DNA of 63,740 bases, filler included, from Octopus bimaculoides (Eukaryota): NCBI RefSeq assembly GCF_001194135.2. It is 4 parts of 4 records of this genome, joined end to end, with 100 filler letters (N's around TTAATTAATTAA, not from the genome) between each part and the next. Parts side by side here need not be neighbours in the genome. Positions count along the whole stretch, not along the records: positions 1 to 13,439 come from NC_068981.1; 3 more parts are not named here. One strand, 5' to 3'. Position 1 is the first letter of the stretch. Each line of letters begins with the position of its first letter. Below the pieces are notes generated by a model that worked only from the letters and a program-made list of their open reading frames with translations, was not told where the DNA came from and made no database searches. Of this stretch, positions 1 to 63,740 are shown in pieces. A program made the position numbers and the translations under genes.

Positions 1-34
<34 letters not shown>

Positions 35-467
35 GCATATAATGATTGCTGTATATATATCAAAAGATATTGCCACAGTAATTAAAAGCTTTGTTGATGA
101 CAGGTTATTTAACTACAACACATTGTAGTAAATCCAGGTAGGTGTACCTTGTATGTATGTACATAGGTGGCTAAAATGATCTTACAGTGCAACATATTTA
201 GAATATAAGTAGAAAAGCATAAATTTCACATATACTTCATACTTTTATTGTCTTCAACAGATGTTTCATTTGGATAAAGATCATTAATTCCATAATACAT
301 AACCGCAATATGCAATTAACGTAAATTAAATTAATTGTACATCACATTTATGGACATTGTGGGATTAAGGATATTTAGTCCAACAAACTAGTTGTTGAAC
401 ACAATTAAAACATGAACTACACGTGAAATTTATGCTCTTCTACTTTTATGCTGTCTCTATATATCAA

Positions 468-770
468 TTATGTATGTGTGCATGTGTGTGTGTGTGTGTG
501 TACTGCCATCTCAATTGCTAAAGTAACTATGTATGCATGTATGCATGTATGTATGTATGTATGCATGTATGTATGCATGTATGTATGTATGTATGCATGT
601 ATGCATGCATGCATGCATACATACATGTATATGTATGTGTACATGTATATGTATATGTACATATGTATATGCCACATGTATATGTATATGCCACATGTAT
701 ATGTATGTGTACATATGTATATGCCACAAAACCTCCCAAAACTAGAAACCATTTTCATATATATGTGTAA
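468..770. repeat. Compound (GT)/(ATGT)/(ATGC) microsatellite with ~20-30-bp higher-order units
   Basis: Direct reading. Similar simple repeats occur throughout, e.g. (ATT)n 4510-4598, (AT)n 6252-6330, (ATCT)n 30700-30765, (AGAT)n 63145-63205. Confidence 0.95.
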
Positions 771-1904
771 AAATTAACACTTCCTTCTCCAAGCCAAGAT
801 TCGAAGCTGAATCTAAGAATTTTTGGTTGTCCAAACCACCACGATCAACAGGCGCGAAAACAGGTTTCCTTTTGTCTAGTCAAAAAGTGATTGATGATCT
901 CCCTTTGACCTTCGACCTAAGGCCATGTCAGGCGGAGTTCAAATGGACAGGAGCTGACCTATTTAGGTACAAACTCTGCTGCAGTATGTCTGTCCTTCTA
1001 GCTGCCACGATTCTTATAAATTCAGTGGTCAACAAGACAGAAGAAGAGAAGGCCCTAGGCAGCCAAACGAGGAAGGTCTACTACATGACAGCTTTTCTCA
1101 GAGACTAGAGCAATGTTCGAAGTTCCACGGTAGACTTACTATCTCAGATGAACTACACACACACACACACACACACATACACGCAAACATATATTCATTT
1201 ATGATATATCACTTCCACAGATGTACCCTGTTTCTATTTCTAGCAACTCGTAGCAGTTGTCAACATTTTGTATATAGTGAAGAATTATGTGTACCAACGA
1301 CAAATTAAGTCTGCTGAATAAATTATATTTAATTATGAATCAATTCACTCATTTGTTTACTTCAAAAGCATACACATTCATACATTCTTTTTGCATCTGG
1401 TTACCATGATACACATTTAACCACTACATATGCATGTGCATATACATGTGTGTTTGTGTGATTGTTTACATTTGCTCGTTGCTGTGATACAAGTGGTGGT
1501 GTTATTGTCATTTCTTCCTGAAAATTAATTTTCAGCTGGCCTTATGCCTTCGAAAATATATAGAGAAAATGATCCCTGAGACAGGTAAGGGTTAGCAATT
1601 GGAAGAGCATCAAGTTGCAAAAACAGTGCTTTAATAATATATTCTTGTAATCCATGCAAGAATGGGAAAATGAACTTTAAAAAATGAATGAACAACTCCT
1701 TTTATCTTTTACATGTTTCAGTCATTGGACTGTGGCTATGCTGAGGCATGATGTTGAAGGGTTTTAAATCCAACAAAATGACCCAGTGCAGTACTTAATT
1801 TGTCAGTCTCTTTTTATCAAAACACTAAGTTAAGGAGACATAAAGAAACAATAATTGTCAAGCAGTGGTGGAGGATAAACATGCACACACACACACACTA
1901 TATA

Positions 1905-1956
<52 letters not shown>

Positions 1957-2222
1957 ATTTATATGTGTGTAAGTGTGTGTGTGCTTCTTCTAGTTAATGT
2001 ATACCAAATCCACTCACATGAGTTTGATCAGTCTGAGTACACCATAGAAGATGTTTGCCCAAAGTGCTACACTGTGGGATTGAACCTGGAACCACGTGCT
2101 TTTGAAGCAAACTTTTTCCCACACAGCCATGCTTATGTATTTAGCTAAAATAGTCAGTCTTTCTATGTTCATTCATTCAGTTTATGTAGCTATACATTGA
2201 CATATTTACTAGTAATTCTTAC

Positions 2223-2243
2223 CAAGTACTGCCATCTCAATTG
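2223..2243 (-). CDS. Candidate 21-nt microexon (QLRWQYL), possible alternative 3' isoform of the minus-strand gene
   Basis: gttactttag|caattgagatggcagtacttg|gtaaga; phase 0-0, compatible with the 63-nt exon. Confidence 0.35.
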
Positions 2244-2624
2244 CTAAAGTAACTATAGTTTTTTTAGTTGAAGCATTGATAGCAATAATTACTCTTCCTA
2301 AACAAGTCAACATTTTGATTGAGAAATTTTATAACATGAACATACGACTTATCAGCTCACTAGTTTGTGTGTGTGTATGTATGTATGTATGTATGTATGT
2401 ATGTATGCATGTATGCATGTATGCATATATGTACGTGTGTGTGTGTGTATCTATATATATTAATGTTTATTTTTATTTTGAGTTTTAATAAAAATAAATC
2501 TTTTTTTGTTTCAGCTGATGGGTTACTCTATACTTTTGTAGAGTACAAATTGTCTGACAATGGCTTAGGTGGCCAAAACTTCGAAGTTCTTGTCAACAAC
2601 AATCTTTTAAGAATAATATATATT

Positions 2625-2658
<34 letters not shown>

Positions 2659-3159
2659 GAGCAACATAATAGCATGTGTTCTCATAATTGTGAAATTTTT
2701 TAATATTACTCAAAAAGTAAGTTGTTTCCTAAAATGTTTATGAAGGTACGTATGCACACACTTACACATGCACACACACACACAAAAACACACACACAAA
2801 AACACACACACTCATATGTATACATATATGTATGAATATAATAAATATGTGTGTGTATATATANNNNNNNNNNNNNNNNNNNNNNNNNNNNNNNNNNNNN
2901 NNNNNNNNNNNNNNNNNNNNNNNNNNNNNNNNNNNNNNNNNNNNNNNNNNNNNNNNNNNNNNNNNNNNNNNNNNNNNNNNNNNNNNNNNNNNNNNNNNNN
3001 NNNNNNNNNNNNNNNNNNNNNNNNNNNNNNNNNNNNNNNNNNNNNNNNNNNNNNNNNNNNNNNNNNNNNNNNNNNNNNNNNNNNNNNNNNNNNNNNNNNN
3101 NNNNNNNNNNNNNNNNNNNNNNNNNNNNNNNNNNNNNNNNNNNNNNNNNNNNNNNNNNN

Positions 3160-3214
<55 letters not shown>

Positions 3215-3519
3215 TGTATATATATTTATTTGGAAAGAGACAGAGGTTGGAAAGAGTGTGGGAGAGTGATTTAATCATATTGTTGATCCAGTGTTGTGCA
3301 ACATATTTTTTGCCAATAGCCAATTATTTAAGGCCAGTCTCTAATAAGATAACACATCCATCACTTCTAGTGTTTCTCTTCTGCCATGATTTTTTTTTCT
3401 TAATGTGTTCTATGTTTCCTTTACCCTCACCTCCACCAATTTTTCTAGTTTGTTTCTCAGCATCGTCACTTCTTGTATTCCTTTTTTTCATTCTGTTGCT
3501 GGTGTTGTTCAATAGAAAT

Positions 3520-3555
3520 TTAGTAAGGTCTTCTATTGGGGTCCATTACATCATA
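3520..3555 (-). CDS. Candidate terminal coding exon (YDVMDPNRRPY*)
   Basis: ttcgtttttaatttttcag|tat gat gta atg ... tac taa; the other two frames stop within 3 codons. Confidence 0.55.
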   Translation of the reverse strand, partial: YDVMDPNRRPY

Positions 3556-4529
3556 CTGAAAAATTAAAAACGAAAAAATGTTCAATCAATATCTCTTGTT
3601 TTAAATATTATTATTGTTGTTGTTGTTGTTGTTGTTTTATTTCAGCTGCTTTAGTACCAGGCATCCTCTGGAGGCCAAGAGTAGCAAGAGCACTTTTATT
3701 TTTGCTATGCATGCTAAAATTATCACCACATTTATTCCATTTTAAATGGAGAGTGTTTTCCATAGTATATGGGCCGTACCAATCAAGGTTATCTTTTGTA
3801 GTTCATGTAGGTTGGATTTACCAAGGTGTTGCTTAATATACTTCTCAGTTCTCTTCTTTATCATTCCCAATGCACCAATTACTACTGGTATTATCATAGT
3901 ACTAAGCTTCCACATTTTTATGATTTCAATTTGCAGATATTTATAGTGAGAAAGCTTTTTATATTCTTTTCTTGAGACATTTTGATCTTGTGGGACTAAC
4001 ATATCAGTTAACAGACAAGTTTCTCAGTTGTAGTCCTTGATCACAATGTCTGGTCAATTGAAGTCAATTTTTCTGTCTATTTGTATTGGGAAGTACCAAC
4101 GGATGGTGACATCCTCGCTATTTACTACATCCTCTGGATGGTGCTTGTACCACTTATCATGGGATTTAATTTTGTAGTATTTACAAGCATTCCAGTGGAT
4201 GCCCTAGTCTGTCATGTCTTATGAGGTACTCCTTTTCAGCAAGGACTGGGCAGCCAGAAACAACATAATCAATTGTCTCTGTGTACTATTACTATTATTA
4301 TTATTATTCAGGCAGTGAGCTGGCAGAATCATCAGCATGCTGGACGAAATTCTTTGTGGTATTTTGCCCGTGGTTATGTTCTGAGTTCATATTCCACAGA
4401 GGTCAACTTTTGGGGTCAATAAATTAAGTACCAGTTGAATACTATGGTTGATATGGTCAACTTACCCCCTCCCCCAAAATTCAGGCCTTGTGCCTTAGCA
4501 GAAAGGATTATCATTATTATTATTATTTA

Positions 4530-4597
<68 letters not shown>

Positions 4598-6248
4598 TTA
4601 TTGTCTTTGCATAGCTTCTAATGCTGGAGATGTACTATGCTGTCAGCTGTTCATTACCAGTGAACTAAGGTAACACTCCTTAATGTATGTATATATGTAT
4701 TTATGTGTGTGTCTGTGTGTATGTATGTATGTATGTAAGTATGTATGCGTGTGTGCATGTGTGTGCGTGTGCGTGTGTGTGTGTGTGTCTGTGTGTGTAT
4801 AAACAACATATATGTATGTATATACTCACACACACACATGCATGTGTGTGTAAGTGTGTGTAAGTGTATGTGTAACAACAACAAAAAAATGAACAACAAT
4901 GAAAAATATTTCAAGCTTTTGACAAACAAGCTGGTCACAGACACAACTCTAGAAAGATAAATAAAAAAAATATAACCCTCAATTGCCAAACAGCATGATA
5001 CTAAATGCAGAATGACAAAACTGATAGTAACCTATCTCAAAGACAACATCAAACTATAGTGTCTAATTCTAATTATTTTTTTTATTTCTTGCAAATGGTC
5101 CAAATTCCAGGAACATATTAACCATCTGGATATATTTTGAACACATAAATTATCATACATACATATCTAAATTCAGTTCCTCTTTTGTGCACAAATGGCT
5201 TTCACCACCAAATGGCTGTGATGCTGCTTTGGCTCTGTTTTATTCACCCAGTTTTTGAGACTATAATGAAGGTGCAAAGACACATGTAAAACAAGTATAT
5301 AGAATCCCAGGAAATAAGTGAAGTACATAAGAGCTTTCTATATTGAAATACTAGCAGGTGGGGTTGATTCGGCGTCTGCTGGACAGGGTGTTATTTTTTT
5401 TGAAAATATTATGGATTTTCATTGTTAAATACATATTCAATGAAAACAATATGACAAGTAAGCATCATGAGCAGGCCAATGATAACTCTAAAATACATTG
5501 TTTCTTCTGACTTGTTCACTTGTTGAGCAACTGTGTTATTGGATGTGAAATGGTTGTTTAAAGAAAAAGAGAAACAGCATAGCTATAATTGTTTTGGCTC
5601 ATCCTAGACAGAGTATGTTGATGTGGTCCACACTTAGCATGAATTTCTATAGGGTGATGTCTACAGGGAAACATGGATGCAGAAGTGCTGGAGACAGTTT
5701 CATTTCCAGGGAGGAGATGAGTTGCTCAGCAGCTTTGAATATGTTTTGGTAGAGATGGTACATAACTTGCTATTTCAGAAACAATATTATTGAAATAAAA
5801 AAGACTATTAGTTTTGATTTGAATATCTTACCATGTGACCATTTGAGGCAACTGAAGATGGGCGTGTTCCAATTTTAGGTCTTACAATTGAATACTGAAA
5901 AAAAAAAGAGAGAATGTATAGAAAAAGATACGTAAATATCATTTTTGCAACACAACTCAAAAAAGGAAAAACAAACAAAACAATATATATATATGATGAG
6001 CTTCTTTCGGTTTCTGCTTACCAAATCCACTCACAAGGCTTTTGGTCGGCCTGAGGCTATAGTAGAAGACACTTGCCCAAGGTGCCATGCAGTGAGACTG
6101 AATCTGGGACCATGTGGCTGGGAAGCAAGCTTCTTACCACACAGCCACTTTTGCATCAATATTTAAAAACAAAAACAAAGATAAAAAATAAAATATGAAA
6201 AATAAACTAATATAATGGCCATAAAATATATTTGTATATTAAGTATTT

Positions 6249-6331
<83 letters not shown>

Positions 6332-7866
6332 GCATATATATATTTGATGGCTGCCAACTCATTAATCGTGTATGACTTTTCTCAACACCAGCACTGGCAG
6401 AGTACATTACACGTAGGCACTAAACTAGTCAAAAACCAACACCACACAAACTTGCAGATAACATGGAGCTAAATATTTACAGTTTAAAATTATTAGATGG
6501 TTATAGATAGTCTACATGTTTTGTGACTGAAAATAACTCTTTAGTCTAACAAAAGATTCACGCATTTTTTTTTTACACCGACAACATGAAAATGCTTGAC
6601 TTCACTGTTAAAGATTGCTAGAAATTGTTATTGTGACGTTTCATGTGCCTTTTCAACTCAGGTTTACTTTTACAGATTCTATTGCAAACAGAGCAAGCTA
6701 ATTTGTCAGAATGCGACTGAGAAAAGTCAGTAGGAGGCCTAAATATGTGCTTCCACCTAAGACTAACTAGGTCAGTTTGGGAGTGACAAATATGGTTGTA
6801 GGTATCACAAGTTAGAGGAGAAGGATCATTGACGGTAAGAAACCCTTTCTTGCCTCTTTTTCATCAGTACATGTTTCTGCTTAACTTCAAACAAGGTAGC
6901 ACCTAGGATTTTTGGTTGGTCCATTGTATCACTCTCCCAATGTGCATGCATCATACTGAAACATTTTTGAGAGCTACTTATCAATTCTTTGAAATGCAAT
7001 TTTGTTTGCATTGAGGCCTTTTTATTTTTTTATCTGGTCATATAACAAGTGTTTGGGCAGGCATTAATCAGATTTCCTTGTCAGATGGCCAGTCCAGTGA
7101 AGTCTGTGTTGATGAATTTCAGTTTCAATGCCCTCCACACCAGCACACTCAAGTACTTCAGAATCTGGAATTTTGTTCATGCCTTTGACATTCAGTATAG
7201 AGTAGGAACATGGCTGATGAACTCACTTGAATAATTTGAGGTGCTTCCTATATACTATCCATGTCTCATAGAAGTAAAGGAAAAGTGAAAGCACACAAGT
7301 GCTGTACACTGCAACTTTTGTGTTTTTGGTAATATCTCTGTAAGACCAAACTTGCCTTTCAAGATTCTTGAAAGCTAGAGATGCTTTTTGAAGACAGTTT
7401 GCTATTTCAGCATCTAAAGAATAAACATGATTCAGTACATTTCAAAGATATGCAAATTTATCTACAACTTTCAGTTCTGTATTTTGAAGAAAAACCTCAG
7501 TTTCAAAATGAGTTGGAAGCTGGTTGAAACATAATAGTTTTAGGCCATACAGGATTCATCAAGTTTAAGCATTAGGTGTGGCATGTCTGATTGAATGGGT
7601 TACCAAGTCACAGTCATCAGCATACAATAAATCTCATATATATATATATATATATATATATTATTTAACAAACACAATATAGGTTTTTATGTGTTACTAT
7701 TAATTTCATGTGTTGAGAACATGTCAAACATTATTTTATAACATGTCATATTCTCAACACATGAAACAAATAGTAGCACATAAGAACATATATTGTGTTT
7801 ATTAAATAATATTTATCTCTTACAAGATGGAGTACTTTTTTTGTTGATCTTACCATCACGGAACAG

Positions 7867-7909
<43 letters not shown>

Positions 7910-10900
7910 AATATTTACTGGGTAATATCCATATAGTGTGCTTTTCAAGGCTCTTTTTCAGGTATCAGCTACCAGATGTTATCATACAGCAGGACTTTTT
8001 CTTTCACTGGATATACATGTGGAAATCATAAGGTATCCACAGAGTATATACAAAAGAATTTTAATATGAGAAGATGGGATGAACAGGCTTTGTTATAAAT
8101 CCCTACAATTGTTTCGGTGGATCATTATCAGCTGGCAATTGCTAAATGCTACATATATGATACCTATTATTGCATTAGTAATAGTTGTATATATTCATGA
8201 CTTCAGGTGAAGGGGGTCTAAAGCACTGCTAGATCATATTTAGTTTCTCTTTGTTTTATATCCACACCATTATGTTATTTTTAGCATTCCGTTGACAAGG
8301 AACAACACGGAAATAGAAAGAAATATATATGAGAAAAAATACTAAAAATAGAATAATGGAAATAGAAATTAAAAAAATAATGAAACCTCTTACTCACTCC
8401 ATCTTTAATCACAGACTTGTTTTGACTTTTAGGAAAATAAATTAACATTCTAAGATAGTGTCATAAAATGATAAACTTGAAGAATTACTTGTCTCTTGTG
8501 TCTGTTATGGTTTCACTTCAAAGGAAATCAGTGGCATATGGTCACTTCCTTAGCATGGAAGGAGACCAAAACCTGTTTGTTGGCGTCCAGACCTAATTTA
8601 GGCTGCATAGTATTAATGTCACGGGTTTTGCAACAGATGCTTTACAAGTCATTAAAAGAGGGTTATAACGCCAAGAAGGGTTGTATGCATCCTTATACAT
8701 ACATACATACATACATACATATATGCAGCATGGTTTCTGTGATGACACCTTAAAAGCATTGGGAGAAGGCTCCAGCACTGACGTCATATACCTTGATTTC
8801 AGCAAGGCATTTGACAGAGTGGACCACAAAATCCTGCTGAAGTAACTGTCCAACATTGGAGTCCATGGAAAGCTGCTACAGTGGATAAAGTGTTTCCTGA
8901 CGAACAGAACCCAACATGTTGTGTTTGAGGGAATATGATCTGGCTTGGTCAAAGTTAGCAGTGGTGTCCCACAAGGTACTGTGTTGAGCCCACTCCTCTT
9001 CATTATTTACATCAACGACATAGTAGATGTCATCAAACATTCTACATTGAAAATTTTGAAGATGATTCCAAACTCCAGAAAGCCATAAACGGCATGGGAG
9101 ACTGAACATGCATTCAGTCAGATCTATTTGCTATTGTCCAATGGCCAGAAAAAAAACAGTATGCTTCTAAATGAAGACAAGTCTGATTTGATCCACTTTG
9201 GAAAAGAGGAAACTCTGAAATTACCATATGTTTTTCCCTCGGGTGACTCTCTAGTGTCATCTAACAAGACTAGAGACCTTGGAATAATTGTTGATAACAA
9301 CCTAAGCTGGAGTTCCCACGTAAACAGCAAGGTTGACTTGGCCCGCAAGATATGCTCCTGGATTCTGAGAACTTTCTGGTCTAGAGATGCTTACACCATC
9401 ATCCTTCTCTACACTACTTTTGCCCAACCCCACCTTGAATATTGTTGTCCACTGTGGTTCCCCCATACGAAACAACTCATTATAAAAGTAGAAGCACTCC
9501 AGAGGTCAATAACAAGAAAGATAGATGGCATGAAAGGCATTGATTATTGGGGTCAACTAAAAAAACTCAATCTCTGCTCTCTCCAACACTGCCGGGAGTA
9601 ATACATCATTTGTGTTATGCGGAAAATATCCCATCAATATTGCACAAATGATGTTGGCATCAATTTTAAAATCCATCTGAGACTTAGCCCCCGTGCTATA
9701 AGCTCATTACAAAAATGGAACTCGGTACACATAACAACATTACATCAAAATTACTATACCTCAACTGGTCCAGCTTTCTTTAATACCATACCAAAATACA
9801 TCAAAACAGAAACGGATCTCATAAAATTCAAATGTTCACTGGACAAATTTCTTCAAAAAATCTCAGACCAAACTCCTACACCCAGAAATGTCTCCAACAA
9901 TAATAACTCTTTGCTAGAGTGGGCCATGGTGCCCCATATATGACTAAAAGACTTTACCAGGTGGTGCTATTGAGTTAAACATAGCCTGGGCCTATACTGG
10001 CCGAAACCTATCAAAGTTATATATATATATATATATATATATTTGCCAGTATCGCCTGACTGGCCTTCGTGCGGGTGGCACGTAAAAGCACCCACTACAC
10101 TCTCTGAGTGGTTGGCGTTAGGAAGGGCATCCAGCTGTAGAAACTCTGCCAAATCAGATTGGAGCCTGGTGTAGCCATCCGGTTGCACCAGTCCTCAGTC
10201 AAATCGTCCAACCCATGCTAGCATGGAAAGCGGACGTTAAACGACGACAATGATGATGATGATGATGATATATAAATAGATATATATACATACATACATA
10301 CATATATATGCATACACACACACCCACACCCACACACATATTGGGTGTATGGGTGTGTGTACCACACATAAATCTATATAAATTTTACAGCCACTTAACA
10401 AGCTCTCTGCTGTCTGTCTGTCTCTGTCTCATTCTCTCTCCCTCCCTCACCCCTCTCTCTGTCTCAACTCCCTGTGAAATTGATTTTGAAGTTTAAGGTT
10501 TGCTTGGAAAAAAGACTCTGCACTAAGGCTTTGTAAGCGTTTTCACACTGACTCATAAACAACAATGTTAAATGAATAAATTAGAATATGTTTATAAAAA
10601 TATTCTTAAAATGGTGGTTAGTAGTTGTTGATTTAAATACTTACATCTTTAGAAGTATCAATATGGCTCAAGTTCGGTTTGAATTCATTTTGAGCGTAGT
10701 ATACTGGTTGCTGTTGTTGTGACTCATAATTAGCTTGCTCATCGTATTCAATGTTTGACATCTTCATTTGGATAAAATATTAACAAATCAAATTATATCA
10801 GGAGATTAAATGCTTAAATATCATTAAAAAGCATATTATTTATAAAGGATATTAAGCTGGTGAGCTGGCAGAATCATTTGCACACTGGACAGTGGCATTT

Positions 10901-11954
10901 CATTTGTCTTTATATCTTGGGTTCAAATTCCTCTGACATTGACTTTGCCTTTCATCCTTTCAGGGTCAATAAGATAAGTATCAGTTCAAGGGATAAGTCG
11001 ATTGCATCGATCCAAAAGTTCAACTGGTACATATTTTATTGACCTTAAAAGGATGAAAGGCAAAATAGACCTTGTCAGAATTTGAACTCAGAATGTAAAG
11101 ACAGACAAAATGCTTCTTAGCAATTTGTCTGGCATGCTAATGATGCTATAAGCTTGCAACCTTATGATTTCAAATTTTTGCACAAGGCCAGCAATTTTGA
11201 GAGAGGGGTAAGTTGATTACATAGATCTCGGTGCTTAACTGGTATTCATTTTATTGACCCCGAGAGAATGAAAGGCAAAGTTGACCTTGGCGGACTTTGC
11301 CCATCCATTCTTTTAGGGATGATAAAGTATGTACCAGTTGAGTACTGGGGTTGATGTAATGGACTATCCCCCTCCCCAAAATTTCAGGCCTTGTGCCTAA
11401 TAATGATAATAATAATAATAATAGGAGGAGATCCCCTTTGGTCATGAATGACCATGGGGTTGCACCTAGAAAGTTACGCTCCCAGGCACAAGTCTGAGCA
11501 ATGTTGTTTGTGGAAGGCCAGCAGTCGCCCATGCATACCAGCCTCCCCTCTTCACACCACTGATGTTATCCAAGGGAAAGGCAAAGGCCGATACAGCTTG
11601 GCACCAGTGATGTCACAACTCATTTCTACAGCTGAGTTAACTGGAGCAACGTGAAATAAAGTGTCTTGCTCAGAACACAACACGCAGCCTGGTCCGGGAA
11701 TCGAACTCACAACCTCACGATCATAAGCTCGAGTCTCTAACCACTGAGCCATGCACCTTCACAGAGAAGGAGGAGGAGGAGGAAGAAGAAGAAGAAGAAG
11801 AAGAAGAAATTATTTAGACTTGCAAACGAAATGGGTGATACATTATAAAGATATAGTTCTTACAGCTTTATTGTCATAAGCATATGCATTCATGATTTCT
11901 GGCTCAAAACCATTGGCTTTCCTTGAAAGTGGGAAACTGTCACTGCCTTGCTCA
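3520..11954 (-). CDS. Candidate uncharacterised multi-exon gene (3' part): Tyr-rich, likely disordered C-terminal region
   Basis: Four exons with compatible phases: 11954-11864 (EQGSDSFPLSRKANGFEPEIMNAYAYDNKA), 10761-10645 (MSNIEYDEQANYESQQQQPVYYAQNEFKPNLSHIDTSKD), 5894-5832 (YSIVRPKIGTRPSSVASNGHM), 3555-3520 (YDVMDPNRRPY*). Three acceptors have long polypyrimidine tracts and all three donors are GTAAG. The 10761 acceptor (aag) is weak. Confidence 0.62.
3690..4285 (-). mobile_element. 3' fragment of an RLE-bearing non-LTR retrotransposon (R4/Dong-like)
   Basis: ETIDYVVSGCPVLAEKEYLIRHD (zinc-knuckle region), PDIVIKD, then KEYKKLSHYKYLQIEI..IIPVVIGALG..ELQKITLIGTAHIL (restriction-like endonuclease end). 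Confidence 0.85.
4312..4505 (+). mobile_element. tRNA-derived SINE (ggcggtgagctggcagaa family), CpG-decayed
   Basis: Aligns to the intact copy at 63666-63740; ends in an (ATT)n tail. Further copies at ~10855, ~11270, 42964 and 63525. Confidence 0.8.
5832..5894 (-). CDS. Candidate minus-strand exon, 63 nt, phase 0 to 0
   Basis: ctctcttttttttttcag|tat tca ... cac atg|gtaaga; only frame 0 is open. Confidence 0.68.
6830..7400 (-). mobile_element. Degraded RTE-clade LINE, RT C-terminal region
   Basis: ILNVKGMNKIPDSEVLECAGVEGIETEIHQHRLHWTGHLTRKSD*CLPKHLLY matches the RTE pattern IL.I.W.D.I...EVL....LRW.GH..RM...RLPK..LY. Confidence 0.8.
7659..7812. mobile_element. Hairpin MITE (~150 bp)
   Basis: Left arm attatttaacaaacacaatat...catgtgttgagaacatg is the inverted complement of right arm catattctcaacacatg...atattgtgtttattaaataat. 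Confidence 0.75.
8750..9945 (+). mobile_element. 5'-truncated CR1/L2-group LINE (RT pseudogene)
   Basis: [58 protein letters not shown]; contains stops and frameshifts. Confidence 0.92.
10035..10270 (+). mobile_element. 3' end of an abundant RTE LINE family, (GAT)n tail
   Basis: gtaaaagcacccactacactc...catgctagcatggaaagcggacgttaaacgacg; same sequence at ~21505(-), 21925(-), 22760(-), 28230(-), 41060(+), 50180(-), 53100(-), 54525(-), 56000(-), 60310(+). Confidence 0.85.
10645..10761 (-). CDS. Candidate minus-strand exon, 117 nt, phase 0 to 0
   Basis: Open 39 codons ending gat|gtaagt; acceptor ttttatccaaatgaag is weak, and an ATG AAG ATG start is an alternative reading. Confidence 0.6.
10855..11420. 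mobile_element. Cluster of inverted SINE copies, including a palindromic pair at 10855-11160
   Basis: gactttgcctttcatcctttc (+) faces aaaggatgaaaggcaaa (-); further - and + copies at 11165-11420. Confidence 0.75.
11425..11762 (-). mobile_element. tRNA-derived SINE with CORE-like central domain
   Basis: A box tggctcagtggtt, B box gagttcgattcc, then ttctgagcaagacacttta..ctcagctgtagaaatgag; second copy at 58827-59160 (+). Confidence 0.8.
11864..11954 (-). CDS. Candidate minus-strand exon, 91 nt, phase 2 to 0
   Basis: ctatattctatgttttag|t gag caa ... aat aaa gct|gtaaga; lies in non-repeat DNA. Confidence 0.65.
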
Positions 11955-12170
11955 CTAAAACATAGAATATAGTGCAAAATAAGACAGAAATGAAAGAAGT
12001 AAAGAATGTCATTTTGTATGTGTGTGTTTGTTGAGATGTAATGATTTAGTTTGCTGCAAATCTCTATGTATGTACATACTTACATACACACACATACATA
12101 CATACATACATACATACATACATGCATACATACATACATACATACATGCATACATATGTACACATACACA

Positions 12171-12214
<44 letters not shown>

Positions 12215-12915
12215 AGGTGCATTCCAGAAATTTTGAAACTTTCTGGAGAGACATTTATTAATTTCAAAGAAATACAAACCTCTAGTTTCCTTCAAATTAG
12301 GATCCTGACTTCAATGTATATGTTGTAGAACTCCAGTCACAACTTTATTGTCCCTAAAAGTTTTAGGCTGTGCAATCGCTGGTGAGGTTCGATTGAGTGG
12401 GAGGTTGCTGTGGAAAGCATGGAAACTACGGACGCAAACCCAGGTGAAATCGAGTGCTAATGCAACAAGCTCATGCAATGGCATTATCGGCATTTTGCAT
12501 GGGCAATGGTTGGTAGTGGGATTCCTTGGTCATGAGTGGACAGCTATCATATATATACATCCTATTATAAATTTCAGTGATGTTCTCTGTCCGTTACGTT
12601 TTTATGTTCGTTAACTTCTCCTAGAACGTTGGTGCAAAGACAAAGAAACTCAAACCAGCAACTCCCCTAATCCCAGGGAATATCCTAAGGGAGTCTATTT
12701 TTTTAAGGGCCACCTAATTGGGGCCCTACTAGCCCCCTATTTTTACTATATTTTAAACTAAATACATGGCATTGGTGACCAAATCGGAGCAATGACAATG
12801 AATTTCATACCATGAACTCCCAGGGAGTATTATAAGGAGGTTCAATTTCTGAAGGACCGCTTTAATGGGGCCCCATTGTTTTTACTACATTTACTTCGCT
12901 CCTACGCTTATTGGT

Positions 12916-13297
12916 GGAGGCGCAGTGGCTCAGTGGTTAGGGCAGCAGACTTGCGGTCATAGGATAGCGGTTTTGATTCCCAGACCGGGCGTTGTGAGTG
13001 TTTATTGAGTGAAAACACCTAAAGCTCCACGAGGCTCCGGCAGGGGATGGTGACGAACCCTGCTGTATTCTTTCACCACAACTTTCTCTCACTATTACTT
13101 CCTGTTTCTGTTGTGCCTGTAATTCAAAGGGTCAACCTTGTCACACTGTATCACGCTGAATATCTCTGAGAACTATGTTAAGGTTACACGTTTCAGTGGA
13201 GTGCTCAGCCACTTGCACGTTAATTTCACAAGTAGGCTGTTCCGTTGATCGGATCAACTGGAACCCTCATCGTCGTAAGCGACAAAGTGCCAACAAC
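12916..13297 (+). mobile_element. Full-length tRNA-derived SINE with (CAA)n tail
   Basis: A/B boxes; highly similar to the copy at 57854-58240. Confidence 0.85.
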
Positions 13298-15184
13298 GTT
13301 TATTGATTAAACTATGATCAGCATCAGTGCTTAGCACATTTGTAGAAATAAGTTCGGGCATTTTAAATACCTTCACGTGCTTCAAACCGAGATAAAGAGT
13401 TATAACAGGTACGTTTCAAGTGTGGTAGTGTCTATATTTNNNNNNNNNNNNNNNNNNNNNNNNNNNNNNNNNNNNNNNNNNNNTTAATTAATTAANNNNN
13501 NNNNNNNNNNNNNNNNNNNNNNNNNNNNNNNNNNNNNNNGGGGAGATCGGTCTTAGCATATCTTTTGACAGGTCACTAAGAGAGAGAGAGAGTTGAAGGA
13601 AGGAAGGACAAACTAACATAGATAGGGAGTTAGGGAGTGTCCATATGCTGGATTCTCAATGCCTACCTTCTCAAAGCTTTTACTAGTCACTGAGAGAGGG
13701 GAAAGGGAGACAGAATATTTCGAAAACTGGACGGATTATTTTTTGCAAGAAAGTAACTATTTTATCTAATTTTCCGATTATATAACAGATCATGCGGTGC
13801 ATAGCTTGCATGTCTGAGAGTGCACGCCACTGGCATGCATATATATGTACATACATGCATACACATTAGTTTTTCACTAAGCTGGAAACAGATGGATGAA
13901 ATAATAAATTAGAGATATTACTCATTGACTCTAATACTGACTGCTACTTTATTTTATTGAGCTCCAAAAGAATTAAGGTAGACTTGATCTTTGCGATATT
14001 TGAACTCAAGACATAACTAAACACCACTGTGCATTTTTTCAGATACTCTAACGATTCTGTTACTTCACTACTAAACTAGTTGCCTGTTTTTAGTGATGGA
14101 TTTTTGTAAAATAAAAAATAAATTGTTGATAAACTACGATCCCAACTTATTTCAAATGTAGGCATAGCTGTGTTCTTGACAAGTTTGCTACATGGTTCTG
14201 GGTTCAATTCCACTTCATGACAACTTGCAAGTGTTTTTTACTGTGGCCTTGGGCTCATTAGTTGTATTGGTAAGTGGAAACTATAGAAACTGACATCTTC
14301 ATACACTGTGTGTGTATGTGTGTGCGCGTGTGCGTGCATGCATGCATGTGTGCATGCGCATGTGCACATGTGTGTGTCTGTCTGTGTGTACTGCTGTAAA
14401 TCAGTGTGCCAAGTCCCATTCCTTTAATTAAAAAAAGTAAAATTTATTTGATAAACAAAGAACTCAAAGGTTGAAAAAGGTTGGAATCAATTTGATCAAC
14501 TAAAACCTTGAAAGCAGTGTCCCAGCATGGCCACAGTCCAATGAGTGAAAACACTAAAAGAGTGTCATTCCTTAGCATTTTTCATTTACCTGTGTAAAGG
14601 GTGGCACAATAGCAGAATTTGTGGAATCCTAAACTCACATAAAGCTTTCATTTAACTGGTCATCATGAGTAGGTGTAAAGATATAAACAGTAATGATAAA
14701 AAACAAAAACAGAAAAGCTAAGCTGTTGCATACAGAAAATAGGCATTTAGAGTAAGACAATGTTCATAGTCTTAGATGTCTTCTTGAATGCTCCTATTTA
14801 AAGATGAGAAGTCTGTCCAGCATAATCCTACATAACACCTTGCCAACAAAAAAAGAAGAGATATTTCATGGTAATTCCCACAGTTATCTTTCCAACCTTT
14901 TTCTAAAAAGAGAACCCCCAAGAGCACATCTTTCCAATCATTTGGGACACACACTTCAATCCAAACTTTTTGCATTTAGACATTGATGTAGTCTTTCACT
15001 TCCACATTTCATGATCTTAGCACAGATACCATTTTAAACAGAGCATTTCCCTGATTCTTTGCCAGGAATTGAAACTTTAGTCTACATCTTTCTGTGAACT
15101 CCTTTTCGTTGTTCTTGGCATTAACACTTAGAAATTTATAAGAGTCAACTGTCATACTTAGATAAGTCCTATTATTTTATCTAA

Positions 15185-15993
15185 CACTAGCAGTAATACC
15201 TGTCATTGATTGGGTACTTACTTTTACTGTTTCTCAGGCCAAGAAGCTAGAAAAATAGGTACATCATATAGAAGAATAGTTTTACAGAATCCAGTTGACT
15301 GCGATTGCACTTAAAAGGCTGTAGGTCAAGTGGAACATCCATTTGTCACTGTTCCTTTTGATGTTTAAATAGGCGGTATGCCAAAGGAGAATTGAAAGAT
15401 TCAGTTTCAATGTGAATGAAGCTAGAAGTGTAGCTATATCATATAGAAGAATAGCTTTGCAGAATCCAGGTGACTGTGCGATGGCACCTAGAAGGCCACA
15501 GGTGAAGTGGAAGGCTCATTTGTCATGGCTTCTTTTGACATTTGAATAAGCCCAAGGAGAACTGAAAGATTCAGTTTCAAATCTGAATCAGGATGAGACT
15601 ACGAGTATATATTTAAGTTTACTCATCCTGTATGTGTGTATTATATTATATTATATAATTGAAGTAGAAAAAAGATGAATTTCATATACGAACTTCTGTT
15701 TGTTCTTCAAGTTTCAATCTAGCAACTTTTAGTGTTTGGCCCTGAATTTTGTTAATGCTCATGGCAAAAGAAACTTGGATAGGAAACTGTAACACCTTAA
15801 ATTGGAATGGGACGTTAGATGATATAACTGGTATGTGAGGAACAAAGATGGTGTCACCTTTACCACAACCAGTGAGAATATTTGCCTCAATGCAGTTCCT
15901 CATAAGTTAGTGCACAATTAGAATTGTACCATTGCATAATTTTGGACAAACAAACGAACTAACACAGAAATGGACAGAATCTCTCTGTTTCAA

Positions 15994-16057
<64 letters not shown>

Positions 16058-16300
16058 GACAGATACATATACATAATAGCTTCCTTGAACCATTCACTTT
16101 CATTTTGGTGGACAAACAAAAGAGAAATAGATATAATAGATAAAGAAAATAATAATAAAAATAGATAGATACATATACATAATAGCTGGCACACTGGGCA
16201 AGGTGCTTTGTGGCATTTCATATGTCTTTACCTTCTGAGTTTTGGTAGACAAACAAACAAACACACAAACAGACAGAATCTCACATTTATATATATAGAG
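15185..16300. mobile_element. Non-autonomous Helitron-like element carrying a helicase fragment
   Basis: Starts actagcagtaatacctgtcattg; repeated subterminal motif tttgg(ta)gacaaacaaac...gacagaatctc; internal 175-bp tandem duplication; PIF1-type fragment. Confidence 0.55.
15682..15993 (-). pseudogene. Helitron PIF1-like helicase C-terminal fragment, copy 1
   Basis: IEANILTGCGKGDTIFVPHIPVISSNVPFQFKVLQFPIQVSFAMSINKIQGQTL (cf. RxQFPvrlaFAmTInKsQGQTL). Confidence 0.9.
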
Positions 16301-17941
16301 ATAATAAGTTAAACTCAGTTCAACAGAGATAAACTCATTAACTTTGTTTTGTTCTCCAACCTACATCCAGCTTTTGAACATGAATAAATTTAAACCCTCT
16401 TTTTCTTCTAGTACCTTGCCAGAGGAGTATGCCTGCACCGAATATTTTAGGATAGTTTATTTTCACTTTTAGATGCCACACATCTTTCTCTTTCTAGCAT
16501 ACTTATCTCTTTTCTTGTCCAACACTTGTCCAGAAGTACATGGCTATTTTTACCATTATTTTCTCACCACTGTAAAACAGGAAACTGCTACAGCCTTTGT
16601 ACACTGTTCCTGACAATGAATTGATGATAAATAAAATCTGTAAGAAATAACTTCTTTCTTTCTTCTGTTGATTCATTTGATGCATATCACAATGTCCTAT
16701 AAAATTTAAATAATCTGCTATCAGTAACATACATCTGTTACACATTCATCCTGAGCAACTTACCATTATTACTTCTTCAAGAGAAGGGGTTTCTGTCATA
16801 TATTCTTTTATGGGAAAACAGGGAATCAAGCCAACAAACTCATTATCAACCTGAGATTTTTGAATTTTTAAATCTTGTTAAAGTATTTTTCCACTTGACA
16901 AGAATATTTTTAGGATCTCTGAGCAATTCTTTGCCATCTAGAGTATGCAGATGAGCACAGGAGAGGATGATGATATATAAAATTTCTATAACAAGTTATA
17001 CGGAAGTTTTGTATTATTGGAGTCAGATGCAGATTGATTCTGACCTACTTTATTCCACCACCAAGTATCCTGTATGTCACAATGCTGATGTTGTACCTTG
17101 CTCTTTACCATCCTATACAAGGTTTTATACTTATGCATTTCTGGTTCTCCACTAAAGACTCTTGTAAGCACTTCATTCTTTTCATTTTATAGTATCTGAG
17201 TTTCATCATTTTCATCAAACCGATTTTGATGTTTTCTTTCCACTAAACCCTGAATATCTGTGAAAATGCCATTCATGGTTTTTGAACTCTTTTCACAGGT
17301 CATTGAAATGAATGTTGACCATTCTTTTCACCAACTCTTCCTTAATAGCATCATTACATTTAATTTCATTTGAATGGTCATACCATTGGCTCTTAATTTC
17401 AGTTTTATAACAAACTTCACCTTTGCACAAACAAGACAATGGTCAGTCCACTATTCAGTTTCCTACATACTGTGGACATATACATATCACAAACATCACC
17501 CCTATGAACAAGAACAAAATTAAACATGTGCCATGGCTTTGAGATTAAATACATCCAGATTGTTTGGTATTATATTTCTGCTGGAACATGGTGTTTGCTA
17601 TCAGTTTGTTCTGTGAAGTGACCCTCTTCAAAGAGTCCCATTTCAGATAAAGCCATCATATCTATGTTATATTTCAGTCGCTTCCTTATTACTAGCACTG
17701 ATCTTCCTTCAGGACATGTCATAGAGGATTCATAATCCAATGAGTTGCAAATATTTCAGCAATCAATATTCAATGGTCTGAACTTTCTCACAATTGCAAG
17801 ATGATGACTAGACCAGGTTGGATGCCCTGGGACATCTGCCAAGCTAGATCCTTTCACTGTCCATTCCAGAGATCTTATTACTGTAAATTATTGAAATTTT
17901 TCACTGAGCATTTTGCCATTTTTTAACTACTGCCAGCCACA

Positions 17942-18251
17942 TCATATACGAACTTCTGTTTGTTCTTCAAGTTTCAATCTAGCAACTTTTAGTGTTTGGC
18001 CCTGAATTTTGTTAATGCTCATGGCAAAAGAAACTTGGATAGGAAACTGTAACACCTTAAATTGGAATGGAACGTTAGATGGTATAACTGGTATGTGAGG
18101 AACAAAGACGGTGTCACCTTTACCACAACCAGTGAGAATATTTGCCTCAATGCAGTTCCTCATAGGTTTGTGCACAATTAGTATTGTACCATTGCATAAT
18201 TTTGGACAAACAAACGAACTAACACAAAAATGGACAGAATCTCTCTGTTTC

Positions 18252-18253
<2 letters not shown>
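17942..18253 (-). pseudogene. Helitron helicase fragment, copy 2
   Basis: Same breakpoints as copy 1; about 8 substitutions in ~310 bp counted by eye. Confidence 0.9.
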
Positions 18254-18301
<48 letters not shown>

Positions 18302-18984
18302 TTGCTATGCACAAATCCAGCTCCTGACACGTTTGCACCTTCTGACATGTTTTTTGTTTACATCCCAGGTTTGATAATCCTTTCCAACTCTAACATTGAG
18401 GTCACAACTCAATAATAATAATAATAATAGACAGATATTAAAAATTAAGCTACACTTGTGCTGTGGTTGAAGTTTTTTAAAGTAAGGAAAGGACTTGCAC
18501 AGGGCTAATCCCACTCTCTAAACAATGTATGCATTTGTCCAAAAAGAAAAACTAGTTTACATCATTGGATGCAAACAAACAGGTGTTACATGGGAGTTTG
18601 CCTTCTAGAAAGATGTCTAAATAAAAACTTGGGGGTTCTCACTCCTGGCTGTTGGATGGTTGTTGACATACTGTGTTCATCTGTCCTTTGGCAAGTTTTG
18701 TTATCCATTCCTTACCAAGCAGGCCTGGTAGGGTTACTGGTTTAGTTGCCAACAGCCAAACCTTGTGACAGGTTGTACTGAGTTACATGTTACCAGTAGC
18801 ACTAATAGTGACTCACATATGCATGTGAATCAGTAACAACTGTGTGCTTAATCACTTTGTTTACAAATAGGTGTTTCCATATTCAATTTTTCTTGACATA
18901 CATACATTCATACATATGCATACACACATGTGCGCGGGTGCGTGCCCCCCCCCCCACACACACACACATACAGAGCTTTAGTTG

Positions 18985-20880
18985 ATTTGGATAAAACATT
19001 TGACAGAATACCACATTCAGTAATCTGGTGGGCTGTGAGGAAACTACAGGGTCTTGCAAATAAATTGAGACAATTTTTATGATGCATAAAACTGGTTATA
19101 AATACTAAAATAATGGTAGTAGACAGATATATTTTTAAGGCAACATTTATTACAACAAAAACATTTATCTCTCAATTTGGCTGCCCTTTTGCACAATTAA
19201 TGCCTCCACATAAGAACAAAAAATTTTTGCAGCTGCTGCAACCTCTGTCTTTTTGATTTTGCATGCCACATGCATGATGCAGATCTTCAAACTGTTGACA
19301 CTCAAGTGTGGCGAAGTATTGATCCTTGCCTGAAGTATGCCCCATAAAAAGTAATTGAGAATGTTGAGATCTGGGCTATTACTGGGCCAGATGTTGGCCC
19401 TCACAAAAAATGGTACCTCCTCACCAAGGAAAGCCTGTGTTGCTTTTGAGCCATGGCATGGTGCAGAATCCTGGATAAGCACTACATTGTCAAACCCAAA
19501 CTTCTGCTCCATCCAAGGTAACAGAGGATGTTCAGATAATCTTTTGTACTGATCTTCAAGCTAGACTCAATGAAGTGTGGATCCATGACACTTCCATCAC
19601 TCACCATGGCTCCAAATATCATCACAGAGGCAGGATTCTTAGTCTCAAACATAGTGGGGATATCAGGAATGTTGTATGCAATCACCTGAGAATTTCTGTG
19701 ATTCACCTCAGTATCCACAGTGAACTTCTCATTCACAAACACGAGAGTTTTTCCTGCAACTTGATGCTTGAGGAATGACAGAAACTTTGGGCATCTCTCA
19801 GCTCTGATTGCTTTGGTCTTGGCTGTTAGGAGGTGATTGCATTGTCAAAAAGAGCTAGTCATGTCAAGGTTCCTGTTCACAGCTCTAGACACTGTGGAAA
19901 GGGACACATTGTGCTTCTTTGCAAGAGTTGTCATGGATGTGGATGGGTTGGCTTTAGTCGAGTGTTTGAGGCCAGTGAGGAACTTTGGATTGTGCTTGAA
20001 ATCACTTCGAGTTTTATATTCTTTTCTATCAATCTTTCCCTCTTATTTGAATTGTTTATACACATGATAAACTGTTACTTTTGGAAGTTTCATCAACTTA
20101 ACAATTTTATTAGCAGTGTGCCCGGCTCACTCCAAGACAATAATGGCAGAACAATTCTGTTATCAAATCAGTTTGCTATTTACCTGAAAAGTAAAGAGGA
20201 GGATTAGATTGTCATGCAAGCAAGGTTTTGTCAAAAAATAAAATGTTAAGCCCATTATATCAAATGCCTAAATTTGGTCTCAATTTATCTTCAAGACCTT
20301 GTAGATGTATATAAATGACTTGTGCAGGTGGTTCAAGCTAAAGCTATGTACAAGGATGCTGTAAGTAAAGTGGCAATGACTTCAGTGAGGAATTTAGTGT
20401 GAAAGTAGGAATCCATCAAGGTTCAGTCCTCAATCCTCTCCCATTCATCATTGTCCTCCAAGCCATCACTGGCTGTCCTTGGAAACTCCTATATGCTGAT
20501 GATTTATTCCTCATAGCTGAATCTATAGGGAGAATTAGAGAAGAAATTCCTGGAAGGGAAGCTAAACCTGGAATTAAGGGACTTTAAAGTTAACCTGTCA
20601 AAGACTAAGGTCTCAGTAAGTAGGAAAGACAACAGGACCCCAGTACGTTCAGGGAAATGGTCTTGTTGAATACACAGAAATGATGTAGGTATAAAGTTCA
20701 TACACTGTACTTGATGTAAGCTACGAACACACAAGGATGTAGTGGAATCACTGGCAGACTATCTGAGAATGTAAGCTTCAAATGTGGTAGATGCACAAGA
20801 GCATTACACATAAGCACACCTGAAATTGATTCTCTTCAAGACCCAGATGATTCATTAGAAATAGTTGATAGCTTTTGTTA
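18985..20880 (+). mobile_element. RTE RT fragment split by a maT transposon
   Basis: VDLDKTFDRIPHSVIWWAVRKL (left) continues as DVYK*LVQVVQA...[29 protein letters not shown] (right). Confidence 0.85.
19047..20301 (-). mobile_element. Full-length defective maT (DD37D) Tc1/mariner transposon, 1255 bp
   Basis: ~25-bp TIRs cagggtcttgcaaataaattgagac / gtctcaatttatcttcaagaccttg; TA on both sides; NEKFTV, IQDSAPCH, WPSNSPDLNILNY with 37 residues between D2 and the D3 position (mutated to N). Confidence 0.92.
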
Positions 20881-21504
20881 CAAGTAATACCTTTTGGCAC
20901 AAGTAATACCTTTTCATATGAGTTAATTGTTGTTGAAATATATTATATAAGTCTACATGTGTTCATTGTTAAGAAAACTAAAATTTAAGTTGCAGCTATC
21001 ATCTATCTTATCTACTCTATACCGCTATATCTTAATTACCCAACAACTTGTTAACAAAGAAAGAATATGTTTTAACGTATTCAATGGGAATGAACTAGCA
21101 CTATCTGATAAGGTTATTCTTCAACAGAATAATAAGCAATAACTATCAATAACACTGTTATGTAAACAGTTATTATACTTTTTAAATTAAAGTCAGGTTC
21201 AGTCTTTATTACTTGTCATAAAACAAGAGAGAAAGCACAGTAAAATAAATCTCACACATTCATATCTCTCTATCCTAACTGTCATATGTTACATTCTATG
21301 GAAAAAAGCTTTTATGTGAACTTCTTGCATGACTGTCACATGAGCTTAACACATGAACATTGATCAATTAATTTGTATATTAACAGATAGAATTCTGAGC
21401 TACCTTCTTTAAAAACAAACAATTTTTATAATAACTACCAGATAAAACCTAATTTGCAATACACTGTATGGTTTTGAAAATCTAATATGAAACTGGTCTA
21501 GTGT

Positions 21505-21864
21505 ATTCATCATCGTCGTTTAACGTCCGCTTTCCATGCTACCATGGGTTGGACGATTTGACTGAGGACTGGTGAAACCAGATGGCTACACCAGGCTCCA
21601 ATCTGATTTGGCAGAGTTTCTACAGCTGGATGCCCTTCCTAACACCAACCACTCAGAGAGTGTAGTGGGTGCTTTTACGTGCCACCGGCACGAAGGCCAG
21701 TCAGGCGGTACTGGCAATGGCCATGCTCAAAATGGTGTATTTTATGTGCCACCCGCACAAGAGCCAGTCCAGGGGCACTGGCAACGACCTCGCTTGAAAG
21801 TCCTTATATTTTAAAATCTAATTAATTCTATTTTGTGTGCTACTTTCACTTGTTTGAATTAATA

Positions 21865-21929
<65 letters not shown>

Positions 21930-22900
21930 TCATCATCATCATTTGACGTCTGTTGTCCATGCTGGCATGGGTTGGACAGTTTGACCAGAACTGGTAAACT
22001 GAGGAGCTGCACCAAACTCCAGTCTGATTTGGCATAGTTTCTATGGCTGAATGCCCTTCCTAATGCTAACCACTCCAAGAGTGTAATGGGTACTTTTACG
22101 TTCCACCAGCACAGATGCCAGTTGCGTGACATCAGTATCTGCCACGACTACAATTTCACTTGGCTTGATGGGTCTTCTACTAAAACACAGCATATTGCCA
22201 ACAGTCTCAGTCATATGTCATTGCCTCCATGAAGCCCAACACCTGAAAGGTGCTTTTTACATGCCACTTGCACAAGTGCTAGTTACACAACACCAGCATC
22301 GACCACATTTCCTCTGTGAGAACCAACACTTGAAAGGTGCTTTTTACATGCCAGTTACATGACACCAGCATCAACTCCAACTATGATTTCACTTGGCTTG
22401 ACAGGTCTTCTCAAGCATGGCATATCGCCAAAGATCTTGGTTACTAGTCATTGCCTCCATGAGACCTATTGTTTGAAGATCATGCTTCACCACCTCATCT
22501 CATGTTTTCCTGGATCTACTTCTTCCACAGTTTCCCTTCACAGTTAGAGATTGGCACTTCTTTACACAGCTGTCCTCATCTATATGCATCACATGACCAT
22601 ACCAGTGCAGTCGTCTCTCTTGCACACTACAGCTGATGTCTCTTATGCCCAACTTTTCTCTCAAAATGCTTACACTCTGTCATACAAGCACACTGACATT
22701 TCACATCCAGCAAAGCATGCAAGATTCATTTCTTTCAAGTCTGCGCATGTCCTCATCATTGTTTAACATCTCTTTTCCATGCTGGCATGAGTTGGACAGT
22801 TTGACAGGAGCTGGGTGGCCAGACTGCCATCCAGGCTCCAATCATCTATTTGGCATGGTTTCTATGGATGCACTTCCTAATGCCAACCACTTTACGAAAT
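21505..22900 (-). mobile_element. Stacked RTE 3' fragments with an internal subrepeat array
   Basis: Three 3'-end copies plus RT C-terminal region (tgcttcaccacctcatc..tttcctggatctac) and gaaaggtgctttttacatgcca repeats. Confidence 0.8.
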
Positions 22901-23190
22901 AGTTGTACCACTCCTTGCTCTGAGTTTTTACTGATGGCATCATTACCAAAGGCCTGTTGAAACCTCTGGATGGTTTGAGCGTGAATATCACCAAGCTTTT
23001 GGCAAAACTTGATGCAATATCCCTGCCTGATGAGTTTGGAGAAAATAAAACTCCAACCAGTGCATACTACACATCTGTACTCTTGGCATAACAACCAGGA
23101 ACTGATGTGGCCTACCAACGTGAAAATTTTCATGCTTGCAAAGGAGGGTTTCCATTGTCTCCCCAAAGAATTTTCCCTGTGTGACATTAA
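22895..23190 (-). mobile_element. Mariner 5' fragment (HTH region)
   Basis: [33 protein letters not shown]. Confidence 0.8.
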
Positions 23191-23227
23191 TTTTGATGAG
23201 AATGTGAGATATGAATGGAGGCATCCC

Positions 23228-23925
23228 TGTAAGACGCCGGAGTTCTGCGAGGAAGAGAAGGGACCCGCCGGCGTGAAAGTAGGNNNNNNNNNNNNNNNNN
23301 NNNNNNNNNNNNNNNNNNNNNNNNNNNNNNNNNNNNNNNNNNNNNNNNNNNNNNNNNNNNNNNNNNNNNNNNNNNNNNNNNNNNNNNNNNNNNNNNNNNN
23401 NNNNNNNNNNNNNNNNNNNNNNNNNNNNNNNNNNNNNNNNNNNNNNNNNNNNNNNNNNNNNNNNNNNNNNNNNNNNNNNNNNNNNNNNNNNNNNNNNNNN
23501 NNNNNNNNNNNNNNNNNNNNNNNNNNNNNNNNNNNNNNNNNNNNNNNNGAGTAGGGGTGAACGTGATCTTTAAGATCAGGGTGGCGTGTGGTATGACGTC
23601 AGTGTCTGGGGAGGCTGACCGGAAGGGCGAGTCGACCGGAAGGGGAAACAGGGCAGAGGGAGCCTCGATCGACGTTCGTGCCCTTTTCGAACGGGGCTGC
23701 GGTCAGGACAAGACGTGTTAAGCGACGGTCTAGGTTTGGGAAGGTTTGGGAGAAGCAGCTGCTATACCTGGTGTACCTTGGGTCGGGGAAAGCTTCAAGG
23801 ATAGGCTACCGCAAGACGGACTCGCAGTCGAGGAAAGGAAAACCGAGGTAAGGCGATTAGATCTACTCGTACGCACACACCACAGAGAAAAAATAAAGTT
23901 GGATACTTTTCGAATGCACCTCACA
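23228..23925 (+). mobile_element. Probable young solo LTR (contains an N gap)
   Basis: TGTAAG...CTCACA termini; AATAAA at 23892, ~30 nt before the end; GC/CpG-rich in an AT-rich background. No clear TSD. Confidence 0.55.
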
Positions 23926-25480
23926 CATGTAAATGTTTGTAAATGAATATGAGAATGTATTTTCGTGTGTGTGTACAGAATTAATGTTAGGGGACACCAA
24001 CTGAAGCCTCAAGAGTAAGGCTTCATATATGCTTTGAACTAGAAATCTGAATTTTGTTTTTTATTTATTTTTTTCTGAGTGAGTTCACATATTTCCTTTT
24101 GACATTTCAAATACTTAGAAGTTCACTCATGAATGGATCATATACATACATTTTGTCCATTTGAATGGAGTCAATATGCCTATATAGTATTATAAATTTA
24201 TATTGCATTGCATGTTTATTTCTTAAGTTGATTGTGTTTCAAATAATGATATCTGATGAAATGAATGAACAATATCTTATTTTATTACATAGTTACATAT
24301 ATTGTATATATCACATTTCTGTATATGTGGTAAGGAATAAAAAATGTTTGTAATGGTTGTAACGTTCAATTTGAATTTCTCTTTTCTTCATTTGAATTAT
24401 TATTATACACTTTGTGAAGCATATATTATGCCTCTTGGATTATGCCTTGGATTTTCATAGTGGTTCCCTTCCTAATCAATTGGAGTTTAACCAATGTTTA
24501 TTCAGTTACCTGAATACTAAGCCAGCCAGGTTCCTACATGAAGCACTGATGAGCTGATAGCCTGGATTATAATTATCCCCTCAATTTTTATAACAGAATG
24601 TTAAAGAAGATAGTGGGAGTTGTAATTTGTGCTTGGTAGAAGTGCTTGAATTATTCAATTGTAAATCCAACCTAATTCACCAACGTAATGAGCTATTAAT
24701 TCACTGTTCACACTTATCAACAAAACATTCTAAAATTTCCACAAAATCCCACCTAATTAACTTACGAGGGTACAAGTAAAATTAATGCCTATGTCACCTT
24801 TTTAGGGATTCTTCCTCTTCCTTCTTAAATTACCTACTATGTAATATACCAAGTACTCTTTTTCTAAATAATTTTTAATCTTTAATCTAATTCCTAACTA
24901 TTGCACCTAATGTAATTCAGTTTAATTTTTTGTTTACTTGAATTCCCTTTAACCATAGTAAACTTGATATTTCTTGAAAAGAAGTGAAAGGCAAATAATT
25001 AACTTATAAATTATACATGCTCTAACTATACACCCAGATGATATTTCCTAACTTCCTTCTCTAGCTACTTTAAATACATTTCTATAGCAGACTGGCCAAC
25101 AAATAAAGTCATTAGATTGTAATCTTCCTTAATCTTAGTCTTATCAAAGACTAACATACACCAACATTTGATGACAACTTGACCTCCCAGGACTGTGGTA
25201 TATCATAAATCATAGAACATAATTTAATATCCCACTGCCATGAATTTTGTTTGTAGCAGAACTTTTATGCTCTGAAGATAATAACTGTAGGCTAACTGTT
25301 CTATAAATAAATTGAGTAATTAATTAATTTATAATGCTAGAAGCCATTATATGATGGTTCATAAGAGAATAAAGTTATGTAAGAATATAATTCTTCATTC
25401 TTTGTCTGATTGTTATAATTACATACATGCACACACAAACCACACACATGCACACATATATACACACATACATACACATA

Positions 25481-26746
25481 CGAGGGAGAGCCAAAAATTA
25501 TATGCACTCTTGTTTTTTTCAATGTATTTACACAAAAGCAGGGGATAAACAAGTACATCATCTTTCTATGTAGTCTCTTTTTGGTCCAATGGTTCACAAG
25601 CTTGCATATTCCCTCCAAGAATAAGGTTTTTTGGTTGGTTGTGCAATCATTTATGCACTGCTTCCTTCACATCTTTATCTGTAGGAAATCAATGACCTTG
25701 TAAACCATCTTTGAGTGGTAGTCAGAAGGGACAAGATCTGGGTTGTAGGCAGGGGTGTTTTAGCTCCTCAAAACCCAAATGGTTTCAAGTCTGGGCGGCA
25801 GTGTGTGGGTGTGCATTGTCATGCAACAACAAAGCTTTCTTTGACAATAGGCCTCAGTGTTTGATGCAAATTACTGGCCAGCAAAGCACTGTATCTTGCA
25901 CTGTTGATTGTACACCCCTTTTCCAAGTAGTCTTTCAGTATAGGCCCTTTTGAGTCCCAAAACAGGGTTAACATTACTTTTCCCATGGAAGACTGAGTCT
26001 TGAATTTCTTCGTCGCCAGCAAGCTAGGATGTTTCCACTCCATACTCTGTCTTTTGGATTCTGCCTCATAATGATGGATCCACATTTCATCTCTTGTGAC
26101 TATTCTGCCCCAAAATTCATTGCCCTTCATTGTTCTAGCGATCAAGTAAACATTAGTAAACCTCGAAACGTTTGCACTTGTGCTCTGCAGTAAGCTCTTT
26201 TGGCACCCATCTTGCACAGACTTTATGGAAGCTGAGCTCATTGTGGATAATTTGATAGGCAGAACCATGACTAATCTGCAGAGAATGAGCTACTTCTTTG
26301 GTGACAACTTACTGGTTCACCATTACAATCTCTCAAGCTTGCTGAATCTTCTCATCAGTGGCGGAGGTTGACAGATGTCCTGCTCCCTCTTCATGCGTCA
26401 TTTTTGTCCAGCCACTTTTAAACTTCTCAATCCACTCATACACACTTCTATGCAGTAGTGCACTGTCCCTGTATTGTACTAAAACCCTCCAATGAATTTC
26501 AGTGCCTAACAGACTTTCCAACCAAGGAAATCAGATCACTGCTCTTTGTTTTTCTTTGGTACACATTGCTAGTGAAGTGGTCATGCTTACATTGTAAAGC
26601 CAGAAAGAAAAATGGCACAATCAGGCTCAAACTTCGATCACATGACTACAATAGTGCCAGCTATAAGTATGCATGTGCAAAAGGCATTGTGACAATAATA
26701 AAGATATGTTATGATGAAAGTGTGGATAAATTTTGACTTTCCCTCA
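25481..26746 (-). mobile_element. Full-length defective mariner (DD34D), 1266 bp
   Basis: TIRs cgagggagagccaaaaatta / taaattttgactttccctca with flanking TA; RIVTRDEMWIHHY, KVMLTLFWDSKGPIL, LLHDNAHPH, YNPDLVPSDY. Confidence 0.93.
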
Positions 26747-27159
26747 TACATACTGTTATATATGCATACAAACATACATGCCTTCATACATTTGTATTAA
26801 GATCTCTAACCTATCCATCAATGAAGATATATTTAATAATCACTCCTCATATTATAACCAAACCCTCCCAAATAGTGGTTTCCTCGAGAGGATCTAATAT
26901 ATTCCCAATACTAGACTCAAAACTAAACTTCAACTTCTCTTTCCTGGTACAGAATTTAAGTGCCCCTCCCCCAGGCTTACCCCTACTCATCCACATCTAA
27001 CTCCCAGCAGTGTCCTCTGCAGCCAATACTTGTCCAGTGTTCCAACAACCTCAGAGGTGAAATAATCGCTGGCCTCCTCAGGTTAGCCTGTCCAATACTA
27101 CACTGGGTTCTAAAACCTCCAGGAGAAGAAAATGGGAGATCTTACAGTTTGCATCCTCA

Positions 27160-27640
27160 TTCTCCCTCCAGATTAAACCTTTACCCAATCTATTTTTCAA
27201 AACCTTTAGCACTAATTTCCCACCCCACCATAAATATTATCCCATCTTCAACAACTCTATTAAAATATCATACACAACAACTCCTAATTTGGGATCTATA
27301 ATTGCTTGCTCCAATATGCACAAACTTGGCTACGTTATTGTACGCTTTATGAACCACTCATCTGACCCCTACTCTGACCCTGTGGATACCCATACTATAA
27401 TTTTCAGGTGTCCTACCTACCAATTTTATCAGTAGTGATGTTAGCACCATAGCCTCTGATTCATGTAACAATAACATATGTTCTGTACTGGATATGATAA
27501 CACCTATGGGCCTACCTTGAGGATAACTGATCATATGAATTGGCATAGGGGGGAGATTAAACATAAGTCCATCAGTGGGGGGAAAAAACCAGTAAGCTGG
27601 TGATGCCCTGGTGTCTGGCCAGTCTTTGAAAGGACTTGCA
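27160..27640 (+). mobile_element. Penelope-like element fragment
   Basis: LFFKTFSTNFPPHHKYYPIFNNSIKISYTTTPNLGSIIACSNMHKL (PLE RT/GIY-YIG linker); related sequence at 32780-32960. Confidence 0.7.
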
Positions 27641-27674
27641 GGCCAACAGGAATATGACCAGTCAGGTTGTGTGT

Positions 27675-27713
<39 letters not shown>

Positions 27714-27723
27714 NNNNNNNNNN

Positions 27724-27768
<45 letters not shown>

Positions 27769-28031
27769 GTACCAAATATGTATGAGTGCATGAATGTGGT
27801 TGTCTAATGCCTATGCATGTGTATCAGCTAAGTATGTTTGGGGGTTTGGGGAATACATTTGTGTGTAAGCTTGCATGTGAATGAGAGCTAAATGCCATCA
27901 GCTCATTGAGGCATATATGCATGTTTGCTAGAGTATATATGTATAGGTGTGGGTGCATATCAGTCGTTTTTGAATACTCGTATGCACAAATATCTGAGAG
28001 TCCATGTCACCTGTGTTTGTATCATTTGTAT

Positions 28032-28067
<36 letters not shown>

Positions 28068-28229
28068 GCAAATTAGTGTGTTTAAGATGCATGCATGGGT
28101 GTGTGTATGTATAGATGATTGGTGAATGTGTGTAAGTACATTCTTGTATTTTTACGGGAATGTGTACCTAGAAGAATATGCATGCAAGCAGGCATATGTT
28201 TTTATCTGGTATATGTTTGTGTGTGTACA

Positions 28230-28950
28230 TCATCATCATTGTCATCATCGTATAACATCTGCATTCCATGCTGGCATGGGTTGGATGGTTTAACTGAAAA
28301 CTGGTAAGCTGGTGGGGCTGCACCAGTTTCCTATCTGATTCGACAAAGTTTCTATGACTGGAAGCCCTTCATAATGCCAAACACTCCAAGAGTGTAGTGG
28401 GAGCTTTTTACATGTCACTGGCACAGGTGCCATTGACCTGACACCAGCATCAGCCATGTCTATGGTCTCGCTTGACTTGACAGGTCAAAACGAACACAGT
28501 GTATTGCCATGGGTCTTGGTCACCTGTTACTGACTCCATGAGGCCCAATGCTCGAATGGTGCTTTTTACATGCCACTGGCATGGGTGCCAATCAGAGAGC
28601 ACTGGCATTGGTCATGACTACAATTTCACTTGGTTCAACAAGTCTTCACAAGCACAGCATATTTCCCAACGATTGAAGGGTGCATTTAATGGGCCTGTTA
28701 CGTGACACTGGCATCAGCCACAACTATGATCTCACTTGGTTTGATGGGTCTTCTCAAGCACAGCATATCTCCAAAGGTCTCGGTTGCTTGTTATTGCATC
28801 TGTGAAGCCCGACATTTAAAGATCATGCTTCACCACCTCGTCCCATGTTTTCCTGGGTCTACCTCTTCCACAAGTTCCCGCCACTGTTAGAATGCGACGC
28901 TTCTTCACACAGCTGTCCTCATCCATACACATCACATCACCATACCAGTG
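28230..28950 (-). mobile_element. RTE 3' fragment
   Basis: Same family as 21925-22760 and 56000-56600. Confidence 0.8.
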
Positions 28951-29008
28951 CAGTCATCTCTGTATTTATGTATGTATGAATGCATGTATGTTTGTATATC
29001 AATAAGTA

Positions 29009-29931
29009 AGTTGAATCTTGGTAGGGCACCTGGAAAGGATGGAATTTGTGCTGAGGTTTTGCAATTTGGTGGTAATTACATCACACAGTCCCTTCATGAA
29101 CTTATTAATGCAGTCCGGAGGGATGGTGCAATCCCTAAAGACTGGAAGGATGCAATTATTCTTCCTCTATATAAAGGAAAAGGAGCCAGAACAATGTGTG
29201 GTAACTCCAGAGGTATTGCTCTACTATCAGCTGCTGGCAAGGTTCTGACAAATATTCTTCTTACCCGACTGAATGGGTGTCTCGTAAATGATGTCCTATC
29301 TGAATCTCTCAATGTGGCTTCCGATCTGGTAGAGGTACAATGGATATGATTTTCACAGCAAGACAGATGCAGGAGAAGTGCTATAAGCAGAATATGGATC
29401 TTGTCCAGGTATTCATTGATTTAACAAAGGCCTTTGATACTGTAAATAGGGCCTTTCTATGGAAAATACTTGGCAAACTTGGATGTCTGGATCACTTTGT
29501 ATCTATAATTAAATCATTTCATGATGGAATGGAGGCTTGGGTCAATGTTGGTGGTGGCATGGCGGGACCCATTCCTGTAGAGAATGGTGTCAAGCAGGGT
29601 GACATCCTTGCCCCAACTCTCTTTTCTTTGTACTTTGCTGCTGCTTTTACTCATGCTTTTGCTAAGGTTAGCTCTCTGGGAATATATGTCAGATATCGAT
29701 CTTCTGGCCGCCTCTTTAATCTTCGCCGATTTGCTGCCAATTCAAAGGTTCTCCAGTCTACTGTTCGTGACCTCCTTTATGCAGATGACTGTGACTTAGT
29801 CACTCATACAGTGGATGACATGCAAATACTCATGAATTGCATTTCTGCTTCTTGCAAGGCATTTGGACTTAGCATTAGCCTGGACAAGACTGTTGTAATG
29901 TTCCAGCCTGCACCAGGAAATCCATATGTGA
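29009..29931 (+). mobile_element. Well-preserved RTE (BovB/RTE-1-like) RT region, running into a gap
   Basis: RAPGKDGI, PKDWKDAII, FIDLTKAFDTVNR, GVKQGDILAPTLF, RYRSSGRLFNLRR, LLYADD; one frameshift near 29310, no stops seen. Confidence 0.95.
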
Positions 29932-30697
29932 NNNNNNNNNNNNNNNNNNNNNNNNNNNNNNNNNNNNNNNNNNNNNNNNNNNNNNNNNNNNNNNNNNNNN
30001 NNNNNNNNNNNNNNNNNNNNNNNNNNNNNNNNNNNNNNNNNNNNNNNNNNNNNNNNNNNNNNNNNNNNNNNNNNNNNNNNNNNNNNNNNNNNNNNNNNNN
30101 NNNNNNNNNNNNNNNNNNNNNNNNNNNNNNNNNNNNNNNNNNNNNNNNNNNNNNNNNNNNNNNNNNNNNNNNNNNNNNNNNNNNNNNNNNNNNNNNNNNN
30201 NNNNNNNNNNNNNNNNNNNNNNNNNNNNNNNNNNNNNNNNNNNNNNNNNNNNNNNNNNNNNNNNNNNNNNNNNNNNNNNNNNNNNNNNNNNNNNNNNNNN
30301 NNNNNNNNNNNNNNNNNNNNNNNNNNNNNNNNNNNNNNNNNNNNNNNNNNNNNNNNNNNNNNNNNNNNNNNNNNNNNNNNNNNNNNNNNNNNNNNNNNNN
30401 NNNNNNNNNNNNNNNNNNNNNNNNNNNNNNNNNNNNNNNNNNNNNNNNNNNNNNNNNNNNNNNNNNNNNNNNNNNNNNNNNNNNNNNNNNNNNNNNNNNN
30501 NNNNNNNNNNNNNNNNNNNNNNNNNNNNNNNNNNNNNNNNNNNNNNNNNNNNNNNNNNNNNNNNNNNNNNNNNNNNNNNNNNNNNNNNNNNNNNNNNNNN
30601 NNNNNNNNNNNNNNNNNNNNNNNNNNNNNNNNNNNNNNNNNNNNNNNNNNNNNNNNNNNNNNNNNNGTGTGTGTGTGTGTGTGTGTGTGTATACGCA

Positions 30698-30764
<67 letters not shown>

Positions 30765-30907
30765 ACATGCTAATATATGACCTACGTTAGACTCCTCATA
30801 TGCATATTCTCTGAACCTGAAGCTTAACTATATAGTCTGTCCATAGCATTTACTCAGCATTACCTGACACCTTTGGGTCTTCTTGTCACCATTACCTCTC
30901 ATAGCCT

Positions 30908-30944
<37 letters not shown>

Positions 30945-30947
<3 letters not shown>

Positions 30948-31329
30948 TTTTACTTGTTTCAGTCATTTGACTGTGGCCATGCTGGAGCACCACCTTTTAG
31001 TCGAGCTAATCGACCCCAGGACTTATTCTTTGTAAGCCTAGTACTTATTCTATCGGTCTCTTTAGCTGAACCATTAAGTTACGGGGATGTAAACACACCA
31101 GCATCGGTTGTCAAGCGATGTTGGGGGGACAAACACAGACACACAAACATATACACACACATATACATTTATATATACATATATATGACAGGCTTAAATC
31201 CACTCACAAGGCTTTGGTCGGCCCGAAGCTATAGTAGAAGACACTTGCCCAAGGTGCCACGCAGTGGGACTGAACCCAGAACCATGTGGTTCGTAAGCAA
31301 GCTACTTACCACACAGCCACTCTTACGCC

Positions 31330-31390
<61 letters not shown>

Positions 31391-32100
31391 TAAGAAGCTT
31401 GCTTCCCAACCACATGGTTCCAGGTTCAGTCCCACTGCGTGGCATCTTGGGCAAGTGTCTTCTACTATAGTCTCAGGTCGACCAAAGCCTTATGAGTGGA
31501 TCCAAACCCGTCATATATATATATATATATATGCATAGGAGTGGCTGTGTGGTAAGTAGCTTGCTTACCAACCACATGGTTCTGGGTTCAGTCCCACTGT
31601 GTGGCACCTTGGACAAATGTCTTCTACTATAGCCTCGGGCAGACCAAAGCCTTGTCAGTGGATTTGGTAGACGGAAACTGAAAGAAGCCTGTCGTATATA
31701 TGTGTGTGTATATGTTTGCGTGTCTGTGTTTGTCCCCCCAACATCACTTGACAACCGATGCTGGTGTGTTTACGTCCCCGTAACTTATCGGCTCAGCAAA
31801 AGAGACAGATAGAATAAGTCGTGGGGTCGATTTGCTTGACTAAAGGTGGTGCTCCAACATGGCCACAGTCAAATGACTGAAACAAGTAAAAGAGTAAAAG
31901 TGATATATATTTATGTGTGTGTGTGTATGTGTGTCTGTGTTTGTACCCTGCTATCGCTTGACAATTGATGCTAGTGTGTTTATGTCCCTGTAACTTAGCA
32001 GTTCAGCAAAAGAAACTGCTAGGATAAGTACGAGGCTTACAAAGAATAAGTCCAGGGGATGATTTCTTTGACTAAAAGCCTTTAAGACTGAAACAATAAA
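30945..32100. mobile_element. Cluster of microsatellite-containing tRNA-derived SINEs in opposite orientations
   Basis: - copy 30945-31325; + copies 31385-31510, 31535-31900, 31930-32100 (ggagtggctgtgtggtaag...gactgaaacaagtaaaag). Other copies at ~2010, 5990, 14160, 34760, 39725, 41325. Confidence 0.88.
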
Positions 32101-32779
32101 AGAATATGTATATAAGCATGTTCTTGGTACTTATGTATGTGAGCATGACAGATGTATGTTAGTGTTGTTGCAGCATTGATGGGGTGGAGAGGGCAGAATT
32201 AGCATTGGGCCGAGGTTTGGTGGTGTGAGGGAGATAGAAAAAAGAGAGGAAAAGCATATGTACATAGATGTGTGTGTGTGTGTGTGTGTGTGCGTGCGCG
32301 CGTGTGGAAGCAAACAAGAGTTTATAGGGAAGCATAAGTTTGGGAGATCAGCCTCTGCTCTGGTCTGCATAGGCAGTGGTCTGCACAGGCATCAGTGGTT
32401 AGGAAATTCCTACCTATCCTAGCAGTAGTAGGGATAACACTAATGCCCCTGCAATTAGGAACATTAACACTGGTAACTATAGCAATGAGAATACTACACA
32501 TCCTTCCTTTAATTTTCATACAGCTAGAGAGGATTTAAACTCACACTTGAATTAGACTCATCAACCTACCTATACATTATCTAGTAATAACTCTAAGGTT
32601 GTGAATTCTAATACAAATCTTTGAAGCACTGTTTTCCCAAGTCTCAAGAGCCTTGGTGGTCCTGGAATAAATACTACCCAAGACAACCATTATCAATTAG
32701 GTCCACTTATTCACTATAATCATAAGCCTGGTTTATCTCTCTGACAATCTCTCTGATAATCTCTCTGATAAGCCTGACT

Positions 32780-33150
32780 TATCTCCCTTCCCACCTCCAT
32801 AGTAGAGACACTAACACCTCTGTTCTTACTTTGAGGATAAATGATCACATTGAACAACATAGAACACTGATAGAGCATCAACCCACTGGTTGTAGGAGAA
32901 ATTGTAACTGTTGGGTCTCCCAACTCTGTTAAATGGGTTTTGATTGTGCTATAATGTGCTATATAAATGTTAGGTCACAACACCATCTTCCCACCAAGGG
33001 GATACATTTGACTTTAAGTGCACTAACTCGTTCACCTAAGCTCCTTCCCAAGTTTAGGGCCTCTAAATTAGCTATATCCCTAACCACTTCCAAACACTGG
33101 CTCAAGTCCCAGGGTATACCTTATACCTTATCCTGATCCATAGTTTGTGG
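32780..33150 (+). mobile_element. Penelope-like fragment, GIY-YIG region
   Basis: YINVRSQ...KFRASKLAI..HWLKSQGIPYTLS*SIV resembles the PLE GIY-YIG tail (LK..GIPY.I.WSI). Confidence 0.6.
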
Positions 33151-33350
33151 TGGAACCCCATACAATGCTAACATTTGCATTTGTAAATTATGTTTTTGTA
33201 AATTATGTTGCTGGGAATCACTCACAATATTATGCCAAAATTCTCTCATAATTTTCTCTTGCAGACAATAATTCTATAGTACTGTTGCTCATTATGTAAG
33301 TTCAGTAAAATTTCTCCTCATTTTAGTTAAAATCATTTTCTCATAGACTT

Positions 33351-33384
<34 letters not shown>

Positions 33385-33484
33385 NNNNNNNNNNNNNNNN
33401 NNNNNNNNNNNNNNNNNNNNNNNNNNNNTTAATTAATTAANNNNNNNNNNNNNNNNNNNNNNNNNNNNNNNNNNNNNNNNNNNN

Positions 33485-33565
<81 letters not shown>

Positions 33566-33648
33566 TTTATAGGAGTAGGTAGAAGGTGGAAAACGAGGTT
33601 CTAGAATAAAAGAATAAGGGTATATAATTCGAACATAGAAGATCAGTT

Positions 33649-33692
33649 TTCCCAGAATGCATCAGTAACTCGTCCATTTTGCGTGGAGCCAA
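33649..33692 (+). promoter_or_regulatory. Putative eIF3d promoter / 5' leader motifs
   Basis: TTCCCAGAATGCATC (ZNF143/Staf-like, 33649), GTCCATTTTG (YY1-like, ~33672) and CCAAT (~33688) cluster just before the ATG, in locally CpG-retaining DNA. Motif matches by eye only. Confidence 0.5.
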
Positions 33693-33724
33693 TTTGACTG
33701 CGGGTTTGGTGTTTTTGAGTCAAA

Positions 33725-33847
33725 ATGTATGGATTTGTATTGCCTCCACTTCATTTTAACTCCAGTGGATGGGGACCTACCGATATACCCAAGAAATTTG
33801 ATGAATTACCGTATCAACCATTCTCTAAGGGAGACAGATTAGGAAAG
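33725..33847 (+). CDS. EIF3D: eIF3d coding exon 1
   Basis: [41 protein letters not shown]; aaaATG context; donor AAG|gtttgt; 123 nt, phase 0. Confidence 0.95.
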
Positions 33848-34910
33848 GTTTGTTACTTTCTGCTTTAAATTGTTGCCAACGAGGAACTGTTTTATAGAAA
33901 TATTTTATTTTCAAATAGTTTTTACAGTTTAAAGTATCTATCTATTAATCACAAGAATATTGAAGCGGAATTCTGTGGGGAAAATCGTCGTTGTCCGTCG
34001 AATTCGCATCCCTCATGGGAAAGGAAGTTTTTTCTTTTTCATCAATTCCTAAAAGACAAGTATTCTGAACATATTCCCCACTCAATTTTCACATTCTTGT
34101 TCCCCCTTATTTTCAATTCTCTCACTTCTCATATTCTGTCTATTATTTCTATATGTGTATCAACTGACAGCCAATATGTTAGAACTAGTATTTGTTAGAA
34201 ATACATCGATTGTCATTGTACTAAAATGTCTTACCGCCTGTTTGTACTTTCAGATTGGTAAATTAACTGGGAATTGGCCGTCCTTCCGTTCATACGATAC
34301 TTTTAACAGCATTCATACGAAATAAAGTTAGAAATTATCGAGTGCATCTTAAACCGTAATTTCTTCAGATCTGTGTGTTTTAAGCACTGTAAATGACGAT
34401 ACAATATACAAATGGAATGTGATGCAGCCTCCTTTTCCCGTAATTTTTCAGTTTTGAGTTGTTCTCTAATGTCTTGTGTTACACATTGGCAATCAAGCGT
34501 ACACGGTAGACTTGTCGGATGTGACGTTTTCAAAAACCATACATGCCGACATTCAATCCTGTACAAAACGGAAGTGATGGCAAAACAGCTATAATTTTAA
34601 TCTTTCCCTACACATGGAACTTATCTTAACATCCGGCATATATATAATTATATCATCAACTACAAAACGTTAATTGAGTCAATTTGATTTTATGTTTATA
34701 AAGTTAAATCAGTTTAATTAATCTTAATAGTCATGTATATAGACAGTATATTAATCACGTCGGCTGTCTGGTTAAGAAGTTCGCTTCCCAATCAAGAGGT
34801 TCACTTTTTTCGCATGGAACCTTGGGCATCTTTAACCTTTTACTGTAGCCTCTGTCTCACTACTTGTGAGTGAATTTGATAGAAACTGAAAAAAGCCCGT
34901 GGTGTGTGTT

Positions 34911-34946
<36 letters not shown>

Positions 34947-35308
34947 ACAACTACACGCACCTATACCCCCTACACAACTCCTCATTCACACATGCACAAA
35001 CACACACAAAATGTACACATACCCACGCACACACAGATGAACCCACACCCACAGCACTCAATTATACATACAAGCACAGACACAACCTCACGCGCACCCA
35101 CATACCCGCTATCATTACACACACACTCCTCTTGCACTCTTCTGTCTTTGAAAAGAACTTTTTCTCCACCCTTTCCCTTCCTGTATTTCCAATATGTGAC
35201 CGCGTGTGCATCGTTGGCGATTTTCTTTCTCTGTCTTCCCTTTGAACTTTTCTTATATTACTGACGAAGAGCTCCGCTCGAAACGTTATGACCTCCTTTC
35301 TTTTCTTC

Positions 35309-35343
<35 letters not shown>

Positions 35344-37121
35344 TATGTGTGTGTATATATATGGTAATCTTCAAGTTTAGGGGGATAAAAAAATAAATAA
35401 AAATATTCAAGGGAAGTAACTGAACGTCTTACCAGTATTCTCCGTACATCTCTGTTTATAAATAAATCACACACGTGATTTGATTGACGTTAGGGTGTGA
35501 TTTATTTATAAACAGCTAGAAGAAAACGGATGATACTGGTAAGTCGTTCAGTTATTTCCCTTGAATATTGTTATTTACTTTTTTCGACACACTTCTGTGT
35601 CGATAAGCCAGCTGGAGGAGATGTCCTCCTGGGGCTAAAAGCAACAGTAACATCCACCCCTAGGGGTCAGCCANNNNNNNNNNTAACATCCACCCCTAGG
35701 GGTCAGCCACATTTAAGTGCAGTTACTGTTAATACCTCATTTAGAGAATTAACATTGCTTATATATATACAGTTATATAAAAATTTAGTGGGAGATAAGT
35801 AGTAAAAGAAGCAAAGGGACTAAGGGTATTCGGTGGCATAGATAGTCTGAAGAAAGTGTTCTGAAATGCCGATTTTTTTTTTTTTTTTGCAATTTCGGAA
35901 TTTCCGCTGTCGAAAAGGTGGGGGTACTATTCAAGAAGAGTGGTCCCGATGCGCGCAATCGTGCATCCGCGCTAGCGAGTCGTGACTAGTCGATCATACG
36001 ACTACCTAGCGCGAGTGTGCGTCATGCGCAAAACATGAATGAGGGTTTTTTCTAAACAAAGTAAATAAATTATACACTACCTGTTTTTGGTTAAGAGTCC
36101 ATTAAAAAGTCGGTCTTTCAAAATCTACTGTTGTTCAATGGTATCAGTATATGAGGGACATTACAAGTAATTATCTTTTGCGTAACCCCTACCGAATTGG
36201 TAGAAATAGATGAAACTGTGATGTGCAAGCGCAAATACAACGGAGGATGGGATAGAGAGGATAAAAATAGGTTTTTAGTCTTTGTACCTGACCGTTCTTC
36301 TGAAACTCTTCGACCACGACTATATTTTCTGATTGTTGGAGTGCATACAATGGGATTACTGAAATAGATGTGATTCAACAAAAAAATTATTTACTTTGTT
36401 TTAAAAAAACCCTCACATGTTTTGCGCATTCGCGCTAGATAGTCGATGTAGGATCGACTAGTCACGACTATAGCGCGGATCGTGCCCTCGCGCATCCGCG
36501 CAAGTTAGTCCTACGACTACCTAGCGCGAGTGCGCGTATGCAAATTATCTAGACGAATTTCTCTGGCGAGAACAATATGGAATAACTGGAAATGAATGTT
36601 TTGAAAACATTCTGAAGCACCTTTTAGAATGGTTCACATTCAAGTAAGTCAAGTCAACTTCAACATTTTATTTTATTGTTTGGTGAAAGATTCAACAAAA
36701 AAAAATATTTACTTTGTTGAAAAAAAAAACCCCTTCATACATGTTTTACGCATGCGCGCGTGATTTTTTAATCCATTAATTTGCATACGCGCGTTCGCGC
36801 TAGGTAGTCGTAGGATCGACTAGTCACGACTAGTTAGCGCGGATGCGCGAGTACGCGCACCGGGTCTTCAATGCACTAAAATCTTTATTTCCCTTGATAT
36901 GTGTTGCTGAAATTGTAGTGCATCTAATGTGCTATCAAAATATATTATTTTACATTGATACAATAAAATATTGTTATCTCTCTCTGATATCTGTTCACTA
37001 TTAATACTACATATGTTTAATATTCAGTTATTGTATGTTATGTCTGTTTATTGTAATTAGGTATCTGACTGGACTGGTGCCACTTATCAAGATAAAAGAT
37101 ATTTAGGTATGTTATTAATTT

Positions 37122-37166
<45 letters not shown>

Positions 37167-37461
37167 NNNNNNNNNNNNNNNNNNNNNNNNNNNNNNNNNN
37201 NNNNNNNNNNNNNNNNNNNNNNNNNNNNNNNNNNNNNNNNNNNNNNNNNNNNNNNNNNNNNNNNNNNNNNNNNNNNNNNNNNNNNNNNNNNNNNNNNNNN
37301 NNNCCGCGCTAGCTAGTCTTGAGTGGTCGATCCTAACCCTAACCCTATCCCGCGTGTGCAAATGAATACGTGTTTAGGGTTAGGGTTAGGATCGACCACT
37401 CACGACTAGCTAGCGCGGACGCGTGACTGCGCGTTCGGGTCCGCGCTGCTTTAGTAGTACC

Positions 37462-37493
<32 letters not shown>

Positions 37494-40400
37494 ATGCTTA
37501 TGTTTGGAACGTCTGAGAGTTGAGTTTCTAAACCAGCAAAGTTAGTACTGGGGGTCCGTGAACTAAATTCAAAATTTCATATCTGCCTGCCTGCACACAT
37601 TAAGGATAAGCATAATAAAATGGGTCTGTGGGAAAACAAAAGGGTTGGGAACCACTGTTCTAAACCATTACCAGTAACTTCAAATAGAAATTTTAAGCTC
37701 AACATCCAGTAGATCTATGGGTGAGGTGTTTGACCACCCTATTGGTTTTCAGGCAGTGTGTATTGACCATTGTATTTATTGTCTTCTATTCTTTTTAAAG
37801 ATAGTAGGGTGTAATATATCATGCCATTGACCACATGACTTATCAGTGTTATTAGTCTGCCAACATATGCAGCGAGATAAAAACTGCATACCTAACTTCT
37901 GATATAAAGTAACTAAAGACCTTTTGTCAAGGACCAAGTCAGTGGTCTAGTAACTTGAATTTTCAAATAAGTTATTTAGCAACCACAATTGAGTATTAGT
38001 TTAGGTTTTACATTTACAGACTCCCTATACAAAACCTTCATTCTACTCTGTCCTATATAAATTTCATTTTTAATTTTGGTTTTGTGGTGTGCAAATTATT
38101 ATTTCCAATCAGTTTCATTAATTATTCTTAAAGTTTGGAACATCAAAAAGCTTAGTTGGAAATTACTCTGTTGTTGGGAAAAAATTTTGAATTTGAGAGT
38201 TTTGAAATTTTTTTCAAAATCGGAGGATTCTGTAAAAAAAAAAAAAAAATTACAGGGGGAAAGGTTCCATTTACATATTCTCCATCAGGACACTTTTAAC
38301 TGTCCTGTATAATTAATCATTCAGCATTGACAGTACAGGTATAATGTCCAGCATAGCAAGGCATTTCATTTGGGTTTGATGTTTACAATAACACCATGTA
38401 TTAACTGTTAAGCTTTTTCAATGCAAATGATATTAACACCAATTAAAAAGAGATAAAAGAAACCTGGTCCTTGAATTCCATCATTTACTTGGTGGGCAAC
38501 CACATAATTGATGACATCAAAGAATACCAGTAATATATATGTGGTGTAAGTTCTTTTATTTATTCAGCTTTTTCTTTTGGAACTAAGTTGATGTCTATGA
38601 CAGTGGATAAAGACATTTTCATAGCAAAATGAAAGAGAAATTAAAAACTTAATGGACCTGGTGTAAGCAGTTGACTAACAGAAAGTAAAATATTTATGTT
38701 CACTGCAACAAAGACAAGTCCAGAGGAACCTGAATTTGACATGCAATTTCCAGTTGATGCCTCATATCTAAAAGTACCATTTTATATCGAAGACTATGGT
38801 CAGGTTCAATGAGTTGGCTGATGACTGCATATAATTTCTTGTGTAGGATGAATATATGTTTATATACACATGATTAGCATGGAAATTTCTAGTGTTTGAA
38901 ATGTTTATGATTCCATTTGCAAGTTTACCTAATTTTCACCAATTGTTCTGAATGGGGATCTGTAAACCATTGTAATGTTAAAAAGCTCAGGATGAAGCTA
39001 GAATCAATTTCATGTTAATATTTGCAATAAAATTTGCAATGTTATGCTTACTTTTACTTTTTCCAATAAAATTAAAATTTTCCAACTTCATGAACTATAC
39101 TACCTAAGACAAAAAACCCTAATTTTTCTATTTGAATTCAGTGTAATCCATGCCAGCATGGAAAATGGATGTTAAAGAATGATGTAATATACCCATTTAA
39201 TTTTAATTTATTTAATGTCTTTGTTCCTGTTGTTTCCAATTTCTTGAATAGGAAAGTATAATTCAGCTTTTGGAACTGGTGGCAACCAATATTCTTACTT
39301 TCATGATGAAGATGAAAGCACATTTCAGTTGGTAGATGCTTCAAAAGGACAGAAACCAAACTACCAGAGAGGTCGGCGTGCATTCCAACAGGTGCGGTGG
39401 TACTTTGATATTTGTCAAATATTGGTGTAGTGTTGGCTTTAATTCCTCTCTTCATAAGTTGAAAACTTACTGGGATCAGTGAAGTTAATTAGAGGAAATA
39501 TGTCCATGGAACACATGAAGATTTTCCTTCTTACTATCTTCATTGATGGGGGTTGATGTATACTTTGCAGGTCAGTGTATGTAGGTAGGGCGTCTAGATA
39601 TGGAGAGGAACACCAGAAGTGTTAAGTGATGGAGTTAACACAGTGAAGCCGATAGAAGTGAGAGTATAACAGGCTATTTTAGTAGTAATAGAAGAAACGG
39701 TTCTCTTTTCATATATTCTTTTATTCTTTTACTTGTTTCAGTCATTTGACTGTGGCCATGCTGGAGCACTGCCTTTAATCGAACAAATCGACCCCAGGAC
39801 TTAATCTTTGTAAGCCTAGTACTTAAAATTCTATCGGTCTGTTTTGCCAAACCGCTAAGTTACAGGGACATAAACACACCATCATGACTGTCAAGTGATG
39901 GCTGGGGGACAAACACATACACACACTTGCATATATATCTATATAAGGGTGTGGGTATTCTTGCGGAAAATGGGTTAAGGTAATCGAGGTAGTCAGTCTG
40001 CGATAGAATACTTAAGATTAAATTAGTGCTACATCATGAGTTAGCAACCATTATCTCTACCTATGCCCCTCAGCCAGGGCGACCTGATGGATAGAAAAAC
40101 CGATTTTATGACACCCTCTTGCTGACTACCTCGTTGATGAATGACAGGGTGCCCCGGTCCCGTATTTAGTGGTCAATGAGGAAACTAGAGATAGATGAAT
40201 GGTTAGCAAGAGCTGTGCAAGCCATGTACAGGGATGCAATCAGTAAGGTGAGGGTTGACAATGAGTACAGTGAAGAATTCCAGGTAGGAGCCCATCAAGG
40301 TTCAGTCCTCAGCCCCCTCCTATTCATCATAGTCCTCCAGGCAATAACAGAGGAATTCAAGACAGGATGCCCCTGGGAGCTCCTTTATGCTGATGACCTT

Positions 40401-43400
40401 GCTCTAATTGCTGAGTCGCTATCAGAACTAGAGAAGTTTCAGATGTGGAAGCAAGGATTAGAATCGAGGGCGTTAGAGTCAACCTAGCTAAAACCAATGT
40501 CCTAATAAGTAGGAAGGGAGACAAACCACAAATCCCTTCAGGTAGATGGCCCTGCTCAACCTGTAAAAAAAAGTGTAGGGAGAAACTCCATAAGATGTAC
40601 CCAGTGTAAGCTATGGACAAATAAGAAGTGCGACAATATCAAAGGAAGGCTAACTGTGAAGATAGTTTTTGTATGTGGCAAATGCTCAGGAGCAATAAAC
40701 ACTGAAAATGTGCAGAGAACAGCTTCTGTCACATTCCAGGGCGAAAAACTAGTAGTAGTTGATAGCTTCTGCTATCTGGGTGACCAAGTTAGTAGCCGGG
40801 GTGGATGCTCTGAAAGTGTAGCTGCTTGAATAAGAATAGCCTGAGCAAAGTTCAGTGAGTTCCTACTTCTGCTGGTGACAAAGGGCACCAATCAAGCGTG
40901 ATTATTGCCAGTGTCGCCTTACTGGTATGTGAAAAACAACATTCAAGCATGGTTGTTGCCAGTGTCACTGGACTGACTCCTGTGTAGGTGGCACGTAAAA
41001 AGCACCATTTGAGCGTGGTTGTTACCAGTACTGCCTGACTGGCCCTCATGCCAGTGGCATGTAAAAGCACCCACTACACTCTCGGAGTGGTTGGTGTTTG
41101 GAAGGCACCCAGCTGTAGAAACTTTGTCAGATCAGATTGGAGCCTGGTGCAGCCTTCTGGCTTGCCAGTCCTCAGTCAAACTGTCCAACCTATGCCTCGG
41201 GAGCCAGTCAGCGGCCCTGGCAACGATCACGCTTGGATGGTGCTTTTAATGTTCCACTGGCACAAGTGCCAATCAGGCGGTACTGTCATAGAAAGCGGAT
41301 GTTAAATGATGATATGATGGCCTTCTTTCAGTTTCTGTCTGTCAAATCCTCTCAGAAGGCTTTGGTCGGTCTAAGGCTATAGAAGAAGACACTTACCCAA
41401 AGTGCCACACAGTGGGATTGAACCCAGAACCATGTGGTTGGGAAGCAAGCTTCTTACCACACAGCCACATGTAGTCAATATTTTTCTTTTAGGTAACTTA
41501 CTGAAATTAGGTGAAAATTTTCAAACTTGCTTTATTGATGTAATTTTTCATGCTGAATCTGATGTTCACTTGTTCTAGAAGAATTTTTTTTTAATGTTAC
41601 AAAAGTTAAAATTTGGATTATTTTTACCTAACAAGATTTGGAAGCAATATATTATGATGATGAAAGTTTTGAAGTTTTAATAAGTTTAAATGAGTTAAGT
41701 CATGTGAAATGTTGGAACAGGCAATATAAAAAGAAAATATCTTCAATGAAATTTTTTTCTTTTTTTGCTAAAAATACAAAGAAACTATGTTAGATTAAAA
41801 AAAAAAAAAAGAACTGTACATTATACTATTGTAGTTCAGTTCATGTAAACAATATCAGAAATTCAGAAATGAAAGTTTGAGTTACACTAGGGTTGAGTTA
41901 GGGTTTAGAGTGTTAGAATTGCGGTTTAGGGTTTAAGGTTGGTGTTTATGGTCAGTCTAACTACTGGATGACATGGGGTTAATCAATTAGTAAGATACTT
42001 TTAGTGAACATTTTTCTAAAATTTTTCTGGAACAAGTGAATAACAAAATCAAATTCAATATGAAAGATATTGCCTCAATATACCAAATTTGAAAAAAAAA
42101 AATGTTTTTGTAGCAAAAATTCAAGAATGAAAGTTCACAATGCAGGTATGTAGTTGTATTTTTAAGCAGACAACAGCTTGGTTTGTTACCATGGAAACAG
42201 GCATCACTGTGATTGTGGTTTACCATTGACTAAAATTACCCAAAATTTTCAAATTTTGAAAGTTATTAACTTTTTATTTATTAATTTACATCAAAAATGA
42301 ATTTCATTTCCGTAATTAGTATACAATACTACCATCAATGCACCAAATTTGGAATCAACTGGAACAAAGTTAAAGGAATGGAAAATGAAAGCCAAACAGA
42401 AAAAGACTCCCAAATACCTTGTTATGTTCTGAGTTCAAATTCTGCAAGAGTTAACTACTAGGATCAATTGAATGTGTGGCCATGTAAAATTGTAGTAATT
42501 TTTTAACATGCTACTACTACTTTTGCCACTGCATTTAGCTATAGGTGCAGTATTAATTCTAACAGATTGCTGCTACAACAATTATCAAGCTTTTTATTAC
42601 TGATAATGTAGTTGCTTCTAGACTGTTAGCTTGAGTGTTGGGAATGGAAATCTCAACTACCCTAATTTGAGAATTTCTTCTTAATATTGTATTGTAGAAT
42701 GTGAAAACTACCCCTTCTCAATACTATACCCCCATTCATTTGAGGGTTCTTGTCTTGTGAGTTATTTGGTAACATCACTAATGCAAGTGTCACGAAAAAG
42801 TATCCAGTTCACTCTGTAAAGTAGCTGATGTTTGGAAGCACATCCAGCTGAAGAAATCATGCCAAAGCATTGGGTTTGGTCAATACGGTCGACTAGTCCC
42901 CTCCCCACAAATTTCAGGCCTTGTGCCTTTAGTAGAAAGAATTATTATTATTATTACTTGTAGTGATGGTGGATTGACAGAATTAGAGCATAGGATAAAA
43001 TGTCCTGCAGTATTTGTTCATGCTCCTTACATTTTGAATTCAAATCCTGCCGAGGTCAACTTTGCCTTTCATCCTTTTGAGGTCGATAAAATAAAGTACC
43101 AGTCAAGTATTGGGGTCGATGTAATCGACTAATCCCCTCCCCTCAAAATTGCTGGCTTTGTGCCTAAATCAGAAACAATTATTATTACTTGTAGCATAAA
43201 CAGCGAAGAGAGAGAGAGAGGCGCCAGCAACAGGCTTCTCTTAATATGCAAACTCTGTCGAAAACCCAAAAAAGTCGTGAAAGGTAAGAAGTTATTTTAA
43301 CATACTGTCTGTTTTGATTTCTAAAATGATTATATTATCTATAATTATCAATACATGTTTCAGTACTTTTTTGTAGTCAACTCTGATTAGTTTCATTTGT

Positions 43401-46400
43401 ATTCAACTACTTTTCCCTTCTTTTACTTCTGCTCATTAAAAGCTTACAAGCTTTTACCACCCAGATCTCATCTCCAATGTTGATATATCCTACTTAGACT
43501 AGTTCTCATACAGCTATACGTTGAAGAAATATCTTCCTCATGAATGGTCAGTGTATTGTAATGAGACTTGCATATGAATTGGGGTACGTGGGGTAAAGTG
43601 TTGTGCTCAGACACTCAGCTACTTGACAAGAGACTTGGCCCTCTATTTTATAAATGGGTAGTGATGTTGACATATATTCCTTGGTTTATTAACAAATAGA
43701 GACATATATTCATTAGTTTATTAAAAAATGTAACTAAAGATTGTTTGGCTTATTAAGGAATATAACAATATATATGGTACTGGAAGTTCTTTCCCAAATA
43801 ATGATTTTGACTTTATTCTTGTAGGGATCGTCAGAGACAGCTACGGAAATGGCAGAAGCAGTTTGGAAAAAGGTTGCAGGAAAATAAGCAGAAGGTAAGC
43901 TTTAGCATTTGTAAATAAATCTTGAATTGTTAATGTCTCTGTTGTTTGAGAAAATATTTAACTTTGAACATCCTGTTGGAAAGTTTCTAAGCCAAAGCTC
44001 AGTCTTGTAATCATTGAGCAGAAAATAACTAAGAATGGGTTAGTTTATTCAAATGTCTATAGTGTATTTACTTGTGGTCAGAGTACTATGAAAATTGCTA
44101 GTGTTGCAGAAAAGATTTAGTTTATTTTAATATAAATAATAATTTGTACTAAAAATAATCTTATGTATGTGTGGTTGTTAGTGACATAACTAAAAAGCAG
44201 ATACACTCTTAAAGAAAGCGTAAAGAAAGATGTTTGTAATAAATGCAATTATTAATAATTCATGGACATACAAACATCATACAAAAAAATGTTTTCTTTG
44301 ACCCTTTTGCAGCCTATTATGAAATTTACAGGTAATCTGAGTTTCACCCTCAGAAATAACATATCCAGGTATGCATGAATTTGATCAACATATCTGCTCC
44401 TTTTTTTCACGTACAAGTTATGCAATAATACCGATCAAAACTCCTTGAAAAATATTCAGCAGATTTCACATCAAGTCTTTAAGGTATTTTTGGACCAATG
44501 ATACTTGCAAAAGGTTCAGTATCCAATCATTCTTCAAGTAATCTTTTGTTCAAATCAATTTGAGGGAAAATCTGATCACAACCTTCTATTTGTATGAAAA
44601 AAATAAATAAATATATCACTCTGGTTATCATCTCAAAATCCTTGTCTACCATAAATCCATCAATTAATCAAAGTAGCCACTCAAAGAATGATTAGTGAAC
44701 ATTTTAACTCAAACTTTCATTTTTGAATTTCCACTATTATTTACATGAGCTGAACTACAATAGTATAACATACATGGTGATGTGTAGACATGTTCAAGAT
44801 GTTAAGAGTTAATAGAATGTTCTGGTTTGTTTTTCATGTTTAAGCAGCTTTCCACAGTAGATTTACATTTTGGCTTTGCTCTTTCTGTTATGTAATTTTA
44901 CTATTGTGATTTAATGGTGGTCTTATTTCAGTTTTTAGAAGTGGTGCATCTTTTGTTACACCCCTTTATATTTTCTATTCAACTCTTGACAATGTTGTCT
45001 ATTATTACATCCATACTGTGTAACCATGTATTATTGTAAACCTATTTAATCAAGTTAGTTATCATTTCAGTATCATTTCTCAATTTGAATGTGTAAGTCA
45101 AATTGAATCTAACTACAAAGTTTTATTATGCACATCTTGTGTTATGTCATAGACCTCAATACTGCAAACTGTCCAACCCATGCCTATATGGAAGGTGGAT
45201 ATTAAACAATGATAATGATGATACACACACACGGTGTTTGGGATAAATTTGACTTTGCATAAAAGAAAAGAAAATCTCAATATCCCATCCAAAAATAAAG
45301 CATTTTAAAAGTCAGAAAATATCAACTAGATTATGGCTATTCAAAGGAGTCACCCTCAGCTTCCACCAAGGCCTTAAGAGAGCTTCAGCACCTGGCGCAT
45401 GTGTTCCTCACTGTCCCTGGGAAGGTTTTTGAATACCTCCCTCATTTTGGACAGATCTTGTAGGCAGAGTGATTTGTGTCTTTCAGTTGCACCCCTTGCA
45501 TAGTAAGCCATGGGATTAGAATCTGGATTTAGGAAGCTAAAAATTGGGGCTGGTGAAGTCATAGAGATTCTTCAACAACTGCTTCTGACTCTTTCCAGAG
45601 GTATGCCAAGAAGCTGAATCCTGCTGCCATACATATGCCCTTCCAGCAGTAACCCTCTCCAGCCAGGGTTTGACCACAGTCTCCAGCAGCTTCACATGTC
45701 CGTCTGAATTGAGCCTAAGTTTCTGTTCAAACAAGTGGGGTGGCATGACGTCACTCACAGGAGACACATCCAATGACCATCACAGTTTGGGGGGAACATG
45801 GTTTTCATGATATGTGGAACATCACATGGATTGTCAGTAAGACAAATGGGTGTTGCGCAACTGGTCCTGGCATAAGTTCTCATCTGAGAAGAACCAAATT
45901 ATCCTTGGCTAAAAAGGATTCCTCAGCTTGTTCAGAAGCTTCTTTTCCTTTATCGAGCACTTCTCCTTGGCTGTCAAAATTTGTCCCTTGTACTTCTTGT
46001 ACAAGTTGTTGTGAATGTCCTCATTCAGAACCAGCTTCATAGTGGCAACTTCAATACCCATCTCTCTCACCAAAGCCCAGATTACTTGGATCTTCCATCA
46101 GCTTGTCCTGCAGTAGTTGGATGAATTTTGGTGTCAGAATGCCTACTTTGTCCCTTCCTGTTACAGCTGTCCATGTTGCATCTTATAGCCTTTACAGTGT
46201 TCACAAAACATTGAGCAACAATCATGATGTTGGCATTTTGATACCTGGTGCGAATCATCATGATACAGGTAACTCTTTTTCAATACTTGGATGGCTTTCT
46301 AGTCCTCTATGTCAATTAACTTTTACTCAACTGCAACTTTAATCTGTGCTCGCTAATGCCATTGACTGTTTACCAATACATTGAGCTGTTCCTGATAGAA

Positions 46401-49400
46401 GGACATAAAATATCAAACTTAGCTGGACACCTTTTGTGTGTGTGTGTGTATACACACACACACACACTCACACGAGTGAGTGGACAAACAAAAGAAAGGG
46501 CACTCAATGCATTTATTTGGAGTTAATGTATGGATCAAAACAGTTTGATTCGGATTCCATGCTACTTAAATTTCCAAGCTTGTGGAGATGTGTGTGTGTG
46601 TATATATACATACATGCACACACACAGTAATGCCTTGATATACAAGTTAGTTTGTTCCTGGAGACCACTCATAAAGTGAAAACTTGTAAAGCAAAGCAAT
46701 AATTTCCCATAGTAGCAATGTCATAACTCGTAATTCATCCCCAGAAAAGTATTTTACCTATAAAATTTATAATATTCTTAGATAAATGGCAATAAAACAG
46801 TAGAATGTGAAGAATATTTTATGTAAAGTTTAAAGAATGTCAAGCTCATTTATAATAAATATATATTATTATAATTGTTTTCTGAATCACTTGCACTAGA
46901 CTCGCGCACACCATCAATTGTAGACGCAGTCGCTAACTCACAAGGACTCATAGACGGATTTGTAGATTTCTTTATAAAAAAAAAATTTAGGGATATTTGC
47001 TTAGAAGAAGCTTTTTTTTGCTCTCTATAAATTTCTCAGTAACACGCAGAAGCATTTGTTATGGTCATAGAAACTTTTGCACTTCATTCAAAATTTAAAT
47101 CTTGTGCTTGGAAAGTTTCCAAGGCTTTATCCAAATGTCGAAATGTTTCTGCAAGTTCTTTCAACATGAAAACATTAACTGACGTTTCATCAGCTGTGAC
47201 CTTTTCCTCTTCTATTGTTGCCTGCTCTTGCATTACAATGCCTTTGTTGGTGAGTTTGTCATTATGTGATTGAAGCAGCTCGCCTACAAGATTTGCCAGC
47301 ATGTTCAGATTCAGTTCATTTGCCAGGTTTACAGTTTCTTCTGTTTTTGTACATTTTCGTGTGATTCAAGACCCTCAAAATCATTAAGAAACTGAGGGTA
47401 AAATTTTTCCAAATGATGTTGCCACATACACAAAATGGCTTTTTTATATTATAAAATAAGCTCAAAAACTCTGAGTCTCATAAAGTGGGTCCTTGTAATG
47501 TGAGGTATTATTGTGTGCATGTGTCTGTACATGCACTCATACATCTGCAAAAACTCATACATGCATATGCGTACATGCACACATACACCCACATATGCAC
47601 ATATACACACATACAAGTTTGTATGCCCACTCCCTTAACCATCGACCCAGTCACACTGCTACGACCCATTTCCTGTTCAACCATGTGGTCCTTTTCTCAA
47701 GGAACAGCTGTCATTTCACTTTCAATACTAATAATGTGAGATCATATGACTTTTCTTAACCAACTACAGTCTATCTGCCGGTAGCCATCTTAGACTTCCT
47801 GCACCTCCATGTTTATTTGAATTTCCACTGGCCTGGCGAAAAGTCCTGTTAAGGGCTTGGAATCTAAGTAGCATGGAATCTGAATCAAACTGTTTTAATC
47901 CCATTTGTATGGGATATCCATACAAATGACCAGCTGCACACAGGCATGTTCATTTACAAAGAAAACTTCCATTTTTGTGAGGTCCTTTCTTAATAAGACT
48001 AAAAATGGCTTTACTGAGTGTAAATAGGAGCTAAAGTTGGTAGACAACTGAATTAGAATTAGTTATAAATCTTCATGTTCTGTGTTCAAATCTCACAGAG
48101 GTGAACTTCACTTTTCATTCTTCCAGAGTTGTTATCAGAACTTGACTGTTTCCTCCTACCAAATTGTGACATTCTCACTGTTCCCTCTTACCAAAGTGTG
48201 GCTGTTCTCTTCTACCAGCTTGTGACATAGGAAATGTTAAATAACAAGAAATTACAATGCTGGGTTTCTGCATTATTCCTCCCCACCACTAAAATTTCCC
48301 ATTTTGTGCTCCTTTCTCCAACTTCACACCCATTGACTGACCTCTTCATTCCTACATCTTGGACTCCCCTCTATCTCTTTGTGTTTATTTTTCAACTTAT
48401 TACTTTCAGGCACCTGTTAAAAACCGAGATGCTTCAGTGCAAGTGCGTGAAACCTGGCAAGTAGTTGAAGATATGGACTTCCCAAGACTTAGCAAACTCA
48501 GTTTACCTGGAATTGAACCACCTGAAGACTTGTGAGTAATAAATTGGAAAGATATCTTTCAAATAGTTTTGGTATTGGCTTTATTACTGAGCACTAATTC
48601 TTTCTTGCAGGTATTGATAGTTGATTTCTCATAATTTGAGAACATTTCATTACAATTTCTTGTATCACAACTTTTATAGTTTTATGTAGTTGCTTATGGA
48701 GAGATTTTAATTCAGTATTGAATTACTTCAAGTAGTAGTGCTCTACATTGATGTGAAAGATATATGGCTGCTTTGAAATTGCAAATTGTCTGGCATGGAT
48801 GATATACCTGCTGAGCTGTTGAAGCATGATAGGGAAGAGGTTGTACAATATCTGACACATTTTGTTTAGCAGCAGAGAGATCTACCAGATGATTGGGGGC
48901 ATGGAATGATGGTAACACTATCGCCCCAAAAAGGTAATCTGACAGGCAACTGACATGGTATTTAACTGTTATCTGTTCTTTGCAGCTTCCTGCTGAATAG
49001 ATTGAAGAAGATCGTTGATGTGTTGAGAGAGGAGCAGGCAGGTTTTCAGAGTGGCAGGTCCTGTATGGAACAGATCTTGTATGAAGGAATATAATTGAGC
49101 AAAGCAAAGCACGTAGAGTACAGCTGCTTATTAATTTCATTGACTTTAAAAAAGCATTTAATAGTGTTGACCGAGATACATTCCAGAATAGCTTGGGAGT
49201 CTATGGGGTCTCTAGCAGATGTTTCAACATCTTTAAGTTACTATATAGGAACTTGCAGTGTTCTGTGAAGATGAGCAGCAGAACCACTGACATGTTTGAA
49301 ATTGCTGCTAGAGTGGGACAATGTTGCATTTTGTTGCCATTTCTGTTCCTGATAGTGCTAGAGTTCATCATGTGGAAAGCAATGGATAGCACCAGTTTTG

Positions 49401-50520
49401 GAATAACATGGGGATTAAGCAAAATAACATTTGGATTCACAGATGACTTGACATTACTAAGCTTCAACAGAGATATGCTGCAGTCCATGACAGATAGACC
49501 ATACAGTTTGAGGGCAAAAGATCTGTACTGAAAAGACCGAAGCCATATGAATTGGTGGAACCCAAGCACAACTTGTCTGTCTCAAACTATATGAAATTGA
49601 GTACATCAATAAGTTTACATATCTCAGTGGCTGTATTTCAAATGAGGTAAAGCAATGTTAGTATTCCAATGTTTTTGTCCAGTATGGAGATCAAAGACTA
49701 TCAGTAGGAAGATAAAGCTGCAGCTATACTCATCTATTATACCAACAGCCATTTACGCCCATGAAACCTGGAAGAAGAGAGCGAAGATTTCCCAATTGCT
49801 AAACACATTCCATCAATGCTGCCTACATTCAATCCTGGGCATGTCTTTGCAGGACAGAGTGCTAAATGAAAAGTTGATAAGAGCTAGCATGGGAAGTTTA
49901 CAGGATATAGTGACTGAGCAGTGGATATAATTTACTGGCCATGTGCTTTTATTACTGCAGGAGAAATATTCTATCATCATGATGGAGTGGATGCCAGAAT
50001 GAGGAAAAAGACCATGTAGAAGACCAAAGGAGATGTGCTGCTGCATATTCTGGAACAACATTATAGCAATAGAAGTCTGCTCTAATGGAGCTAAGAGAAA
50101 AGCAAGCACTGTCTGCCCATTGTGCTAATGGCACTGGAGGATCTAAGGGAGAATCTTGCTGTCTACATTGATATTATATATCAACCATCATCATCATTTA
50201 TTGTCTGCTTTCCATACTGTCATGGGTTAGATGGTTTGACTGAGACTGGTAAGTTGTAGGGCTACACCAGGTTCCAATCTAATTTGGCGTGGTTTCTATA
50301 GCTGGCTGCCCATTCCAAGAATGTAATGGGGATTCAACAAAAATTTGGCTGCTTTTCCAGTAGGCTGAGGAATACCATAGGGGCTACGATCACTTCAGTA
50401 CCTGTTCAGACAATGTCGATTTGATGGATGGAGTGAGCTAATGTGTGGCAAACAAACCATTTGTGCAGGTCATTTGGCAAAAGCTAAATGCTCATAGGGT
50501 GTCTTTGATAGGAGAGTTCA

Positions 50521-50553
<33 letters not shown>

Positions 50554-53500
50554 NNNNNNNNNNNNNNNNNNNNNNNNNNNNNNNNNNNNNNNNNNNAGCT
50601 GTTTTAATATTAATGTGTTTAGTGATATAGAAATTTGTAACTATCATAATATTGATGCCTATACTGAAAGATGTAGTGGCTTTTTATCTGAAGTTTTGTT
50701 ACCTGCCTGGCTAGGAGACTAAGATAACTGATTTAACACCTTCGCTTGTTTTGGCTTAAATTACCAAAGCATCTAAGCAGGGTATTGTAGTTGCTCATCT
50801 TTGTGTTTGCAAAATTACTGGAAAATGGCTGAATGGATTTTCACCAAATTTGGCAGAAATACACATTGGATGACTGGCTGAATTTTGGTTTGATAATAAT
50901 TATCTTTGAAATTGATGGACGGGTGAATCAAAATTTTGTTCCATAGCCATACACAGGCAGAGAAAATAACTCTTAATGTCATTTTGTTGAAATGAATTCG
51001 TCTGAGAATATACGAATCAAGTATCCGAACTGTTGCTATAGTAACGAGGCTAAAGCATGCAGATTGAAGCTGCTTGGCATAGATTGACCATGAATTGTGC
51101 TGTGCATTCGCACTAAGTTTTAACGTTCTAGCTCACATCCACTGTTTACAGCAGTGCTTGGAAGGAAGGTGTGTAGCATGTGATAGTTACATTGACCATG
51201 AAAGAGAAAGTTGAGCAGAGAATGTGCATTAAATTTTGCCAAAAGCTTGGTGATGCAAAGTTCTCAAAAAGTTCTCATTGTTCTTGACACAATCAAAGAG
51301 ATCTTGTGCAACTGAAACCCGAGTGTCTTTTTGGTCAACTGAAAGCAGTTTTGGCATAAACTTGGCAGACACACATCTCACCCAAATCTTCAGTGATAAT
51401 GGACTGAACTGAGTCATAACTAGTCTGCACATCCTCTGATAACTCATGGATGGTGATTCGATGATTTCTCCTCACATCTGCTATGTTTTTCTCAGTTCTG
51501 CTGGTTGCGGGTCCCCCAGAATGTTCATCAATATCAACATTTTTTGGGGCATCTTGGAAACGTCTGAACCATCAAGCTTATACACTCCTCTCTATACATT
51601 TTTTACAACTTTGCATATGCTTCTGAGCAGGTATCGCCATGACAACTTTATCTGTCATGGTCAATGTGACAATCGCATGCTACACACCTTCCTTCCAAGC
51701 ATTGTTGTAGAACGTTAAAACTTAGTGCATATACACAGCAGGGTTCAAAGTCAATCTGTGCCAAACAACTTTACTCTGCATGCTGTAGCTTCATTACTAT
51801 GGCAGGAGTCCAGATACTTGTTGATCAGACTTCGTATTTATGCAAGGTATGCATCACCCTTCCAATACCTTTATTTTTAATTTTTATACTATTTTCTTTA
51901 AATATTCAGGTTGCTCTGTGGTAAAATGGAGTTTTATGACAAGTCTTATGATCGTGTGACTACCAAAAATGAGCGGCCTTTGAAACGGATCAATCGTATT
52001 TTCCATAAAGTTACTACAACTGATGATCCTATTATCAGACAGGTAAATAGAGAGAGACAAGTTGTGTTCTACTTCTTGTAAATTGACATCATGATTTTCA
52101 CCATCATCACTGGTATTAGTAGTCATTACAATTTATTACATTAACCATTTTTGATATCGCCCCACATAAGACTAACTCTTGTTCTCTGATTCATCTTTGA
52201 AAGTCTTCTTTTGTAATTTTATGTAAGAATGTCTTGTTAGATTGTAAATACCTTTATATACAAGTTATTTTACTAAATGCAACCAAATTTTTGATTATTT
52301 TCAAAATGAAGAGAAAACTTTATGCTATGTATTTCATCTATTCTGTTCTCATGCTGTGAGTACAGTGGAAGCTTCTTAGCAGTAACATGTTTCTTCTTCT
52401 CTCAAACTCAAACTTTCTCAGGTTCTGTGTTGTGCATTGTTGATGTCTGTATAACAAGAGTTAACTTTTATAGGTGACTATACATTTCTCGACTCATCAT
52501 ATAGAAATGTTCCATCAGAGCAAACACCTAGACACTCTTTGTGATGTTAGGAAGACTAAGGTAGCAAGGTGTCATCTTGACAGTAATCTCCTGTCATCAG
52601 GGATGATGTATTTATATGAAGATTTGTATTATATATTTAAAATGATGTTGCACACTATTATCTGCATTGTTGATAAGAGGATGAATATATCTAGACATGT
52701 ATATTGTTTTGTGGCAGAAGGTGATCTTAATCACTTTTGTTGAAGCTTTGCAAATACTTTGTCATATTTAAGCACTGCTGCTGTTGTCATCACCATACAT
52801 CATCTTCGTCTTTATTATCTGTAATAAGTATCATGATTGAATAACCTGATAATTAAAAAAATGATATGAAATGAAAGCATTTCAGTAATCTTAATTAAGT
52901 TGTTAAATTTTTGTTAACCATTCTTGTAATTCCTGTTTATTTCTGTTAACCATTCTGTTAATAGCAGTTAGTATCGAAATCATTGATCACACTCTTGTCA
53001 CCTGATCATTGATTTCAATGGTCAGCTCTTATATGCTGGTCAGTCTTATCCATTTGTTTATATAATGTGGTGTGTATGTGTATTTTCTGTTGTATATGGC
53101 CATCATTATCATTTAATGTCTACTTTCCACACTGGCATGAGTTAGATGGTTTGACTGGAACTGGTAAGCTGGAGAGCTGCACTAGGTTCCAGTCTGATTT
53201 AGCACGGTTTCTATGGCTGGATGCCCTTCCTAATGCCAACCACTTCAGGAGTGTAATGAGTGCTTTTTATGTGACACTGGCATTGACCACAATTACGATT
53301 TCACTTAGCTTTACGAGTTTTCTCAAACACAGCATATCACCAAAAGTGTCAGTCACTTATTGCCTCCTTGGGGCCCAACATTTGAGGATCATGCTTCACT
53401 ACCTTGTCCTATGTCTTCTTAGGTCTACCTCTTTCACAAGTGCCCTCCACATGTCCTTGTCCATATGCTTCACATGGCAATACCAACACAGTTGTCTCTC

Positions 53501-56500
53501 TTGCATACAACATCTGATGTGCCCAGTTTTTCTCTTGAGATGCTTACACTGTTGTACATGCGCACCGACACTGCATGTCCAGTGAAGTATACTAGCTTCA
53601 TTTCTTTCAAGTCTTTGCATGTCCTCTGTGGTTACAGCCTACATTTCATTGCCATGTAGCATGGTTGTTTGCACACAAGCATCATGCAATCTACTTTTCA
53701 CTCTGAGAGAGAGGCCCTTAGTTACCAACAAAAGTAGAAGCTCTTTAAACTTTCCCCAGCCTATTCTTATTCTAGCAGCTATGCTCTCAGAGCATCGACC
53801 TCTGCTGCTGACTTGGTTACCTAGGTAATGGAAGCTATCAACTACTAGTTTTCCCCTCTGGCATTTGATGGAGTCTATTTTCTTCACATTTCTTGTGTTT
53901 ATTGTACCTGTACATCTGCCACACAGACTTTTTACCTTGTTAACCTTCCTCTGATATTGCTGCACCTCCTATGTGGGTATATCTTACACTGGGTATATCT
54001 TATGGAGTTTCTACCTATGCCTTTTCTACAGATTGAGCAGGGCCATCTACCTGAAGGGATTTGTGATTTGTCCACTTTCCTACTTACTAAGACTGGTTTT
54101 TGCTAAATTAACTCTAAGCCTCTTTGTTTCTAGACCTTGCTTCTCTACACATGAAATTTCTTCTGGTTCTGGTAGTGATTCAGCTACATGAACAAAGTCA
54201 CCAGCATAGAGGAGCTCTCGTGTGCAGCCCAACTTAAATTCCTCTGTTATTGTCTGGAGGACTTTGATGAATAGGAGGGGGCTGAAGATTGATCCTTGGT
54301 GAACCCCAGTGTGTACCCTGAATTCATTGCTATACTTGTTGCTAACCCTCACCTTACTGATAGCCTCCCTGTCAAGTAAAAGCATCCAGCACACTCTAAA
54401 GTGGTTGGCATTAGGAAGGGCATCCAATCATAGAAACTGTGCCAAATCAGACGGGACTTTGGTATATATATATATATATATACATACACACACACACACA
54501 CACACACACACCACCATCATCATCCTCACCAACAACAACAACGTTTAATGTCTGTCTTCTATGCTGGCATGGGTTGGATGGTTTGACAGGAGCTAGCCAG
54601 GTAGAAGACTGCACCAGACTTCTGTGTCTGTTTTGGCAAGGGTTTTATGGCTGGATGTCCTTCCTTATGCCAACTACCCAGCAGAGTGTGTGTATGTGTG
54701 TGTGTATATATATATATATATGCCTATATTGATGTATGTGTACGCACATCTCTGTCTGTCTGTATGTATACATGCATATGCACACACATTATGTGGACGA
54801 TATTTTCAATCAATAAGTACAACTGTATCTGATTCTTCAAGCGCTTCAATTTATTTACTAGATTGCTGACATTTAACATTGGTTTCTCCCATTCTGTTGA
54901 TTCACCATTTTCTATCATTAATAAAACTATAGACATTTTTGATGACACTGGCATGCTAATGTATATATAAAATATGTTGAGATCTTTGTGACTTCTAGAT
55001 TTTAAAATTTGATATATTTCATTTATCAGCTTGCCAAGAATCAGGGTAATGTTTTTGCTACTGATTCAATCCTGGCCACCCTTATGTGTAGTACTCGTTC
55101 CACCTACAGCTGGGACATCATTGTGCAGCGTGTTGGGAATAAGTTGTTCTTTGACAAGAGAGATGAATCTGAGTTTGACCTGTTGACTGTTAGTGAAACA
55201 GCCAATGAACCACCTCAAGAAGAAGGTGCCAGCAGCATTAATTTCCCTCACAATCTGGCCCTGGAGGCTACTTTCATCAATCACAACTTTTCTCAGCAAG
55301 TTCTGAAAATGGTAAGATTTCTTTTGATATATTAAAAGCTTTGTGTTTTCTTTTACTTTTTTTTTTTTTCAATGGCATTTTATTGATGTTAGGTGTCTGC
55401 CTCTTCTACTGCTAGTTCCTGGAAGTATTATCAACTTGGCTGACTGATGCAGATAAGGTTAAAAAAGATACTCTATGTAGTCAACCTGGTTTTAATTGTG
55501 GTAAATGTCTTGTATTATACTGTTATTGTTTCACTCAGTAGATAATCCTTGAATTGGTACCAGTAGTATATATAAATATATATTTTATGAATAAATATTT
55601 TGGTTACTTGATATGGTAGACATTTTATACTTTAGATCTATATTACCTACATGTAATCAATGTAGGGGTTATTTTAAGAAATGTAGCTCAATTAAAGGAG
55701 AGTATTATTTCCAAAAGTGTTTCAGAAGCCAATCCTAAGTCCCAATTTTAGGTGACGTCACATTGCTCTCCATAAAAGTCCAAGCTTAACCCTTTAGCAT
55801 TCAAACTGGTTTGAGATAACGGCTTGAATATTGTGGGACATTGGTCAACCTGAGGCTACAGAAAGGTCTAATATAATGTTCCATGTAGTATAAGATTGAA
55901 CCCTGAACTATTTGGTTGCAAAGAAAATTTCTGAACTCCCATATCTTTATCTAGAAATTATGTGATGCTGGCAGTGGGTATAAACTGATTTAGTAGTTTA
56001 TCATCATCATTTAATCTCTGTTGTCCATGCTGGCATGAGTTGGGCAGTTTGACCAGGGCTGGAAGGCTGCACCAGACTCTGATTTAGCATGGTTTCTAGG
56101 TTGGATGCTCTCCCTAACACCAACCACTCTGAGAATGTAACGAGTGCTTATATGTGCCACTGGCGTGACATCAGTGTCTACCACAACTGCAATTTTAATT
56201 GGCTTCATGGTCTTTTTCTCAAGCACGACATAATGCTAAGGTCTTGGTCATTTGTCTTCGCCTCTGTGAGGCTTAATGCTTGAAAAGTGCTTTTTCCATG
56301 TCAGCTACATGACACTAGCATTGGCCACGACTATGATTTTACTTGGCTTCACTGGTCTTCTCAAGTACAGCATATCACCAAAGGTCTCAGTTACTAGTCA
56401 TTGCCTCTGTGAGGCCTAAAGTTTGAAGATCATGCTTCACCACCTCATCCCATGTCTTCCTGGGTCTACCTCTACCACAGGTTTCCTCCATAGTTAGAGA

Positions 56501-59500
56501 TCGGCACTTTACACAGCTGTCCTCATCTATGCGCATCATGTGACTATACCTGCACAACCACATCCGATGCCTCTTATGCCCAACTTTTTACTCGAGATGC
56601 TTCATTCTGTCATACATGGACACTGACATTGCACATCCAGTGAAGCACACTGGCTTCTTTTCTTTCAAGTCTACACATGTCCGGCTGTCACAGCTTATGT
56701 TTCACTGTTGTGTAGCATAGCTGTTCGCACACAGGTATCATACAATCTGCCTTTCACCCTGAGAGAGAGGCCCTTTGTTGCCAGCAGAGGTACGAGGTCT
56801 CTGAACTTTACCCAGCATATTTTTATTCTCACAGCTATGCTCTCAGCGCATCCACCTCTGCTACTAACTTAGTCACCAAGATAACGGAAGCTATCTACTA
56901 CCTCTAGCTTACCCTCCTGGAAGTTGATGAAGTTCATTTTCAGTGTTTATTGTACCTGTGAATCTTCCACACACAAAAGCTATTTTCCCTGTTAACATTC
57001 CCCTGATATTGTTGCACCTCTTATACTGTCCATAGCTTACACCAGGTATATCTTATGGGGTTTCTACTTTAAGGGATTTGTAATTTATCTACCCTCCTAC
57101 TTATTGAAACTTTGGTTTTTGCTAGATTAATTTTAAGGCCCTTTGTATCTAGACCTTGCTTCCGTACCTGAAACTTCTCTAGTTCTGGTTGTGATTCAGC
57201 TATAAAAACAAGGTCATCAGCATAGAGTAGCTCCCAAGGGCAGCCTCTCTTAGATTCCTCTGTTATTGCCTGGAGGACTATGATGAACAAAAGGGAGCTG
57301 AGGACCAATCCTTGGTGAACCCCAACTTGTACTCTGAATTCTTTGCCAATCCTTACCTTACTGATAGTGTCCCTGTACATGGCTTGTACAGCTTTTTGAC
57401 AAGTGAATATTAATTACTGAATGTTAACAACTGAATTGAATGAGTGTACAACATTTATTTCTGTATTATTTCTATGTGTTCTTGCTGTGTTGACCTTTAA
57501 CTATCTAGTTCTGTGTAGCTACCTTTCCTTCATGCATTAATCAGTATCGTTGATGTTCAAATGTTTTTCACTACTCATTCTCATCAGATTTCATGTATTC
57601 CATATTTATTACTCCACTCTTACTACATAGTGTTATATTCCCTATAATTCTCAATTATTTTGTGTGTATGTATATACATACCTACATACATATATATATA
57701 TATATATATATAAATAAAATTGATGTTTCCTTAACAAATTATTTGCGTGTGTGTGTGTGTGTGTGTGTATACAGTTAAAGCTTCATCAATATTGTTTAGC
57801 TTTTATTGAGTTTGTAGAAAATATTTATTTCAACTTATAGAGATGGAAATTGTGGAGGCACAATGGCCCAGTGGTTAGGGCAGCGGACTCGCGGTCATAG
57901 GATTGTGGTTTCGATTCCCAGACCGGGCGTTGGGAGTGTTTATTGAGCGAAAACACCTAAAGCTCCACGAGGCTCTGGCAGGAGATGATGGTGAACTCTG
58001 CTGTACACTTTCACCACAACTTTCTCTCACTCTTTCTTCCTGTTCCTGTTGTGCCTGTAGTTCAAAGGGTGAGCCTTGTCACACTGTGTCACGCTGAATA
58101 TCCCTGAGAACTACATTAAGGGCACATGTATCTGTGGAGTGCTCAGCCACTTGCACGTTAATTTCACGAGCAGACTGTTCCGTTGATCGGATCAACTAGA
58201 ACCCTCGATATCGTAAGCGACGGTGTGCCAACAACAACAAGATGGAATACAGAATATATTGGTAGGGAATTTATGCTGTAATAAACACAGAATGAGAATA
58301 TTTACTCTCTCTACTTGCCACTAGCAAGTTTAACCATGATAAATTCTGAGCAGCAAGATAAAATTTTTGACACAAATGGGCTTCAATTTTGGTGTTGATA
58401 AATGTTAGCTAAATATAAATGTTATATTTATATGTGCATGCATTCATGAGTAAGGAATATGCCTACATATGTAGTGTGACATCTGTCTGGTTGCAAAAGT
58501 CACTGCTGTCTATCATGGTTGTCTGACTATTACTTCATAGCCATTAGCTACTCACTAATCACTGATTAGTTGAGAATTCAATTTAATTTGTTTGTAGGCA
58601 TAACTCATAAAATGGTGTTCAACCTGTTTCAGGAGAGATTTAACCAAACTGAAAAGTTTCAATCCTTATTCTGGTAGTTCTCAACAAAACATTTTGTCAC
58701 AGTTGAATGTTTATTTTTGTATATCTCCAGGATGACAATAAATTCATCAGACTAGTTACTTTAATTTGGTTGGTAGACTGCTAGATTACCTCATTGTTAC
58801 CTCATTTTATATATATGTGATTACGCGAAGGCACATGACTCAGTGGTTAGAGCGTTGAGCTTAGGATCGTGAGGTTGTGAGTTCGATTCCTGGACCGGGC
58901 TGGATGTTGTGTTCTTGAGCAAGACACTTTATTTCATGTTGCTCCAGTTAACTCAGCTGTAGAAATGAGTTGCAGCATCACTGGTGCCAAGCTGTATCGG
59001 CCTTTTCCTTTTCCTTGGATAACATCAGCGGTGTGGAGAGGGGAGGCTGGTATGCGTGGGCGATTGCTGGCCTTCCATAAACAACCTTGCCGGGACTTGT
59101 TCCTCGGAGGGTAACTTTCTAGGTGCAATCCCATGGTCGTTCATGACTGAAGGGGGTCTCCTCTCTTCATATTTGATTAATTTGTTCTTTTGGAATATTT
59201 ATTCTGTGTATGACTTATTTTGTATTGATAATATTGAAACAATGTGCAGGTCGGTAATTTTGTATTAATTTTATTTTAGGGAGATGAAAAGTATGAGTTT
59301 GACAAGCCAAACCCATTTGCTGGTGAAGATGATGATAGTGTGGTAGCATCTGTTGGCTATCGGTAAGTAATCAAGATATATGAATGGCAACAGTTATTTG
59401 AAACTATGAATGATTTTATCTTTTCTACTTGTATCTATTTTGATTAATCATTCAATAATATTTTAACAGTTGCTGTTATTGTTATGTCAGTCAGTTCACA

Positions 59501-62004
59501 GCAAATCTAATGTGGCGGGAATCATTTACTGACTTAGAGGCTATAAACATCACCAACCCATTATTTCTATTTAAAACTAAAAAGCAGTGAATGATGTAGA
59601 AGGAAGTAGACATGTTATATCATCCTGGCCAGTACATGATGTTGAGTGTTTGAAGTAAACAGGTGTAGAAGATTGCATCTTGGTGGACTTATCTAGTCCA
59701 TGGATATAAAACATAGTAATGACGATATAGTTGTTGCTGTGATGCTAATTCAGTTATAACTAGAGTATATTAGATGACAATTTGCCTGAAGTCTAAATGA
59801 TGATGAAGTAGTTGAATTATATTAGGTAACCTATATAAAGTAACTAGCTTGGTAATGAAGAATTAATAATATAGGTGAGACATGTGTCCTACCTTCTCAC
59901 TTTTATATTGCTCATGTTATTAACATGAGTTATATATACTCAATTGTTAACTGAATTCTTGATTACTTAACTGTAACTAAACTTTTTTAAAGTTCCATCA
60001 GTCTTTGTATAATGTGTTATATGTATTACACTCTTCTTGATTCCATTTAACACAACCTAGTTTACCATTATTTCTACTTGACCACTGATTGTGGAGGGAA
60101 CCTGTGGAATGGGTAGACCCAAGAAGACATGGGATGAAGTGGTGAGAAAAGATCTTCAGTTGTTGGGCCTCACTGAGGAGATGACAAGGAACCATGAAAT
60201 GTGGTGATCTGCTGTACTTGAGAAGACATGTCAAGCTAAGTAAAATCGCGGCCCTCCATGCATACAGGAATGTCCATTATGGCCATACCCTGACACCGTC
60301 TCCCAGCTGATAAATCTTTGTCTTGCCAGTGTTATGTAAATGCATCTATGCCAGTGGCACATAAAATACACCCAGCACATTTGGTAAAGTGGTTAGCATT
60401 AGGAAGGGCATCCAACTATAAGTCATGCCAAAACAGACAATTGGAATCTCAACAGCTCTCCAGCTGGCCAGCTTCTGTCAAGCTGTCCAATCCATGCTTG
60501 CAAGGAAAATGGATGTTAAACGATGAAGATGAAAACACTGGTCAAGGTGTGGTAAGAGGGTTGCTTCCCAACCTCATGGTTCCAGGTTCAGCCCCACTGC
60601 ATGGCACCTTGAGCATATTTTCTGCTATAGCTTTGTGAGTGGATTTGGTAGAGGGAAACTCAAAGAAGCCTATTGTGCATGTATGTGTTTGTAAGTTCCT
60701 CCACCACCACTTGACAGCCGGTGTTGGTGTGTTTGCATCCCCATAACTTAGCGGTTCAGCGAAGGAAACCAAAAGAATAAGTACCAGACTTAAAAAAGAA
60801 ATACTAGGGCTGATTCATTCATTCAACTAAAAAAAAAAAAATTCAAGGCTGTGCCTCAGCATGGCTATAGTCTAATGACTGAAACAGGTAAAAGTAAAAA
60901 ATATATGAAGATGTCTTATTACAGTGTTTAGATTTCTTTCTCTATGTTCTTTTAGGGTGAATGAAATGTGTAAAAATCATGTGCTGGGATGGATTTGATT
61001 GATTATTATTCTCCTCAGAGAACTCATTAACAGCAATAGTGTGTATAACAACCCCAATAAAATATTTTGTTTTTGTTTCCAGGTACCGCAAATATAACCT
61101 GGGTAATGATATTGAACTCATTGTACGCTGTGAGCATGATGCAGTCATGTATGGACCGAATGGTGATTTACAATTCATTAACATCAAGACTTTGAACGAG
61201 TGGGACTCCAGGGTAAATTTATTTCAGTTATAGCTAGATGTTCTTCCATATTGTTTTTAAAAACTTTCCATGAATATTTATGGCTGAATATATTTTTGTT
61301 AGCCAACCAATCACATTTAAACAAACATCATTCTGTACATTGCACAGGAACAAACTATTGACTAAAGCATGATTTGAACTCATGTACTCAGATATTGTGT
61401 TGGTGTTATCATTATCATCATTTTAACATCACTTTTCCATACTGACATGGACAAGATAGTTTATTGACGTGGATTTTTTATGGTCAGATGCCTTTTCTGT
61501 CATGAACCCTCACTTATTTTCAAGCAAAGTAATATTTTTCAAAGGCCAAACATGCCTCTGCAGAATATTGGAAATGAATGACATTCATTTACAACAATCA
61601 TGTGATGTCAAACCAAGGAGACACAAACATACACACACTCACACATGATGGGCTTTTTTTAAATTTTTCTCTACTAAAGCCACTTAAAGCTTTGGTTGGG
61701 CTGGGGATTTAATAGAAGACACTTGCTTAGGTGCCACTCAATGGGACTGAATCGGAAACCATGTGGTTGGGAAGTGAATTTCTTAACCATACAGCCATGC
61801 CTGCAACTTGTGCGTATGTGATATATTTGTATGTGTAATATTATTTATGTTAATATTTCAGTACAGTGGTGGTGTTGACTGGCGTAGTAAACTAGACATC
61901 CAAAGAGGTGCAGTGTTGGCCACTGAACTGAAGAACAACAGCTGTAAACTGTCTAAGTGGACCATCTGTTCATTGTTATCTGGAAGTGATCAAATTAAAT
62001 TTGG
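33725..62004 (+). CDS. EIF3D: Eukaryotic translation initiation factor 3 subunit D, 11 coding exons, 3'-partial (continues past window)
   Basis: Exons 33725-33847, 37061-37106, 39252-39391, 43195-43283, 43825-43894, 48410-48531, 51910-52042, 55030-55311, 59280-59362, 61083-61212, 61862-62004 splice GT-AG in one open frame (1361 nt). Hallmark eIF3d motifs: [63 protein letters not shown]. The terminal YVSR-onward exon(s) were not found in the window. Confidence 0.98.
34235..34293 (-). CDS. Candidate first coding exon of the minus-strand gene ([20 protein letters not shown]), inside eIF3d intron 1
   Basis: ATG follows an in-frame stop; donor GCG|gtaaga; phase-2 end fits the phase-2 start at 11954; CpG-rich context with an ETS motif (ACGGAAGTG at 34568). 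Confidence 0.35.
35261..35287 (+). ncRNA. Minimal hammerhead-ribozyme-like motif at the end of a PLE-type fragment
   Basis: CTGACGA-A-GAGC-TCC-GCTC-GAAA-CGTT: conserved core, 4-bp helix II, palindromic ACGT helix III; helix I appears mismatched. Confidence 0.5.
35402..35550. mobile_element. Hairpin MITE
   Basis: aatattcaagggaagtaactgaacgtcttaccagtat ... atactggtaagtcgttcagttatttcccttgaatatt; inner ctgtttataaataaatcacac / gtgtgatttatttataaacag. Confidence 0.85.
35923..36490 (+). mobile_element. Merlin (ISXO2/IS1016-like) deletion derivative A
   Basis: ~130-bp CpG-rich TIRs starting GGTACTA; internal [61 protein letters not shown]. Confidence 0.88.
36488..36866 (+). mobile_element. Merlin deletion derivative B (transposase C-terminus)
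   Basis: Partial left TIR, then [33 protein letters not shown] (36546-36647), then right TIR. Confidence 0.85.
37061..37106 (+). CDS. EIF3D: eIF3d coding exon 2
   Basis: attag|[15 protein letters not shown](G)|gtatgt; 46 nt. Confidence 0.96.
37304..37461. mobile_element. Merlin-related palindromic MITE with CCCTAA/TTAGGG subrepeats, in a (TA)n tract
   Basis: ccgcgctagctagtcttgagtggtcgatcctaaccctaacc ... ggttagggttaggatcgaccactcacgactagctagcgcgg; ends TAGTACC; left end lies in a gap. Confidence 0.8.
37534..37657. mobile_element. hAT (Charlie-type) MITE remnant
   Basis: 8-bp TSD ttctaaac on both sides; right terminus ggttgggaaccactg. Confidence 0.8.
39252..39391 (+). CDS. EIF3D: eIF3d coding exon 3
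   Basis: [46 protein letters not shown]; atag|...|gtgcgg; 140 nt. Confidence 0.96.
40170..41310 (+). mobile_element. 5'-truncated RTE LINE with internal deletion
   Basis: [54 protein letters not shown], then a jump to 3' UTR subrepeats and tail. Confidence 0.9.
42964..43177 (+). mobile_element. SINE flanked by 17-bp direct repeats that include the eIF3d exon 4 acceptor
   Basis: attattattacttgtag at 42947-42963 and at 43178-43194. Confidence 0.8.
43195..43283 (+). CDS. EIF3D: eIF3d coding exon 4
   Basis: [29 protein letters not shown](R); gtag|...|gtaaga; 89 nt. Confidence 0.93.
43825..43894 (+). CDS. EIF3D: eIF3d coding exon 5
   Basis: [23 protein letters not shown]; ttgtag|...|gtaagc; 70 nt. 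Confidence 0.94.
44330..44760 (-). mobile_element. Degraded PIF/Harbinger-ISL2EU-like transposase remnant
   Basis: MVDKDFEM (cf. MADKGF) and RMIGY*TFCK (cf. ERxIGxLKxF); heavily mutated. Confidence 0.45.
45228..46435 (-). mobile_element. Second maT-type Tc1/mariner remnant
   Basis: [43 protein letters not shown]; degenerate ggtgtccagctaagtttgata TIR. Confidence 0.8.
46625..47513 (-). mobile_element. Tigger/pogo-type deletion derivative
   Basis: TIRs cagtaatgccttgatatacaag / cttgtaatgtgaggtattattg; [12 protein letters not shown]...[24 protein letters not shown] (Tigger C-terminus). Confidence 0.78.
48410..48531 (+). CDS. EIF3D: eIF3d coding exon 6
   Basis: [40 protein letters not shown](L); tttcag|...|gtgagt; 122 nt. 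Confidence 0.96.
48740..50150 (+). mobile_element. Old degraded RTE LINE (RT)
   Basis: [43 protein letters not shown]. Confidence 0.85.
51013..51834. mobile_element. Mariner derivative built from two facing 5' ends (~200-bp inverted arms)
   Basis: Left arm (+) ends in [19 protein letters not shown]; right arm (-) carries the same leader plus ..[15 protein letters not shown]; TA at both ends. Confidence 0.82.
51910..52042 (+). CDS. EIF3D: eIF3d coding exon 7
   Basis: [44 protein letters not shown]; ttcag|...|gtaaat; 133 nt. Confidence 0.97.
53100..54370 (-). mobile_element. 5'-truncated RTE LINE
   Basis: [30 protein letters not shown] through the RT C-terminus to the 3' tail. Confidence 0.88.
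55030..55311 (+). CDS. EIF3D: eIF3d coding exon 8 (cap-binding domain core)
   Basis: [45 protein letters not shown]...[16 protein letters not shown]; atcag|...|gtaaga; 282 nt. Confidence 0.98.
56000..57390 (-). mobile_element. 5'-truncated RTE LINE
   Basis: [39 protein letters not shown] through to the 3' tail. Confidence 0.9.
57854..58240 (+). mobile_element. Full-length tRNA-derived SINE
   Basis: Same family as 12916-13297. Confidence 0.85.
58827..59160 (+). mobile_element. CORE-like tRNA-derived SINE
   Basis: Reverse complement of the 11425-11762 family. Confidence 0.82.
59280..59362 (+). CDS. EIF3D: eIF3d coding exon 9
   Basis: [27 protein letters not shown](R); ttttag|...|gtaagt; 83 nt. 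Confidence 0.96.
60540..60900 (+). mobile_element. Microsatellite-type SINE in eIF3d intron 9
   Basis: gtgtggtaagagggttgcttccc...gactgaaacaggtaaaag. Confidence 0.85.
61083..61212 (+). CDS. EIF3D: eIF3d coding exon 10
   Basis: [43 protein letters not shown]; ttccag|...|gtaaat; 130 nt. Confidence 0.98.
61610..61800 (-). mobile_element. SINE 5' half in eIF3d intron 10
   Basis: tagaagacacttgcttaggtgccactcaatgggactgaatc..accatacagcc. Confidence 0.8.
61862..62004 (+). CDS. EIF3D: eIF3d coding exon 11
   Basis: [47 protein letters not shown](G); tttcag|...|gtaagt; 143 nt. Confidence 0.98.
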
Positions 62005-62044
62005 GTAAGTGGAATGATTATTAACAGATATGGGGCTGATATAC

Positions 62045-62400
62045 TGTTTTACTTGTTTCAGTCATTTGACTGTGGCCATGCTGGAGCACCATCTTTAGTT
62101 GAGCAAATCGACCCCAGGACTTATTCTATCCGTTTCTTTTTGCTGAACCCCTAAGTTATGGGGACATAAACACACCAGCATCGGTTGTCAAGCGATGTTG
62201 GGGGGACAAACACACACACACACACATACATATATACGACGGGCTTCTTTCAGTTTCCATCTACTAAATTCACTCACAAGGCTTTGGTAGGTCTGAGGCT
62301 ATAGTAGAAGACACTTACCCAAGGTGCCACGCAGTGGGGCTGAACCCAGAACCATGTGGTTGGTAAGCAAGCTACTTACCACACAGCTGCTCCTGCGCAT
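62045..62400 (-). mobile_element. Full-length SINE in eIF3d intron 11
   Basis: ttttacttgtttcagtcatttgac...cttaccacacagctgctcct. Confidence 0.88.
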
Positions 62401-63145
62401 ATGAAAGAATAATTTTAAGATGTCAGACTAGAGTCAACCATTTTAGCTGTCAAACTATATAAATTAGATTTCTTTGATCAAACATTNNNNNNNNNNNNNN
62501 NNNNNNNNNNNNNNNNNNNNNNNNNNNNNNTTAATTAATTAANNNNNNNNNNNNNNNNNNNNNNNNNNNNNNNNNNNNNNNNNNNNATATACGGTAGGCA
62601 GTTGCTGCCTACGGTATTCACCCCCAAGTTGCCGCGACGTTGGACTGAACCCAAAACAATATGGTCGTGAAACGAACTTCTTAACAACACAGCATCTCTG
62701 TTTCTCTCTCTCTCTCATACACACATACACACACACACTCGCTCTCATACACACACACACACACACAGAGACAAACACTCGCTCACACACACACACAAAC
62801 AGAGGAACGGTGTAATACAAGAAAATCTTAAACGGTCTGCGACGGCAAACAGCGAATACAAATTGTTCGTAATGTGGAATAAATTATTTTGCTACGAAGA
62901 CGGAGAGTTGCCAAATTGCACTACAACGAACAGATTATGATACCTGTTAGAACTGTAGGCTTGTTTGGGTTTTGGCTTTTGGTTTTTTAGGTTTTTGGGT
63001 GGTGGGGGTTTGACTATGATAGTGGAGGGGGTGCTTTAGATTTTAAACTCTCAGAGATAATATAAGAATTCTATTGAAAATCATATTCACTATCTAAGTT
63101 AATTAGAACCTACCTACAAGCAGACAGACAGACAGACAGACAGAC

Positions 63146-63206
<61 letters not shown>

Positions 63207-63524
63207 TACATAGCTATTTATATGTTTAGTTAGTCTGTTACCTACCTATTTATCAATCCATTCGTGTATATATATATATGTGTGTGTTTAAACGGCGAAA
63301 AGTTATAAAACTGACTCAAGGTCTGAAAGTTTCGCTCATGCTACTTTTCAAACTGACTTCAAATCTGAAATCTTGTTTCTTATATGGAGAGAATTACAAC
63401 TCTTTCTAGAAAGTTCCGATTGGAGGATCATGAAAAAATTGTGTATTTTCACATAGTCTGCCCGTTAAACAGAGAAGATTTTATTTATTTATGTATTTAT
63501 TTTCGTCCGTCTCTATGTTCACAG

Positions 63525-63740
63525 TTTTAATTCCACCGAAGTCGACTTTGCCTTTCATCCTTTCGAGATCGATAAAATAAGTACCAGTTACCACTGGTGT
63601 CGATGTAACCAACTTATCCCCTCCTCGAAATTGCTGGCATTGTGCCAAAATTTGAATTTAGAATAAGGCGGTGAGCTGGCAGAAACGTTAGCACGCCGGG
63701 CAAAATGCTTAGCGGTATTTCGTCTGCCGTTACGTTCTGA
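63525..63740 (+). mobile_element. Two CpG-intact SINE copies in tandem, the second cut by the window end
   Basis: ccaccgaagtcgactttgcctttcatcctttcgag...; ggcggtgagctggcagaaacgttagcacgccggg... Confidence 0.85.

What the first reader, a model, noticed from the sequence alone, without database searches (positions are those of the whole stretch)
3520..11954. Unrecognised minus-strand gene encoding a Tyr-motif-rich disordered tail, absent from the ORF track
Four small exons in the few non-repeat islands have strong splice sites and chain in frame: ..EQGSDSFPLSRKANGFEPEIMNAYAYDNKA|MSNIEYDEQANYESQQQQPVYYAQNEFKPNLSHIDTSKD|YSIVRPKIGTRPSSVASNGHM|YDVMDPNRRPY*. About 100 aa contain 9 Tyr, including YxxPhi-type motifs (YSIV, YDVM) and YDNK. 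This resembles a receptor or adaptor cytoplasmic signalling tail (inference). Two consecutive exons begin exactly with a motif Tyr, which suggests modular, spliceable phosphosites. I cannot assign a family. CpG decay of local repeats independently suggests this region is a transcribed gene body.
Basis: partly seen in the sequence, partly recalled or inferred. Interest (0 to 1): 0.72.

Follow-up and report, generated by a model that had tools for sequence, protein, structure and literature searches.

The report
Unproven four-exon chain in octopus DNA
Four short open reading pieces in repeat-rich octopus DNA do join in frame as described, but nothing independent shows they form a gene, similar chains turn up in control DNA, and the tyrosine richness is roughly what AT-rich sequence gives by chance.

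Summary

- **Splice sites:** Only exon C has outstanding sites. Exon B's acceptor is weak.
- **Homologs:** None in 5.8 billion proteins by word search, none in 1.84 billion representatives by phmmer, none in Pfam or PDB. A control query did retrieve an annotated Octopus sinensis protein. No non-repeat frame of 28 aa or more in the window matches any annotated protein.
- **Chance:** Three of those score as high as the claimed chain.
- **Tyrosines:** 9 of 101 against about 5.7 expected from base composition (P=0.115), with no enrichment of motifs.
- **In favour:** A codon-position GC gradient of 0.48/0.37/0.31, P about 0.01-0.02 against a matched null.
- **CpG remark holds:** CpG o/e is 0.32 against 0.74 at another octopus locus, with asymmetric CpG decay in shared repeats. 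The window probably lies in a methylated gene body.

My estimates: about 60% a chance chain in intronic DNA, about 25% real unannotated coding exons. The signalling-tail reading has no support. Interest is low.

The parts
11864..11954 (-). Candidate exon A. 91 nt; the first base completes a codon from an unseen upstream exon. Encodes EQGSDSFPLSRKANGFEPEIMNAYAYDNKA. Sites: ttttag| and |gtaaga.
   Evidence: PWM ranks are moderate: acceptor 126 of 707, donor 56 of 770. The open frame continues 42 codons upstream into T-rich sequence. Its coding log-likelihood ratio is in the top 1.5% of matched windows.
10645..10761 (-). Candidate exon B. 117 nt, phase 0-0. Encodes MSNIEYDEQANYESQQQQPVYYAQNEFKPNLSHIDTSKD. 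Starts with ATG, and an in-frame MKM follows a TAA at 10782-10780.
   Evidence: The donor gtaagt ranks 12 of 770. The acceptor aatgaag ranks 374 of 707, which is weak. Contains 3 CpG.
5832..5894 (-). Candidate exon C. 63 nt, phase 0-0. Encodes YSIVRPKIGTRPSSVASNGHM.
   Evidence: The T10CAG acceptor ranks 1 of 707 and the gtaaga donor 8 of 770. It is the only candidate that passes strict criteria.
3520..3555 (-). Candidate terminal coding piece D. Encodes YDVMDPNRRPY followed by TAA (3522-3520).
   Evidence: The acceptor tttttaatttttcag ranks 30 of 707.
3225..3230 (-). AATAAA hexamer about 290 nt downstream of the TAA. It is a possible polyadenylation signal if the chain is real, but this hexamer is common in AT-rich DNA.
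   Evidence: Read directly. It is followed by (TA)n and an assembly gap.
1..13439 (.). A CpG-depleted domain covering the whole piece. CpG o/e is 0.32 overall, 0.18-0.21 across 3160-9000, with TpG and CpA in excess. This is consistent with germline methylation of a gene body.
   Evidence: window 0.32 against 0.74 in O. sinensis locus L001; where aligned LINE/SINE copies differ at a CpG, the window copy has the decayed form 27 times against 9. [quoted passage not shown]
8450..10060 (+). Decayed LINE reverse-transcriptase fragment lying in putative intron 2, antisense to the claimed gene.
   Evidence: 74% aa identity to O. sinensis LOC115227543, which carries RVT_1; 82-85% nucleotide identity to L001; weak RVT_1 matches.
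6621..7441 (-). LINE 3' portion (RT C-terminal region plus a C2H2 finger ORF at 6860-6621) in putative intron 2, in the same orientation as the claimed gene.
   Evidence: zf-C2H2 E=1.9e-4. DUF6451 E=0.0024. Assigning it to a LINE is my reading of the translated motifs (inference).
3745..4285 (-). Retroelement-like tail ORFs in putative intron 3, followed by SINE and (ATT)n sequence up to about 4620.
   Evidence: No Pfam match. Calling it a retroelement rests on my own knowledge of similar ORF tails.
10850..11775 (.). A cluster of SINE copies that fills almost all of putative intron 1.
   Evidence: repeat families D7, D8, D10; 72-91% identity to L001 repeats. The tRNA-like head at about 11700-11760 was read. 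ARAGORN finds no intact tRNA.

Best explanation
The window is repeat-rich, CpG-depleted octopod DNA. It most likely lies inside a germline-methylated transcription unit, as an intron or a flank. The four 'exons' are most likely a chance chain. In AT-rich sequence with many T-tracts and GTAAG-like strings, short stop-free hydrophilic frames flanked by AG and GT are common and can usually be linked in frame. The Tyr 'motifs' follow from the abundance of TAT/TAC codons in such DNA. On this reading no protein is made from these pieces. Exon C has very good sites, so it could still be used occasionally as a cryptic exon.

Shown: the sequence facts, the absence of homologs and annotated matches, the frequency of such chains in controls, and the CpG depletion. 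Inferred: the intronic location and the absence of translation.
For: - **No relatives.** There are none in 5.8 billion proteins by word search. In 1.84 billion representatives read by phmmer, the single hit at E=2.6e-4 is a low-complexity repeat protein. Pfam, PDB and JGI metagenome contigs give nothing.
- **Positive control.** The window's RT ORF retrieves annotated O. sinensis LOC115227543, and its GenBank contig could be fetched. Annotated octopus proteins are therefore searchable.
- **No annotated exon in the window.** A concatenation of all 80 non-repeat stop-to-stop frames of 28 aa or more, from both strands, matched no protein at E<=0.1. It included the frames that hold exons A, B and C.
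- **Controls.** Candidate density is 4.5 per 10 kb against 3.4-6.7 in controls. 5 of 7 control strands give in-frame 3-exon chains, and 3 of 7 have equal or better site scores.
- **Weak sites.** Exon B's acceptor and exon A's sites are unremarkable.
- **Composition.** Tyr is 9 of 101 against 5.7 expected, P=0.115. CpG o/e inside the exons is 0.37, equal to the 0.32 background, so nothing suggests constraint.
- **Coding score.** A generic coding log-likelihood ratio is unremarkable for exon B (top 14%) and exon C (top 32%).
Against: - The codon-position gradient GC1/GC2/GC3 = 0.48/0.37/0.31 is positive in all four pieces. Against stop-free, hydrophilic windows of the same lengths from reversed octopus sequence it gives P=0.017 (GC1-GC3) and P=0.007 (G1-G3). 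Pooled control pseudo-exons show no gradient (0.43/0.47/0.43).
- The peptide has no Cys or Trp and only 2% Leu. Its hydrophobic fraction is 0.18 against 0.41 in background frames.
- Exon C pairs the best acceptor on the strand with a top-10 donor.
- Only 1.5% of Markov-1 simulations reach the chain's site score.
- Octopus annotations are incomplete, so absence from them is not proof.
Confidence: 0.6

Rival explanations
1. These are genuine but unannotated coding exons. They would be the last four coding exons, or an alternative 3' end, of an octopod gene whose upstream exons lie beyond position 13439. They would encode a lineage-restricted, disordered, hydrophilic C-terminal tail.
For: - The in-frame, phase-0 chain ends in TAA, with AATAAA about 290 nt downstream.
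- The codon-position GC gradient has P of about 0.01-0.02 against a matched null and is consistent across all four pieces.
- The composition is like a disordered region, with no Cys or Trp.
- Exon C and exon D have good acceptors, and exons B and C have good donors.
- CpG depletion indicates a transcribed, methylated gene body (PMC9476566).
Against: - No protein in nr, UniRef or annotated genomes contains any of these pieces, although O. sinensis proteins are present.
- Methylated octopus genes are reported to be highly and constitutively expressed (PMC9476566). Their constitutive exons should therefore be well annotated.
- Exon B's acceptor is weak.
- Chains of this quality occur in control sequence.
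- CpG is not retained in the exons.
- CpG depletion continues for 3.5 kb past the putative stop. That fits an internal position in a larger transcription unit better than a gene end.
Confidence: 0.25
2. Some of the pieces, above all exon C, are spliced into RNA as cryptic, poison or non-coding exons of the host transcript or of a lncRNA, but they are not translated into a functional tail.
For: - Exon C has the best acceptor and a top-10 donor on the strand, 63 nt apart.
- The window probably lies inside a transcribed, methylated gene body.
- No protein-level conservation or annotation exists.
Against: - The strand of the host transcript is unknown.
- No transcript data are available here.
- The codon-position gradient would go unexplained.
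Confidence: 0.12

Closest known systems
Intronic pseudo-exons: open AG...GT segments that mimic exons (general knowledge of metazoan introns)
   Same: The pieces are short and stop-free, with consensus-like sites, and lie between LINE and SINE insertions. Their density and their ability to chain match control sequence. No annotation or homolog exists.
   Different: The four pieces share a coding-like GC1>GC2>GC3 gradient that control pseudo-exons lack. Exon C's sites are better than those of typical pseudo-exons.
Tyrosine-based signalling and sorting tails: YxxPhi sorting signals, ITAM/ITIM, pYxxM and pYDxV SH2-docking sites as in nephrin or CD28 (recalled from general knowledge, not tested as homology)
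   Same: The peptide contains YSIV and YDVM (YxxPhi form), three YD motifs and 9 Tyr in 101 hydrophilic residues.
   Different: No transmembrane segment or upstream domain is in view. Tyr frequency is not above the base-composition expectation (P=0.115). Two YxxPhi among 9 Tyr is about what chance gives. YSIV and YDVM are 21 residues apart, which is not ITAM spacing. There is no Pfam, PDB or sequence match to any receptor or adaptor.
Gene-body-methylated regions of Octopus bimaculoides (PMC9476566)
   Same: CpG depletion is strong, TpG and CpA are in excess, and even the embedded LINE and SINE copies show CpG-to-TpG/CpA decay. The paper reports that octopus 5mC sits on the bodies of highly, constitutively expressed genes and is nearly absent from intergenic transposons.
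   Different: Methylation itself was not measured here. The host gene, its strand and the species of the window are unknown.

Membership tests
Coding exons of a real (annotated or conserved) gene | The translation matches an annotated protein or a homolog in some species | tested here: not met
   Searches found nothing. The positive control for octopus proteins worked.
Coding exons of a real (annotated or conserved) gene | The combination of splice sites and open frames exceeds what non-genic DNA of the same genome gives | tested here: not met
   5 of 7 control strands give in-frame 3-exon chains, and 3 of 7 have equal or better site scores. The chain is rare only against a Markov-1 null (1.5%).
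Coding exons of a real (annotated or conserved) gene | Codon-position compositional periodicity | tested here: inconclusive
GC1/2/3 = 0.48/0.37/0.31, P=0.017 and 0.007 against a matched null. This is based on only 101 codons.
Coding exons of a real (annotated or conserved) gene | Spliced transcripts across the junctions, and frame and splice-site conservation in related species | not testable with these tools
   No cephalopod transcriptome or genome collection can be searched by similarity here. Only one O. sinensis contig (L001) could be fetched, through a protein hit.
Tyrosine-motif cytoplasmic signalling tail (ITAM/ITIM/YxxPhi/SH2-docking) | Tyr and Tyr-motif content above the compositional expectation | tested here: not met
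   9 Tyr against 5.7 expected, P=0.115. Background frames of the window hold 6.7% Tyr. Control pseudo-exons hold 5.5% Tyr.
Tyrosine-motif cytoplasmic signalling tail (ITAM/ITIM/YxxPhi/SH2-docking) | ITAM arrangement: YxxL/I, then 6-12 residues, then YxxL/I | tested here: not met
   The only YxxPhi motifs are YSIV at residue 70 and YDVM at residue 91. They are 21 residues apart and neither has L or I at +3.
Tyrosine-motif cytoplasmic signalling tail (ITAM/ITIM/YxxPhi/SH2-docking) | The tail follows a transmembrane segment or adaptor domain in the same protein | not testable with these tools
   Any upstream exons would lie beyond position 13439. No convincing exon was found in 11955-13439 on the minus strand.
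Germline-methylated gene body (octopus mosaic methylation) | CpG o/e well below that of unmethylated DNA, with TpG and CpA in excess | tested here: met
   CpG o/e is 0.32, TpG 1.37 and CpA 1.43. In L001 CpG o/e is 0.74.
Germline-methylated gene body (octopus mosaic methylation) | Embedded repeat copies show excess CpG-to-TpG/CpA decay relative to copies elsewhere | tested here: met
   27 against 9 decayed sites in three aligned LINE/SINE pairs. Only one comparison locus was used, and the copies may differ in age.
Germline-methylated gene body (octopus mosaic methylation) | Measured 5mC and transcription across the region | not testable with these tools

The most novel reading that the evidence does not exclude
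The four pieces are the true 3' end, constitutive or alternative, of a broadly expressed, gene-body-methylated octopod gene that every public annotation has missed. They would encode an orphan, octopod-restricted disordered tail whose tyrosines sit at exon starts and could be included or skipped as modules.
Probability: 0.12. Interest if true: 0.4.

Novelty: not a real feature. Interest (0 to 1): 0.15.

Why it matters
If the chain were real, it would be a missed, lineage-restricted C-terminal extension in an octopus gene. That would be a modest annotation gain and a small example of orphan disordered sequence in cephalopods.

As things stand, the useful result is a caution. In AT-rich, repeat-rich octopus DNA, in-frame chains of hydrophilic 'exons' with plausible splice sites and many tyrosines arise readily. 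Such findings need transcript or cross-species evidence before any functional reading.

The side observation is solid and may help place the piece in a genome. CpG depletion is strong and extends into the embedded transposons, which points to a methylated and therefore probably highly expressed host gene.

Tried and rejected
1. Homology of the joined peptide. Word-index search, exhaustive phmmer, Pfam, PDB and JGI metagenome contigs gave nothing. P0001 (E=2.6e-4, four stretches in an ETGTEPSLAKA repeat region of a 2441-aa protein) was rejected as a low-complexity artefact.
2. A 3642-aa concatenation of all non-repeat frames, to look for other annotated exons on either strand, gave nothing.
3. 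Rfam returned only sub-threshold miRNA-like hits on (TATG)n, (TA)n and (CA)n microsatellites. No snoRNA or tRNA was found.
4. Reflectin-like reading of YDVMDPNRRPY. I considered this from memory and rejected it. The rest of the peptide lacks the Met/Asp repeats and phmmer found no such hit.
5. Ephrin-B, nephrin, APP or MEGF10-type tails. These were considered from memory only. No sequence support was found, so nothing is filed under them.
6. Exonisation of an antisense SINE poly-A as the source of exon C's T-tract. Rejected because the adjacent SINE (5982-6149) is in sense orientation on the minus strand and ends about 90 nt upstream.
7. A strict splice-site filter (12-nt tract with at least 10 pyrimidines, YAG, GTAAG) leaves only exon C.
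8. A generic amino-acid and codon log-likelihood test has low power. It did not separate transposon-coding windows from other windows either.
9. Pfam on full six-frame translations was prepared but not run. One search had already covered annotated exons.
Full report
**What is in the sequence.**
- A is 11954-11864: ttttag|T GAG ... GCT|gtaaga.
- B is 10761-10645: aatgaag|ATG ... GAT|gtaagt.
- C is 5894-5832: ttttttttttcag|TAT ... ATG|gtaaga.
- D is 3555-3520: aatttttcag|TAT ... TAC TAA.

All junctions are phase 0. Exon B begins with ATG and has an in-frame MKM just after a stop codon, so it could also be read as a first coding exon. An AATAAA lies about 290 nt past the TAA, at 3230-3225. It is followed by (TA)n and a 296-N assembly gap at 2864-3159.

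**Context.** The piece is octopod DNA.
- Its reverse-transcriptase ORF (9128-9601, plus strand) hits Octopus sinensis LOC115227543 at 74% aa identity.
- Its LINE and SINE copies align at 72-91% nucleotide identity to the O. sinensis contig fetched as L001.
- The putative introns are largely repeats. SINE copies fill 10850-11775. A decayed LINE RT lies at 8450-10060 on the plus strand. A LINE 3' part with a C2H2 finger lies at 6621-7441 on the minus strand. Retroelement-like ORFs lie at 3745-4285 on the minus strand. Microsatellites are frequent.
- The four pieces lie outside all of these.

**Are the splice sites strong?** Partly. I scored sites with a generic metazoan PWM against the window's base composition.
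- Exon C has the best acceptor of 707 AG sites on the strand and the 8th best of 770 donors.
- Exon B's donor ranks 12th and exon D's acceptor 30th.
- Exon B's acceptor ranks 374th. Exon A's sites rank 126th and 56th.
- Under a strict filter only exon C survives.

**Is the chain more than chance?** Not for real octopus DNA.
- At the chain's weakest thresholds, open AG...GT segments number 171 on the minus strand and 158 on the plus strand. Markov simulations give 123 +/- 25.
The minus strand then has 4.5 candidate loci per 10 kb.
- Controls give 3.4-6.7. These were the reversed window, which can hold no biology, and O. sinensis L001 read forward and reversed.
- In-frame chains of three such pseudo-exons exist in 5 of 7 control strands. 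Their site-score sums are 26.9-41.0, against 31.2 for the claimed chain, and three controls equal or exceed it.
- Only against a first-order Markov null is the chain rare, at 1.5%. Real sequence is patchier, with T-tracts and purine-rich stretches.

**Tyrosines.** In stop-free frames of DNA with this base composition, Tyr is expected at 5.6%.
- The window's own background frames hold 6.7% Tyr and control pseudo-exons 5.5%.
- Nine Tyr in 101 residues gives P=0.115.
- Two YxxPhi among nine Tyr is about what a peptide with 18% hydrophobic residues yields. The two motifs are 21 residues apart, so they do not form an ITAM.
- The motif reading therefore has no statistical footing. There is also no transmembrane segment or domain in view.

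**External evidence.** None supports the chain.
- The joined peptide has no relative in the 5.8-billion-protein word-index search. The exhaustive phmmer run over 1.84 billion representatives returned one hit at E=2.6e-4, a low-complexity repeat protein that I discount.
- Pfam, PDB and JGI metagenome contigs gave nothing.
- The negative result carries weight because the database holds NCBI-annotated O. sinensis proteins, as the control search showed.
- I spent the last protein search on a concatenation of all 80 non-repeat stop-to-stop frames of 28 aa or more from both strands. Nothing scored at E<=0.1. No annotated protein of any species in that collection contains an exon-sized frame of this window.

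**The CpG remark.** This part of the finding holds.
- CpG o/e is 0.32 over the window and 0.18-0.21 across 3160-9000, with TpG at 1.37 and CpA at 1.43. L001 has CpG o/e of 0.74.
- In three aligned LINE/SINE pairs, sites that are CG in L001 and TG/CA in the window number 27. The reverse case numbers 9.
- In O. bimaculoides, 5mC is reported to be nearly absent from transposons and intergenic DNA and concentrated on the bodies of highly, constitutively expressed genes (PMC9476566).
- The window therefore probably lies inside such a gene body.
- This cuts both ways. It raises the chance of being within a gene, but the constitutive exons of such genes should be well annotated, and none is found here.
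- The depletion also continues 3.5 kb beyond the putative stop, which fits an internal, intronic position.
- CpG o/e inside the four pieces is 0.37, no higher than the 0.32 background.

**Evidence for coding.** One result points toward coding.
- GC at codon positions 1, 2 and 3 is 0.48, 0.37 and 0.31. The sign is the same in all four pieces.
- Chains of the same lengths were drawn from stop-free, hydrophilic windows of reversed octopus sequence. They give GC1-GC3 = 0.034 +/- 0.064 (P=0.017) and G1-G3 = 0.033 +/- 0.053 (P=0.007).
- Pooled control pseudo-exons show no gradient.
- The peptide also lacks Cys and Trp and has 2% Leu.
- A generic composition log-likelihood ratio puts exon A in the top 1.5%, B in the top 14% and C in the top 32% of matched windows, but that test has little power.
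- These signals rest on 101 codons, come after several tests, and concern frames a reader chose because they looked protein-like. They keep the coding hypothesis alive without establishing it.

**Verdict.** It is overstated on splice-site strength and is not beyond chance for this kind of DNA.
- The most likely account (about 0.6) is a chance chain of pseudo-exons within intronic, methylated gene-body DNA.
- A genuine unannotated coding 3' end remains possible (about 0.25).
- Non-coding or cryptic splicing of some pieces, above all exon C, is a third option (about 0.12).
- The receptor or adaptor signalling-tail interpretation has no support.
- Spliced reads and octopod orthologous sequence would settle the matter. 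Neither is reachable with the tools at hand.

Noticed in passing
window 1-13439 (lowest in 3160-9000): CpG depletion is strong (o/e 0.32, against 0.74 in O. sinensis locus L001), with TpG and CpA in excess. The embedded LINE and SINE copies have lost CpGs asymmetrically, 27 sites against 9. This points to germline methylation, which in octopus marks the bodies of highly expressed genes (PMC9476566).
   Followed up: yes
window 8450-10060 (+): A decayed LINE reverse-transcriptase fragment broken by frameshifts and stops. It is 74% aa identical to O. sinensis LOC115227543 and 82-85% nucleotide identical to L001 9813-10933. A second, more divergent copy lies at L001 519-1286.
   Followed up: partly
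window 6621-7441 (-): A LINE 3' region in three frames. It ends in an 80-aa ORF (6860-6621) with a canonical C2H2 zinc finger, CSVCNRICKSKPELKRHMKRH (Pfam zf-C2H2, E=1.9e-4, below the curated cut-off).
   Followed up: partly
window 3745-4285 (-): ORFs that look like a retroelement C-terminal tail (..PDIVIKDYN.., ..IPVVIGALGMIKKRTEKYIKQ..TLIGTAHILWKTLSI). They have no Pfam match. An (ATT)32 array follows at 4507-4602.
   Followed up: no
window 1980-2150, 4403-4511, 5982-6149, 10850-11400, 11557-11760, 12930-13224: Several copies of tRNA-derived SINE families shared with O. sinensis L001 at 72-91% identity. Their heads carry B-box-like GGTTCGATTCC strings, but ARAGORN calls no tRNA and Rfam gives no tRNA hit.
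   Followed up: partly
window 2864-3159: An assembly gap of 296 N flanked by (CA)n and (TA)n microsatellites. The putative 3' UTR and polyadenylation region of the claimed gene runs straight into it.
   Followed up: no
window 528-728, 2366-2458, 4683-4798, 6251-6343, 12073-12213: Long (TATG)n, (TG)n and (TA)n microsatellites produce about 100 sub-threshold Rfam 'miRNA' hits (mir-297, mir-466, mir-3149 and others). All fall below the gathering scores and are artefacts of simple sequence.
   Followed up: yes
window 746-1305 (+): Two overlapping high-entropy open frames of 120 and 113 aa lie in a slightly GC-richer patch. They have no Pfam hit and no match to any protein in the collection. Their origin is unknown, possibly an uncharacterised repeat.
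   Followed up: partly
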